From Thermoanaerobaculia bacterium (lineage in GTDB: Bacteria > Acidobacteriota > Thermoanaerobaculia > UBA5066), in NCBI GenBank assembly GCA_963816185.1, contig CAWFJJ010000024.1, forward strand, positions 1-64,000: a DNA stretch of 64,000 bases. Direction: 5' to 3'. Of the stretch, positions 1 through 64,000 are shown piece by piece. Made by a program: the position numbers and the translations under genes. The notes below the pieces were generated by a model, which was not told the origin of the DNA, ran no database searches, and saw only the letters and a list, made by a program, of their open reading frames with translations. The first letter of the stretch is position 1. Each line of letters begins with the position of its first letter.

Positions 1-33
1 GCATTCACGGCGAGCGTGAGCAGAATGCAGAGG

Positions 34-885
34 CTACTTTTTGTCGGCCGGAAATGCCGCATCTGCTGCCGATACGATCAGGCGCTCCAGCGCGTAGTTC
101 GGATACTTTTTGGTTAGTTTGGACCGGAACTCCGCCGCGGTCTTGGAAGACTCGAGCATCTGGTCGTAGTCGTGAATGTACGTCTTCATGAACCCGATGG
201 TGGAGGCGTCATTTCTCGCGCCCGCTCTCTCGTGCCCGGGGATCACCGTGATGGGTTTCAGGGCGGCGATCTGATCCAGGGTCTTGAGCCAATCCTGGGG
301 CATCTTGGGTGGAGTGAAATACGCTCCGCTGAACACGATGTCGCCGGCGATCACGGCGCGCAAAGACGGGATCCATATGTAGGAATTATTCGGACCGTCG
401 CCGGTGACGCCTCCGACGACTTGGAGCGCCTCGCCTTCGAGGTTGATCGCGTTCCCCTGAAGCTCGTCCGGCAGGATCGGGCCGGTGGTAGGAAGATCGA
501 AGCCGAATTCGGGCTTCCAGTATTTGAGACGCCCTTCCCAGCCATTGCGAATGGCGGCGATGGTCGCGGGAAGCGCCACGAATTTGGCATTGGGGAAAGC
601 CTGCTTCAGGACCGCGATGCCGAAATAGTGATCGGGGTGGCCGTGCGTGATGTAAACCGTGGTGAGGTTCTTCTTGCTTTCGAGAATCATGGCGGCCACG
701 CGATGCGCCTCGCTCAGGACGAATTGCGTGTCGACCAGGACCGCGTCGCGGTTGCCGTAGACCAGCGTGGAATTGACGGAGAATCCGTCGGGGCTGGAGG
801 TGAAGACCCTGAGATGGAGTTTCGATTGCGCGGGTAGCGCGGATGCGGCGGCTAACAACGTGAGGAGGAGGGTCCCGATCTTCAC
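34..885 (-). CDS. MBL-fold metallo-hydrolase, secreted
   Basis: THGHPDHY (HxHxDH) motif, AGD and PGH metal ligands, N-terminal signal peptide; intact ORF. Confidence 0.9.
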   Translation of the reverse strand: MKIGTLLLTLLAAASALPAQSKLHLRVFTSSPDGFSVNSTLVYGNRDAVLVDTQFVLSEAHRVAAMILESKKNLTTVYITHGHPDHYFGIAVLKQAFPNAKFVALPATIAAIRNGWEGRLKYWKPEFGFDLPTTGPILPDELQGNAINLEGEALQVVGGVTGDGPNNSYIWIPSLRAVIAGDIVFSGAYFTPPKMPQDWLKTLDQIAALKPITVIPGHERAGARNDASTIGFMKTYIHDYDQMLESSKTAAEFRSKLTKKYPNYALERLIVSAADAAFPADKK

Positions 886-889
886 GTTC

Positions 890-1279
890 TTAGTCTACGC
901 GACGGCTTGTCTCAGTGCGTGCTGAGGTTAGTGGTGGAGCGACCTTGTTGGCGTACCCGAACCTGGAGCCATTGCGGGCGGGGTATGCGGTGACCACTAC
1001 GCGATCGCCCGCCCTGATCGTATCGATTTTCCAGCCGTTCAGCATCAGCAGATTCGGGCTGCCCAATTCGAATTCCCAGGCTGCGTCGGGCGTTCCTTTG
1101 TCCATGGCTTCAAGATACAGATGGACATGAGGATTGTCCCAGCTGATCTTGGTGACGGTGCCCTTGAGCATGATGGATTGCTTGGTATCGTACACCGCGG
1201 CTAAGGAATGATGCGCCAGAACGGGCGCAGCCGCCGCCACTAGACCGATCCCAACGATCAGCAGAAGTTTAACTCTCAT
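890..1279 (-). CDS. DUF6152-like secreted protein
   Basis: Signal peptide followed by AHHS..YD, W.NPH and WEFE motifs; GGAGG RBS upstream. Confidence 0.8.
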   Translation of the reverse strand: MRVKLLLIVGIGLVAAAAPVLAHHSLAAVYDTKQSIMLKGTVTKISWDNPHVHLYLEAMDKGTPDAAWEFELGSPNLLMLNGWKIDTIRAGDRVVVTAYPARNGSRFGYANKVAPPLTSARTETSRRVD

Positions 1280-1344
1280 CGTTTACCCTCCCGATGACTG
1301 TATCCTAGCTATACCTAAGCGGGCTGCGGCAGTCAAGGCGGTGT

Positions 1345-2720
1345 CTATCGCTTCTGATACCATCCCACGGTCTCTGTAGCATTCAGGCCATGATCGTCGT
1401 AGCGCACGTCCGTCGTGCCGGCCAGCCGCATGGAACCGGCAGGAACCTCGGGCAGCCGGTCATTGGTCAGCAGGAGACCCCCAGGCTTCAGCATGGCGCC
1501 AATGTTCTCGAGCGCCAGCATCTGATCGAGAGCGTCATAGTAAACAAAAATATTGGTGCCCACGATCAGATCGAAACGGTCTGCCGCAGCCAGATCGATG
1601 CGTTCGAGAACGATATTGAGATCCACGGGCTCACAGGCGAGCACCACGTCCGGACGGATTCGCACGGCTCGCGTTTCCAAGCCTTTCCCGCCGTTTAGAT
1701 GCTGAAAGATCTCCGGCGGCCGGATCGGCGTCGCCGGGGTTCCCACCCTGTCGCCCAGCGAACTCCAGTAGGAGATAAGCTCAGGCGGCCACGGGCGCGC
1801 GATATCGCGGGGCAACTGGAGGACATACCCGGTGTTCTTCCGGGCGCGTTCGCGGGCGCGCTGGATGTGATCGATCACTCTTGGACTGATGTCGAAAATC
1901 GACATGGATAGGGCGTTGTTTCTCGCGAGGCCGACCCGGATCAGCGAATCGTACAGCGCAAAAGGTTGCACGGTCTGCTGGGGATAATAGTCGTAGCCGG
2001 ATTCTTCGTTCTTGTCGATAAAGTCGAGGCCTGGCCCGATCACGGCCACGCGGGTCACCTGGCCTTCGCGCAGCACGCCGCGCATCCTCAGATCGCGCAA
2101 GGTTTGCTCGATCGAGAAATCGGGCAGAATGCTGGTATCGAGCGAAACCCCCCGATCGGAGAATAGAGACTGCCGGTCCAAAGGCGGATGCTGGCTTGGC
2201 TTCCGCGGCGCGCTCGGCGATAGTCCTCCTCTCCTGAAGCACTCGCTGGAGATTGCTGTAGAGGAATACGCCGGACTCGCCGGGGGCTCCCGGATCGATT
2301 CCGCTGCGTCGCAGAAGACCACTCAGAAAACTGAGACGCTCGTTGTCGCCCGGACTACGCAAAGCGGCAACCAGATCATCCACTCGGGCTCGCAAGGGTC
2401 CCGGACTTGGAAGCCTCGGTGATGTTCTCGACCCTGATCCGCGGCTGTTTGGTGAAGGAGGTCCCGAGGAGCAGAAGATTCACCATGGAGTCCAGATCGC
2501 CCTGCTGAAGACGCGCGCGAATGGCCTGGTCCTGCTTTTGGCTCCAGGCGGTCCACTTGGCGGCATCCGGGTTCCTAAGCTCGGCGGGCAGCAGGTCGCG
2601 CTGCGCGTCTAAAATGGGTTTTACGCTCGCATAAGAGGTAAAGGCGCGGGTCGCCGCGAGTACGGTCACTGCGGCGGCGAAGATGGCGGGAATGCAGGTA
2701 ATACGCACAACAGTTCCCAA
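1345..2720 (-). CDS. Class I SAM-dependent methyltransferase-like protein with signal peptide (split by frameshifts)
   Basis: VAVIGPGLD motif I, FDLIVGTNIFVYY and LKPGG motifs in ORF 1345..2322; N-terminal part in 2376..2720 and 1781..2395. Confidence 0.7.
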
Positions 2721-2756
2721 AAAAGAAAACCCGCCGGCCAGTAAAGGCGGCGGGCT
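2719..2756 (-). terminator. Rho-independent terminator after TonB-dependent receptor
   Basis: Minus strand CCCGCCGCC-loop-GGCCGGCGGG stem followed by TTTTCTTTTTT. Confidence 0.75.
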
Positions 2757-2776
2757 TCCCTCTAATTCAGCTTAGC

Positions 2777-5700
2777 TTAGAACGTGAACCGGGCGATCAC
2801 CGTACCCGTACGGCCGGTGAGAGGCGTAAACGGGGCGGTCGGGGTCGGAGCTTCGCCGGGTAACTGGTAGGCGTTGATCACTCCGAATCCGCCGGTTAAG
2901 ATGGTTCCGCCACCCGCGCCCCTGGTCGGTGCGATCTGCGGGTTGGCCGTAATCGGGTTCGGCAAAATGGTCCGGTTAAAGATATTGACGAACTCACCGC
3001 GGATGTAGAAGTCGTAACGCTCCTTGATGCGGAAGTGGCGGCCGAAATTCGCGTTCTCTCTCGGCTGGCGCGGTCCGCGGAAATCGCTGTACAGCGTACT
3101 TGCGGCCGGTCCGGTGGTGTTCGCAGGCACCTGCGCCCAAGCGGCCGGGTTCAGCACGACATTCGTTAAGGGACTGTAGCTGTGGATGTTGTTGATGTCT
3201 TGCAGATACAGAGGTGCGCCTGTTCGGACATCCTCGCTAGTCAGGAAGTTGGGATTGGTGCCGGTAGGCGGCGTGAGGAAGATGCCGCTTTGGTATATGG
3301 CGAAGAAGCCGACCTCCCAATCCTTGGTGACTGCGTTCACGTATTTGGGCAGCAACGAGTACTTCTGGATGGTGTAGGTGAAGTTGAACGTGAGAGCCTG
3401 CGGCGGGATCTGCTGCAGCTGCCACTGGCTAGCACCTGGGTTGAAGAAGTCCTGCGGGGTGGCGGGGGTGGCGAAGCCCTTGGCCCAAGTGTATGCGCCG
3501 CTGGCCTGGAAGCCGTGCGAGAAGCGCTTGGTTGCCTTAATTTGCAAAGAGTCGTACTTGGTGTCGCCGGTTGGCGATCCCGTGGGTTCAAGCGCCCCAA
3601 ATTGCGGATACCGGTACAGGGCGCTCTGCAGCGAGGTACCCGGGAAACCGGCATAGGGCAGAATGTTCCCCAGCCTGGCTACGACGGCGGCGCTGGAGGG
3701 AGGCGCAAGCAAAAGGTTGCGGTCTGCAAGGTTGTTAGTTCCCGCCGGACCGGTGCCCGGGTAGGGATACAAGCCATACTGCGCGTAGGCTGCCGGGGAC
3801 ATTTGGCTGTTGAAGCCGTAGGGGCCATTTAACCAGACGGCGCGATTGGCCACGTAGGACGCTTCCACGACGAAGTCCCTGGTGATTTCACGTTGGAGGC
3901 CAACGCTCCATTGGTTGATGCGCGGCGGCCGGTTCTGGTTCGCGTCGGGCATCAAGGGTACCGTTCCAGGGGCGCCGCCCACGGTACCAGCTACCGGATA
4001 GCGGTTCGGGTCGTTAATGGGCCAAGCGGTCGGCACGATCGCGCCCGGCGCCGAGATGTTTACAAATGAATTGATCCCGGCCAGAGGATAGGCGCCGTTG
4101 CTGGGGACAATCCCACCCGCGCTGGCCGCAATGAACTGGTAATTAACTCCCCAACCGGCGCGCAATACCGTCTTGGGGTCGATCTGATAGGCGAGGCCGA
4201 TACGCGGCCCGATTCCATAGGGATAAGTGGGCTGATAGAACTGGCAGCCGCAGGTGTTGGCGTAGATGGTCGCACCCGGGCGTCCGCCGGCATTGGCGTT
4301 CGCTAGAGTCGGGTCGAACTGTCCCTGCCGTCCGTATTGCTCATGATACGGAGTGGCATAATCCCACCGTATGCCGTAATCCAGGGTGAGCTTGCGGGTG
4401 ATCTTCCAGGTGTCTTGAAGGAACAGTCCCCACTGCTGGCTACCTTGACGGTAATTCAACTGGGCGGTCTGGTTGGTGGAACTAAGGGCGCCGGTGAAGG
4501 GTGCGGTGGTGCCGTAGTCACCCAGCAGAAAACTGGCGTAACCGAAGCCTTGGGTGAAACCGTTGAGACTGCCGGTAGGAACGAAGGGCATGGAGGTCGC
4601 GTTGAGACCGGTCGCCATCGTAACCGTGGAAAAGGCTCCGTTGTAGGCCTGCTCGAGATACATTTCGGCGCCAAGTTTGTAGGTGTGGTTGCCTCTGATC
4701 CAAGTCGCGTTGGCGTTGAAGGTGGGCTTTTCCTCGTGGTTGAGCGTTTGGATCGCTTCTCCCAGATTCTGCATGCCGCCCAGACCCGCGCATCCAGTCG
4801 CGCCAAATCCGGGAGGGGGCGTGCACATCCCCGTGATGCTGGGGAACTGGCGATGGATCAGGAAGCCGCTGAGACCGATCGACGCCGGGTCGAAATTCAG
4901 GACGGGCGCACGGTCGAAGAAGGTAGTGTGATAGTAGCCGATTCCCAGGTGCAGCAGGAGGGTCGGAGTCACGGTGCGGTCGTAGTTCAACCGGGTGGTG
5001 TAGGTGGGGATGAAGGTTCCCCGATACCCGCCGATGGCGAGCGGCAGACCGTCCGCGCCCCCCAGGGGAGAGGAGATCTGGCTCTCGGTGTTGATCCTGG
5101 ACCAATAGAAGGACAAATGGTCCTTGGAAGAGATATTGTGATCGAGCTTGATCGACGGGATGGCGGAGTAGCGGCCGCCTTGAACGCTGGCGCTGTAGTT
5201 GCCGACGAGATTGGCGTTTTGAGCCTGCGGCAGCAGCGCTTCGATCAATTGCGAGGACGGGTTGAACATGGTCTTGGGAACAACGTTGTCCACGAACGGC
5301 TGCGCGTATCCCAAGCCGCTCGGCCGTGACTGCACGCGTCGTCGGGTCGTAGATGGTATTCGCATACATCGGCCTGCCTAGCGCGTCCGTGGCAGGCAAC
5401 GCGCCGGTGGGAATGCCGTTGGCGGCGCACAGGCTGCAAGTCCCATTGGGTGAGATCGCGGAAAAATCGCCGTTCAGATAGGCGGCCGTGGGTACGGTGT
5501 CCGTGAAGCCGTACTGATTGCTCTCGAGGTACTCCTCATAGTTGAAGAAGAAGAAGGTCTTGTCGTGCCCGTTATAGATTTTGGGAATGACGACAGGCCC
5601 GCCCAGGGTTCCGCCGAAATCATTGCGGCGGTTGCGCGGCCGGTACTTTCCAGGCTCGCCGTATGGGGGTGGAGCTGAAAGGATTGCCGGCGTTCAGGTC

Positions 5701-6511
5701 TTCATTGACGAAGTAGTCGTAGCCGCTGCCGTGATATTGGTTGGTGCCGGACTTCATGGTCATGTTGATGACCGCGACGCCCGCTTGGCCGAACTCCGCG
5801 GCGTAGTTGCTGGTCTGGAACGCAATTTCCTGAATCGAGTCCACGCTAGGCTGGGCCATCTGGGTGTAATCGTAAGTTCCGAAGAGCCGCGAGGTCGCGT
5901 CCTGGCCTTCCACGCGCATCGTCTCGGTCAGAGCCGGAATAAACGAGGATCCGCCGCCCAGACCGTTGAGAGTGAATAGTCCGCTGCTGTTATAAGAGCT
6001 AACGCCCGGAAGCGACTGCAGCGCGTTGTAAGGATTACGCACGCCGGTGGTGCCGGAGTTGGCGGTCCCGATTCCCAGGAGCGGGAGATCCGTCAATGTG
6101 CTCATGGTGACGTTGTGGGTCATGTCGCCGGATTCGGTCTTCAGCAGGGAAGCCTCAGCGGTGACGGTAACCGACTCTGACTGCGAGCCGACCTCGAGCG
6201 GAATGTCGATGCGCATGATCTGCGCCGCCGCCAGATCCAGGCCCGACCGCTTGTAGGACTTGAAGCCCGTCACGGTGGCCGACAGATCGTAAGCTTCCGA
6301 CTGGAAGCTGGACTATGGTGTAGTTTCCTGTAGCGGTGGATACGGTCTTGTAGACTTGGCCGGTCCCCGTATTTTTGACCTCGATCGAAGCGTTGCCTAC
6401 TACTGCACCGCTAGGATCGGCCACTGTTCCAGTTATCGTGCCCAGAGCGCCCTGTGCAAACATGGCGGACGTGGACAATAGAAGACAGGCTACATAGCCT
6501 AAAAATTTCAT
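2777..6511 (-). CDS. TonB-dependent receptor, Oar-like, with N-terminal carboxypeptidase-regulatory-like domain (frameshifted)
   Basis: Signal peptide, GTITGTVADPSGAVV, PSVDSIQE..YAAEFG..GTNQYHGS, QDTWK..LTLDYGIRWD and C-terminal RFTF; pieces 6155..6583, 5620..6273 and 2777..5365. Confidence 0.9.
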
Positions 6512-6559
6512 GCGGACCCCCTCAAAAAAGAAACGCCCCTTGAAGCTAATCGGACAACA

Positions 6560-6618
6560 GGGGTAGTGTACCCCAATTCTCAAGCTCGCACAACCCTCCC
6601 GTTTGGGGTGTGTACCCC
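6560..6618. promoter_or_regulatory. Two copies of a palindromic operator-like motif upstream of the TonB receptor
   Basis: GGGGTA-GTG-TACCCC (6560-6574) and GGGGTGTGTACCCC (6605-6618). Confidence 0.45.
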
Positions 6619-6702
6619 GCTGAGAGAGTCGTGTTTAGGCTATCCCGTTTACTTCCAATGCTTTATGGCGAGTGATATTAAGGAGAGCGCGGACACGAAC
6701 TG

Positions 6703-6757
6703 ATTTACCCGGTTTCGGGGTGAGCTTCTGGACCTGCCAGTTCAGGATCTCGACGAC
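6703..6757 (-). pseudogene. Remnant copy of the 3' end of the NHL-repeat gene
   Basis: 48/55 nt identical to 9932-9986; translates VVEILNWQVQKLTPKPGK versus VAEILNWRVQKLTLKPGK. Confidence 0.75.
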
Positions 6758-6764
6758 ATGATCT

Positions 6765-6796
6765 TCGTGACGGTGCGGTCAAATCGTGACGGTGCG
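6765..6796. repeat. 13-bp direct repeat TCGTGACGGTGCG x2
   Basis: Exact copies at 6765-6777 and 6784-6796. Confidence 0.8.
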
Positions 6797-6890
6797 TTCC
6801 AGATGATGGATTGGCGGGTATGGGTGGGGTCCTAGCCCGCGTCGCGAACCAGGACCCGCATGGTTCCGAATACTTGCTGCTGAATAACTC

Positions 6891-8069
6891 CTAATCGGCC
6901 TGGCCGTATCCGAAGAGAGTCTGCGTCCCGTTGGATTGGCTGAATTCGAGCTCCGGTCGGTCTGACGTGCTACGCCCTTGCGTAAGGATGAAGTTGAGCG
7001 AGAGCGCGGGATTTGAGGTGGTCGACCCTGTGGCGGTGGTGGTTGTGTTGGTCGAGTTCATCAATCCGAGAGTCAGCGTGCCGGTGCAATCGTTATTGAC
7101 CGTGTAGGTTCCGACGAATTGCAAGAAACCGAGGGGCGACGGCGTCGCGGACGGGGCGGTTAGGCTCCCATTTCCATCGAACTGAACCCGGCCAAACAGG
7201 AAGTAAGGGGTCTCGGTTGGCGCAGCGATCCCGGTGCCCGTGCCTGTACCAGTGCCCGTTCCCGCGCCAGGTGTGGTCGTGGTTCCGGGACCCACCGGGG
7301 TGCCCGTGAATCCGGAGGTCGCCACTCTGGTTCCAGACGCTACGATCGCGTAGGGCCCGACCAGGTTGCTCGTGGTGCAAAAGGTAGCCAGCGGCCGAAC
7401 GAGCTTAATCAATATGTTTGATTGAAAAACTCCCGGTGTTGTGCTGGCGGTAGCGCTGGTGCCAGTGCCGGTTCCCGTCCCCGTTCCTGTAATCGTTCCG
7501 CTGGGAATCGAAATGTTCTGCAGCACACCGAGATCGATCTCAGCGCCATCACCGAGAACCACCCCTTGCAGATTCGCCTTGGTCGTGTTTGTTCCGAAGC
7601 CGTCGTTCAGCGTCACGGAGATCGTACAGTCGGAATTCAGCACGTAGCTCCCGACCACCGCCGAGGCAGTCGCGAATTGCGGTGTCGAACTGGCGCGGAT
7701 GTTTCCCGAGCCGTCGAAATAGAGTGTTCCCGCGCCCGAGAAGGGGATGGAATTAGTAGATCCGCCCACCAATTGGCCGACGCCGGTATTGGTAAAGGTA
7801 GGAAACGCCAGAGTGCCCATCTGGGTTCCGGTGCTGGTCCCCGTGCCGGTTCCGGTTCCTGTGCCGATCCCTGTACCCGTGCCTGTCCCGATCCCGGTTC
7901 CTGTACCGTTTGTGGCGATCAGGGCGCCAGGGATGCCGTTCCCGATCGCCGTGTAGGAGTAAAAACCATTGATCGTGGATGGGCAGGTTTGCGCCGAACC
8001 CACCGCGGCGCAAAGAACTACGCCTAGACTTAGAGAAATGCTCGCGCGCGAAAACGCCGTCTTTAACAT
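6891..8069 (-). CDS. Secreted two-domain beta-rich hypothetical protein with (Gly-Thr)n tracts
   Basis: Intact 392-aa ORF, GGAGG RBS, signal peptide, duplicated C..(I/L)xGxY...Y.(L/V)NxDCT modules, three GT tracts. Confidence 0.85.
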   Translation of the reverse strand: MLKTAFSRASISLSLGVVLCAAVGSAQTCPSTINGFYSYTAIGNGIPGALIATNGTGTGIGTGTGTGIGTGTGTGTGTSTGTQMGTLAFPTFTNTGVGQLVGGSTNSIPFSGAGTLYFDGSGNIRASSTPQFATASAVVGSYVLNSDCTISVTLNDGFGTNTTKANLQGVVLGDGAEIDLGVLQNISIPSGTITGTGTGTGTGTSATASTTPGVFQSNILIKLVRPLATFCTTSNLVGPYAIVASGTRVATSGFTGTPVGPGTTTTPGAGTGTGTGTGTGIAAPTETPYFLFGRVQFDGNGSLTAPSATPSPLGFLQFVGTYTVNNDCTGTLTLGLMNSTNTTTTATGSTTSNPALSLNFILTQGRSTSDRPELEFSQSNGTQTLFGYGQAD

Positions 8070-8297
8070 ATGCTGCTTTGGTCCTCCAGGTAAAAGTCAA
8101 ATGCACTTCTCGATTAGCATTTGGAGGACCATCTTCATTCTGGGCATGCCGCTAGGGAACACCCCGGAGAGAGCCGGTGACAAGCACGGCTTCCCTTCAT
8201 AGGCACTCGGCATGCACTTCTGCACGATGCAAATTCTTCGGCATGCCGTGCATCTTCGGCTAGGCCCGGGCCAACGCGACGCTCTATGAGCGATGTC

Positions 8298-9918
8298 TTA
8301 ATCCGGCACGTGGTTAATTTTCAACTGTACGGAGGAGGTTGAGCCTGGTTCAACCCGCACGGTGGCCGCATTGGGCATCAGGGCGCGCAGACGCGAAGGG
8401 TCCGCGATGGTGGGCGGATCGAACTTGTCCAGCGCGATCGCGTTGTACCCGCCTGGAGGAATCCCGGTCAGTTCGAAGGTCTTGCCGGAGGCTTGAACCG
8501 AGTAACCCACCCCCGTCAAATTCGGCGGGAACAAAACGATCGTGGCAGTATCCGCATCGTCAATGGTCCCGCGAACGGTACCAGCCGGCTTGAGGACAAT
8601 CTTTAGCGGCGGGGATGCGGGCGTCAGCTCGACGCTTTGCCCCGTGATGTCGGCGGATCCTTGCAATATCGAGTCAACGTAGTAGTTTCCAGTCTCGACG
8701 TCGGCCTGGATTCGACTGGTTCCCGGAAGCATCATCTCACCGAATCGCAATACGCCATCCGGGCCGATCGGGGCCCTCATCATGGCGGAGGCGGTATCCG
8801 ACATTACGGTCACAGACACAGAGACCCCGGGGGCGGGAGTAGAGCCATCGCTCACGACCACCGATACAGGGAGAGAGAGACTGACGGGTGTCACGAACTG
8901 TATCGTCAAGTTCGTCCGGGTCCTGGTGCTCCACTCGGAACGCGGCGCTGCCGAATCTGAGGAAATTTCGCTGCTGGATCTCGTCGCGAATCCAGTCGGA
9001 GGTGGCTTGAGCTGTCCACTCGCCCATCCGGACCGAAGGGAACTCGAACACCCCATCTGCCGCCGTGGTGACGGGCTGCTCGTCAGCTTGCCCTCCACCT
9101 GGACCATTCCTGAAGGAAAAGGTGAGCCCTTTGCCGGCGGACCCATTAATGGTGAGACCCGGTGTAGTTAGGAACCTTGGCATGGAGCTGGACTTTGGCT
9201 TTGGCGGCCGGTTTGCCATCGGGGTCCAGCACGATGCCTCGGACGCGGTGGACCTCGGCGGACTGCAATCGGATCTCATACCCGTCCAACTCCGCGCCTG
9301 GGTGAACCGCGATTGATTCCGCCTGGGACCGGTCGAGAGCGGACGGGTAGTAAGTGGGGACCACTTCCGTTCGGATTTCATCCTTCGCCGACACATGTTC
9401 CGCAACACGTTTTGTCAGGATGGGCCGTGCCAGCAGGGTGTATTGGCCGGGTGCGAGATTTTCGAAAACGAAGGAGCCGTCCGTACCGGTGTTGAGGCTG
9501 CTGCTGCGGACTAAGCTCCACCGCCGCTCGCGCCGGGTTTCCGTCCGTGCCGATGACGCGGCCGCGAAGAACGGCGGGCGGAATCAGCTCGAATCGGTAG
9601 CGAACCGGTTCGGCACTAGCAGCTGATGTGGCGCTTGGGTGGCTCCTTTAAGGGATCAAGTCGCGTCCGACTGGGGGTACTGTATCCGGTCTTCTGCACG
9701 GAAGAACTATAGTCGCCGTCAGTCAGTCCGGAGAGGTGAAACGTTCCCGCGTCGTCCGTGACGGCTTTGTAGCTGTTGGTGCCGCTGCTCCAGAACCACA
9801 CGGTAACGCCGCCGATGCCCGCGCCGGTGACTTTGTTGACCACCACGCCTTCGACGGTCGCAGTCTCCTGCGCGGCCGCTAAAGCGGCCAGAGCGGCGCA
9901 GAAGACTGCGAGTTTCAT
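8298..9918 (-). CDS. Carboxypeptidase-regulatory-like domain repeat protein, secreted (frameshifted)
   Basis: Signal peptide, ATVEGVVVN..TGAGI, PTYYPS and VRGIVLDPDGKP repeats, spread over ORFs 9616..9918, 9146..9394, 8737..9408 and 8298..9146. Confidence 0.8.
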
Positions 9919-9929
9919 GGAACGAGTAT

Positions 9930-11012
9930 TTATTTACCCGGCTTGAGGGTGAGTTTCTGGACGCGCCAGTTCAGGATCTCGGCGACGTACAGCTCGTTTT
10001 CCGAGGGGCACGCCATTTCGTGGATCCAGCCGAACTCCTTGGGCTGGCGGCCGGACCGGCCGAGCCATCCCAGCACCTTTCCGTCCAGCGACAGCTTGTA
10101 CACGCGGCCGGGGTAGGCGTCGGCGCTATAGAGATACTGCGTTCCAGGTCCGGGCGTGATGCAGATGGCCCAGGGCGCGCCGGCGCTCGCCACGTCCGCT
10201 TGGGTGCGGAGTGTTGCTGAACCAGGATTTGGCGTTGGGCGCGACCGGCACGTCGATGGTGATGATCTTCTTGAAATTGCCGTCGTGATCGTATACCTGG
10301 ATGCGGCGGTTGCCGCGGTCGGCGATATAGATGTTGCCTTGCGCGTCGGCGGCGATGCTGTGCGGCGTGTTGAACTCGCCCGGCGCCGGCATGGCGCGAT
10401 TCATCGGACCGGACCGCCCCAGGACTTGATCCAGTCGCCATTCTTATCGAGCTTGGCGACGCGCGAGTTGATGTAGCCGTCGCTGATGAAGATGTTGCCT
10501 TCCGGGTCCCAGGTGACGTCGGTGGGCTGGCGGAATCGGCCGTCCTGCGCGGGACGCGGCGGATTCGGATGCTCCAGGGGATTCGCGTTTTCGTCGGAGG
10601 CTTCGGACTTGCGGCCGAACACCATCATGACGCGTCCCTGCGGATTGAACTTGACGATCATGTCCGAGCCTTTGTCGACGGCCCAGAGATTATCCTGGCG
10701 GTCGACCCGCACGGTGTGCGCGAAGGACCAGGCGTAGAGGTTCTTGCCGATTTCGCGCAGGAACTTGCCGTTCTTATCGAACAGCAGGACCTGCGACGCG
10801 GTGGCTCCATAGGCGGGGCCGGTGGTGTTGCCGCGCGAGAAGACGTAAACCTGGCCCTGGGAGTTCACCGCGACGCCGGCGGTTTCGCCGAAATGCAGAT
10901 CGTCGGGCAGTTTGAAGAAATCCGGGTTCGAGTCAAACGGGATTTCGGGAACGCTCTGGCCGAATGCGAGCGCCCCGGCCGCGCAGAACAGGGCGAGGGT
11001 GGCAGTTTTCAT
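9930..11012 (-). CDS. NHL-repeat beta-propeller, peptidyl-alpha-hydroxyglycine alpha-amidating lyase-like (frameshifted)
   Basis: FAHTVRVD, FRQPTDVTWD..IFISDGYINSRV and FNTPHSIAAD..IYIADRGNRRIQV NHL repeats; signal peptide. Confidence 0.85.
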
Positions 11013-11047
11013 GAAGCAAATTGTAGCGCGTTATAGTGGGGAATAGA

Positions 11048-12695
11048 ATGGGAGCGCGGCAGTGGGCGGTCGTCGGTTTCTGGATTGCGCTGCCTGCATG
11101 GGCGCAGTTGCCGACCTGCAGCGTCCCAACCTGGAGCGCCTGCGATCTGGCGTTCGATCTTGAGGCCGGCGAAAATCCCGCCACGGTCCAATTGCATGGC
11201 GAGTTCCGGTCCGCCAAGCGGACATTGCTGATTCAGGCGTTCCGCGACGGCGATCGTAGATATGTCCTGCGGTTCGCGCCTACCGAGCCCGGCGAATGGG
11301 CCTATCGGCTGACCAGCAACCTGAAGCGTCTGGACGGGCAGTTGGGCAAGGCTACGGCCACCGCTTCGGACTCGCCGGGTTTTGTCAAAGTGGCGAACGT
11401 CCATCATTTTGCCTACGAAGGCACCAACAAACAGCATCTCTGGATGGCGACGGCGATCGACGATTTCGTCAAGATCCCACGCGCCGACTTCGACAGCGCT
11501 GTGACACAGAGGGTCGCTGAGAAGTTCACGCATCTGCGCGTGACCATCGCCAAGGATGCCGATCTGGACGAGGCGGCGGAACGGATTCGGGCGATCAACG
11601 CGCGGGGCGTGGTCGCGGACGTGGTTCTGGGCGGCATTCCTCCCGATAGGCAGGAGCGGGAACGATACATGACGGATATCGCGGCGACGTTTCTCCGCGT
11701 TCAACATTACCTGGATGGGCGCGCCGGCTTTCGAGAATATTCCCAACGGGAAAGCGATCCTGAAAGATGCGGGAACGCTGCTGGCGAAGCTCGATCCTTA
11801 TAATCATCCGCGAACGTCCATGGCGGAGGTGACCTCTTCGCCGCTCCTGGGCGATCAGTGGATGAGCGTTCTCAGTTACGGCACCGCCGATCCGAACGTG
11901 GGCGCGGTGGAGCACCAGTTTTACGCGATGCCGGCGGTGAACACCGGAATCCAGTCCGAGCGCGATTTGTGGAACGCCACCATGAACGGGCAGTATCCGG
12001 CCTCCGGATCGGGCAAGTATATGACGGCCTGGTTCGATTTCATGTCGGGAAATCGCTACTGGGAGCTGGAGCCTTATTTCGACGTGGATGGCGGGCGGGC
12101 GGTGGCGCTGGAAGACGTGGAGTATATCGTTTACGTCGAGAAGCCCGGGCCGGTGGAGCTGACGGTCGAGGATCACGGCTACGACGTGGTCTGGATCAAT
12201 CCGGAGACGGGCGAGCGCATCAAGGCGAAGAATTACAAAGGCAAACATTTCACCGGCGAGCCTCCCGACAAATCGCATGACTGGGTGCTGCGCGTTTCGC
12301 GCGAAGGGACCAAGGAGGGGATGCTGAGGTCCTACAAGTTCGACTCGCGGGAGGTTCCTATTCGGCTTCAGGAGATCGAGACGAATCCAGCAGAAGATGC
12401 CGTTCGAGGTGGCGACGCCCGACGGAGACATTTCGATGGCGTTGCCGCCGCCGTTATTCCTTGAAGATCACGCGCCCGACGCGCGCTACGCGGGAACTTC
12501 TGGTCGAATGGACGGCTGAGGTGGTGCTGGATGGCGAAGGTTTTCGCGTGGTGGGAACCGGCAGCAAAGGGATGATGCGTATCCCGAGCGTCGATTGTGC
12601 ACAAACTGCCCGGCACGTTGAGCCTGCGGGTGTCGATCCTGAACGCGAATGGCAAGGCGTACGCGATCGATAAAGTGTATCGGCTGGGACCGTGA
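11048..12695 (+). CDS. DUF5060/DUF4038 (apiosidase-like) domain protein, secreted (frameshifted)
   Basis: LRFAPTEPGEWAYR, HHFAYEG, DPYNHPRT and WINPETGE...DWVL motifs. Confidence 0.7.
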
Positions 12696-12758
12696 GCGAG
12701 ACGAACTGTTGCTTGGCGATCGATACCACCGAGCGAGATTCAGCGTAAGCTGGAGACT

Positions 12759-13345
12759 GTGCGCTTCTGCATCGATACGACGGCGCCGCAGTCGAGGCCG
12801 CGTGCTGGAAGAAGTCGCGCTGCATTCGCCCGACGGCTTCGCGCACGTCATGTTTCCCGAGATCGAGGCGCTGCTCGCGCGGCACAATCTCAAGATCACC
12901 GACATCGAAGGCTTTGCCGCCGCCGCGGGACCCGGATCGTTTACCGGCGTTCGCGTGGGCCTGACGGCCGCGAAAGGTCTGGCGGAAGCGACCGGCCGCA
13001 AAGTGGTCGCGGTTTCGAACTTGCAAGCCATCGCGTCCTTCGGCACGCGCGCGCTGCGCGGCTCCGGTGATCGACGCGCGGCGCGGCGACATATTCGGCG
13101 CGGTCTACGATGCGGATCTGCGGCTGGTGGCCCCCGAGGTCGTGATGAAATTCGACGACTGGCTGCGAACGTTGCCTGAGGGACGTGGAAGTGATCGACC
13201 GACGCTCCGAAACTGCTCGCCGGAGCCATCGCGCAGAATCGCCGCAGCGCGGTTCGAAGCCGGACTGGCGCAAGATCCCGCCGAGATCGACGCGAACTAC
13301 GTTCGCCGCTCCGATGCGGAATTGATGTGGCGAGATAAGGTATAA
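12759..13345 (+). CDS. tsaB: tRNA threonylcarbamoyladenosine biosynthesis protein TsaB (frameshifted)
   Basis: IDT, GPGSFTGVRVG..AKGL, IDARRG and YVR motifs. Confidence 0.9.
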
Positions 13346-13352
13346 CGATTGA

Positions 13353-14263
13353 ATGGTCGTCATCCTGGAGGCGGTTTCCGGACCGGTTTTAGGAAGGCGA
13401 ATCGAAGTGCGCGGCGGGAGCATCGTGCGCATCGGGCGCACGGGCAAATCCGACTATCCCGATCGCCGAAGACGGATACCTTTCTGGCCTGCACTTTGCG
13501 GTGGAATGCGACGGAACGCAGTGCCGCATCCGCGACCTCGGTTCGAGCAACGGAACCTTCGTAAACGGATCGCGCGTTACCGAACAAGTGGTTCAGGAAG
13601 GCGATTCCGTGGTGGCGGGCGGATCCACGTTTTGCGTTCACGTCGACCTGCTGCCCTCGATCACCGGCGGTCGGGATGCCCAGGGCGGCAACGGCGCCGA
13701 CGCCGCTCGCGGTCGCGACCAAGGTCATGAGCGAGCCCGCAGCCGCCGGAGAGCTGGATACTCGCCCGCGGAAACGGCGTTGTTGAGCGCGATGTACGTC
13801 GCCCGGCGAGGAAGTATTCGCGGTGGTGGACGCATCGCGCGATTCGCGCATCCCGGCGTTTCTGGATGCCGCCGGCGAGATGTACACGCCTTGGAATCGT
13901 CGAAGAGCGCGCCGGTTTCTGGTCGCGCTGCCGGCCGATTCTCGCCTGGTGCACGTGCTGATCAAGGACGGATGGGGCCGCGGCTGGGGGTTTTACGGAA
14001 CGTCCAAGGCCAGCCTGGAGACCGTTCGCGCGCATTTCACCAGCTTCGTGAGTCTGCAGACGTCTTCCGGAGCGGCCATGACCTTCCGCTTCTGGGACCC
14101 GCGCGTGTTGCGGGCGATGGTGCCCGCGATGCCGCCGGAAGAAGCCGACGCGTTCTTCGGGCCGTGCGAGAGGATCATCGTGGAAGCGGAAAAACCGACC
14201 ATGGCGCTGGAGTTTTCGCGGTCGCCAGGGCGACCCCGGCAGCAGACCATCGTGCTGGGTTAA
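13353..14263 (+). CDS. FHA domain fused to DUF4123 domain (frameshifted)
   Basis: RIGR..S..H..RDLGSSNGTFVNG (FHA); VDASRD, GWGRGWG and FRFWDPRVLR (DUF4123). Confidence 0.8.
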
Positions 14264-14273
14264 CTTAAAAAGC

Positions 14274-14958
14274 TTAGAAGTGCTGCTTTAAATCCGCGAA
14301 GCGCTCGACTCGCAGGAATCGCGCGCCGGGCGGGGTGCGCAGCTCCTGATGCTCCAGCACCCAGGTGCGGGCGTGGGGCACCAGCACAGCTCCCAAACCC
14401 GCCTCGAGCGCGGGATTGATGTCGGACTTGGGCGAATTGCCGATCATCCACGTTTTCGCCGCGGAGAACGCGTTCTCCGCTATCAGACGGGAGTAAGCCC
14501 GCGAATCTTTTTCCTTCACGATCGCGGTGTAGGAGAAATGGCGGCCCAGGCCGGAGCGGTCGACCTTCATGCGCTGCTCATCGGGATGGCCTTTGGTGAA
14601 CAGCGCCAGTTGATGCCGCTGGGCGAGTTCTTCGAGCGTTTCTTCCACGCCTTCGATCAGCTCGATGGGCTGCTCCAGAATGCGCTCGGCCAGCGACATC
14701 ACGTGCTCCAGGTCGTCGGGCCGGATTTCCCGCTCGGCCAAGTGCTGGTAGGCCTGCTGCAGGTTGCGGCCGAAATTGCGCGATCCGTAGCCGTGGATCT
14801 TGGAATTCACCAGCTCGATTTCATTGAGCACGTCGCGGATCTGCGGCGGCGGTCAGCGAGGAATGCGCCAGAAACTCCACGAAATCGTCGAACGCGCTCT
14901 CGAAGTAGATATTGTTTTCCCAGAGCGTGTCGTCCGCGTCGAAAATAAGGACACTCAT
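14274..14958 (-). CDS. HAD-family hydrolase (frameshifted)
   Basis: LIFDADDTLWENN motif I, TKG and MIGNSPKSDINP motifs. Confidence 0.88.
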
Positions 14959-15579
14959 TCGGGTTTGTGGTGGGCGTGGCCGTTGCTGCCGGCGACGTTC
15001 TTGGTGTGTTGAATCTTCCTGCGGCGCTCCAGGAATCCCGGCAGGAAGCCGGCGATCTGGCGCATTCGCTCGGCTTCGCTGCGCATGGTCAGCAGGGTCT
15101 GGCGGAACCCCAGGTCGGGCACTTCCTGGGCCAGGCGAAAGCTCAGGCGTGGATCACCCTGTTTGGGTCGTTACTGTTGAGCGATTGCAGCTCGCTGAAT
15201 CCGGCGATCACGTTTCGTGAGCAGGTCCGGATCCGCGCGGCTCGGATCGGATCGGGCTCATCATCGTCAAAGAATTCGACGGCCCCGCGCAAGAAGGATC
15301 GCTCGTCGTTCAGCAGCAGCACTTCGAAGCGGCGCCGGCCGCGGGTCAGGATATCCAGCCGTCCATCGGGATACTCTTTCAACACGCGGTCCACCGTGGC
15401 CTGCAGCCGGTATTGACGATGCCTTTTTCGCTGGCCAGAACCACGCCGAACTCGAGCTTATCGCGCAGCACTTCCCCGATCATTTCCTTATAGCGGTCCT
15501 CGAAAATATGGAGAGGGAGCTGCGATCCCGGAAGCAACACAACCTGAAGTGGAAACAACGGCAGCAAGCCGTCCTGCAT
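14955..15579 (-). CDS. LON peptidase substrate-binding domain protein (frameshifted)
   Basis: LPLFPLQVVLLPG..LPLHIFEDRYK and YPDGRLDI..RG..RF motifs. Confidence 0.88.
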
Positions 15580-15614
15580 GTTACTATTATGGCGTTGGAT
15601 CTGTTTTCAGCGCG

Positions 15615-16154
15615 ATGATTCTTAAGCTCAAGCGAACGCCGGGAATTTTTCTGGTGGGGTTCATGGGAAGCGGCAAATCCACGGTCGGCCGCGCGCTGGC
15701 CGAAGAGCTCGGCTGGGGATTCGCCGATCTGGATGAAGACATCGAGAAGCGCGAAGGCATGTCCATCAGCCAGATTTTCGATACCCGCGGGGAAGCGGAG
15801 TTCCGGCAAGCCGAGACGGCCGCGCTGCAGGAACGCGTGCGCCTGATCGAGCGCGGGAAGCCGTGCGTGATCGCCCTCGGCGGCGGGGCTTTCTTGAGCG
15901 AAGAGAATTTCGAGATCGTCTCGAACAACGGCGTCAGCGTGTGGCTGGATTGTCCGTTTTCGACGGTCGAGCGGCGGTTGGCGGGGCAACACGTGGAATA
16001 AACCATCGTCCGCTGGCGCGCGATCCGGAAAAGCTGCGGGAGTTGTTCGCCGTGCGCCGCGCAGGGTACGAGCGCGCCGATTACTGCGTTCGCGGTGGAG
16101 AACGACGACGCGGCCGCGACGACCGCGAAAATCCTGGCGCTGCCGCTGTTTTAG
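15615..16154 (+). CDS. aroK: Shikimate kinase (frameshifted near 3' end)
   Basis: GFMGSGKSTVG Walker A, DLD..IE, GE..FR..E, LGGG and RPL motifs. Confidence 0.92.
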
Positions 16155-16242
16155 GAAAATGGGGACAGCCAGCCGATTTCGGCGTGCCGTACCGGACAGG
16201 GAAGCGATCGTTCTTCGAAATCGGAGGCAGTCCCCATTTTCC
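16154..16242. repeat. Long inverted-repeat (REP/MITE-like) element with GGGGAC core
   Basis: Arms GGAAAATGGGGACAGCCAGCCGATTTCG and CGAAATCGGAGGCAGTCCCCATTTTCC, between aroK and glycerate kinase. Confidence 0.75.
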
Positions 16243-16246
16243 GGTA

Positions 16247-17504
16247 ATGCGTAAACACGCTCTCCAGATCTTTCGCGCGGCGCTGGATGCGGCCGATCCT
16301 TACGCGGCGGTTCTGCGGCATCTGAAATTTGACGGGCGCACGCTGATCGCGGGCCGCCGCCGGTACCGGATGGCCGATTTCGATCGCATTCAGGTGATCG
16401 GAGCGGGGAAAGCCAGCGCCGCGATGGCTCGCGCGGTGGAGCACGTTCTGGGGCGGTTCATCAAAGGCGGAATCGTCAATGTGCCCGACGGAACGGCACG
16501 CCAAGCTGCGGCGAATCGAGCTAAACCAGGCTGGCCATCCGATTCCGGATGAGCGCGGCCAGCAGGGAGCGCAGCGGATTCTCGAAATCGCGCGAGAAGC
16601 TGGGCCGCGGGATCTGCTCATTTGCGTGATCTCGGGCGGCGCGTCGGCGTTGATGCCCGCACCGTCTCCGCTGCTGACTCTGGCCGCCAAGCAGGAGATC
16701 ACGCGCAAATTGCTGCAACGCGGGCGCGACGATCCACGAGCTCAATACAGTCCGCAAGCATCTGAGTCTGATCAAGGGCGGACAGCTCGCTGCCGCGGCA
16801 TCTCCGGCGTGTGTGCTTAGCCTGATCCTCTCGGATGTGATCGGGGACGATCTGGATGTGATCGGGTCAGGACCGACGGTCGGAGATTCGTCCACGGTGG
16901 CAGCAGGCGGAGTCCGTGCTGCGAAAGTTTGGTGTTTCCGTTCCCGCGGGCGTTCTTCTCGAAACGCCGAAAGCTACGCAGGCGCAGAACCTGATCTTTA
17001 ATTGATCATCGGCAGCAACCGGCTGGCGATGGATGCGGCGGCTGCGAAGGCCAAGGATCTGGGATATCGCACGCTGGTGCTCTCGAGTTCGGTGGACGGA
17101 GAGACGCGCGAGATCGCACGAATGCACGCGGCCATCGTGAAGGAAATCCTGACGGCAGGGCGGCCCGTGCGTCGTCCGGCGTGTCTGCTTTCGGGCGGCG
17201 AGACGACGGTCACGGTGCGCGGCAAAGGGACTCGGCGGACGGAATCAGGAATTCGTTCTGGCGGCGGCGATCGCGCTGGAGGGTTTCGGTCCTGCGACGA
17301 TTTTCAGCGCGGGCACCGATGGTCTGGATGGTCCCACGGATGCGGCGGGGGCGATCGCGGATGAAAGAACGCCGCTGGCGGACGCGCGCCGAATTCCTGG
17401 ACAACAACGACTCGTATCACTTCTTCGAGAAGCTGGACGCGTTGGTCAAAACCGGTCCGACGGGAACCAACGTCATGGACGTGCGGATTCTGCTGGTTCC
17501 GTGA
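16247..17504 (+). CDS. Glycerate kinase type 2 (DUF4147/MOFRL) (frameshifted)
   Basis: [44 protein letters not shown] and [10 protein letters not shown] motifs. Confidence 0.92.
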
Positions 17505-17594
17505 ATGGAGCAGGCGCCACGCCTGCACGGGCTAGCCGCGCTGGGTCGAAGTCGGACTTGAGGCCCGCCCGTCAGGGCTGGAGACCTACCACAC
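17505..17594. repeat. Degenerate REP doublet between convergent genes
   Basis: ATGGA-GCAGGCG-CCA-CGCCTGC hairpin and an inverted partner GTCAGGGCTGGAGACCTACCACAC. Confidence 0.4.
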
Positions 17595-17597
17595 GAG

Positions 17598-19006
17598 CTA
17601 CTGCTCGACCGGCTGCGGCGGTTTAGCCGCAGCTGGCGACACACTATCGCTAGCCGAAGCCGACCGCACCAACACCTGGCCGTCGGTCGAAATATTCACG
17701 GACGGTCCGCCGTTGGAGCCGCGCAAGGTAGCGCCCCGGCGGCCCATCGGTTCCAGCTTCAGCGGCGCGCCGAACTCGTTTTCCACCGAACCGAGTCTGC
17801 TGGTGGCGGTCAGATCGAATTTGGCGGACAGCCGGCAGCGCCAGCTCGATGTGACCGGTGCGGCTGCGGACGTCCATTTTCGCCAGCGGGAGCAGGCCGG
17901 GCCGCAAGTCCACGTCGCCTCCGTTCAGATTGATGTCGAGCGAATTGGTGAAATTCGCGAGGCTCACGTCCCACGACCGCGAAGACGTCATCCGCACCGG
18001 ACCGGTCAGATCGGACGCGTTCAGATTACCCAGCGTGACGCGCATATCGGTCACCTTCTCGGCGGAAAACTCGGTATAGGGGGTGACGATCCGCAGCGGC
18101 TTGGCGAGATTGTGAAGCTGCGAGTTTCCGGTAAACGTGCCGTTGATGGTGACCGGCCCGGCGATGTCCTGCAGGTCGATATCGGAACCGCGGCCCTTCA
18201 ACTCCACCGATCCTTTGACTTTGGCCGCGCGCAGGATGTCGCTGCCGCGCACCTCCACCATCACGTCGCCCCCGATGTCTTCCAGGCGCACGCTGGCATT
18301 ATCGGAGTTGACGTCGATGGAGCCATTGACGCCGCTGATATCGAAATCGCCCGAGCGGCCGTGCGCTTCAATGGTGGCTCCTTTGGGAACCACGATCTCC
18401 AGGTCGGCCGACATGCGGCGGTTGCCGCCGGAAACCCGGTTCTGCCAGGTGCGAACGTGGATTTCGTTGGGATCTCCATCCACTTCGAGCGGCGCTTCCT
18501 GATTGGCGCGATCCGCGGAAGCCTGGTCCAGGCTGCGAATGGTGGAATGGCCGGTCACTTTCACGGTCTGGACATCGGCGCCGGTGATGCGGGCATTGCC
18601 GCGAAAACTCTCGAGGATCACGCGCGGGGCTTTGGTCGAGGGTTTCTCGGCGGCGACCGGGTAGTCGTAACTCTCGCCGAAGATATCCAGGCCTCCCAGT
18701 TCAATCCGGCTGCCCGGTCAGCCAGGGGGAGAATCCACGTACGGCGTGCAGGCTCACGCCGAGAAAGCACAGGAAGATGACCAGCACCCATTCGCCGCTG
18801 CTGATGCCGTGCGAGGGAAGCGAACGGGAGGTGGCCGCCCAGAACAGGATCTCGATCAGCCGCAAGCCGCCCCACACGACCAGAAGCAGCGGCCAGTACC
18901 TGGCCAGATAGTCCAGCAGCTGCATCTCGGGAAAAACGTTGCGGGCCAGGAACAAAAGCCCGATGCCGATCAGCAACAGGGGCGCGACCAAGGAAGCTCG
19001 TCTCAT
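17598..19006 (-). CDS. LiaF-like TM (DUF5668) + DUF4097 beta-strand repeat protein (frameshifted)
   Basis: [23 protein letters not shown] motif followed by adhesin-like SGD/NG beta repeats. Confidence 0.8.
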
Positions 19007-19224
19007 AGGTTTCTGGCTCCCGGGTCGTTTGGATTAAAGGGGGGCGGGGCGGCGTCTTTAGGTCCCAGATGTTCGGCCAGCTTGAACAGTCCGAACAGGA
19101 TCAGCAGCACCGGCCAGGTGCGCGAGAAACTCATCCGGTCGAGCTGATCGGCGGCCATCAGCAGCCCCAGCGCGACCAGCAGCACGGGTCCTCGAATCGC
19201 CACAAGAAAACTACCGCCGGTCAT
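19003..19224 (-). CDS. Small LiaI-LiaF-like membrane protein
   Basis: GPVLLVALGLL..TWPVLLILFG; ATGA overlaps with neighbours. Confidence 0.8.
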   Translation of the reverse strand: MTGGSFLVAIRGPVLLVALGLLMAADQLDRMSFSRTWPVLLILFGLFKLAEHLGPKDAAPPPFNPNDPGARNL

Positions 19225-19900
19225 TGATTCACCCCCGAGGAATTTCCGGTCATCCGCAGATACAGCATGTAGAGACCCAGCGCGATCAGCATCACCGGCC
19301 AGTACTTGAGCATGCGCCGGAGCTCGAAGAGTTCGAGATTGTTCAGCAGGAACACCACGCCCAGAGCGATCAGCAGAATGGGCGCTACCGGGAACCGCGA
19401 TCCGCCGTGGCCCGGCACCAGGCTGGAGAATTCGTCCACCGGCTGGCCCATCTGGCGGAGCTTGGCGGTGTGGTACGCCTCAAACGCCATGTACGCCCAG
19501 AATCCCGGGATCAGCACTCCAAACAGCGGCTCGAATCCGCCGACATCGTTGCTGCCGACAATCGTGAACAGCATCCCCAGGATGAAAACATGGATCAGGC
19601 CCTTGGCGTACTGGCCGTTATAGATCGCGCCGACTCCCGGGATCAGCCCCAGGACAAAAGCGACTCCCGGAGACACGTCGGAGTGCGGAATCGGAGGCGG
19701 CTTGCGGAATAGCTGTATAAGGGCTGGCGTAAGGAGAATCGCTTGGCTGGGAAGATGGGTTCGGCAGGCACGTGCTCGGCGCAGTAGATGGTCCCGTGCG
19801 CGGTATGGACGCTGGCCGCATCGAGCGCTTTTCCGCAGGCCCGGCAATAGCCGACGATGGGGGTTTCGGGTGGAATCGAAGGAGGGGCTTCCGGGTTCAT
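19221..19900 (-). CDS. B-box-like zinc finger + TM2-like + DUF5668 membrane protein (frameshifted)
   Basis: YCRACGKAL..YCAEH, LGLIPGVGAIYNGQYAKG and YWPVMLIALG motifs. Confidence 0.8.
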
Positions 19901-20480
19901 TTCGTTTCTCCTGCGGGACTGCGGGTGGCTGCGGTTGTGACGGCCGGCTGCTCATCGGCCCATTCCTTGAGCCGGGTTTGGATTTCGTAGACGACCTTCA
20001 GGCTGTCGTAATACTTCACGCCGCGGTTATACCAGCGGACCACGCGATCCTCCGCCGCGGTCCAGACTTTCACCGGATCGAGGTCGGCGGGCGTCAGTTG
20101 GCGCACATTCGTAAAGCGGCCGATCATGGCGAAGGACAGGACGGTCATCGCCATGCCCATGGCGAATCTCGGCTGCAGCACCGGCTCGCAGCACTCCTCC
20201 AAACAACCGGCCGAACAGGCGGCGAGCCAGCGAAGGCTTGATGATGGCGTGGCTGGGTCCCGCGGTCACCTCGAACAGGATGCGCGTGACCAGTTCGGCA
20301 GGCGCGTCGACTGCCGAGGCGCGCTCCATGAAGGCGACTGCTCCGGCGGAATCGCGAGCCAGTTCCGCGCAGGCCGCGCATCCGGCCAGGTGGGCTTCGA
20401 GGGCGGACTTCTCCTCAGCCTGGGCGCGAGCGTTCCGTCCACGTAGTCGGCCAGCAGGATTTCTACATCCCGCAGTTCAC
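19897..20480 (-). CDS. zf-HC2 anti-sigma factor (frameshifted)
   Basis: C..VEILLADYVDGTL, HxxxCxxC and a TM segment QPRFAMGMAMT. Confidence 0.8.
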
Positions 20481-20489
20481 AACATTCCT

Positions 20490-21184
20490 TTAAAGGCACT
20501 GAGCCCTTGTAATGCTTGAGGATCCGCCCCAGTTCGGCGCGGCCCCGATTCAATCTCGACTTCACTGTGCCTTCCGGCACATTCAGCACCTGAGCGATTT
20601 CCCGGTATTCCAGCTCTTCCAGATCGCGCAGGATCACGGTTTCGCGCAAATCCGGCGAAAGCTTCTGCAGCGCGGCCTGCAGGACCTCGCTCGCTTCCCG
20701 CCCGGCCAGCAACCCTTCGGTCCGGCCCATGGAAGCGGTTTTTTCCTCCAGCATCGGCAACTGCTCTTCGATCGAGCTGCTGGCGCGCTCCAGCTTGCTA
20801 CGACGGTAATGATCGATCAACAGATTACGCGTCAGCCGGGAAAGCCACACCGCAAACGAACCCTCGCCGGCCCGGAAGCTTTTGAGCGACCGGAACACGC
20901 GCAGGAAGACGTCCTGGGTGAGGTCCTGGGCTTCGTGATCCGAGCCGGTGAACCGGTAACAGATCGCGTACACACGCCGGGTATGGACTTTGACCAGGTC
21001 CTCCCAGGCGGCCTCCTCGCCGCCCAGGCAGCGCTCGACCAGTTGAGTGTCTGCGTCCAAGAGCCGTCCCAGGATCTCACGAGGCTCGCGAAATCCGACC
21101 CGATATCCGGCTCCAAAGCGATCCCTCTCCGGCGGCCGAGCGGCTGGGCGTGGTAACCTGTCGGACTGTAGCGATTGCCGCCAT
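20490..21184 (-). CDS. ECF RNA polymerase sigma factor
   Basis: AQDLTQDVFLRVF, WLSRLTRNLLIDHYRR and YREIAQVLNVPEGTVKSRLNRGR; start and end approximate because of frameshifts. Confidence 0.9.
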
Positions 21185-21380
21185 GGCGTTGCGTCGTGCG
21201 AACGAATCCTTGTGTCTCGATATGTTCCCGGATACCGTACTCGTTTATGAGGTTCCACATATGAGAACGAAATCCCCGCATGGAAAGTTCGCTCTACATT
21301 CTATCCACATGCGAGGGTATGGCGGGGCCGAGCATGATCGAAGTCGATCCGGGACGTCCGAAGGGAGCAGCTGTAAGAGA

Positions 21381-22429
21381 TTGAAAAAGCAACACGTGGG
21401 CGCCGGGCTGGGAGTTCTCGCGATCCTCGCCGCCGTGCTGTTCGTGGTCTACCGCTGGCGCCATTCCGGTTTCGTCTGGGAGAAGTTCGCGGCCGTCTTC
21501 AGCGACGTCGACTGGAGCTGGCTGTCGCTGGCCCTGGCGCTGATCCTGGCGACCTACGTCGGCCGCGCCCTGCGCTGGGAGATCATGCTGCGGCCTTTGA
21601 CCAAGGGGGTCCGCCTGTGGGGCCTGGTGGTGGCCACCTGCATCGGATTCACCGCAGTGGTGCTGTTTGGCCGCGCGGGCGAGCCGGTTCGCCCCTATCT
21701 CATCGCCCGGAAGGAGGGCGTGTCGTTCTCGAGCCAGGTGGCCGCCTGGCTGGTGGAGCGCATTCTGGACCTGCTGATGGTCCTGCTGATCTTCGGCATC
21801 GCCCTGACGCAGATATCGCGCAGCGGAATCCAGCCCGGGCCGCACATCCAATCGGCGCTGCAGGCCGCGGGCTGCTGGCGGGAATCACCGGGGCGCTATC
21901 CTTGGCCTTGCTGCTGGGGCTTCGGTACTTCCGCGGAAGCGTCCGGACCCGGCTGATGGATTCCCTATCGTTCCTGCCGGAAGCGCTGCATCAGAAAGTC
22001 GCCCGATTCCTGCATGCCTTCGAAGAAGGGATGCAATCCACGCCAGCGCCAGTCCTACGTCTGGCTGCTGGTGACTTACACGGTCATCGAGTGGCTGGTG
22101 ATCGCGGGATGTTTTTTCTGCGTCTTCCGGGCGTTTCCGGCTACGGCGGGATGCGTATTACGGATGTAATCATCGCGTTAGGCTTTGTTGCCTTTGGGAG
22201 CGTCCTGCAGATACCGGGGGTGGGCGGCGGCATGCAGATCGCGACGGTTCTGGTGCTGACCGAGCTCTATGGGGTCAGCCTGGAGGAGGCCAGCGGAATC
22301 GCATTGGTGCTTTGGATCATCACATTCGTAGTGATTGTGCCGCTGGGGCTGGTTCTGGCGTTCCATGAAGGAATCAAGTGGCGTAGTTTAAGACATATAG
22401 ACTCGTCTTCCTCAGGCTACGAATTATGA
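21381..22429 (+). CDS. Lysylphosphatidylglycerol synthase TM (UPF0104 flippase-like) protein (frameshifted)
   Basis: RALRW..L, GRAGEPVR, ERILD and PGVGG motifs; many TM helices. Confidence 0.85.
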
Positions 22430-22944
22430 CTTGCCCGTTCTGCCGCCATCGCCAGGACCGGGTGATCGACTCCCGCGAGAGCAAAGAAGGCGACCTGATC
22501 CGCCGCCGTCGGGAGTGTCTGAAGTGCCTGCGCCGGTTCACCACCTACGAGCGCAGCGACGAGATTCCCTACATGGTGGTGAAGAGGGACGGCCGGCGGG
22601 AGCGCTTCGACCGCCAAAAGGTGCTGGAAGGGCTGCTAAGAGCTTGTGAGAAAAGGCCGGTACCCATCGCCAAGCTGGCGGAAGTGGTGGATGCCGTCGA
22701 GTCGGCGCTGGCCGAGAACCCGGAACGCGAGGTTTCGACGACAGCGATCGGGGAACTGGTGTTGGAGCGCCTGAAGAAGCTGGATAAGATCGCCTATGTG
22801 CGGTTTGCTTCGGTTTACAAGGACTTTCAGGACGCGGAATCCTTCCTGGTGGAGCTGAAGGACCTGTTCCAGGACGGAAATGAGCTCGTTGCGAGTCCTG
22901 GCAAGCCTGTAACCAAAAGCGATTTCAAGCATCTTTTGAAATAG
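22426..22944 (+). CDS. nrdR: Transcriptional repressor NrdR
   Basis: CPFC..VIDSR..IRRRRECLKC..RFTTYE zinc ribbon, ATP cone, AYVRFASVY. Confidence 0.97.
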   Translation: MTCPFCRHRQDRVIDSRESKEGDLIRRRRECLKCLRRFTTYERSDEIPYMVVKRDGRRERFDRQKVLEGLLRACEKRPVPIAKLAEVVDAVESALAENPEREVSTTAIGELVLERLKKLDKIAYVRFASVYKDFQDAESFLVELKDLFQDGNELVASPGKPVTKSDFKHLLK

Positions 22945-23061
22945 AGACTTAACTTAATTTCGGAAGACTGATATACTGGATGCGGCTTCGACGCCAAGGC
23001 AGGAATTGCATACACTACCGTTGGGTCTAGCTAAGTCTTTGGAAAACAAGGTGTTTATAGT

Positions 23062-24618
23062 TTGGCGCGGGTGAACCACGTGGATCATTTCGAAGACCAA
23101 TTCCTAGGCGAGGGTCACGAGCCGCTCGGTGGACTTCCTTTCGACGAGGAAGGCGGCTTTTTTCACCCTGAGGAGGTGCATGACGGCGAAGATTTCGCCC
23201 ACGCGCATCCCGTCGAGGAATCGATTTACACCGACGACCCGGTTCGCGTGTATCTGCGCGAAATGGGCGCCGTGCCCCTGCTGACTCGCGAGGGCGAAGT
23301 TAATCTGGCCCGCCGCATGGAGCGGGGCAAGCTGCGGATGCAGAAGGCTATTAGCCGCTCCGCGCTGGTCCAGTTGCGGGCCGTCGAAATCGCCGATCAG
23401 ATCAAGCACGAGCCCGAGGAACTGGATACCTACGTGGATCTGGGGGATCTCGAGGAAGAGAGCCCCGCCTACAACAAGCGCCGCAACGAAGTTCGCGCGG
23501 ACTTGGCCGAGCTGGCGGTTCTGCACAAGAAGCTGGGGCAGGTATCCGACAAGCTGGATTCGGTTCCGCTCAGCAACAAGAAGCTGCGCCGCAAGTGGAT
23601 CGGCAAGATGAAGCGCGCCCGGGTGCAGGTTTCCCAGGCGATCCGGCATCTGCCCTACTACCTGTCGCAGTGGAAGGAATTCACCAAGGAAATCGAGAAG
23701 GTCGCGGAAGAGATGTCGCGCCTGGAAGCGGATCTGCGCAAGATCGAGGGACGTTCGAGCCAGACCGCGCAGACCAAGGCCCGGGAAATCCGGCGCGAAA
23801 TCCGCAAGCGCGAGGAAATCGCCGGGGCGAACCTGGGCGACCTCAAGCACACGCTCTCCGTGATCCGCCACGGCGAAATCGAAGCCGAGCGGGCCAAGAA
23901 AGATCTGGTCGAGGCCAACCTCCGCCTGGTGGTTTCCGTCGCCAAGAAGTACGTCAACCGCGGTCTGCACTTGCTGGATCTGATCCAGGAAGGCAACATC
24001 GGCCTGATGCGCGCCGCCGACAAGTTCGAATACCGGCGCGGCTACAAGTTTTCGACCTACGCCACCTGGTGGATCCGGCAGGCCATTACGCGCGCCATCG
24101 CCGACCAGTCGCGCACCATTCGTATTCCCGTTCACATGAACGAGAGCATGAACAAGTTCCTGCGCGCCACTCGCGAGCTGGAAAAAGAAATGGGCCGCGC
24201 GCCGTCGAACGACGAAATCAGCCGGCGCATGGACATTCCGGTGGAGAAGGTCCAGAAGCTGAAGACCATCTCGCGCGATCCGGTGTCGCTCGAAACTCCG
24301 GTCGGCCGCGACGGCGAATCCGCCCTGGGCGATCTGATCGAAGACCGCTGGGTGGGATCGCCGGTGGACGCCGTCATCGACACCAACGTTCGCGACGAGA
24401 CCGCCAACATCCTCAAGACGCTTTCTCCCAAGGAGGAGAAGGTGATCCGGCTGCGCTTCGGCATCGGCTGCGAGCGCGAGCATACGCTCGAAGAGATCGG
24501 CCAGGAGTTCGACGTCACGCGCGAACGTATCCGGCAGATCGAAGCCAAGGCGCTGCGGCAACTGCGGTCGCCGGAGCGGGCTCGGCACCTGCGGGCTGCT
24601 GCTGGCCGCGCGCGATAA
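23062..24618 (+). CDS. RpoD-like sigma-70 factor (probable paralogue)
   Basis: [12 protein letters not shown] (1.2), [36 protein letters not shown] and [24 protein letters not shown] (4.2). Confidence 0.92.
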
Positions 24619-24629
24619 CGCTTCCACAG

Positions 24630-25881
24630 TCAGTTCGCGACCCGCCAGGGCGAAAACTCCGTCCACGTCTTGAGCGACTTGTTGGCCCACTCCGCGGTCT
24701 CGCCGGTGTGACAGGACGTGCAGGAGTTGGGCATCTTCAGGCGATCGGCTTCCAACGGGGCGATGAACTTGAACGTGTGGCTGCGCACGTTGGTGGTGGT
24801 GAATTCCTGCTCGATCTTCGGCATGTGGCAGTTCACGCACTCGTTGCCCGGCGGATCCGGCGGGATGATGAGTGTGCTGCTCGATGCGTCGCCGGTGTGC
24901 GGGCCGTTCGGCGAATTCGGGCCGTGGCATTGCAGGCACAGCTCATTGGCTGGGCGGATCAGGTCGGCGTTGTTCTCCGTGCCGTGCACGTCATGGCAGG
25001 TGAAACAGGTGATGCCGCGGGTGTACATCAGGCTCTGGACGAAGTCATTGCCCTGCATGCGATTCTTATGTGCGGTTCCATCTGGGAAGTGAGTGAACGT
25101 CGTTTCGCCCAGCTTGTGATCTTCGAGCTTCCAGAAATCGCTTAGCTTCTTCGTCGCATCGTTCGTCACAGTGAAGCCGACCGGCCAGTCGTAGTATTTT
25201 CCCTGAATCGGATTCGCCAGCGGCTGGCCTTGGGAGTGGCATTGAATGCAGACGTCGACTCCGCGAGCGCCGAGGCGCGCCGGATTCACGATATTCGCGC
25301 GGGAAGGCCGGGCGACATGCAGGCTGCCCGGGCCGTGGCATTTTTCGCAGCCCACGTTCCATTCGGTGACGGTCTTGGTCTGGATGTTGTAGTTGACCGA
25401 GTGGCAGCCGTCGCACAGCGGGCCGGTGGGCCGCTGCATGTTGTCGGGAGGATAGTGAGCCGCCCACCAATCGGTGCCATTGGCGACCTGATATCGGCTC
25501 CAGCGTTGATTGGCCACGTCCCACTGCGCGGGCAAGGGAAAGTAATCGTCGCCGACCTTGGTGAAGTAGCGCTGCTTCCACTTGCTGCCGTAGACGAAGG
25601 CGATGGCGTCCTTGGTGAAGGTGACGATGGCCGGATCGGCCTTGCTGAGATCGGGAATGATCGCGTCCGGATGCTCCTTGGGATCGCGCACGACGTTCGC
25701 CATGCGGGTCTTCGTCCAGCGCTCGTAGGTCGAGGCGTGGCAGGTCTTGCAGGCGGCCGATCCGGTGTAGGTGGCCGTCTGCGCGGAGAGCGCCCCGGCG
25801 AATGCCGAATGCGAGAAAACCAATCACTCCGAGTGAGCGCCAGGATCTGGCGAGTTCTCTTGGAAATAGCATTTTGGACAT
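24630..25881 (-). CDS. Octaheme c-type cytochrome, exported (frameshift in leader)
   Basis: Eight CxxCH motifs: CKTCH, CDGCH, CEKCH, CIQCH, CFTCH, CLQCH, CVNCH, CTSCH. Confidence 0.9.
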
Positions 25882-25915
25882 ACCCCGTTAGAGATAAGTA
25901 TGGCAGGAATGAGGC

Positions 25916-26113
25916 ATGAAGAAATACGTTCGTGCGGTTCTGGACGACCTGAAATCGAAAGCCGGGAAGAAGCAAAATCCGGTGGTGCCGCAGGATCTGA
26001 ACAACCAGACTCTGTCCAAGGATCCGCAGCAAAAGGTCCGGCAACTCGACTATCAGGCGCAGAAGGACGAGGAGCGGAGACGCTTTCCTAGAATACCGGC
26101 GTTCCCGGCCTAG
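25916..26113 (+). CDS. Small basic hypothetical protein
   Basis: GAGG RBS, host-like codon usage, 65 aa; 3' end overlaps the anmK end. Confidence 0.55.
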   Translation: MKKYVRAVLDDLKSKAGKKQNPVVPQDLNNQTLSKDPQQKVRQLDYQAQKDEERRRFPRIPAFPA

Positions 26114-27223
26114 CAGCACGGCGCGGCGGGCGCCGGTGGCCGAAGGCAGGTTGCCGGGCCGGCTCATGACGAACTCGTGGGCGAGCAGGGCGAAGGCGAT
26201 GGCTTCTTTGGCGTCCGGGTCGATACCGTGGTCGGCGCTGGTCGACACGTTGAAACCCGGCAGAAGCTCGCGCAGGCGGCGCATGAGCCAGCGATTGTGA
26301 ACGCCGCCGCCGGAGGCGATGACTTCGCGCGCGTCACCTGCATCAGAACCGGAATACGCGTGATCGCCGAAGCGACGGAGCGCGCCGTGAACTCGGTGGC
26401 CGTGGCGATCAGAACGTCCAGCGCGAAGGCCGGTCGCGGCCAGGCCGCTGGCGAACTCCTGGCCGAACTGTTCGCGGCCGGTGGTCTTGGGCGGACGAAG
26501 CTTGAAATAGGGATCGGCCAGCATCGACGCGAGCATGCGATCGTGGACTTTGGCGCGGCGTGCGATGCGGCCGTCGCGGTCGTAAGTCTGGCGGCCTTCG
26601 GTCATGCGGGAAACCAGCGCGTCGATCACCATGTTGCCGGGGCCCGTGTCGAACGCCAGGACGTCGTCGCGCGTGGCGCCGCCCGGAATCACGGTGATGT
26701 TGGCGATGCCGCCGAGGTTCAGCGCGACGCGGCCGATGCGGCGATGGCGGAACAACAGGTAATCGGCAAGCGGCACCAGGGGAGCGCCATGCCCGCCGGC
26801 GGCGATATCGCGCTCGCGGAAATTGGAGATGGTCCACAGGCCGGTGCGCTCGGCCACGACCGAGGCGTCGCCGATCTGGAACGTGCTGGCGACGCGGCGG
26901 CCGAGATAGTTCACCGGCGCGCCTTCGTGAAAAATGGTCTGGCCGTGCAGGCCGCACAGCGAAATCGAGTGCAGGGGAACGCGCCGGCGGCGGCAGGTTT
27001 CGCGAACGGCTTCGGCGTAAAGCTCGCCCAGCAGGAAGTGCAGACGCGCGATGGCCGAGGTGTGGGTCATGGTGTTGGACACGCCCAGGATGGCCTCGCG
27101 CACGTTCTTGGGGTAGGGAACCGTGTGGAAGGCGACCGGCTCGATCTTCTTGCCGCGGATATCGACGATGGCGACGTCGATCCCGTCGAGCGAGGTGCCG
27201 CTCATGATGCCGGCGACTCGCAT
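26088..27223 (-). CDS. anmK: Anhydro-N-acetylmuramic acid kinase
   Basis: GIMSGTSLDGID, HGQT, GGHGAPLVP, LNLGGIAN, FDTGPGN and KEAIAFA motifs; ATGA-coupled to mutS. Confidence 0.95.
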
Positions 27224-29782
27224 CAATTCTTTAGTTCCTTTTGGAGTTCGGACAGGAGTTGGAGAGCCTCGATGGGACGGAGTTCGTCGAGATTCAGCGT
27301 CGCGGATGCGGGCGGCGAGCTGATGATTGACGGGCTCGAACAACTGGATCTGCATGGGCGCGGAAGGCGGGGCTAATTCTTCCGTAACGGCGGATTCGTG
27401 GTGCGCCAGGATCTCGCGGGCGCGCTCGATCACGCTCATCGGCAGGGCGGCCAGGCGCGCGACTTCGATGCCGTAGCTGCGGTCGGCTGCGCCCGGTTCG
27501 ACGCGGCGCAGGAACAGGATCTGGTCGCCGGCTTCTTTCACCGACACATGCAGATTGCGGACGCCTTCGAGCTGGCCCGCGAGCTCGGTCAGCTCGTGAT
27601 AGTGCGTGGCGAATAGCGTTTTCGCGCGGATGTGGCGATGGATGTGTTCGACCACGGCCCAGGCCAGCGCGAGCCCGTCATAGGTCGAAGTGCCGCGGCC
27701 GATTTCGTCCAGCACGATCAGGCTGCGCGCCGTGGCGGTGTTGAGGATGACGGCGGTCTCGGTCATTTCGACCATGAACGTAGATCGGCCGCGCGCGAGA
27801 TTGTCCGCAGCGCCGATGCGCGTGAACACGCGGTCGACGATCGGCATCAGTGCGGATTCGGCGGGGAGGAACGATCCCATCTGGGCGAGAATCGCAAGCA
27901 GCGCGGCCTGGCGTAGGTAGGTCGACTTACCACCCATATTGGGGCCGGTGATCACGGCGATAAATTCGGTGTCGGGATGGAAGTAGAGATCGTTGGGGAT
28001 GAATCGCTGGGCGTCTTTTTCGGCCAGCTTCTCGATAACGGGATGGCGGCCGGCGACGACGCGCATTTCGCCCGATGTCAGAGAAGCGCGGGCGCACGTA
28101 GCGGCTTTCCGCGGCGACTTCGGCGAGAGCGACAGCGACGTCCATCTCAGCGACGGCAGCCGCCGTGGCTTTGATGCGTGCGGCATGTGACGAAGCCAGC
28201 AGGCGAAGCTGCTCGAAGATCTCGCGCTCGATGGCGAGCGATCGTTCTTCGGCTTCCAGAATCTTGACTTCGAGTTCCTTGAGTTCCGGAGTGGTGAACC
28301 GCTCGGCGTTGACCAGGGTCTGCTTGCGCTGGTAATCCGGCGGCGCCAGATGCAGGTTGGACTTCGAGATTTCGATGTAGTAGCCGAAGACGTTGTTGAA
28401 GCGGACCTTGAGCGATGCGATGCCGGTGCGAGTGCGCTCGCGCTGCTCGATTTGCACGAGGTATGTCCGGCTGTTTTGGGAGATATCGCGCAGCTCGTCG
28501 AGGCGCGGCGTCGAAACCGGAGCGGATGGTCCCGCCGTCGGAGAGATTCGCGGGCGGCTCTTCGGCGATGGCGGCGAGGACGCGATCGCGGACTTCGGGA
28601 ATCGGGTCGAGCCGTCCTTGGATGTCTCGCAGCAGCGCCGCGCTGACGGGCATGTGCTGAAAGGGACGGGATCACGGCGAGAGAGCGCGCTAAAGCAAGC
28701 AGGTCGCGAGGGCCGGCGGACGAGAGCGAGATCTTCGCCAGCAGCCGCTCCAGATCGAGAATGGATTCGAGATGCTTGCTCAGGTCCGCGCGCAAGATCG
28801 GGGCGCCGCACAGCTCCTGAACGGTGTCAAGTCGTCCTTCGATCTCGGCCACATCGATCGACGGCGCGAGCAGGCGGCGGCGAAGCAGGCGGCCGCCCAT
28901 GCCGGTGCGGGTGCGGTCGAGCACGTGGAGCAGCGTCGATTCCTTGGACTCGCCCGCGAACAGCGGCTCGACCAGTTCCAGATTGCGGACGGTAGTCGCA
29001 TCGAGAATGAGCGCGTCAGCGCGGTTATAAAAAGCCGGCCGCTCCAGGTGATCGAGCGCGGTGCGCTGGGTATCGCGGAGATAGTGCAGGATCGCGGCGG
29101 CGGCGCCGGTTGCCAACGGATGGGACTCGAGGCCGCAGCCGTCGAGCGCGAGCAAATGGAAGTGATCGCACAGGCTGCGCGCGGCGTAATCGGGCGCGAA
29201 GACCCAGGCGTCCACATTGGTTTTGAGGCAGGGAAGGGAATCGGCCGATCCTTCAGGAACGAGCGCTTCGCGTGCGTTCAAAGTTTCAAGCGCCGCGCGA
29301 ATCTCGGCGGCGTCGATCTCGGTGGCGCGAAACTCGCCGGTGGAGATATCGACGTGCGCGATGCCCGCTCGCCCATTCGACGACATCACGGCCGCCAGGT
29401 AGTTATTCTCGTGCGAGCGCAGCACCTGCGCGTTCATCGCGGTGCCGGGCGTGACGATGCGGGTGACCTCGCGCCTGACAAGCTTGGTGGCGGCGCTGGG
29501 AACTTCCATCTGATCGCAGATGGCGACGCGGTAGCCCTTCTGGATCAGGCGCGCGATGTAGTTTTCGGAGGCGTGATACGGCACGCCGCACATCGGAATC
29601 GGCTGGCCCTTTTCCTTGTTGCGCGCGGTGAGCGTGATTTCGAGCTCGCGGGCGGCGGTGACGGCGTCGTCGTAGAACAGCTCGTAGAAGTCGCCGAGCC
29701 GGAACATCAGCAGCGTGTTCGGCACCTGCTGCTTGATGCCGTGGTATTGCCGCATGAGTGGAGTGGAGGCGTCGGCGGACAT
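27223..29782 (-). CDS. mutS: DNA mismatch repair protein MutS (frameshifted)
   Basis: TPLMRQY, FRLGDFYELF, TGPNMGGKSTY, STFMVEM, DEIGRGT, FATHYHEL and SYGIEVA motifs. Confidence 0.97.
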
Positions 29783-29805
29783 CGGGAAGTTCAATTATAA
29801 GAGGC

Positions 29806-29832
29806 GACAGGCGACGAGATCGCCTGTCCTAC
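29806..29832 (-). repeat. GTAG-tagged REP hairpin
   Basis: Minus strand GTAG-GACAGGCGA-TCTCG-TCGCCTGTC, perfect 9-bp stem. Confidence 0.7.
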
Positions 29833-30562
29833 TACTTCTTAGCGTCCAACGACCTTAACGACTTTGGCGGTCTCCGCTTCGACGGCCTGGAGGTGTTCCG
29901 TGACTTCGTCCCAGCGGTGATCGAGCATGGAGCCCGCGGCGAGGCCGAAGAGCAGCTGGAACCGGTCGACGGCGGCGGCTGTGTCGGCGTTGAGTGTCGC
30001 GCCTTGCGTCGCCAGTCTGCGCGTTCATTTCCATGGAACTCTTCCAAGCGGACGCCGCACGTTTGGCATCCACGGTGTAGCGAGCCTGCAGGTCGCTGAA
30101 GGTTTCCTTGTCGGCTGCGGCGACGTTCGGGACATCGGGCGGCTGCATGGCGAAAGGCGGGTCGGTGTTAATCGGCGCAGGCACCGGATCGAAGACGAGA
30201 GGCTCCGGCTGGCCGCCGGCCCAGGCGCAGGGAAACGCCGAGATCCGGCCGAAATGCGTCCCAGCGACGCGCGCATTTGCGGATCGCGCGTGTAGGTATT
30301 CATGGTGGCGACGTACGCCGCCATGCTGCGGACCATCTGGCGATTGGCCTCGTAGTCGCCGGGAGTGAGTGCGGAGCAATACGCTCCCGCGCCGCCCAGA
30401 TACGTTTCGAAGCGGCCCAGATCGTCGGAGGTAACTCTGTTGGGCTGCTGGCCCAGCATGCCGCCGAGGTTGCCTCGCCACAAAGATCCGGTCCCAAACT
30501 GCGCCGGGAAACGCGACACGTCGCCAAAGCAAAAGACAAGTGCGAGGCGCATCACTTCGCAT
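29832..30562 (-). CDS. Hypothetical secreted helical protein (frameshifted), probably co-transcribed with the CsgG-like genes
   Basis: ORF pieces 29855..30562 and 29832..30047, 6 bp downstream of the CsgG-like gene. Confidence 0.55.
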
Positions 30563-30568
30563 GGCTCG

Positions 30569-31544
30569 TTACTTGCGAACGACATCTCCGACCACAGGAG
30601 CGGGGCCGCCCGACGCGGCGAACGTTCCAGTGGAGATGCGATCGCGAACGTTGGTGATGGTGAGCGTGCCAATCGGCGTAGTCTGCACGTCCAGCACTTC
30701 ACCCGTCTTGGGATCCTTGATTTCCTTGCCCTTGTGATAGATGGTGAAGGTCTGGCCTTTGGCGAGACCCGCTGCGCTTCCGGCATTGATCGTGATGTTG
30801 GCGCCGTCCACATCCGCGACGATGGCGTCCAGGTCGTCTGTCGCGGCTGCCCGCGCTGCCCGTTGTAGGTCCTGCGGCGATCTGTTGAGAGAGCTTGTTC
30901 ACGGCGTCCATGGTGGCCTCACCGATAATCGTTTCGGCAAAGTTCGAGCTGGTCATGTTGAACCCTCCGCCAGCTCCTATGCCGCCGGCGAACATCGCCG
31001 CGCCGAAACCCTTGCTGGTGCGTTTGGATTCGCCGCGAGCCTCGCCGGTGCCCACGATCTCACTGGTCTCCTCATCGACCAAGCGGTAGTCGATGACGAC
31101 GACAGCCTTGGCCTCGCCTTTAGATCCGCCGATGACGCCACCTGCGCCGCCGACGATCGCGCCCACGCCCGCGCTGGTCTTGCGGTCGTCACGCCCGAAC
31201 ACGACGATATCGCCCATCAGGGTGAGATCCGCGCCGCGAATCTGGCCAACGCGCGCGCCGGTGCCTTGCTTCACGCGATTGCTGGCGTTGAAATCCTGCT
31301 CCTTTGTGACGTTTGCGATCTTGCGGCGTTCCACCACGGTAAACTTGCCGTCCTGCGTGACGCGCGTAGTCAGCATGGCAGCGATGCCAGTGCCGATGTT
31401 CTGCTGCGTGCCAAAGATGGCCTGCACGCCGGTCATTACGGTGGAATAATCGAAGGGCTCGATAATAAGCGCCTTCTTGGTCTGCGCGGAAGCCAGCGTG
31501 GCAGATGCGGCCAACAGGCTTACCAGGAGTTTTCGGTTCGTCAT
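30569..31544 (-). CDS. CsgG/HfaB-family protein with FlgT-like C-terminal domain (frameshifted)
   Basis: FTVVERRKI..V.KEQ, GADLTLMGDI, IDYRLVDEETSEIV and INAGS..G..DPKTGEVL motifs; AxA signal peptide. Confidence 0.85.
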
Positions 31545-31564
31545 ATTTGCCTCTCTGTTTGGAT

Positions 31565-32933
31565 TTACTGGGCTATCTTCTTACGCGCCATGAAGCCGAC
31601 CTTCGCGGGCGATCCCGTATAAGTTCCGGTCGCGACTTTATCACGCACGCTGGTGATGGTCATCTCGCCGGTTTTCTCGGTCACCACATCCAGCGTTTCC
31701 TTGGTTACCGGATCCTTGACTTCCCGGACGATGTTGAGGACCTCGAATATCTCGCCGACGTTGACGCCGTCGTTCGAGCCTACGTTAAGCACAAGGGTCT
31801 TTCCGGAGACGTCGGCTACGCGGCCTTCCACTTCGCGGACCGCCTTCTTCATATTGGCGGTCTGCTCCAGGAGAATATCCGCGAGTTTGTTGACGCAATC
31901 CTGAGTAGCCTCGCCGATGATGGTCTGGGCGAAATTGGAGCTGGTCATATCGACCTGAACGCCGGCGACGCCCTTTCCGAGCACTCCGCCGATCGCGCCG
32001 AGAGCGTTGCCCTTGCGGACGGATTCGCCTTTGGCCTCTCCCGTGGCGATGATTTCGGAAGTCTCGGCGTCGATCAGCCGGTAATCGATGACGACTACAG
32101 CCTTGTCCTCATTCTTGCTGGAGGCGATTCCGCCGATCACGCCGCCGATCAGGCCGCCGCCCTTGACGCTCTTCTTTTTGTCATCCCGGCCGAAGACTAC
32201 AATGTCGCCGGAGAGCATGGCGTCCGCGCCAGAGATCTGGCCGACGCGCGCGCCGGTGCCTTGCTTCACCCGGTTGCTCGCGTTAAAGTCCTGCTCTTTG
32301 GTGATCGTCGCAATCTTGGCGCGCTCCACGATCACCACCTTGTTGGCTTGAGCCAGCCGCGTGACCAGCATGGCGCGGATGCCTTTCCCGATGTCCTGTT
32401 GCGTGTTGAACACGGACTGCACCGCGGTCTTCACCGTGGAATAGTCGAATTCGTCGACGATCACGCGTTTCTTCTCAGCTTGCGTGGTCGCGGCCGAGGG
32501 AGCCGGGGCGGGGGCAGCCGCCGCTACCGGTTCAGGAGCGGGAGCCGGTGCGGGAGTTGCCGCCGCGACTGGCGCTGGAGCAGGCGCCGCCGGAGCCGCG
32601 GCGGCGGCCGGGGCGCTGGCCGGATCGAGCATCACATTGATGATGTTCTCCGACACGCCGGCGTTCTTTAGTTTCACCAGGTCGGCAGTTGTGAGGTTGG
32701 CCGGCTTGTTGTCCCTCTTCAGGGTTCGGATGATCAGGCTTTCGGATAATCCGGCCTTGACCGATTCAATGACCGAATCGACCGGCGATGCGGCCGCTTT
32801 CGCGGGAGCGGCTTTCGTCGCCGCTTTGGGAGCCGCTTTAGGGGCGGCCGCGGGAGCCGGAGTCTGGCCCAGGCCATACCCACCACAAAGCTCACCAATA
32901 CAACTAGACCAACCACGTGAACTTGAATTTCAT
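31565..32933 (-). CDS. CsgG/HfaB-family protein with Ala/Pro-rich N-terminal region and FlgT-like C-terminal domain (frameshifted)
   Basis: Close paralogue of the downstream gene (KEQDFNASNRVKQGTGARVGQI shared); IDYRLIDAETSEI and DPVTKETL motifs. Confidence 0.85.
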
Positions 32934-33177
32934 GTAGATCCCTCCCTGCTCTACGAATGAGGAACTGCAACAAGCGATCGCCCATCCGATCGCTTATCTT
33001 CTTAAGATCACTTAAGGATACTTGGCCCTAGTATGTCGATCCTGGAAGATCCGTGTCAAGGGCGTCATCCATGTGTCGGCCGGAACTCACAGGGTATAGA
33101 TCGGCAATGAGCGCGCGCACCATTAATCGCGGTCGCGCCAACTAAATAAATGCTAAAATCGCGTCGGCGGCTATGCG

Positions 33178-34194
33178 ATGATGCGCCCCAACCTCGGGCT
33201 ATTGCTGGGCGTTTCCCTAATGGCCGTAGGACCGCTTTGGGCACAATTAGCCCCCTCGCGCGTGAAGCCTCCCAAGAAGGAAAAAGAACTCGATACGCAG
33301 ACGCTTCCGCTTCCGCCCGAGCCTCCGGTCGCGGTGATGGCGGAAACCGCCAAGCTGGCGTTTAGCATCTCGCCTCTTTCGGCGAAAGGCCTGCTGACGC
33401 AGCAGGTGCACGATGCGCTCAAGGCCTTGGATCGCGCCAATGGAGGCTCGACGTTCGTAAAGCTGCGGGCGTTTGTCGCGGGTACCGGAGATATGCGCCG
33501 CGTGGCGACCATCGTGGCCGAGGAGTTTTCGGCTAAGAAAATGCCACTGCCCGTGGTGACGACGGTCCAGGTAGGCGCGCTGCCGATGGCCGGCGCGCAG
33601 GTGGTGATCGAGAGTGTCAGTGCCGAGAAGAATGACAAGAAGACGCTCAATCCCGATGGCCTGGCATTCTTTTCGGCTCAGCATGTCCCGGAGTTGGAGG
33701 CGTCGGCTAAGTCGCAGGACGCGGTCATGGTGCAGGTCACCTGCTTCGTGGGGGACCTCGCTCAGGTGGATAGCGCGCGGGCGGCGGTAACAGCGGCGTT
33801 CCCAGGGGCAGCCGCGAACTTCGTTCAACTTACGCGGCTGGCAGTCGAGCCGGGGATTTCATGCGAAGGGGTCGGTCGCCTCCAGAAGCCGGGCAAAAGT
33901 CCGGCGAAGCTGGTGTTCACCGGCACACAAATGGCGTTCCAGGATACGGACCAGGACCTCCGTTTGGCCTATGGCCGTCTGGGGCGGGCGTTGGAAACGA
34001 TGAAAGCGGCGTACTCCGGCACCCTGATGTTGAGCGTTTATTCGCTGAACGCAGCCACGGCGAAGAAAGCCACGGCCTTGGCGCCCGAATTCCTGGGTCC
34101 TTCCGCGCGCCCGGTGGGATCCACGCTAATCGTGGAAGGATTGCCCTCCCTGGACGCCACCGTGGCGATCGAGCTGGTGGCGGCGGCCCCTTGA
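33178..34194 (+). CDS. Exported protein with tandem RidA/YjgF-like modules
   Basis: Signal peptide; VQVGALP..AQVVIE and [14 protein letters not shown] RidA-type C-terminal strands; intact ORF. Confidence 0.75.
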
Positions 34195-34219
34195 CTCTGT
34201 ACGGTGTAAGTGTTACGTT
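34191..34219 (+). promoter_or_regulatory. Sigma70-type promoter for the iorAB-like operon
   Basis: TTGACT-17 bp-TACGTT with an extended TG. Confidence 0.55.
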
Positions 34220-34315
34220 CTATTGAGATTTGCGGATCAGACCGATTATCTCAACGGATGTATTCCGCAGCCGGACTCGGCCCCTGAGAGCCCGGTAGAA
34301 TCTGGAGTCAACGAC

Positions 34316-34816
34316 ATGGCATATACGATCAAAGTGAACGGGCAGTCCAAGACTGTTGATGTGCCCGCGGATACGCCCCTATTATGGGTACTCCGAGACG
34401 TTCTTGACATGAAAGGCACCAAGTTCGGCTGCGGCGCCGGGCTGTGCGGGGCCTGCACGGTCCACGTGAACGGCAAAGCGGTCCGCTCTTGCCAGACACA
34501 GGTGGGCACCGTGAAAGATCCGGTGACGACCATCGAAGGGCTGTCCGTCGACGGAACGCATCCAGTGCAGAAAGCCTGGATGGAAGTGGACGTCCCGCAA
34601 TGCGGCTACTGTCAAGCCGGTCAAATGATGTCGGCTTCGGCGCTGCTCGCGACCAAGCCCCAGCCCACCGACAAAGACATTGACTCCGCCATGTACGGCA
34701 ACCTGTGCCGTTGCGGAACGTATCTCAGAATTCGCCAGGCGATTCATCGCGCGGCGCAGCTCGCCTCGGCCCGTCCGGGTGCGACCTCCGGCGGCGGCGC
34801 TGGAAGGGCAAGGTAA
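34316..34816 (+). CDS. (2Fe-2S)-binding subunit, isoquinoline 1-oxidoreductase alpha-like
   Basis: [24 protein letters not shown] and NLCRCG motifs; GGAG RBS. Confidence 0.95.
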
Positions 34817-34828
34817 GGGAGAACGATC

Positions 34829-37164
<2,336 letters not shown>

Positions 37165-37212
37165 GTCATTCGGCAGTCGCAAGATAGAATAAGCCGGATA
37201 GAATAAGATAGA

Positions 37213-37241
37213 AGAGGGGGTGCGAGAGCACTCCCTTTTTT
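37213..37241 (+). terminator. Rho-independent terminator
   Basis: AGGGGGTGC-GAGA-GCACTCCCT stem-loop followed by a T run. Confidence 0.8.
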
Positions 37242-37244
37242 ATT

Positions 37245-38456
37245 GTGAAACGCCGAAACATTCTTCCGAACAATCTTCCGATATTTGCGCTGCTGCTGGC
37301 GGCCTGTGTCACCGCGTTCGCCCAGACCGATCCATTGCACGTGGCCTCGCCCGACGGTCAGCTGGTGATGCGGCTGTTCATCATGACACCGCAGGATAGC
37401 CGCCTGGTGCGGCTGGCCTACCAGGTTTCCTATCGCGGAAAGCTTCTGATCGACACCTCTCTATTGGGAATCGCGATCCACGATCAGGAGCCGTTCCTGG
37501 GAGAGAACGTCGGTCTGGTCACGTCGAAGGCGGAATCCGTCGACGAGATCTACAGGCTCCCGCTGGGAAAGCGCCAGGGCATTCGCAACCACTACAACTC
37601 GCTGATCGCGCAATACATTCAGAACGGTTCGTTGGGGCGGCGTGTGACCATCGAGGCCCGCGCGTACGATGACGGCGTAGCCTTTCGCTATTACATTCCC
37701 CGGACCAGCACAGTGGAGGATCTGCAGATCGAGGAAGAGCTGACCGACTTCCGGTTTGCGCAGGACGGCCAGGGCTTCCCGCTAGTCCTTCAGAACTACC
37801 AGAGCGCTTCGGAAGGCGACTCCCGCCCAGCGAAGATCAGTACATTGAAACGCACGTCCTTGATCGGCCTGCCGTTCCTGGTGGAGCAGCCGGGCGTGGG
37901 CTGGGTGGCGATCACGGAAGCGCAACTCGACAATTACCCGGGGATGTACGTGTTTCATCCGGAGGGCACCACGATGCGCACCACGCTTGCGCCGCGCTTG
38001 GACGATGCGGCCATCGCCATGCACGGCATGACCCCGGCGGAGACGCCGTGGCGGGTCCTGATGGTGGCCTCCGAGCCTCGCAAGCTGCTCGATTCCGAGA
38101 TCCTGAAGAATCTGAACCCAGCGTCCCCGATGGCGGATACGACGTGGATCAAGCCGGCAAATCAGCAAACCAAGGAATTGTTCTCGATCGATTATTCCGC
38201 CCAGTTCGAGCAGCAGATGGAACAGCGATTCAGCGATTTCGAAAAGAGAGGCGAGGCGGGTGTGAAGATCGACTTGCTGAATCGTTCCGACCAGCAAATG
38301 ATCGACTTCTATCGCCGCGCTGCCAAATCCGCCGCCGCCCATCATTTAATGGTCGAGTTTGAAAATGCCCCGGCGCCGGACGGAATCGAGCGAACCTGGC
38401 CCAACGTGCTGCCACGTGAGGATCCAGCGTTCACGAAGTTGCTCGGCAGGTTCTGA
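37245..38456 (+). CDS. Glycoside hydrolase family 97-related protein, shortened
   Basis: SPDG, RAYDDGVAFRY, TPWR, WIKP, GVKID..DQ and RTWPN GH97 motifs; 403-aa intact ORF. Confidence 0.85.
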   Translation: MKRRNILPNNLPIFALLLAACVTAFAQTDPLHVASPDGQLVMRLFIMTPQDSRLVRLAYQVSYRGKLLIDTSLLGIAIHDQEPFLGENVGLVTSKAESVDEIYRLPLGKRQGIRNHYNSLIAQYIQNGSLGRRVTIEARAYDDGVAFRYYIPRTSTVEDLQIEEELTDFRFAQDGQGFPLVLQNYQSASEGDSRPAKISTLKRTSLIGLPFLVEQPGVGWVAITEAQLDNYPGMYVFHPEGTTMRTTLAPRLDDAAIAMHGMTPAETPWRVLMVASEPRKLLDSEILKNLNPASPMADTTWIKPANQQTKELFSIDYSAQFEQQMEQRFSDFEKRGEAGVKIDLLNRSDQQMIDFYRRAAKSAAAHHLMVEFENAPAPDGIERTWPNVLPREDPAFTKLLGRF

Positions 38457-38478
38457 CGATTCGGTCTATTCCTCGCCG

Positions 38479-39741
38479 CTATTCTTCACCATGGATCAAG
38501 TCGTCGAAGGTCTCGCGCTTGCGGATCACGCGCCAGGAGCCGTCTTCGATCAACACCTCCGCGGGGCGGGGACGGGCATTATAGTTGGAGGCTTGCGCGA
38601 AGCCGTAGGCTCCGGCAGTGCACACGGCGAGAAGATCGCCGGGGAACACCTCGGGCATCTGCCGATCCTGGGCAAGAAAGTCGCCGGATTCGCAGACCGG
38701 TCCCACTACATCCGCGCGCAGTCCGCAGCTCGCGTTTGCCGTTGCGCGTAGCGGCAGGATTTCGTGATGCGCGTCGTACAGCGCCGGGCGGATCAGATCG
38801 TTCATGGCCGCGTCCACCACCACGAATTCCTTGTCGCCGCTCTTCTTGCGATAAAGAACGCGCGTGAGCAGCACTCCCGCGTCGCCGACGATCGACCGGC
38901 CCGGTTCCAGGAACAAATGCAGATCGTAGCCTGCGACTTTCTCACGCAGCGGCCGCTGCGAACTCGGCGATAGGCGGCGCCGGGTCGTCCGGTTTGTAGG
39001 CGATGCCCAGGCCGCCTCCGAGATCGACATGCCGGATGTCGAAACCTTTGGCCCGCAGGAGCGGCGATCAATTCGAGCACGCGGTCGGCGGCTTGCATCA
39101 CCGGTTCGAAATCGAACTGCTGCGAGCCGATGTGGCAGCTCACGCCTTCGAGCAGCAGGTTCTCGAGCTGGCGGGCGCGCTTCGTAGACTGCCTCGGCCT
39201 CGCCGATATCGATCCCGAACTTGTGGCCCAGACTCCCGGTCGCGATATGGGCGTGAGTGTTGGCGGCGACGTCGGGATTCACGCGAAGAGCGACCCGCGC
39301 CTGGATCCCGCGCCGGTGCGCCAGCGCGTCCACCAGCGCCAGCTCGGGCTCGGACTCGCAGTTGAACGCGAAGATTCCCGCGGCCAGGGCGGCGTCGATC
39401 TCCTCGGAGGTTTTGCCCACGCCCGAGAACACTACTTTGGCGGGATCGCCGCCGGCTTTCAGAACGCGATACAGCTCGCCTCCGGAGACGATGTCGAATC
39501 CGGCTCCCGCGCGGGCCAGCAGGCGCAGGATCGCCAGGTTGCCATTGGCTTTCATCGCATAGCATATGGTGTGCGGAGCGCCCTGCAGCGCGCCTTCATA
39601 GGCCCGATAGTTCGCCAGGATGGTGGCGGCGGAATAGACGTAACACGGCGTTCCGGCCTTCGCCGCGATATCGGCCAGGGCGACGCCATCGCACATCAGA
39701 GTGCGATCCCGGTATTCCATCGGCTTCATGGTGGTTTGCAT
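38479..39741 (-). CDS. lysA: Diaminopimelate decarboxylase (frameshifted)
   Basis: YAMKAN (PLP Lys), DIVSGGEL, HIGSQ, EPGRS, GPVCESGD and SNYNARPR motifs. Confidence 0.95.
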   Translation of the reverse strand: MQTTMKPMEYRDRTLMCDGVALADIAAKAGTPCYVYSAATILANYRAYEGALQGAPHTICYAMKANGNLAILRLLARAGAGFDIVSGGELYRVLKAGGDPAKVVFSGVGKTSEEIDAALAAGIFAFNCESEPELALVDALAHRRGIQARVALRVNPDVAANTHAHIATGSLGHKFGIDIGEAEAVYEARPPAREPAARRRELPHRLAAVRFRTGDASRRPRARIDRRSCGPKVSTSGMSISEAAWASPTNRTTRRRLSPSSQRPLREKVAGYDLHLFLEPGRSIVGDAGVLLTRVLYRKKSGDKEFVVVDAAMNDLIRPALYDAHHEILPLRATANASCGLRADVVGPVCESGDFLAQDRQMPEVFPGDLLAVCTAGAYGFAQASNYNARPRPAEVLIEDGSWRVIRKRETFDDLIHGEE

Positions 39742-39748
39742 GCGAGTC

Positions 39749-41514
39749 TCATGCGATCACCCGAAGCACGATGACGGTTTGATCGTCGAAGATAGGGACG
39801 GTTCCACGAAACTTGTCCACGGCCGCGATGATGGCGTCCGCGATGGCCTGGGGCGGCTCGGGCCCATGTTTCTTGACGATGCGAATGATGCGTTCCCGCC
39901 CGAACTCTTCATGCTTCTCGTTGGGCTGCTCGTCGACTCCATCGGAGTAGAAGACCAGGGCATCGCCCGGTTCGGCGGCGAGCTCTACTTCATCGTATTC
40001 GCGATCGTCGAGCAATCCGATGGGCACGCCTTCGATCTTGGTCTCGAGAATCTCGCCGTTACGAAGAATCAATGGCGGCGCGGCTCCGGCGTTGGAAAGG
40101 ACGAATCTTCGCACGGGCGGCTGCCACAGAGCGACCAGCAGCGTGGCGTACTGGGCCTCTACTTTGCGCTCGAGCAGGGTTTCGTTCAGCTTCTGAATCA
40201 GCTCCGCGGGATTACGCCGGCGGGCGAGGGTCCGCAGCAAGCCCGAAATCAGCGCTCCGTATAGGGCCGCCGCGGCGCCTTTTCCGCTCACGTCTCCGAA
40301 GGCAATGACGCAAGCGAGTCCTCGGCCTGATCGAAGAAACCGAACACGTCGCCGGAGATCTCGCGTGCCGGGCGGGACCGGATGCCGGTCGATAATCCCT
40401 GCATCTCAGGATCCTCGCGCGGCAGAAGGATGCGCTGGACCTGGCGCGCGGCCTTGAGATCCTGATCCATGCGCTGCTCGCGTTGGGCGACTTCCCCGTA
40501 CAGGCGGGCGTTTTCCACTGAACTCGCGATCTGCTGGGCCAGCAGGGAGAGCGTGCGCTGGTGATCTTCCGTAAAGAACGCGATGCGCTCGCTTTCGACA
40601 TCGAGGACGCCCACGACGCGGTCCTGGACGATCAGCGGCACCGCCAGTTCCGAGCGGATGCCCGGGTGCGATGCGATATAGCGCGGATCGGCCCCGGTAT
40701 CGAGCACACGTACCGGCTCGTGCGATTCGGCAGCCGCGCCGGTGATGCCCTTTCCGAAGGGAATGTTGTCGATCTTCACCCTTTGGTCGTAGCGAACGCT
40801 AAAACGGTTGCGAAGGATGCTCCCTTCGCTATCCACCAGAAAGACGCTAAAGGCATCGTACGGAATCAGAGCCCGGATCGCCGAGGCGATCTTGGTCAGC
40901 AGCTCGTCCAGGTCCAGGATCGCGCTGAATTCGCGCGAAAGGTGCGCCAGGGTTCGCAGCGTGCGATTCTGCCGGTCCACGCGCCGGTACAGCCTCGCGT
41001 TTTCGATGGAAGACGCTACGCGCGAGCCGATCAGGCTGAGCATGGACCGGTCCTGCTCCCCGTATGCCTTCACACGCGTCGATTGCACGTCGAGCACGCC
41101 CACCAGCTTTCCCCGGGCGGTCATCGGCACGGCCAGCTCGCTGCGAACGGCGTCCAGAGCGTTCAGATATCGAGGGTCCTGGTTGACGTCTTCGACCAGC
41201 ACCGGTTCGCGGCGCGCGGCGGCTGTTCCGACGATGCCCTCGCCGAGAGGAATCGACAGGCTGCGCACAACCTCTTCGCGGTGGCCGATGGCATGCCGGA
41301 TGGTGAGAGCGTGCGTACGCTCGCTGTAGAGCAGGATCGCGAACACATCGTAGGGAACCACTTCCTTCACGATGGAAGCGATGGTGGAGAGCTGCTCCGC
41401 CAGATCCAGCGTCTCCGAGCTGATGCGCGACACTTCGAGCAGGAAATCGAGCAGCTCGGCGCGCTCACGGAAGCGAAGAGCGGTCCGGCGCGGGGTTGTG
41501 GCGTGTGTCGTCAC
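39749..41514 (-). CDS. GAF-GAF-SpoIIE (PP2C) serine phosphatase (frameshifted)
   Basis: Two GAF repeats (GEGIVG..RSELAVP), DVSGKG, YSDGV and DDQT motifs. Confidence 0.92.
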
Positions 41515-42180
41515 GACTGCATCGCCTCCACGATTTGAACTCCGGAGCTGGTGCCGATGCGGTTCGCGCCGGCCGCCCGCATGGCTTCCAGGTCCTCCAG
41601 CGTGCGGATTCCGCCGGACGCTTTTACGCCGATGTCTGGACCGACCGCGCGCCTCATCAGCTCGACGTCGTGCACCGTAGCGCCGTGGGTCGAGAAGCCA
41701 GTGGACGTTTTGACGAAATCGGCGCCAGGCTGTTTGCAGATTAGTGCAGGCCGCAGTCTTTTGATCGTCGTTCAGCAGCGCGGTTTCGAGAATCACTTTG
41801 ACTAGCGCGCCGGCGGGCATGCGCCGCCAGTGACCACGGCCGCGATATCGGCTCGGACGGCATCGAAGTTGCCCGCGCACAGCTCGCCGATGTTCAGGAC
41901 CATGTCGATTTCCCGCGCTCCGCAAGCGATCGCTCCTTCCGTTTCCGCCACTTTGATGGCGGTGGTATTCGCGCCGAGAGGGAATCCGGCGACGGATGCC
42001 ACCTGTACGGGCAGATCCCGCCAATTCCTCTGCCGCCAGTGGAACCCAATAGGGATTCACGCACACCGTAGCAAATCCGTACCGGCGGGCTTCCTGGCAG
42101 AGCCTGCGAATGTCAGCCGCGGTCGCCTGTGGTTTGAGCAGGGTGTGGTCGATCAGCGCGGCGATCTCGCGGACGGGCAT
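41511..42180 (-). CDS. deoC: Deoxyribose-phosphate aldolase (frameshifted)
   Basis: [27 protein letters not shown] and KVILET motifs. Confidence 0.95.
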
Positions 42181-42229
42181 TCTTAATAATATCGTGATCA
42201 TAGGGCGGGCTCGGTATGATAAAAAGATC

Positions 42230-43580
42230 ATGGAAACCGCCGTCGCCACGCCTGCCGCATCGGTAATCGATCTAGAAGCACGCTACTTATTCCAAAACTA
42301 TGCGCGGTACCCGCTGGTGCTGCATCGCGGCAAAGGGTGCTATGTCTACGATACGTCCGGCAAGCGGTACCTGGATCTGATTGCCGGTATCGGAGTGAAT
42401 GCGCTCGGACACGCCCATCCGCGCCTGATGAAGGTGATCCGGGAGCAGGCCGGGCGGATGCTCCACTCCTCGAATCTTTACTATCACGAGTATCAGGGTC
42501 CGCTGGCGGAGCGCATCGCCAAAGTCACCGGTCTCGATCGCGTATTCTTCTGCAATTCGGGAACGGAGGCCATGGAGGGCGCGCTCAAGATCATCCGCGC
42601 GCACGGCCGCAAGATCAGTCCATCAGAAGTATGAGACGGTGGCGCTGTTCGATTCCTTCCACGGCCGGACATTTGGTGCACTCTCCATCACCGGCCAGGA
42701 AAAGTATCGCAGCGATTTTGAGCCGATGCTGCCCGGAGCCCGTTTCGTGCAGCGCAACGATATCGGCGCGCTGGAGCAGGTGGTCGGGGCGAACACGGCG
42801 GGCATTGTGCTCGAGATTGTGCAGGGCGAGGGCGGCGTCAATCCGCTGACCGACGAATACATCCGCGCGGCCCGGGATCTGGCGTATCGTCACGACGCGC
42901 TGCTGGTGTTCGACGAGATCCAGTGCGGCGTGGGACGGCCCGGGGCTTATTTCTCCTATCAATTGCTGGATCCCATAGTGATGCCGGACATCACCACGGC
43001 TGCCAAGCCGTTAGCGTGCGGGATCCCGCTAGGCTTTGTCGCGGCGACCGAGCGCGCGGCGAGTGCGATCGGCAAGGGTCAGCACGGCACCACGTTTGGC
43101 GGTGGACCGCTGGCCTGCCGCGTCGCGCTGGAGTTCTTCGACATTTTGGACGAACTGCTGCCCAACATCATTCATGTCGGCGGCTACTTCCGGATGCAGT
43201 TAATGGAGCTGGCCAAGAAGTTCTCATTCATTCAAGAAGTGCGCGGATACGGTCTGATGATCGGAGTGGAGATCGACTTTCCAGGCAAGCAGATCGTGCT
43301 GGATGCGATGGAGCAGGGCCTGCTGATCAACTGCACGCACGATAAGGTGTTGCGCTTCCTGCCGCCTTATATCCTGTCCGAGCAGGACGTGGATCGTGCG
43401 GTGACGGTGCTGAAGAGGGTGTTCAAGAAGGCCAAGCCGCCAGAAGCACGTAAAGGGACGAAAAAGGGGACACCTCCTAACTTCCGCAAAGCCAGTAGCG
43501 GAGCGAAAACCAGGAGGTGTCCCCTTTTTTCTCTTTTTCTCGGGCTACAGCAAATGATGATGGCCGGCGGCTTCCAGTAG
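42230..43580 (+). CDS. argD: Acetylornithine aminotransferase (frameshifted; true end may be about 43453)
   Basis: [24 protein letters not shown] and [12 protein letters not shown] motifs. Confidence 0.9.
43461..43529. repeat. Inverted-repeat element with GGGGACA core; possible bidirectional terminator
   Basis: Perfect 18-bp arms AAAAAGGGGACACCTCCT and AGGAGGTGTCCCCTTTTT between convergent argD and manC. Confidence 0.8.
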
Positions 43581-44619
43581 CTTGACCAGGTCGCCGACTT
43601 GCTGGGCGCGGCTGCGGTCGGCGATCAGCAAAGCATCGGGCGTGTCTACGACGATCAGATTGTTTACGCCTAAAAGCGCCACCAGCTTCTTCTCGGCATC
43701 GACGTAGTTGCCGGTGCTGTTCTCGATCATGGTATGCGTGCGCAGGGCATTGCCCGCCCGATCGCGCGCGTGCAGCTCATACACGGCGTTCCAGCTACCG
43801 ACGTCGTTCCAGGCGATGTCGCCGGCGGGCAATCCCACGACGTTGGCTGCGCGTTCCAGCACCGCGTAATCGATCGAGATGTTCTCGGTCTTAGGAAACG
43901 CCTCTCCGAGGCTCTTGGCAAACTTCCGCGAACCGAACGGAGGAAGACTGGCCAGCAGGCTCGCGGTCTTGGGCAGATGCTGGCGCAAGGCGTCGAGCAA
44001 GACGGACGTCTTCCAGAAGAACATCCCGGCGTTCCAGTAGAAGTTGCCTGCTTTGAGGAAACGCGCGGCAGTCTTTGCATCGGGCTTCTCGCGGAAGCGC
44101 TTGACGGGCAGCGCTCTCGGAACCGCCGGGCTGGACGCCCTTCGGAAACTCGATATAGCCGTAGCCGGTCTCAGGCCAGCGCGGCTGGATCCCCAGAACC
44201 ACGATCTTCCCGGCGCGCGCGGCCTTCAGCGCGGATTTGAGCAGCCGAATGTATTGGCGCGGCTTGCCGATCACGTGGTCGGCGGGAAACACGCCCATGA
44301 TCGATTCCGGATCGAGCCCATGCAGGATCTGGGCGGCCAGACCGATTGCAGGCGCCGTGTTGCGCTGTGCAGGCTCGGCCAGGATCTGGCGCTTGGGGAC
44401 TTCGGGGAGCTGGCGAACGATCTCGTCCCGCAGATGGCCGTTGGTGAGTATCCAGATTCGCTCGGGAGGCAGGACCGGACGCAGCCGGTCGACGGTCTGC
44501 TGGATCAAGGAGCGGTCGCCGAATAGCCGGAGAACCTGCTTGGCCGTGGCCCGGCGGCTTTTGGGCCAGAAGCGGGTGCCCCGGCCGCCGGCCAGAATCA
44601 GACCGTAAACATGTTCCAT
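43545..44619 (-). CDS. manC: Mannose-1-phosphate guanylyltransferase (frameshifted)
   Basis: LAGGRGTRFWP.SR..KQ, RNTAPAI, PETGYGYI, SIDYAV and WNDVGSW motifs. Confidence 0.93.
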
Positions 44620-44634
44620 GAGTTTACTGAACTC

Positions 44635-45373
44635 TTATTGAACTGGGTATCCGCGCACCAACTTCAGCTCCCGATCCCAGCGAGTCTTGAAGAAGAAGTT
44701 CTTGGCGAGATCGATGAAGTGATCGGCGCTATAGCCAACCAGGTCCGCGGTGGGCGCGTCGTAGGACCAGAAGATCAGCAAGGGCTTGCCGATGATGTTC
44801 TCGCGCGGCACGAAGCCCCAGTAGCGGCTGTCGAGCGAATTATCGCGATTGTCGCCCATGGCGAAGTAGCTATCCGGCGGGACCACCACCTCGCCGTTCT
44901 GCACGTGCTCGGCGAGCATCTGCTTGGCGCGATCGTAGACCGGTCCGTCCGGCTCGGTCGGGAAGTTGTCGCGATACGGATCCGGGTTGGGGAAAATATG
45001 CTGGGCGTATGGTTCGTTGAGTAGCGGTTTGCCGTTCAGGTAAACCACTTTGTTCACCAAATGGATGTGATCGCCCGGGAACGCCCATCACGCGCTTCAC
45101 GTAGTTCTGAGAGATGTCCATCGGATAGCGGAACACGATGACGTCGCCGCGCTTCGGCTCCGTGTAAGGCAGCAGGTAGCGCGAGAACGATCCCGGCGGC
45201 GCATAGGACAGCTTGTCCACCAAAAGATGATCGCCGACCATCACGGTGGTATCCATGGACGGTGTCGGCACGATGAAAGCCTGCACCAGGGTGGTGGTGC
45301 CGAATAGCAGGATCAGGATGTTCAGGCTCCACTCATGGATGAAGTTCCGCGTGGATTCGGCAAATTGGCTCAT
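44635..45373 (-). CDS. lepB: Signal peptidase I (second copy, frameshifted)
   Basis: PTPSM (Ser), YVKR (Lys) and GDNRDNSLDSR motifs. Confidence 0.93.
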
Positions 45374-45397
45374 GTGGGGCTTTATTTGATATGGATC

Positions 45398-46279
45398 CTA
45401 CTTAATCGGATAGCCGTGGATCAGCATGAAGCTTCTGCGCCAGCGGGTCTTGCTAAAAAAATTCGTGGCAAGATCCCGAATGTGGTCGAGGCTGATGGAA
45501 GAGGTGTTGAGATCTTCGGTGGGGGCGTCGAAGGACCAGTAAATCACCAGCGGCTTGCCGATGATGTTCTCGCGCGGAACGAATCCCCAGTAGCGGCTAT
45601 CGAGCGAGGAATCGCGGTTATCGCCCATCGCGAAGTAGGAATTGGGCGGAACCACGACTTCGCCGTTGACCACGTGGTTCAGAAGCATGTCCGAGGCGCG
45701 GCGGTCGACGGAAACGTTGGGCTCGCCGGGGAAATTGTCGCGGTAAGAATCGATGTAATCGGACTTGTGATAGGTGTACGGCTCATCCAGGCGCACGCCA
45801 TTCAGGTACACCTGCTTGTTGATCACGCGGATGCGGTCGCCGGGCACGCCGATGCAGCGCTTGACGAAGGTCTGATTGATCTCGACCGGGTAGCGGAAGA
45901 CGATGATATCGCCGCGCTTCACATCGGTGTAGGGCAGCAGATACTTGCTCACCGGGCCGTAGGGAGCGAAGGCCAGCTTATCCACCAGCAGGTGGTCGCC
46001 GATCAGGAGCGTGTCTTCCATGGAACCGGTCGGAATCACGTAGGCCTGTACCAGGGTCGTGGTCAGGAACAGGAGCAGAAGGATGGTGATGGTCCATTCG
46101 GCGATAGTGCTGCGGGGGCGCTCATGATGGTGGTCTTCGGGTTCGACGATCGGTGTACCTTCCGTCGACGGCAGGCCGTTCAGCGGTGGCTCCGTCACTG
46201 GGACGGTGTAAGACGGGACCTCGGAAACTGTACCCGAACTCGAGGGCAGGGAAGGGTCCGTGGGATCTTGGGGGCTCAC
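45398..46279 (-). CDS. lepB: Signal peptidase I (first copy)
   Basis: PTGSM, FVKR and GDNRDSSLDSR motifs; GTG start with AGAGG RBS. Confidence 0.93.
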   Translation of the reverse strand: MSPQDPTDPSLPSSSGTVSEVPSYTVPVTEPPLNGLPSTEGTPIVEPEDHHHERPRSTIAEWTITILLLLFLTTTLVQAYVIPTGSMEDTLLIGDHLLVDKLAFAPYGPVSKYLLPYTDVKRGDIIVFRYPVEINQTFVKRCIGVPGDRIRVINKQVYLNGVRLDEPYTYHKSDYIDSYRDNFPGEPNVSVDRRASDMLLNHVVNGEVVVPPNSYFAMGDNRDSSLDSRYWGFVPRENIIGKPLVIYWSFDAPTEDLNTSSISLDHIRDLATNFFSKTRWRRSFMLIHGYPIK

Positions 46280-46662
46280 TACCTCTATCTTAGCGTGGCT
46301 TGCCCCAATGTGATAAACGCAGCGACAAAACGAACCCAAGAACCCCTTGAAACCAAAGGGTCGAGCATTTGGGAGGTGGATGTTTGGGCGAACGCTTTCA
46401 TAATCGGGGCCGTGGAGCGGGCTCCAGCGGGCACCATTGTGTCTCACCGCGCGTTCATCTCGCGCCCGTTGGGCGCAGCCAATTTAAGCTTCTCGGTACT
46501 AATCAAACGCCCGCTCGCACTTCCGCAACTGACCGTGCCCGACTTGGTAACGCTATTAGAATCTGAAGAGCGGGAATTACCAAAGGCGGCCGTGGTGGCG
46601 ATATAATCAACGGTGCTCGGGAACCCTAAATGGAAATTCCGCTGAGTACTGCTTGAGGCCAC

Positions 46663-47801
46663 ATGAACAGTCACATCTTGCGAGTTCTGCTGTTGTCGCC
46701 CGTCTTCTCCCTCCTGACGATGGCCCAGTCCCTCGAAGGAGTCTGGCAAGGGAACGTCACGATGCCGAATGCACCCGAAAGCCGCGCCGCGATCAGAGTC
46801 ACGCGCACCGACGGCTCTCTCGCGGGCGTCATGTTTCTGTTGGATACCAAGGTACAAATGCCTGTCGCCAACATCTCTCTGCGAGGCACCACCGCGAAGA
46901 TGTCTATCGCGGGCATGACCTATGAAGGCACGCTGAGCGCTGACGGCAACTCCATTGCCGGCAAGCTGACCATGGGAGCCAACTCCATGCCTATGCCATT
47001 AAAGCGCGCCACCTGGAGACAGCCTGGGAACTGCCGAAGCCGCCCGCGCTCCTCGCGAAAGATGTGCCGCTGGAATTCGTAGTCTCCACCATCAAACCCG
47101 CTCCCGACACCAACATCCCTTCCGGAACTTATGGCATCGGGGCTAGCAGCTACCAGGCCCACGGAGCCTCGCTGATCTACCTGCTGACCTTCGGCTTCAA
47201 CATGCACCCCAGACAATTCGTCGGTCTTCCTGGATGGGCGACCTCCGATCGCTACGAAGTCAACGCAAAGCTTCCTGAAGGAGGCAGGCCTACCGATGCC
47301 CAATTGCGCATCATGGTCCAGAACCTGGTGAAGGACCGCTTCGGGATCACCTTCCACATCGAAAAACGCGAACTCCCGGCCTACACGATTAATGTTGGCA
47401 AGGGCGGTTTGGCGGGCATCAAGATGACGAGGAGCGAATCTCAGGGGAGCAATGGCGGCGGCACCTTCCAGGGCTCCGTTCCCGGCACCGGCGTCATGAC
47501 CATGGGCAACGCCACCATGACCGATATGGCGAGTCTAATGCAACGCGTCATGCTCGACCGTCCCGTGGTCGACCAAAGCGGACTCACTGGCCGCTACAAC
47601 ATCGCTCTCAAATGGGCTCCGGACGACACGCAGTTCATCCAAATGAACCTCAGACTCGCCCCGCCTCCGGGAGCCGATCCCGATCCTCTACCCAACCTCG
47701 TGACCGCCTTCCAGGAGCAACTCGGCATGAAACTGGAGTCAACAAAAGCGCCTGTCGATGTCATCGTCATCGACAAAGTTTCGCGCCCGTCGGAGAACTG
47801 A
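46663..47801 (+). CDS. TIGR03435-like acidobacterial family protein (frameshifted)
   Basis: F.VSTIKP, GLPGW..DRYEV.AK, DRPVVDQSGL.GRY, AFQEQLGMKL and VIDKVSRPSEN motifs. Confidence 0.9.
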
Positions 47802-47864
47802 CTAACAGACCGTCTTGGGTGAAGCCGTCTGCTCTTGTGATAGACGGTAAAGATATGTTATCGA

Positions 47865-48735
47865 CTACCAAGCCGCCGGACTTGGTCGAGACCGCTTAGG
47901 ACGCCCAATCTCATCTGGCGGTGAGGCTTCGCAGATAGGTACCGATAAACGCTTCTGTGAAGCGCCTGCGCCCGTGACCGATAGTTGTAGGAGGGGACGA
48001 GCTACCTTGCGATCAGGGCTCCATCCGCCAGACTGGGTTGCGATCCAGACAGGGTAGCGCGTTGGCTGTCTGAGCACCGCCGTTTCTTCCGCTACGAAAC
48101 TGGCCGGTGGAAATGGCGATCCGTACTGCACTTCCGGCAGGTTCATGAGCTTTCCGATCATCGATTGATAGAGACCCAGCCCCACCTGTTGTTCCGGAGG
48201 CAGGTACCAGCGGTGCAGTGAGTCCGCCATTTTCTTAAATTCGGCGATCAGTTGGTCACGCGGTATGTTGCGTCGGCCGGCCTCAGATAGCGTTTCGAGT
48301 GTTGTATCCACTGCCAGCAGCATGTTGCTCCGGCGCAGCACCAAGCCGGCGAGCAAGGCCGGATCGCCAGTTGTGGTGTCATCGGCGAAAACTCCCGCAG
48401 TGAGGACGGGTTCCGCGAAAAAACGAGTGCCGGGATTGCTCAAGCCGGGATTCATGCCCATGGACATGACCAGCCGTTCCTCACCCGGCAGCAGCGGTTT
48501 CGCGGCCGGCTCAATCAACGGATCGGAATACCTCACCAACGGCGCACTACTAGCGTTGGCGACTTTGAGGTACCCGCTTCGCAGCGACCACATAGGCCAC
48601 CAAACTGATCGCGGAATTGTTGCGAATTTTGACGTCGTCCAAGCCACTCGATCTATGGATCAGTGTGGTGGAGATCTGCGCATCCAATGAGAAGGCGCAT
48701 GCGAGCAGAGGTGCTAGCGAGATGACGGTTTTCAT
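47865..48735 (-). CDS. Hypothetical secreted protein (frameshifted)
   Basis: Signal peptide ORF 48550..48735 continuing into 47865..48647. Confidence 0.55.
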
Positions 48736-48985
48736 TCCGACTCTTCCTTGAGCGGCAGAATACCGTCATGATACCTCTCATAACGGAAAGAGGTCGGAAG
48801 AAAGTTCCTGGAGGTTGGGGATTTTTGCGCGGGGGCCAGGCGATCCTCAGCATAAGTGACCGCCCATGGGCACTAGCCAGATGTGCCTAGGGCTATTGGA
48901 CATAGCGTCGGATAATGGCCGTTTGTTGACAACGTTAGGACTTTGGAAGTCCCCGTGCCTTAGGAACTCCGAGGAGAACTGACAT

Positions 48986-49682
48986 ATGCGGAACACGCTC
49001 TCAGTCATTTTTGCAATTGCCGGTACTCTGAGCACCGCCGCCTTCGCGGCGGACAGGGAGATTAAGGTTACTGACCGGCTGGACGCTTCGGCCGACACAC
49101 TGTCCGATATGATGAAGGCCAGCGATAAGGGTATTCCCCAAGATTTGCTCGACAAGGCTAAATGCGTCGTGGTTATCCCCGGAATGAAAAAGGCCGGATT
49201 CATCTTCGGCGCGAAGTATGGCCAGGGATTTGCGGCCTGCCGCCGCAGCGGTGGCACCGGCTGGAGCGCTCCCGCCGCGATGCGCGTGGAAGGTGGAAGT
49301 GTGGGGTTTCAGATCGGCCTGTCGGAGACAGACGTTGTATTACTCGTTATGAATGATGGCGGTATGAAGCACCTTCTTTCCGACAAGTTTACGATCGGCG
49401 GAGACGCCACTGCAGCGGCAGGTCCGATTGGCCGCGCTGCCAGCGCCCAGACGGACGCGATGCTGAACGCGGAAATGCTGTCGTATTCCCGTGCGCGCGG
49501 ACTCTTTGCCGGCATCTCGCTGGAAGGCGCGACGCTTCGTCCGGATGAAGACACCAACCGGGAACTATACGGTCGCCAGGCAACGAATCGCGAAATTCTG
49601 ACTGGCGACTTCAAAACCCCCGCAAGCGCGGCAGACGTTTGAACGCCGGTTGAATCGGGAATCGCCCGTACGCGACAAGTAA
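48986..49682 (+). CDS. Lipid-binding SYLF (Ysc84) domain protein
   Basis: GWSAP, GGSVGFQIG, AAGPIGR and YSRARGLFAGISLEG motifs; likely frameshift before the true stop near 49682. Confidence 0.9.
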
Positions 49683-49822
49683 CTCGGGAAAGGTCCCTTG
49701 GCACATTGACTGCGGGCCGTCAGGATGTGACGGTCCGGCAGTCTAGTGGCGAACTACGGTCGTGCCTCCGGCAAGCCTAACCGGCTTGTCAGCAGGCGCG
49801 ATTCGGAGTTTGTGGTGTGCGG

Positions 49823-50824
49823 CTAGCTCTGCCATATCTCCTCGAGAGAGAGCGCCGACGCCTCGGCGTCGACGACGCCTTCGAGCGCGGCGAAGCGGGC
49901 GAACGACTCGTCGCCGTAGTTCGAGACCACGGCCTCGATGCCCCAGCCGCGCACCTTCACCTTGACCGAGTCGAATGCGGACAGCTCCTGCCCATACGCC
50001 GCGGCGTCCTCCGTCGCCTCGTTCCCGTAGCGCAGGCGCCGGAAGCGCGCCTTGAGCGTCTCGAGGTCCTCGTCGACGACGAGCCTGCCGCCCTTGAGGA
50101 TCCCGACGCGGTCGGCCATCTTCTCGACTCCCGCGAGGTCGTGCGACGTGAGGAGGACGGTCGTCCCCCGGTCGGCGAGCTCGCCCACGAGCTCGTCGAA
50201 GAACGCCGCGCGCGCCACGGCGTCGAGGCCGAGCGTCGGGTCGTCGAGGACGAGGAGGTCGGGCCAGGATGCGAGGGCGAGGGCCAGGGAAACGAGCGCC
50301 TTCTGGCCCTTCGAGAGGTTGCCATACGGAGCGGCGGCAGGCACGCCGAAGCGGGACAGGCGCGCCTCGACGGACTCCGCATCCCACGCGGGATAGACCT
50401 TCGCGCAGAACGCCGAGAGCTGGCGGGCGGTCATGGACGGCGGCGCGTCCGGGTCCTCGGGTACGATGCCGACCTTCGCCATCAGGCGCGCGCGGTTCTT
50501 CCAGACGTCCTCGCCGAAGAGCGCGCACGAGCCGGCTGTCGGCTTCTGCTGGCCGAGGAGGCAGCGCACGAGGGAGGATTTCCCGGCGCCGTTCCGACCG
50601 AGTAGGGCATAGACGGAGCCACGGGGAATGGAGAAAGAGATTTCTTCGAGAGTGGGCTTCGGGTTGCCGCCGTACCTCACGAGAAGACGACGAACCTCGA
50701 CGGCGGGCGCGGAAGATTTCTTCGAATGCGATTCCGCCGGGAAAGGCGCCGGCGCGCCCGAGCGACCCGCCGCGGCGGCCAGGTCCGCTGCCCGCGACGG
50801 TTCTGATCCGCGCATCGCGCTCAT
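49823..50824 (-). CDS. ABC transporter ATP-binding protein (YtrB-like)
   Basis: GRNGAGKS, LSKGQ, LDDPTLGLD and SH motifs; C-terminus ends abruptly at LSLEEIWQS. Confidence 0.92.
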   Translation of the reverse strand: MSAMRGSEPSRAADLAAAAGRSGAPAPFPAESHSKKSSAPAVEVRRLLVRYGGNPKPTLEEISFSIPRGSVYALLGRNGAGKSSLVRCLLGQQKPTAGSCALFGEDVWKNRARLMAKVGIVPEDPDAPPSMTARQLSAFCAKVYPAWDAESVEARLSRFGVPAAAPYGNLSKGQKALVSLALALASWPDLLVLDDPTLGLDAVARAAFFDELVGELADRGTTVLLTSHDLAGVEKMADRVGILKGGRLVVDEDLETLKARFRRLRYGNEATEDAAAYGQELSAFDSVKVKVRGWGIEAVVSNYGDESFARFAALEGVVDAEASALSLEEIWQS

Positions 50825-50848
50825 GCGGCAACTCCCCTGCTTTTCCTT

Positions 50849-51253
50849 CTAAGAATCTTCATTTCTCTTCTTTCTAAGAAATCCCAAACTGCGTTTCACG
50901 CGCTCCACCGCCTCATCACTGGGCGCGCCGATCGTGACGGCGAGCGACGCGTACCGCATCGCACCTCCTTCGAGCTCCTTTTCGCGCTCGCCGCGCGGGA
51001 GAGCCGGCGGCCTGTCGGCGACGAACGTCCCCTCCCCGCGCTTGACGGCGAGGACTCCCGAGTCCACGAGGCGCTGGTAGCCCTTCGCGACCGTCGCCGG
51101 GTTGATCGACAGGTCGCGCGCGAGGTCGCGCACGGACGGCATGGCCGAGCCAGGCTTCATCGCGCCGGACGCCACGAGCCGCCGGACGTTCTCCTCGATC
51201 TGCTTCCAGAGGGGAACGGCGTCGGAAGGATCGATGGAGAGGCTGCGGCTCAT
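50849..51253 (-). CDS. GntR-family regulator, YtrA subfamily
   Basis: PLWKQI, PSVRDLA..INPATVAKGY and RGEGTFV motifs; short C-terminal domain; located in an ABC operon. Confidence 0.93.
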   Translation of the reverse strand: MSRSLSIDPSDAVPLWKQIEENVRRLVASGAMKPGSAMPSVRDLARDLSINPATVAKGYQRLVDSGVLAVKRGEGTFVADRPPALPRGEREKELEGGAMRYASLAVTIGAPSDEAVERVKRSLGFLRKKRNEDS

Positions 51254-51963
51254 ACGCGGACCTCCGCGTACGTGATCTCCCGCCGCTCGAGCACCCACGC
51301 GGCAAGAACAAGCGCAGCCGCGGTGACGAAGACGGTCACGAATAGCTCAGAGATGCCTACCGCCGGAGGAGAGCCCGAGGCCATGCCCCAGCCGGGGGCG
51401 AGGACGAACTGGAGACCGTCGCCCAACCGGATCCAAAAATCGTCGCGGTTGAAGAATCCGACCATGCGGGAGGTCTGAGCTGCAACCGAAGCGAGGCCCC
51501 ACACGGCGAGATCCGAGAGCCCGCTTCCGAGCGCGGAAAGGAACAGGAGCACCGCCGAAGTTCCCGCCGCCGCGAGGATCCGTTCAAGGAGCCGCGGACC
51601 GAGCGCATCCGCCTCGAACGAGCCGTGGCAGACCCGGAGGATCAGAACGACGGCCAGGAGCTGCGCGGCGGAGAGGACGCCTGCTGTCGCCGTGACGGAC
51701 GCCCACTTGCTTAGCGCATAGACCCAACGTTTGATTGGTCGCGTGAACACTAGAGCGAGAACGCCGCTCGAGATGTCGAGACCCAAGATGCCGTTCGCGA
51801 GTGTCACGGCGAGGAGCGGATGGAAGAAGGAGACGCTAGAGTTCGGCCGCGGGTCCACCAGGGCGATGGGGATCGGGAACAGGGCGAGGCCGAGCAGAGT
51901 TGCAACGCGGATGGGATTCGAGAGCCGCTCGCGCAGCGTGGCCGCGCAGATGTCGAGGTTCAT
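51250..51963 (-). CDS. ABC transporter permease
   Basis: About six TM helices, G.LALVFTRPIKR..K motif; ATGA overlaps. Confidence 0.85.
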   Translation of the reverse strand: MNLDICAATLRERLSNPIRVATLLGLALFPIPIALVDPRPNSSVSFFHPLLAVTLANGILGLDISSGVLALVFTRPIKRWVYALSKWASVTATAGVLSAAQLLAVVLILRVCHGSFEADALGPRLLERILAAAGTSAVLLFLSALGSGLSDLAVWGLASVAAQTSRMVGFFNRDDFWIRLGDGLQFVLAPGWGMASGSPPAVGISELFVTVFVTAAALVLAAWVLERREITYAEVRV

Positions 51964-52709
51964 GCGACCGTTTCTCCGGCGCCCGCATCCTCGGGCTGGA
52001 AGAGGGACTCGAGCCGAACTCCCTCGGGAACGTCCGCGAGTCGCCCCGCGCGGAGGAAGAGGACGCGGTCCGAAACCCGCTCGACCTGTTCGAGCTGGTG
52101 CGAATTGAAGAGAATCGTCACGCCGTCGGCTTTAAGGCTCGCGAGGAGGCGGCGGACGAGGAGCACGCCGTGCGGGTCGACCCCTGACGTCGGCTCGTCG
52201 AGGAAGAGGAGACGCGGCCTTCCGACGAGCGCTTGCGCGAGCGCGAGGCGCTGGAGCATGCCCCGGGAATACGTTGAGATGCGTCGCCGCCGTGCCGACG
52301 GCTCGAGCTCCACGCGGTCGAACGTTTCGGCGACATCCGACTCCTGCGTCGCGCGAGGACGTCCCGCGAGGGCATGGTGGTAGGCCACGAAAGCCCGGCC
52401 GCTCATCCAGCGGTCGAAGGACAGGCGCTCGGGGACGTATCCGACGAGGCGGTTAACCTCCGGTGTGCCGGGCCCTCCTCCGAGGATCCGGATTCGCCCC
52501 TCGTCCGGGAAGAGAAGTCCGAGCAGGCATCCGAGAAGCGTCGTCTTCCCGGCGCCGTTCGGGCCAACGAGGCCGAGGACGATGCCGGGCTTCACTTCGA
52601 ACGACACGCCGGACAACGCGGGAACCGGCTTACCCGCATAGCGCTTCGTGAGGCCGGAGACGGCAATCGCGGGATCTGGAGCCGGTGCCGAATCAGTGTA
52701 TCGCAACAC
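51960..52709 (-). CDS. ABC transporter ATP-binding protein
   Basis: GPNGAGKT, YSRGM, LDEPTSG and NSH motifs. Confidence 0.93.
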   Translation of the reverse strand: MLRYTDSAPAPDPAIAVSGLTKRYAGKPVPALSGVSFEVKPGIVLGLVGPNGAGKTTLLGCLLGLLFPDEGRIRILGGGPGTPEVNRLVGYVPERLSFDRWMSGRAFVAYHHALAGRPRATQESDVAETFDRVELEPSARRRRISTYSRGMLQRLALAQALVGRPRLLFLDEPTSGVDPHGVLLVRRLLASLKADGVTILFNSHQLEQVERVSDRVLFLRAGRLADVPEGVRLESLFQPEDAGAGETVA

Positions 52710-52743
52710 TGATACACTACGGACGCCGAGAGCCGTTTGTCAA
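52695..52743 (-). promoter_or_regulatory. Promoter with overlapping YtrA-type operator
   Basis: TTGACA-18 bp-TAGTGT on the minus strand; palindrome AGTGTATC-N8-GATACACT (52695-52718) covering the -10 and start codon. Confidence 0.75.
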
Positions 52744-52767
52744 GGATGCCGGAGAAAAGATCGATTC

Positions 52768-54009
52768 CTAGCCCGGGGCCCGCCCGGCCGCGAGCCGAGA
52801 TGCGAGGTCGTCCAGGTGCGACGCGCGCAGCCGCGCCTCGGCCTCGGAGATCGTCCCCGCCTGCACGAGTGCGGCGAGCGAGTCCTCCATCGTCATCATC
52901 CCGAAACGCTTTCCGAGCGTCAGCTCCGTGTGAATCTGGTGGAACGAGCCCCGGCGGATGTGGGCGCGGATGGGGTCGGTCGCGACGAGGATCTCCACGG
53001 CGGCCGCGCGGCCGGATCCGTCCTTCTTCGGGACGAGCTGCTGGCAGACGATGGCCGACAGTGCGAGCGAGAGCTGGTGCTTCACCTGCCCCTGCTGCTC
53101 GGCCGGGAAGATGTCCAGGATCCGGTTGATCGTCTGCGGGACGTCGTTCGTATGGAGCGTCGTGAGCACGAGGTGGCCGGTCTCGGCGGCCGTCACGGCG
53201 GCGCGCGTGGTCTCGAGATCCCGCATCTCGCCCACGAGAATCACGTCGGGGTCCTGGCGGAGCGCGGCGACGAGCGCCGAGGCGAAGTCCGGCACGTCGA
53301 CTCCCACCTCGACCTGCTCGACGAGCGATTTCGCATGGGTGTGCTCGTATTCGACGGGGTCTTCGATGGTCACGATGTGCCGCCTCTCCGTCCGGTTCAT
53401 GCGGTCCACGAGGGCCGCGAGGGTCGTCGTCTTGCCGGAGCCGGTCGCGCCCGTCACGAGGATGAGGCCGCGCGCGGCTTTCGTCAGGTCGTAGAGCATC
53501 TCCGGCAGACCGAGCTCGGAGAGAGAAGGGACGCGCTTGGGCAAAACTCGCAAGGCCGCCGCGACCCCCCGCCGCGTGCGGTGGAGGTTCACGCGGAAGC
53601 GGCCGAGGCCCGCGAGGTGGAGCGAGAGGTCCACGACGCCCGTCTCGTGATAACGGCGGCGCCGGTCGCCGGAAAGCGACGGCGAAAGGAGATCGAACAC
53701 CTCCTGCGCCGAGATCGACTCTCCTCCGCCCGCCCTTTCGAGAGAGCCGTGCATCCGCACGACCGGCGAAGCGCCGGGCACGAGGAGGAGATCCGTTGCG
53801 CCGCGGCGGACGGTCTCCGAGAGAAGAGCCACGAGGACGGGAGGGATCTCGTCCGCGCCCGCCGGTGAGATCTTCGCGGGCAGATCGAGCTCGGGCGCCG
53901 GCTCCTCGGGACGCACGAGCTCCAGCTCGGGCTCGGCGGCGCCGCGCCGGTCGGAACCGGCGCCCTGATTCAGCGACCGGATCAGCTTGTTCAGCTCGTC
54001 CGTATCCAC
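52768..54009 (-). CDS. pilT: PilT/PilU-family type IV pilus ATPase
   Basis: GATGSGKTT, TIEDPVE, ALRQDPDVILVGEMRD and AETGHLV.TTLH motifs. Confidence 0.92.
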   Translation of the reverse strand: MDTDELNKLIRSLNQGAGSDRRGAAEPELELVRPEEPAPELDLPAKISPAGADEIPPVLVALLSETVRRGATDLLLVPGASPVVRMHGSLERAGGGESISAQEVFDLLSPSLSGDRRRRYHETGVVDLSLHLAGLGRFRVNLHRTRRGVAAALRVLPKRVPSLSELGLPEMLYDLTKAARGLILVTGATGSGKTTTLAALVDRMNRTERRHIVTIEDPVEYEHTHAKSLVEQVEVGVDVPDFASALVAALRQDPDVILVGEMRDLETTRAAVTAAETGHLVLTTLHTNDVPQTINRILDIFPAEQQGQVKHQLSLALSAIVCQQLVPKKDGSGRAAAVEILVATDPIRAHIRRGSFHQIHTELTLGKRFGMMTMEDSLAALVQAGTISEAEARLRASHLDDLASRLAAGRAPG

Positions 54010-54046
54010 GGGTGAATTCTACGGACGTCCCGCGGCTCCCGCCTCG

Positions 54047-54886
54047 TCAGGAGCCGGTCTTTCGCCTGAGCTCGTCGAAGGCGAGGAGGTCGGACAGGAA
54101 TTTCGGGAGGGTCGCGAGCGGGAGCTGCGTGGCGCGGTCGGACTTCGCGTGTGCAGGATCGTCGTGGACCTCGAAGAAGTAGCCGTCCACGCCGACCGCC
54201 GCCGCCGCGCGGGCGAGGGCGGGCGCGTACTCGCGGGAGCCGCCCGTCTCGGTCCCGAGCCCGCCGGGGAGCTGGAGGGAGTGCGTCGCGTCGTAGACGA
54301 CGGGCACGCCGAGAGCGCGCATCATGGGAAGGCCGCGGAAATCCACGACCAGGTTGTGGTAGCCGAAAGTCGTCCCGCGCTCGGTGAGCGTCACGTTCGA
54401 GTTGCCCTTCGCCCGGCATTTCTCGACGATCTGCCTGCAGTCGTCCGGCGCGAGGAACTGACCCTTCTTCACGTTCAAGGCCCTCTTCGTCGCGGCGGCG
54501 GCTTCGATGAGATCCGTCTGCCGGCAGAGGAACGCCGGGATCTGGAGGACGTCGGCGACCTCCGCGGCGATCGCGCATTGCTCGGGCTCGTGGACGTCCG
54601 TCAGGATCGGCAGGTCGGTCTTTTCCTTCACCTCGGACAGGATCGAGAGGCCCCGCTCGATGCCGGGGCCGCGAAAAGAGGCGCCCGCGCTGCGGTTCGC
54701 CTTGTCGAACGAAGACTTGTAAACGAGCCGGTCGGCCGCGCCGCAGCCCTCGAAGACCTGCTTGATCGCCTTCGCCATCTTCAAAGCGTGCGCACGTGAC
54801 TCAATCACGCACGGGCCCGCGAAGAAGACGGGCCGGCAGCGATCCCCGACGGAGAGGTGAGGCGTGATCGAGACGAAGACCTTCAC
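54047..54886 (-). CDS. kdsA: 3-deoxy-8-phosphooctulonate (KDO8P) synthase
   Basis: AGPCVIES, KSSFDKANRS, QIPAFLCRQTD, KKGQF and DATHS motifs. Confidence 0.96.
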   Translation of the reverse strand: MKVFVSITPHLSVGDRCRPVFFAGPCVIESRAHALKMAKAIKQVFEGCGAADRLVYKSSFDKANRSAGASFRGPGIERGLSILSEVKEKTDLPILTDVHEPEQCAIAAEVADVLQIPAFLCRQTDLIEAAAATKRALNVKKGQFLAPDDCRQIVEKCRAKGNSNVTLTERGTTFGYHNLVVDFRGLPMMRALGVPVVYDATHSLQLPGGLGTETGGSREYAPALARAAAAVGVDGYFFEVHDDPAHAKSDRATQLPLATLPKFLSDLLAFDELRRKTGS

Positions 54887-54924
54887 CGCGTCGATGTTAC
54901 AGAATGTGGGGACCGGGAGGTCCG

Positions 54925-55413
54925 ATGGCGATCCGCATTCTCGTGACGGGCGGGACATTCGACAAGGAGTACGACGAGCTGACGGGCCGTCTCTTCTTCA
55001 AGGACACCCACATCCAGGAAATGCTCCGGCTCGGCCGCTGCCGGGTGCCGGTGGCCGTCGAGACCCTGATGATGATCGACAGCCTCGAAATGACGTCGGC
55101 CGACCGCGAGACGATCGTGCGCCGCTGCCGCGAGGCCTCCGAGAGCTGGATCGTCATCACGCACGGCACCGACACGATGGTCGAGACCGCCGCGCCTCTC
55201 GCCGCCGCCGAGACGGGGAAGACGATCATTTTGACCGGCGCGATGGTGCCGTGGGCGTTCGGAAGCTCCGACGGGCTCTTCAACCTCGGAAGCGCGCTTT
55301 CCTTCGTCCAGTCGCTCCCGGCCGGCGTCTACGTCGCGATGAACGGCCGCTGTTTTGCGTGGAACAACGTCCGGAAAGACCGCGTCTCGGGGGTCTTCGA
55401 GGCCATCCGCTGA
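54925..55413 (+). CDS. Single-domain asparaginase-like protein
   Basis: TGGTFDK, DS, THGTDTM and TGAMVP motifs; GGAGG RBS. Confidence 0.9.
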   Translation: MAIRILVTGGTFDKEYDELTGRLFFKDTHIQEMLRLGRCRVPVAVETLMMIDSLEMTSADRETIVRRCREASESWIVITHGTDTMVETAAPLAAAETGKTIILTGAMVPWAFGSSDGLFNLGSALSFVQSLPAGVYVAMNGRCFAWNNVRKDRVSGVFEAIR

Positions 55414-55505
55414 GCGTGAGCGGCGCCACGTTTCCGCGACGACGCGGCGCGAGTTTTGCGTCGAAAACCCCGAGAGGTGAAAAAGTTACAATGAGGAAGA
55501 GGCAG

Positions 55506-56081
55506 ATGCAACGTCGTTCGTCGATTCTGGTGCTCGTGGTCGCGTCCGCTCTGCTCTCCTCGGCGAACTTCGTCCGGGCCGCCGAGCCGAAGCCGATCGA
55601 GACCTACACCGCGTTCGCGGCGAGTCTCGGAACCGGAAAGACCGCGGTGATCGACATCGCCGTCAGCCGCTGGTCGACGGACCAGGAGCGGGAGATGCTT
55701 CTGGCCACGCTCCAGGAGTTCGGCCGAGACAAGCTCGTGGACACGCTCCAGAAGCTCAAGCCGGTCGGCACGATCCGCGCGTCCAACTCCCTCGGCTATG
55801 ATCTCTATTACGCCCGCGAGCACAAGGCGGCGGACGGCAGCCGGCGCGTGGTCCTCGCGACGAACCGGCGCGTGTCGTTCCGCGAGCTCGCGAACAACCT
55901 GCGCTCGAAGGACTTCCAGCTCACGCTCATCGAGATTCACTTGGGCCCGGACGGGAAGGGCGAGGGCAAGCTCGTGCCCGCGGCGAAGGTCACTTGGGAC
56001 AAGGAATCGAAGAGAATCGAGATCGAGAACTACAGCGCGCTCCCGGTCGACCTGTTACAGGTCATCGCGAAGAAGCCCTGA
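55506..56081 (+). CDS. Conserved-looking secreted hypothetical protein
   Basis: Signal peptide; RWSTD.ER and GKGEGKL..AAK motifs; 3' part of ORF 54864..56081. Confidence 0.75.
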   Translation: MQRRSSILVLVVASALLSSANFVRAAEPKPIETYTAFAASLGTGKTAVIDIAVSRWSTDQEREMLLATLQEFGRDKLVDTLQKLKPVGTIRASNSLGYDLYYAREHKAADGSRRVVLATNRRVSFRELANNLRSKDFQLTLIEIHLGPDGKGEGKLVPAAKVTWDKESKRIEIENYSALPVDLLQVIAKKP

Positions 56082-56116
56082 CAGCCGGGTGCCGCATCCG
56101 GCCTCAGAATGGGGCC

Positions 56117-57787
56117 GTGCACAAGGCCCCGGCGTCCCCGTTCACGACCCTCGGCCTCGACGCGCGCCTCGTGAGCGCGCTCGTGGCGCTGGGCTACGAG
56201 GAGCCCACGCCGATCCAGAGCGCGGCGATCCCACGGCTCCTCGAAGGGCGCGACGTTTTCGCGCAGGCAGCCACCGGAACGGGGAAGACTGCCGCATTCG
56301 CGCTCCCGATCCTCCATCGCATCGGAGCGGAGGCCGAGCGGGGGGTCGCGCCTTCGGCCCTCGTCCTCGTGCCGACCCGCGAGCTCGCGATGCAGCTCGC
56401 CGAGGCCGTGCACCGGTACGGCCGGGGGATCGGGATCCGTGTCCTCCCCGTCTACGGGGGCGCGTCGATGGAGACGCAGCTCCGGGCCCTGAAGCGCGGG
56501 GTGGACGTCGTCGTCGCAACGCCCGGGCGCGCGCTCGACCACGTGAACCGCCGCTCGCTGGTTCTCGGAAGCGTCCGCACGCTCGTTCTCGACGAGGCCG
56601 ACGAGATGCTGGACATGGGGTTTGCCGAGGACCTCGACGCGATCCTCGCGGCGACTCCGAAGGCGCGGCAGACGGCTCTGTTTTCCGCCACGCTTCCGCC
56701 GCGCATCGCGACTCTCGCCGCCCGCCATCTCCGCGAGCCGGTCCGGATCGAGATCGAGAAGGAGAAGACCGCGCCGGGGAAGATGCCGAAGGTCCGGCAG
56801 ACGGCGTACGTCGTCGCCCGAGGCCACAAGCGCGCGGCGCTCGCACGCATCCTCGACCTCGAGAGCCCCGCAGGGGCGCTCGTCTTCTGCCGCACGCGTC
56901 TCGAGGTCGACGACCTGACCGAGAGCCTCAAGGGACGCGGGATGCGCGTGGAGGCGATGCACGGCGGGATGTCTCAGGAGCAGCGCGACCGCGTGATGAC
57001 GAAATTCCGCGCGGGGACGCTCGAGCTTCTCGTCGCCACCGACGTCGCGGCGCGCGGCCTCGACATCGGGCACCTCTCGCACGTCGTCAACTTCGACGTG
57101 CCGTCCTCGCCCGAGGTCTACGTCCACCGGATCGGCCGGACGGGCCGCGCCGGGAGGGAAGGCGTCGCCATCACGCTCGCCGAACCGCGCGAGCACTGGC
57201 AGCTTCGCAACATCGAGCGCCTGACAAAGCAGAAGATCGAGGTCGCGAACGTCCCCACGGTCGCCGACCTTCGCGCGAAGCGCCTCGAGCTGACGCGGGC
57301 GTCTCTCCGCGAGTCGATCCTCTCGGGCGGGCTCGAGGACTATCGCGTCGTCGTCGAGTCCCTCGCGGAGGAGTTCGACCCCATGGACGTGGCCGCGGCC
57401 GCCGTGAAGCTGGCGGACCCTTCCGCGGCTGGCTCGGGCTCGGTTGCGGACGAGCACGAGATTCCCGCGATTGCCGCGCCTCCTCCTCCGCGCGCGGCGA
57501 AGGCCGGGACGAAGTACAAGTCCGGGGGCAGGGAGCCGGGCGGCTCGGCGAGCATTTTCATCGGAGCGGGCCGGGCCGCGGGCGTCCGGCCCGGAGATCT
57601 CGTGGGCGCGATCGTCAACGAAGCCAAGGTGAGTCCCCGCGACGTGGGCTCGATCCAGATCGCCGAGCGGTTCTCGCTCGTGGAGGTGCCGGAAAGAATC
57701 GCCGAGTCCGTCATGCGCGCTCTCCGCGGCACGATGATTCGCGGTCAGAAGGTGGTCGTGAGGCGCGACAAGGATGCGGGGCGCTGA
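56117..57787 (+). CDS. deaD: DEAD-box RNA helicase with DbpA-type RNA-binding domain (DeaD/CsdA-like)
   Basis: Q motif, ATGTGKT, PTRELA, DEAD, SAT, HRIGRTGR; C-terminal RPGDLVGAI. Confidence 0.93.
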   Translation: MHKAPASPFTTLGLDARLVSALVALGYEEPTPIQSAAIPRLLEGRDVFAQAATGTGKTAAFALPILHRIGAEAERGVAPSALVLVPTRELAMQLAEAVHRYGRGIGIRVLPVYGGASMETQLRALKRGVDVVVATPGRALDHVNRRSLVLGSVRTLVLDEADEMLDMGFAEDLDAILAATPKARQTALFSATLPPRIATLAARHLREPVRIEIEKEKTAPGKMPKVRQTAYVVARGHKRAALARILDLESPAGALVFCRTRLEVDDLTESLKGRGMRVEAMHGGMSQEQRDRVMTKFRAGTLELLVATDVAARGLDIGHLSHVVNFDVPSSPEVYVHRIGRTGRAGREGVAITLAEPREHWQLRNIERLTKQKIEVANVPTVADLRAKRLELTRASLRESILSGGLEDYRVVVESLAEEFDPMDVAAAAVKLADPSAAGSGSVADEHEIPAIAAPPPPRAAKAGTKYKSGGREPGGSASIFIGAGRAAGVRPGDLVGAIVNEAKVSPRDVGSIQIAERFSLVEVPERIAESVMRALRGTMIRGQKVVVRRDKDAGR

Positions 57788-57789
57788 GC

Positions 57790-58629
57790 ATGGCCGTTTC
57801 TTCCGTCGCCGCCGCCGGTCTCGCCTTCGCGATCGCTCTTGCGGACGGCGGGAAGTCCGTGCCGATCGACCGATTCACGCTGAAGGTGCCCGGCGTGAAG
57901 GGCGCTCTCGTCCTTTCGTTAGAAGGCGTCGACCTCATCGGCGGCGCCGTCGTCGCGCCCGTGCGCCTCGCGAACGAGACGGACTTCGACGTCCTTTCGC
58001 CGAGGATCGACCTCGTTTCCGTCACCGAGACGCGGCGCGAAGGCGGACGCGACGTGGCGCGCGCGCTCGATGCCGCGGCGCCTTTGCCGCCCGCCTGGGA
58101 CCTGCTTCGCAAGAGGACGGACGCCGCGGGGCAGCTCTTTCGGGCCTCTCCGGTCGGGTTCTCTCCGGACACCTCGCTCGTCGTGATCCTCGGGGCCGTG
58201 AGCGGCGCCCTCGCAGTGGGATCGTTCGAGGTCGAGGGTGCGAGAAACCCCGCCCGGCTCGACATCGATTCCGGCTCGCTCTTCGTCACGGACGCGTCGG
58301 GACGCATCGTCAGGTGCGCGCTCGACGGGCGCGGCGCCGCGGAAGTGAAGCAGCGGCCCCCGCAGAGGAGTGACCCGGCGGGAGGACCGTGCGCGCGAGC
58401 GCGCGTCCAGGCCCTCGTGTGCCGCACGGCGCCCGACGGCGGCGCCTGGGCGATCGAGGGGCGCGAAGTGACGCAGCTCGATGCCGAGGGAGGGAGAGTG
58501 CGTTCATTCCCCCCCGGGGGCGAAGGCCCGCCGGTCGCGCTGGCGCTCGGCCCGGACGGAAGGCTTTACGTGGCGACGGCGGGCGAAGGTGGAAGCAGCG
58601 GGTCCGTGCGGATCTTCAGGCCCTTCTGA
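57790..58629 (+). CDS. Hypothetical secreted protein with partial NHL/propeller-like C-terminus
   Basis: 3' part of ORF 55798..58629; signal-like N-terminus; PVALALGPDGRLYVA. Confidence 0.65.
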   Translation: MAVSSVAAAGLAFAIALADGGKSVPIDRFTLKVPGVKGALVLSLEGVDLIGGAVVAPVRLANETDFDVLSPRIDLVSVTETRREGGRDVARALDAAAPLPPAWDLLRKRTDAAGQLFRASPVGFSPDTSLVVILGAVSGALAVGSFEVEGARNPARLDIDSGSLFVTDASGRIVRCALDGRGAAEVKQRPPQRSDPAGGPCARARVQALVCRTAPDGGAWAIEGREVTQLDAEGGRVRSFPPGGEGPPVALALGPDGRLYVATAGEGGSSGSVRIFRPF

Positions 58630-58632
58630 CGG

Positions 58633-59040
58633 CTACTTTTTCAGGAGCAGATTGAAGTCCGCACGATAGAACGTGCGGCCCTGTCCGTCGCGCCGCGTCG
58701 GAATGACGAAGAGCGGGAAGCGGCCCATCTTCTCCTGCTCGACGGTATACGTGCCCTCGGCGAGGCGCTCGCCTCCGGGCGCGACGAACGTGAGCGAGAA
58801 CTGGTGCGTTCCGTTCGAAGAAGGTTTCTCGTCGTACGCCTCGAGGACGACGTCGATCGAGCCCCGTGAATCGGCCGTCTGGACGTGAAACGTCCGGCCG
58901 ACGTATTGCGCGAAGTTGCGGACCGGCGTGATCGAGCCCATCGCGCCCACGGCCTTCGTGGCCGCCGACAGCGGACGGACCGCCGCGCCGACGACACCGG
59001 TCACGACCGTGAAGAGGAATTTCTTGCGGGTGATTTTCAT
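58633..59040 (-). CDS. DUF6916-like protein with Tat-like leader
   Basis: MKITRKKFLF leader; F..YVG..F, FSLTF, EGTY, LFVIP and YRADFN motifs. Confidence 0.8.
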   Translation of the reverse strand: MKITRKKFLFTVVTGVVGAAVRPLSAATKAVGAMGSITPVRNFAQYVGRTFHVQTADSRGSIDVVLEAYDEKPSSNGTHQFSLTFVAPGGERLAEGTYTVEQEKMGRFPLFVIPTRRDGQGRTFYRADFNLLLKK

Positions 59041-59079
59041 CGAAGACCTCCGGGGACGGTTTGTGCCACGATACGGCGC

Positions 59080-59376
59080 ATGCTCGAGAGCTTGACGTTC
59101 GGAGATTTCTCTGGAAGGGTCGGAGAGGGGTTTCGCCTCGAGGGACCCGCCGTCATCGTCGAGCTGACGCTTGTCGAGGTCACGGACCTCGCGCGGCGCG
59201 AAAAACCGGGTCCGCGGCGGTCGCCGTTTTCGCTCGTCTTCCACGGCCCGTTCAGCCCCGTAATGCCCCAGCGCACATACGCGCTCGAGCATGCCTCGCT
59301 CGGGCGCCTCGACATCTTCCTCGTACCGATCGGGCCCGACGCCGACGGCATGCGGTACGAGGCGGTCTTCAACTGA
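59080..59376 (+). CDS. DUF6916-like protein (no leader)
   Basis: F..RVGE.F, PFSLVFHGP, PQRTY.LEH..LG..IFLVPIG and YEAVFN motifs. Confidence 0.88.
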   Translation: MLESLTFGDFSGRVGEGFRLEGPAVIVELTLVEVTDLARREKPGPRRSPFSLVFHGPFSPVMPQRTYALEHASLGRLDIFLVPIGPDADGMRYEAVFN

Positions 59377-59854
59377 CTCTCGCCGCGGACACCGCGGGAC
59401 GCCGCTCCATCAGCAGATAGACGCCGTGCTCCTCGGCGGGCGCGAACCCGAGACGCTCGTAGAGACTTCGCGCGGGGTTCGACATCTCCACGTGGATCGT
59501 CAGGGTCACTTCGCGCCCCTTCGCTTCCGCGATGAGCTCGGCCAGGAGCCGCGTTCCGATTCCCGTCCCCCGGAACCGAGGCAGGAGAGCGATGTCCATG
59601 AGCCGGATCTCTCTCGGCCTGCGGTGGACATAGAGCCGCCCCACGGGCACCCCATCCACCTCGATCACGTCGTACGTCGCGCCTTCGTAGTGGGCGCGGT
59701 AATGCGCGTCCTGGGCGTCGAACTGCATCTTCACGAACGCGGCCTTCTGCTCGTCCGTCCAGGGCACCGGCGCCAGCTCCTCCGCGCGCGTCGACGCGTA
59801 CACGGAGAGGAGGAACTCCCGGTCGTCGGGGCGGACGGGGCGGAGGGTCACCAT
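59369..59854 (-). CDS. GNAT-family N-acyltransferase
   Basis: FRGTGIGT acetyl-CoA motif, NPA.SLYERLGF, N-terminal YASTR.EE..QFDAQ..HY; GAGGAG RBS. Confidence 0.92.
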   Translation of the reverse strand: MVTLRPVRPDDREFLLSVYASTRAEELAPVPWTDEQKAAFVKMQFDAQDAHYRAHYEGATYDVIEVDGVPVGRLYVHRRPREIRLMDIALLPRFRGTGIGTRLLAELIAEAKGREVTLTIHVEMSNPARSLYERLGFAPAEEHGVYLLMERRPAVSAARVS

Positions 59855-59868
59855 TCGTCGGGTGCTCC

Positions 59869-60384
59869 TCACGTCCGCGGCGGGTAGACGCCCTGCAGGG
59901 CGATGCAGAAGTTGAGCGTGAGGTACGGCTGCATGTTGTTGTGCGGCTGGTCGGCGCCGGCCGGTGCGATCGCCTGCGAGCTGAGCTGCGTCACGGCGCC
60001 CGGCACGGCGTAGGCCCCGATTCCGATGCCCTTGGCCAGCAACTCGTTCCCGGCATTCGTGTCCACCCCATCTGCCTTGGAAGCCTGGAGCCCGTGCGAA
60101 TGCGAAGGGATCTCCGACTCGAGCAGGGTAACGGTCTCGCTCCCGCCGGTCTCGCCGAGATCGTGGAGCGAGAGGCCGGGACCCTGTCCCGGGTGCATCG
60201 GCGCGTTGCCTTGCATGTTCGGGAGCGCGAAGTTGCTCCTCCCGTCCCCGCCGTACGTCGTCCCAAGCAGGGAGAACAGCGCCGTGTTCTGCGAGAGAGG
60301 CAGGATCTGGCCGTCGCAGAACGCCCAGCCCGCTGGGGCGAAGTTGAACGGGAAGATGCGGATTTCGGCGACGAATGGGTCCAT
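59869..60384 (-). CDS. Phage tail-collar domain protein (microcystin-dependent-protein-like) 3
   Basis: FVAEIR, GWAFCDGQ.LP..QNTALFSLLGTTYGGDG..F.LP, HSH and HNNMQP motifs. Confidence 0.92.
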   Translation of the reverse strand: MDPFVAEIRIFPFNFAPAGWAFCDGQILPLSQNTALFSLLGTTYGGDGRSNFALPNMQGNAPMHPGQGPGLSLHDLGETGGSETVTLLESEIPSHSHGLQASKADGVDTNAGNELLAKGIGIGAYAVPGAVTQLSSQAIAPAGADQPHNNMQPYLTLNFCIALQGVYPPRT

Positions 60385-60393
60385 GGCGTCTCC

Positions 60394-60903
60394 TCAGGTC
60401 TGTGACGGGAAGATGCCGAAGAGAGAAATGATGAAGTCGACGCAGAGGTACGGCTGGAAGTTCGTGTGAGGCTGGCTTCCTCCCGTGCTGCCGACGGCGG
60501 ACGGGCTCAGCGGGGTCAGAGGCGCATCGGTGCCGTACGGGGTGATCGCGGCGTTCGGAGACTTCGCGGGGAGCTGGCCCTGGGGGGCGGTGCCCGTCGC
60601 GGGATTGTTCGACGCGAGAAACGCGTGTGAGTGCGCCGGAATCTGGCTGACCGTCAGGGTGATCTCCTCCACGCCGCCCGTCTCCGCGAGCGTAAAGCCG
60701 TTCCCGAAGTGGAGCGGGACACGACCGCGCAGGTCGGGCAGCGCGAACGTGGACTGCCCGTCGCCGCCGTACGTCGTGCCGATCAGGTTGAAGAGCGTTT
60801 CGTACTCCGAGATCGGCAGGAGCTGGCCTTCGCAGAACATCCAGCCCGCGGGCGCGAAGTTGCCCGCGAACATCCGGATCTCACCGACGTAAGGCTGGGC
60901 CAT
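60394..60903 (-). CDS. Phage tail-collar domain protein 2
   Basis: YVGEIR, GWMFCEGQ, LIGTTYGGDG..FALPDLRGR, HSH and HTNFQP motifs. Confidence 0.92.
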   Translation of the reverse strand: MAQPYVGEIRMFAGNFAPAGWMFCEGQLLPISEYETLFNLIGTTYGGDGQSTFALPDLRGRVPLHFGNGFTLAETGGVEEITLTVSQIPAHSHAFLASNNPATGTAPQGQLPAKSPNAAITPYGTDAPLTPLSPSAVGSTGGSQPHTNFQPYLCVDFIISLFGIFPSQT

Positions 60904-60913
60904 CGCGTGCCTC

Positions 60914-61417
60914 CTAGGTCTGGCTCGGGAAGATGCCCTGGAGGGCGATCGAGAAGTTCAGGACGAGGAACGGCTGCATGTTGAGGTGCGCCTGCGAGCC
61001 GCCCACGTTGGCGAGGGCGTTGGGGGCCATGGCCACGGGGTTGCCGGAGCCGTAGAGCTGGGCCCCGGCGGACTGCGCGAGCATGACGTTCGACGCCGGG
61101 ACGTTCGTCGACGCGACCGCGCTGACCGCATTGGCGACGTGCGCATGCGTGGGGATCTCCGAAATCGAGAGCGTGTGGGCCTGCTCGCCGCCTTGCTCTC
61201 CGAGGGTGTGGCCGTTCCCCATGTGGATCGGGGCGCGCCCCTGCAGATTGGGAAGCCCGAAGTTCACGCGCCCGTCTCCTCCGTAGGTCGTGCCCAGCAG
61301 CGAGAACAGCGCCTGGTTCTGATTGATCGGCAGGAGCTGGCCGTCGCAGGTCGCCCAGCCCTTCGGTGGGAAGCCGAAGCTCATGATCCGGATCTCGGCG
61401 AGGAAGGGTTCCGCCAT
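60914..61417 (-). CDS. Phage tail-collar domain protein 1
   Basis: FLAEIR, GWATCDGQ, LLGTTYGGDG, HAH and HLNMQP motifs. Confidence 0.92.
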   Translation of the reverse strand: MAEPFLAEIRIMSFGFPPKGWATCDGQLLPINQNQALFSLLGTTYGGDGRVNFGLPNLQGRAPIHMGNGHTLGEQGGEQAHTLSISEIPTHAHVANAVSAVASTNVPASNVMLAQSAGAQLYGSGNPVAMAPNALANVGGSQAHLNMQPFLVLNFSIALQGIFPSQT

Positions 61418-61434
61418 CGCTGTTTCTCCTCGTG

Positions 61435-64000
61435 TTAGAAGCCGCCGGGTTCGACGCAGGTCGAGAACCCGCTCGTGGCGGAGATGAGGGTCGTGCCGCC
61501 GACGCCGAAGTTGCCGGGCGCGCTCCCCGGGTTCTGGCTGTTCACGTAGTTCTCGACGTCCGGCGTCGACGTCGACCCGCCGGGCAGGCCGACGATTCCG
61601 AACGCGTTGATCGCGGAATTCGTCCCCTGCTTGCGGAGGCCGATGCCGGAGGCGATGAAGCCGCCTCCGCTGTCACCCGCCGTCGTGTTGCCCGTGATCT
61701 CGAGGCATACGGTCTCGTTGGCGCTGGAAGCGCTGCCGGAAGAGACGCGAATGCCGAACGTCGTCCCGCTTCCCGAGGTCGGGGCCGCGACGGTGTTCGT
61801 CCGGATCCTCACGTGCGCCTGGCCGGTCGCGCCGATCGTGTTGACGAGGATACCGTTCCCGTCCGTCTGGCTGATGTTGTTCGCGCCGCCGGCCGTGCCG
61901 TCGCCGATGCTCAGGTTCAGGACGGGCGTGTCGCTCGACGAGAACGTGCTCGTCGTGCCGCCGCCGATCCCGGCGCTGCTGAAGATGTTGTGCGCGACGA
62001 TCGTGTTTCCGGCGATCGTGCCGGTGTACGTCGTGAGGCCGTTCGATCCGAAGCCGATCCCGAGTCCCTTCACGTTCGTGATCGAGTTGTTCGTGATGAC
62101 GAAGAACCCGGTGCCGCGGCCGTTGAGCGCCGTGTTGATCCCCTGCGTCCCCATCTGGTTGGCCGCGCTCTGTCCCGAGATCACGTTGTTCGTGATCGCG
62201 ATCGCGTTCGTCGAGAGGTCGGACCCGTACGTCCCCGCGGGCGCGAGGGTGCTCGTCGCGTTTCCGCCGAGGAACAGGATCCCCGCGTCGCTCGGGAAGT
62301 TCGTGATCGTGTTCCCGTTGATCGTAGCCTTCGAGTAGCTCGCGACGGTGGACGCCGAGCCGAAGCCCACGAGCCGGATCGCCGATCCCTTCGACGCCGT
62401 CGTGAGCGTGCTGCTCGTGAGCGTGTTGTTCGAGATGTTCGTGTTGCTGATCGTGCCGTCGAACTGGAAGACGTCCACGCCGTGGTAGTAGGCGTTCGTC
62501 AGCGTGCTGCCCGTGATCGTCAGCGTTCCCGTGAGGTTCTTCTCGTTGCCGATCGTGGGCGAGTAGGCGCCGGCGTTGAAGGCGATGTTCGAGTCTCCGG
62601 TTCCGCTGGCGGTACCGGAGTTGTTGATCGTGCCGTTGACGAAGCTGAACGTCTGGACGTTATTGGATCCCTTCACGCCGCTGTGCCCCGTGTTCTGGAT
62701 GCTCATCGAGGTGAGCGAGACGCTCTGGGCGTTCGACAGGAGGACACCGTCTCCGGTCACGCTCTGGATCGTGCCGCCCGTCCCCGCGCCCCCCGTCCCC
62801 GTGACGGTGAAGCTGCCCGTCGAGTTCTGCAGGACGATGCCGTTGGCGCCCCCGTTCGCGGACACGGCCTGGAAGGTGAACGCGCCTCCGGCGGCGTTCA
62901 GCGACACCGCCGTGCCGGTCGTCGTCGTCACCGTGACGCCGTTCTGCACGGTCGCGCCCGTGATCGCGCCCGAGTTCGTCACGCCCGTGCTCGAGCCCGC
63001 GCTGACGTCGAGGGAGCTGACCGTGAGCGTGTTCGCCGCGAGCGTGAGAGTCGAATTGAGCGTGGGCTTGCCGCCCGCGCCGATCGTGAGGGGCCCGAGC
63101 GTGAACGTCGTGCCCTGGCCCCAGAGCGTCAGGCCGGCCTTGTTCAGCGAGGCGCCCGCGTAGTTGGACGAGCCCGTGTGCAGGAAGATCGTCTGGTTCG
63201 CAGAGGCGTTCGTCACCGCCTGCGCGACCGTCGCGAGAGGCTCGTGCGACCGCCCGCGCGAGGCCGAGTCGGAGCCGCCCGAGTTGTTCACGTACCAGAC
63301 CATGCCGGTCAAGGTGACGTTCAAGGGCGCGGTCGCGCTCGCGGGCGTCCCGGTCCCGCCGCTGTCGCTTGAGACCGTATAGGTGCACGTCGAGGACGTC
63401 GCGCCCGCGTTCGGCGTGTAGACGAAGCGGCCGAGTCCGTCGAAGGTCGAGATGGCCGCGCCGGCGGTGCAACCCGCGGCGGTCACGGTGACGCTGCCGG
63501 CCGGCTGGGCCGACGTGAGGAGCCCCGACACCGTCGCGACGGCGGGAGTCGTCGGCGCGCCTGTGACGCCGGTGACGTAGAGCTGCGTGTTCCCGACGCC
63601 CGAGTAGGTCTGCGTCACGATCGCGGGTGCGACCGAGAGCGTGTAGGTGCCGCTCGTTCCGAAGCAGCCGTTTGCGTCGGTCGCCTTCACCGTGATCGTG
63701 AACGTGCCGGTCTGGGTCGGCGTGCCGGTGAGGACACCGGCGGTCGAAAGCGAGACACCCGTCGGGAGGGAGCCCGTCGTGAGGGTGAACGTCGCGGGCG
63801 TGTGCGTCCCGACGCCCGACTGCGTAAACGTGAAATTGCCGGCTGGGGCGAGCGCCGTGTTGTACGTCGCGATCGTCGAGGTCGGGTTCGAGACCGTGAT
63901 CGTCTGGCAGGAGATCACGAGCGTGTAGGTCGCGCCCGTGCCCGTGCAGCCGTTCGCGTCCGTCACCGTGACGACGATCGGGAACGTGCCGGACGAAGAG
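61435..64000 (-). CDS. Large surface protein with putative-Ig repeats and beta-helix region (5' end outside window)
   Basis: GSLPTGVSLSTAGVLTGTPT..GTFTITV.ATDANGC repeats, then WYVNN..G...P and Gly/Asn/Thr-rich beta-helix-like repeats; frame open to the window edge. Confidence 0.85.
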   Translation of the reverse strand, partial: SSSGTFPIVVTVTDANGCTGTGATYTLVISCQTITVSNPTSTIATYNTALAPAGNFTFTQSGVGTHTPATFTLTTGSLPTGVSLSTAGVLTGTPTQTGTFTITVKATDANGCFGTSGTYTLSVAPAIVTQTYSGVGNTQLYVTGVTGAPTTPAVATVSGLLTSAQPAGSVTVTAAGCTAGAAISTFDGLGRFVYTPNAGATSSTCTYTVSSDSGGTGTPASATAPLNVTLTGMVWYVNNSGGSDSASRGRSHEPLATVAQAVTNASANQTIFLHTGSSNYAGASLNKAGLTLWGQGTTFTLGPLTIGAGGKPTLNSTLTLAANTLTVSSLDVSAGSSTGVTNSGAITGATVQNGVTVTTTTGTAVSLNAAGGAFTFQAVSANGGANGIVLQNSTGSFTVTGTGGAGTGGTIQSVTGDGVLLSNAQSVSLTSMSIQNTGHSGVKGSNNVQTFSFVNGTINNSGTASGTGDSNIAFNAGAYSPTIGNEKNLTGTLTITGSTLTNAYYHGVDVFQFDGTISNTNISNNTLTSSTLTTASKGSAIRLVGFGSASTVASYSKATINGNTITNFPSDAGILFLGGNATSTLAPAGTYGSDLSTNAIAITNNVISGQSAANQMGTQGINTALNGRGTGFFVITNNSITNVKGLGIGFGSNGLTTYTGTIAGNTIVAHNIFSSAGIGGGTTSTFSSSDTPVLNLSIGDGTAGGANNISQTDGNGILVNTIGATGQAHVRIRTNTVAAPTSGSGTTFGIRVSSGSASSANETVCLEITGNTTAGDSGGGFIASGIGLRKQGTNSAINAFGIVGLPGGSTSTPDVENYVNSQNPGSAPGNFGVGGTTLISATSGFSTCVEPGGF

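Follow-up and report, generated by a model that had tools for sequence, protein, structure and literature searches.

The closest described counterparts of the locus reported here are phage fibre tips, namely, the tip of T4 gp12 and related structures (PDB 1ocy, 1pdi, 5iv5, 8kec and 9nxk), which share with it a Collar domain followed by a small head region, an aligned HxH motif and a three-fold unit. Among bacterial proteins, mosaic adhesive trimer (MAT) proteins form long homotrimeric fibres whose tips vary. In Bdellovibrio, according to the available part of the report, such fibres are phage-fibre-like trimeric adhesins that the bacterium employs without a phage (PMC10769870). A PilV-Collar fusion in the shufflon of a conjugative pilus is described, in the accessible sections of its source, as a reuse of the Collar domain outside phage for recognition of the recipient cell (PMC9881135). 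Proteins of COG4675, or 'microcystin-dependent protein' (MdpB), constitute an annotation class of unknown function and were detected in soil metaproteomes (PMC5579227). Finally, Acaryochloris marina has, at AM1_3684-3690, three 'phage tail collar' genes side by side, along with conserved hypotheticals and a putative acetyltransferase; five genes of this cluster in MU13, and six in MBIC11017, appear in the tables of PMC11633204 that give the genes with the strongest induction under low far-red light. Our literature search found no paper that treats the cassette described below as a unit.

The window that we analyzed comprises 64,000 nucleotides of a Thermoanaerobaculia contig (CAWFJJ010000024.1, here C24) and holds at its end a cassette in which a secreted Ig/beta-helix protein of ~1,773 aa, three Collar paralogues and a GNAT are encoded on the minus strand, with two DUF6916 genes at the end. 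The gene for the large protein runs on the minus strand from 61435 to beyond 64000 (full gene, G000:C24:61435-66756). On the same strand lie Collar1 (60914-61417, 167 aa, clade p1), Collar2 (60394-60903, 169 aa, clade p2) and Collar3 (59869-60384, 171 aa, clade p3), which match the Collar family (PF07484, cut-off 24 bits) with 92, 104.5 and 94.9 bits, respectively, lack signal peptides and carry the HxH motif at H91/H93, H91/H93 and H95/H97. The GNAT gene (59369-59872, minus strand; Acetyltransf_1, 58.3 bits) has a likelier start at the ATG at 59854, which is preceded by a GGAG site and yields a length (161 aa) that fits the GNAT orthologues, and the gene thus either overlaps that of Collar3 by 4 bp or, from this start, lies 14 bp from it. 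DUF6916-A (59080-59376, plus strand; 98 aa) has no signal peptide and matches PF21880 (cut-off 27 bits) with 112 bits, while DUF6916-B (58633-59040, minus strand; 135 aa, 68.7 bits) begins with an N-terminal signal (MKITRKKFLF...), in which a hydrophobic stretch is followed by an A-x-A site.

The first-pass annotation had described a large surface protein, three collars and a GNAT as one co-directional unit, with gaps of 9-17 bp and GGAG-type ribosome sites, closed by a pair of DUF6916 genes. The genes, strands and Pfam matches agree with such a unit, the intergenic gaps measured 17, 10 and 9 bp from the large protein through Collar3, and GAGGAG or AGGAGG sites were located upstream of all three collar genes (GAGGAG for Collar1) and of DUF6916-B. 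Both DUF6916 genes are indeed present, but they are not co-directional. DUF6916-A, for which no obvious Shine-Dalgarno site was seen, is convergent with the GNAT gene, their 3' ends overlapping by 8 bp, and divergent from DUF6916-B across a gap of 39 bp. As DUF6916-A is on the plus strand, co-directionality is limited to the genes running from the large protein through the GNAT and to DUF6916-B; the pair is better described as a cytoplasmic DUF6916 and one with a signal, encoded on opposite strands.

Three collars and two DUF6916 genes were found in the same 16 of 41 related genomes, adjacent every time. The cassette is patchy within the genus (13 of 24 congeners), and a tandem triad with DUF6916 on one contig was found in 19 of 201 genomes of the phylum, with one more on a truncated contig. 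We also surveyed 80 DUF6916-anchored loci in records of Acidobacteriota, Gemmatimonadota, Chloroflexota, Actinomycetota, Planctomycetota, Pseudomonadota and Rokubacteria (about seven phyla), 50 of which were flanked on each side by at least 4 kb. In this subset of 50, three or more collars were present in 46 loci, a GNAT in 46 and both in 43, bearing out the expectation that the gene set recurs in diverse bacteria; when referring to these counts, it should be considered that kin among loci and genomes are not independent, such that the counts overstate independent observations. The gene order and orientation change between loci, and the linkage stays. Exceptions to the linkage are one locus with DUF6916 alone (L063), one with a GNAT and no collars (L020), one genome with DUF6916 and no collars (G079) and one with a triad and no DUF6916 (G224). 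Single collars of other architecture occur in several genomes, and one locus (L036) contains three triads.

The cassette is a self-contained chromosomal unit outside any phage, eCIS or T6SS locus. By Pfam, its flanks encode a DeaD helicase, a DAHP synthase, a T2SSE ATPase, ABC and GntR genes, a 2-oxoacid:ferredoxin oxidoreductase and a CoA ligase. In three congeners without the cassette (G003, G004 and G013), C24:57788 is joined straight to C24:66938, while G011 lacks 58631-66598 and retains a remnant of 22 aa from the N-terminus of the large protein (E 9e-7), which indicates loss by deletion. DUF6916 was found in 0 of 50,697 phage records, none of its 28 pattern matches in IMG/VR was confirmed, and neither DUF6916 nor the large protein had a match in PHROGs or PADLOC; PHROG tail-protein families do match all three collars. 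All 794 phage matches of Collar2 are less than 60% identical to it (~40% at best), whereas its cellular orthologues from other phyla are 47-84% identical. Neither Phage_sheath_1 nor Baseplate_J was matched in the genome, and no Pfam family is shared by more than four of the 149 flanking proteins. Given the housekeeping flanks, the direct flank junction in congeners and the absence of DUF6916 from the phage collections searched, the cassette is not phage-owned, and the earlier claim that no phage or eCIS owns it holds.

Of the large protein, the window contains the C-terminal 854 aa (61435..64000); the N-terminus, outside the window, consists of a signal peptide and then a 150-aa N-domain. He_PIG Ig stretches number nine outside the window and one inside (~10 domains), and the conserved C-terminal region of ~600 aa is right-handed beta-helix-like, with C765 and C848 invariant when compared with the large neighbours at other loci. 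The AF2 model (pLDDT 82.3) is all-beta with short strands at periodic spacing, and its look-alikes in the Atlas bear Beta_helix (PF13229). A homologous large secreted beta-helix protein is present in 46 of the 80 loci, 30 of 55 clean triads have an ORF of 800 aa or more immediately upstream of Collar1, and ~19 of 23 complete large neighbours at other loci have, by reading, a signal peptide. Such a homologue is a frequent, non-universal member of the cassette.

A profile search found exactly three Collar matches in the whole genome, and these are 49-56% identical to each other, in line with the three diverged paralogues noticed at first. Collar3 differs from the other two by a five-residue insert (GPGLS) and also matches Gp10_C at 24.9 bits, below the cut-off of 27. 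The only PDB relatives of the collars are phage tail-fibre tips (for Collar2, the five entries named above), with which the HxH motif aligns; this motif is invariant in all three paralogue alignments (49 sequences), in which the mean column identity across phyla is 64-69%. This high conservation is unlike that of fast-evolving receptor-binding proteins and could fit an enzyme-like or intracellular role equally well. The collars are ordered 1-2-3 in 54 of 80 loci and 2-1-3 in four. In a tree of 168 collars, three clades match the operon position (SH-aLRT support of 98 for p1 and 99 for p2), and position labels change five times, as compared to a mean of 80.1 for shuffled labels, with none of 200 shuffles being as low. 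As judged from this tree, the three collars are three ancient, position-linked clades.

Many relatives unite these units in a single chain. Among the best 120 of 2,563 longer relatives, 60 contain three full collar units (in the order 2-1-3 in 31 and 1-2-3 in 2), 17 contain two units, in combinations that include 1-2, 2-1 and 2-3, and 92 contain exactly three [PAS]xHxH motifs, with the linker between fused units being three residues long at the median. Their source annotations, like those of single collar relatives, read 'microcystin-dependent protein' or 'tail fiber protein', the former being the label given for this gene set in the first-pass annotation. As three collar units, each with an HxH, are so often joined in one chain, Collar1, Collar2 and Collar3 probably form one 1:1:1 heterotrimer. 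The heterotrimeric fibre tip suggested in the first-pass annotation can, given these fusions and the three ancient clades, be considered the most likely arrangement. Its further proposals, namely, adhesion or surface display, an acylated tip and a tip mounted on the large protein, are conjectural, and its interpretation is supported in part.

The GNAT is RimI-like, yet falls under the equivalog cut-off (TIGR01575 rimI, 47.8 bits against 86.4). The extension noted earlier as distinctive, QFxAQxxHY, reads MQFDAQDAHY in the window and is kept across 49 GNAT orthologues in the form QFxAQxxxY, with Q50 and Q54 invariant and F51, A53 and Y58 conserved in at least 90%. That the collars are the substrate of this enzyme is conceivable, although we hold it only tentatively. 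DUF6916-A was modeled by AF2 as a small all-beta fold (pLDDT 90.3), with which a fold search gave no significant match. Of 63 longer DUF6916 proteins, 32 include a SAM-methyltransferase, 13 a GNAT, 10 an alpha/beta-hydrolase and one a trypsin-like peptidase, while DUF6916 stands alone in seven; in the three in-module fusions that we checked (L079, L048 and L052), DUF6916 is the C-terminal domain. As GNATs, methyltransferases and hydrolases bear it at their C-termini, DUF6916 may serve as an adaptor that targets enzymes, a role that we favor slightly over its absence. This reading rests on domain architecture.

Taken together, we propose an explanation which, as a whole, we consider evenly poised between right and wrong. 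One each of Collar1, Collar2 and Collar3 would assemble in the cytoplasm into a knob with an architecture like that of the tip with which the short tail fibre of T4 (gp12) binds its receptor, and in this knob the HxH pairs of the three subunits would probably make up one metal site on the pseudo-threefold axis. The dedicated RimI-like GNAT would act on the knob or on a partner, a methyltransferase or an alpha/beta-hydrolase would join the accessory enzymes in other lineages, and DUF6916 would be the small beta domain that brings the enzymes to their target. The knob would act outside the cytoplasm as a binding device, in recognition or adhesion, with the co-transcribed secreted Ig/beta-helix giant. 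We lean towards an extracytoplasmic site of action for the knob. Among the best 120 of the 2,563 longer relatives, 50 fused forms have a hydrophobic, signal-like N-terminal extension and 36 end in a PEP-CTERM-like tail (with PF07589 precomputed on 13), which suggests a surface location for these fusions. Some three-unit fusions, for example forms of 511-514 aa, lack any N-terminal extension, and this speaks against such a site.

Export presents a difficulty, as, unlike the large protein, neither the collars nor the GNAT nor DUF6916-A carry a signal peptide; co-export with the large protein thus needs a route, and no export system is encoded in the cassette and its flanks. In other phyla, the second copy of DUF6916 can bear a Tat-type signal, which may mark a candidate route. 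In a fuller version of this idea, DUF6916-B would bind the folded, metal-loaded heterotrimer and supply the twin-arginine signal, while DUF6916-A would hold the knob for the GNAT. Tat can export folded oligomers with a signal on one subunit alone, TatC is encoded in the genome, and of the 26 of 80 loci with a second DUF6916 copy, 16, from other lineages, display a canonical twin-arginine motif (e.g., SRRHLF, ARRNFLK or KRRQFV), with a hydrophobic stretch and an Ala-rich site after it. The copy in the window reads T-R-K-K-F-L at this position. In the window's own clade, however, the motif is degenerate, with a single Arg left (T-R-[K/A/S] in L005 and L007-L012), the binding of DUF6916 to collars is supposition, and the second copy is restricted to those 26 loci and, in the phylum sample, to 10 of 21 DUF6916-positive genomes, such that the route is not universal unless divergent copies were missed. 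We consider this version unlikely.

Also unlikely is that the heterotrimer never leaves the cytoplasm, serving there as an internal scaffold or in the binding of a metal or ligand and being modified by DUF6916-linked enzymes, with the large protein being merely co-regulated. Such a role would agree with the lack of signal peptides, with an extreme conservation across phyla that is atypical of surface receptor-binding proteins, with the fusions that lack an N-terminal extension and with the cytoplasmic-type enzymes to which DUF6916 is fused. It agrees less with the signal-like and PEP-CTERM-like ends of other fusions, with the coupling of the collars, at gaps of 9-17 bp, to a protein with a signal peptide and with the existence of a signal-bearing DUF6916 paralogue.

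We find it improbable that each paralogue forms its own homotrimeric tip, for example with differing binding specificities. While all solved relatives are phage tail-fibre proteins, which are homotrimers, and the three triads of L036 might constitute a library of tips, that locus multiplies whole triads, the three clades are kept 1:1:1 and mostly in a fixed order, single chains with three units or three HxH motifs are common and two-unit fusions pair different clades, all of which favor the heterotrimer. Still less probable is a fibre-only, bacteriocin-like weapon, in which the knob, with or without the large protein, would be released and would bind and harm competitors, and DUF6916, on the opposite strand, would be an immunity or masking protein. 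Some immunity genes are convergent with their operon, as is DUF6916-A in 40 of 65 loci with scorable orientation, both cytoplasmic and exported forms of DUF6916 exist and the distribution within the genus is patchy; however, profile searches, including PHROGs and PADLOC, found no toxin domain in any cassette protein, DUF6916 is fused to modifying enzymes rather than toxins, the collars, far from diversifying, are highly conserved, and lysis or release genes are absent from the cassette and its flanks. We give almost no credence to the collars being tail fibres in trans for a contractile system (T6SS, eCIS or tailocin) encoded elsewhere, as, despite a T6SS on contig C25 of the genome, VipB in 9 of 16 cassette-bearing relatives and the co-induction, in the tabulated data, of the Acaryochloris collar cluster with a phage-sheath-like cluster, the genome has no sheath or baseplate match, we know of no T6SS with fibres, seven relatives (including genomes that are 99%, 99%, 96% and 95% complete) have the cassette without VipB and four have VipB without the cassette, and no contractile-system family recurs among the 149 flanking proteins.

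The knob that we propose, acting outside the cytoplasm, can finally be set against the known systems. Relative to phage fibre tips, the cassette has neither a fibre shaft nor a virion, uses three distinct subunits of 165-181 aa or one three-unit chain rather than three copies of one chain, and encodes collars that are highly conserved across phyla together with a GNAT and DUF6916. The COG4675 label is silent on the triad, the heterotrimer, the GNAT and DUF6916. Our likening of A. marina AM1_3684-3690 to the cassette is drawn from table rows of PMC11633204, the available text of which does not discuss the cluster. The likeness to MAT fibres is one of description and not of sequence, as the cassette subunits are short, of three kinds and accompanied by modifying enzymes. 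In the PilV-Collar fusion, as presented in the accessible part of its source, a single Collar sits on a pilin and is varied by DNA inversion, whereas the cassette maintains a fixed, conserved triad. To these systems, the present analysis adds three-unit single chains, PEP-CTERM and signal fusions, fusions of DUF6916 to enzymes and a second DUF6916 with a twin-arginine motif.

The cassette comprises seven genes, which the first-pass annotation had described accurately as a triad of tail-collar genes, a GNAT, a large surface protein and a pair of DUF6916 genes, with ribosome-binding sites located as claimed. The gene for the large secreted Ig/beta-helix-like protein runs on the minus strand of contig CAWFJJ010000024.1 (C24) from 66756 down to 61435 and encodes about 1,773 aa, with a signal peptide followed by a domain of about 150 aa. 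Collar1 (60914-61417), Collar2 (60394-60903) and Collar3 (59869-60384) follow on the same strand, matching PF07484 with 92.2, 104.5 and 94.9 bits, respectively, against a cut-off of 24, and these are the only Collar matches in the whole genome. Spacing from the large gene through the successive collars is 17, 10 and 9 bp, and GAGGAG-type sites are located upstream of every collar gene. GNAT (59369-59872, minus strand; Acetyltransf_1, 58.3 bits against a cut-off of 20.7) either overlaps Collar3 by 4 bp or, if translation begins at the ATG at 59854, is separated from it by 14 bp; of the two start options, the latter is preceded by the better ribosome site. DUF6916-A (59080-59376, 98 aa; PF21880, 112 bits against a cut-off of 27) is encoded on the plus strand, converging on GNAT with an 8 bp overlap of the 3' ends, while DUF6916-B (58633-59040, minus strand, 135 aa; PF21880, 68.7 bits against a cut-off of 27) lies 39 bp from DUF6916-A and begins with MKITRKKFLF, followed by a hydrophobic stretch. 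The unit had been called co-directional; this applies to the genes from the large protein to GNAT and to DUF6916-B, and does not apply to DUF6916-A. Elsewhere in the window, at 45000-49000, G+C falls to 0.57-0.59, as compared to 0.66-0.70 around the cassette, and the GC skew shifts.

The gene set had been said to recur in diverse bacteria, and this was borne out at each level considered. Among 41 relatives, three collars and two DUF6916 genes are found in an identical set of 16 genomes, always adjacent, with the cassette being present in 13 of the 24 congeners. Our phylum sample, an even draw of 201 genomes that are each at least 90% complete, contained 30 genomes with a Collar match and 21 with a DUF6916 match, and in 19 of the 201 a tandem triad and DUF6916 share one contig. 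A further genome (G051) carries the triad and DUF6916 on a truncated contig, one (G079) has DUF6916 without collars, one (G224) has the triad without DUF6916, and several more have one or two collars in a different architecture. Searching one-genome-per-species contigs with a DUF6916-A profile yielded 192 confirmed places, of which the best 80 were used; these loci come from records of Acidobacteriota, Gemmatimonadota, Chloroflexota, Actinomycetota, Planctomycetota, Pseudomonadota and Rokubacteria. Of the loci, 50 extend for 4 kb or more to each side, and among these at least three collar ORFs were found in 46, the specific GNAT in 46 and both in 43, the exceptions being L012 and L079 (fragmented collars), L020, L040, L055, L066 and L063. 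DUF6916-A converges on the collars in 40 loci and is co-directional with them in 25, and the linkage is kept although the position and strand of DUF6916-A vary. Apart from antisense shadow ORFs, no other gene cluster is common to more than 12 loci.

Several loci depart from this layout. In 11 of the 80 loci (e.g., L019:10851-11636, L082:10792-11589 and L084:13823-14629), an optional extra member is located between GNAT and Collar3; this protein has about 265 aa and matches nothing in Pfam, NCBIfam or PHROG. One Pseudomonadota MAG record (L036, 2897-13262) holds three triads, amounting to about ten collar ORFs distributed over both strands, together with one GNAT and one DUF6916-A; whole triads appear to have been multiplied. 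Collar genes split into fragments in different frames were found at G008:C4:74040-75189 (a compared genome), L012:11050-12806 and L079:7757-9425, and these could be pseudogenes or assembly errors. In four Terriglobia and Limnocylindrales records (L023, L031, L050 and L074), the arrangement is GNAT, DUF6916-A, a second GNAT, an opposite-strand DUF6916 with a Tat signal, and collars in the order 2-1-3, the order also seen in most single-chain fusions.

That the collars might be a component of a phage tail, a prophage or an eCIS is ruled out by housekeeping flanks, by clean junctions in congeners and by the lack of any Phage_sheath_1 or Baseplate_J match anywhere in the genome, in agreement with the earlier view that the genes have no such owner. 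The Pfam-annotated neighbours are a DeaD helicase, DAHP synthase, a PilB-like ATPase, ABC/GntR genes, a 2-oxoacid:ferredoxin oxidoreductase and a CoA ligase. The single gp25-like match in the genome is accounted for by a canonical T6SS located on a different contig. That cluster (contig C25, 462001-482000; L085) includes TssA (ImpA_N), VipA, VipB, TssE (gp25), TssF, TssG, ClpV and TssM (IcmF), with a second, more distant VipB copy at C25:450146-450991. Over the 41 relatives, VipB and the cassette are found together in 9, the cassette only in 7, VipB only in 4 and neither in 21, and the two are thus not tied.

Database searches gave the same picture. A search of 50,697 phage records with DUF6916-A gave no match, and of 28 pattern matches in IMG/VR contigs none was confirmed. 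PHROGs has no family for DUF6916-A, DUF6916-B or the large protein, in NCBIfam the collars, DUF6916 and the large protein were all without a match, and the PADLOC anti-phage defence models gave no family for any of the seven cassette proteins. We also scanned 149 of 192 picked neighbours, omitting those from close relatives (L005-L010), eight proteins longer than 800 aa and five others. No phage family was found among the 25 commonest Pfam families of these 149 flanking proteins, and the most recurrent family occurs in at most 4 of them; the cassette thus brings with it neither export machinery nor phage genes.

The boundaries of the block can be read from congeners. In three that lack the cassette (G003, G004 and G013), the end of deaD at C24:57788 directly abuts C24:66938, while in G011 the segment 58631-66598 is missing, the ORF at 57.8-58.6 kb is kept and a 22-residue remnant of the N-terminus of the large protein is left (E 9e-7). 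Given these junctions and the remnant, the genes from DUF6916-B through to the large protein form one presence/absence unit, which was deleted in G011. No repeats of at least 8 bp were found at the cassette edges. The ORF between deaD and DUF6916-B (57790-58629, plus strand) encodes about 280 aa; its N-terminus is signal-like, and it weakly matches the strictosidine-synthase-like family SSL_N. As this ORF is kept in the cassette-less G011 and missing from G003, G004 and G013, it lies outside the cassette.

The three collars share 49-56% identity with each other and 47-85% with the respective collars of other phyla, and their length is almost constant at 165-181 aa. Alignments (A2-A5 and A7) were based on 48 loci in which all five genes were cleanly called, and the mean column identity of the three collar alignments (49 rows each) is 64, 66 and 69%. 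Our collar tree considered 168 collars from 55 loci and the window. For a locus to be included, it had to have exactly three collars, all of full length, on one strand and within 2.2 kb, which left out the other 25 of the 80. The tree resolves into three clades that correspond to the three operon positions: the first contains 52 position-1 and 4 position-2 rows (SH-aLRT 98) and the second 46 position-2 and 4 position-1 rows (SH-aLRT 99). Since the position label changes only five times on the tree, as compared to a mean of 80.1 when labels are shuffled, the tree indicates that the triplication is older than the spread over phyla and that no lineage dropped one of the three.

The only solved relatives of the collars are phage fibre tips (8kec, 1ocy, 1pdi, 5iv5 and 9nxk). 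The metal site that gp12 has on its three-fold axis is lined by an HxH pair. An HxH is invariant in each paralogue over the 49-row alignments (H91/H93, H91/H93 and H95/H97 in Collar1, Collar2 and Collar3, respectively) and aligns with that of the phage tips, including 8kec. If the separate genes encode a 1:1:1 particle, natural single-chain trimers are to be expected, and such chains exist. Among the best 120 of 2,563 longer relatives, 60 contain three full collar units in one chain, with clade profiles assigning the order 2-1-3 in 31 and 1-2-3 in 2 of these 60; 17 of the 120 contain two units from different clades, the [PAS]xHxH motif occurs exactly three times in 92, and the median linker between units is 3 residues. 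Collar1, Collar2 and Collar3 are thus probably the subunits of one 1:1:1 heterotrimer, hereafter the knob, as judged from these sequence comparisons. Complex prediction of the three collars with DUF6916-A as partner gave 0.00, 0.63 and 0.46 in separate runs and 0.53 for the control with chain 3 replaced, and returned no verdict.

GNAT is RimI-like, although its TIGR01575 score of 47.8 bits does not reach the equivalog cut-off of 86.4, and assignment as RimI, the ribosomal protein S18-alanine N-acetyltransferase, was rejected for this reason. The distinctive segment pointed out earlier in this protein is kept as a family-specific QFxAQxxxY. DUF6916-A is modeled with confidence as a small all-beta domain (pLDDT 90.3), with no significant fold match in the PDB (best E 0.45) or BFVD (best E 0.022, TM 0.46), while the Atlas search returned DUF6916 clusters only. 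The likeness of DUF6916-A to small phage beta-barrels is too weak and was rejected as evidence. In the literature searched, no paper was found that refers to DUF6916 by name. Its domain partners are more informative: of 63 longer DUF6916 proteins, 32 also contain a SAM-methyltransferase, 13 a GNAT domain, 10 an alpha/beta-hydrolase and 1 a trypsin-like peptidase, with DUF6916 being the only domain in 7. Such fusions are also found inside cassettes, namely a methyltransferase-DUF6916 between Collar3 and GNAT in L079 and L048 and a hydrolase-DUF6916 adjoining GNAT in L052, DUF6916 being the C-terminal domain in all three. As one small domain is common to different modifying enzymes and stands free beside GNAT in the window, the simplest reading, which we hold by a modest margin to be the right one, is that DUF6916 serves as a targeting or substrate-binding adaptor. 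The collar N-termini, M-A-E/Q-P-F/Y..., are almost invariant, and the knob may tentatively be considered the natural candidate substrate of GNAT.

The large protein contains ten He_PIG Ig stretches, nine beyond the window and one within. Its C-terminal region, about 600 aa long and possibly a right-handed beta-helix, is without a Pfam match. The AF2 model is all-beta, with short strands at regular intervals. The top Foldseek matches concern the Ig part only, and in the Atlas look-alikes PF13229 (Beta_helix) is found in 52-82% of members. Two Cys residues are invariant in the conserved region. A homologue is present in 46 of the 80 loci, mostly recognized via the C-terminal 570-880 residues, which agrees with the large protein being a recurring member of the set. 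In 30 of 55 clean triads, the gene immediately upstream of Collar1 is an ORF of 800 aa or more, and about 19 of 23 complete large neighbours carry a signal peptide, as judged by reading their N-termini.

While the large protein of the window carries a signal peptide, Collar1-3, GNAT and DUF6916-A do not, and none of the window's proteins has a PEP-CTERM ending (PEP motif, transmembrane stretch and basic tail). Of the best 120 of the 2,563 longer, fused relatives, 50 have a hydrophobic N-terminal extension and 36 a PEP-CTERM-like tail by pattern, with PF07589 precomputed on 13 of the latter; at least those with such N-termini or tails are predicted to be extracytoplasmic. On balance, and considering also the two invariant Cys of the large protein, we favour a knob that acts outside the cytoplasm. 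A second DUF6916 copy is found in 26 of the 80 loci, and in 16 of these 26 it has a canonical twin-arginine N-terminus (e.g., ARRNFLK or SRRHLF). DUF6916-B of the window reads T-R-K-K-F-L, with one Arg as compared to the consensus S/T-R-R-x-F-L-K, and its clade retains a decayed form of the motif, T-R-[K/A/S]-x-F-L. The genome encodes TatC, and Tat translocates folded oligomers that bear the signal on one subunit. Together with the twin-arginine copies, this makes hitch-hiker export of the knob via DUF6916-B plausible, although unlikely, and such a route cannot be universal. More speculatively still, DUF6916 might be a universal 'handle', the cytoplasmic form of which would present a metal-centred heterotrimer to writer and eraser enzymes (acetyltransferase, methyltransferase and esterase), while the twin-arginine form would export the signal-less knob via Tat to the surface, alongside the giant beta-helix protein. 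If true, this would add a new way of maturing and exporting a phage-derived surface organelle, one that is present in at least seven bacterial phyla.

Triads annotated as 'microcystin-dependent protein' or tail collar are found in many soil, freshwater and cyanobacterial genomes, and are present in soil metaproteomes and light-regulated transcriptomes, with no function attached in the literature searched. COG4675 proteins are reported from soil metaproteomes (PMC5579227) and positive selection is reported for tail-collar paralogues of Solibacter (PMC3174227). In Acaryochloris marina, AM1_3684-3690 are annotated as three 'phage tail collar' genes, a putative acetyltransferase and conserved hypothetical proteins, and five of them in strain MU13 and six in MBIC11017 are among the genes most induced in low far-red versus high white light; they are tabulated without comment in the portions of the paper available (PMC11633204). 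Under the same condition, a phage-sheath-like cluster (AM1_0267-0278) and a baseplate gene (AM1_6406) are also induced (PMC11633204, tables 2 and 4), and this co-induction could reflect chance co-regulation or a functional link. No paper was found in the literature searched on a cassette that combines an ancient triad, single-chain equivalents, a GNAT, a DUF6916 adaptor and a Tat-type paralogue, or on a tail collar joined with PEP-CTERM.

With our analysis, what was a curiosity of annotation becomes a defined system open to testing, with seven genes that are gained or lost as one block of about 8 kb. It offers a structural prediction, in which the 1:1:1 heterotrimer is the counterpart of natural single-chain trimers, a proposed role for the unknown family DUF6916, which would be the adaptor that brings protein-modifying enzymes to their target, and a concrete candidate export route for signal-less collars. 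If confirmed, the system would show that a phage receptor-binding module can be fixed in cellular genomes under strong purifying selection, and would be a natural case of conversion between heterotrimer and single chain. The cassette can thus be considered a domesticated phage receptor-binding module, not previously treated as a unit in the literature searched. Precedents for the reuse of a phage-fibre module by the cell are described for the MAT fibres of Bdellovibrio (PMC10769870) and the PilV-Collar pilin (PMC9881135). As compared to gp12-type phage fibre tips, the collars probably work alike and belong with them by sequence, but unlike these tips they are not part of a phage.
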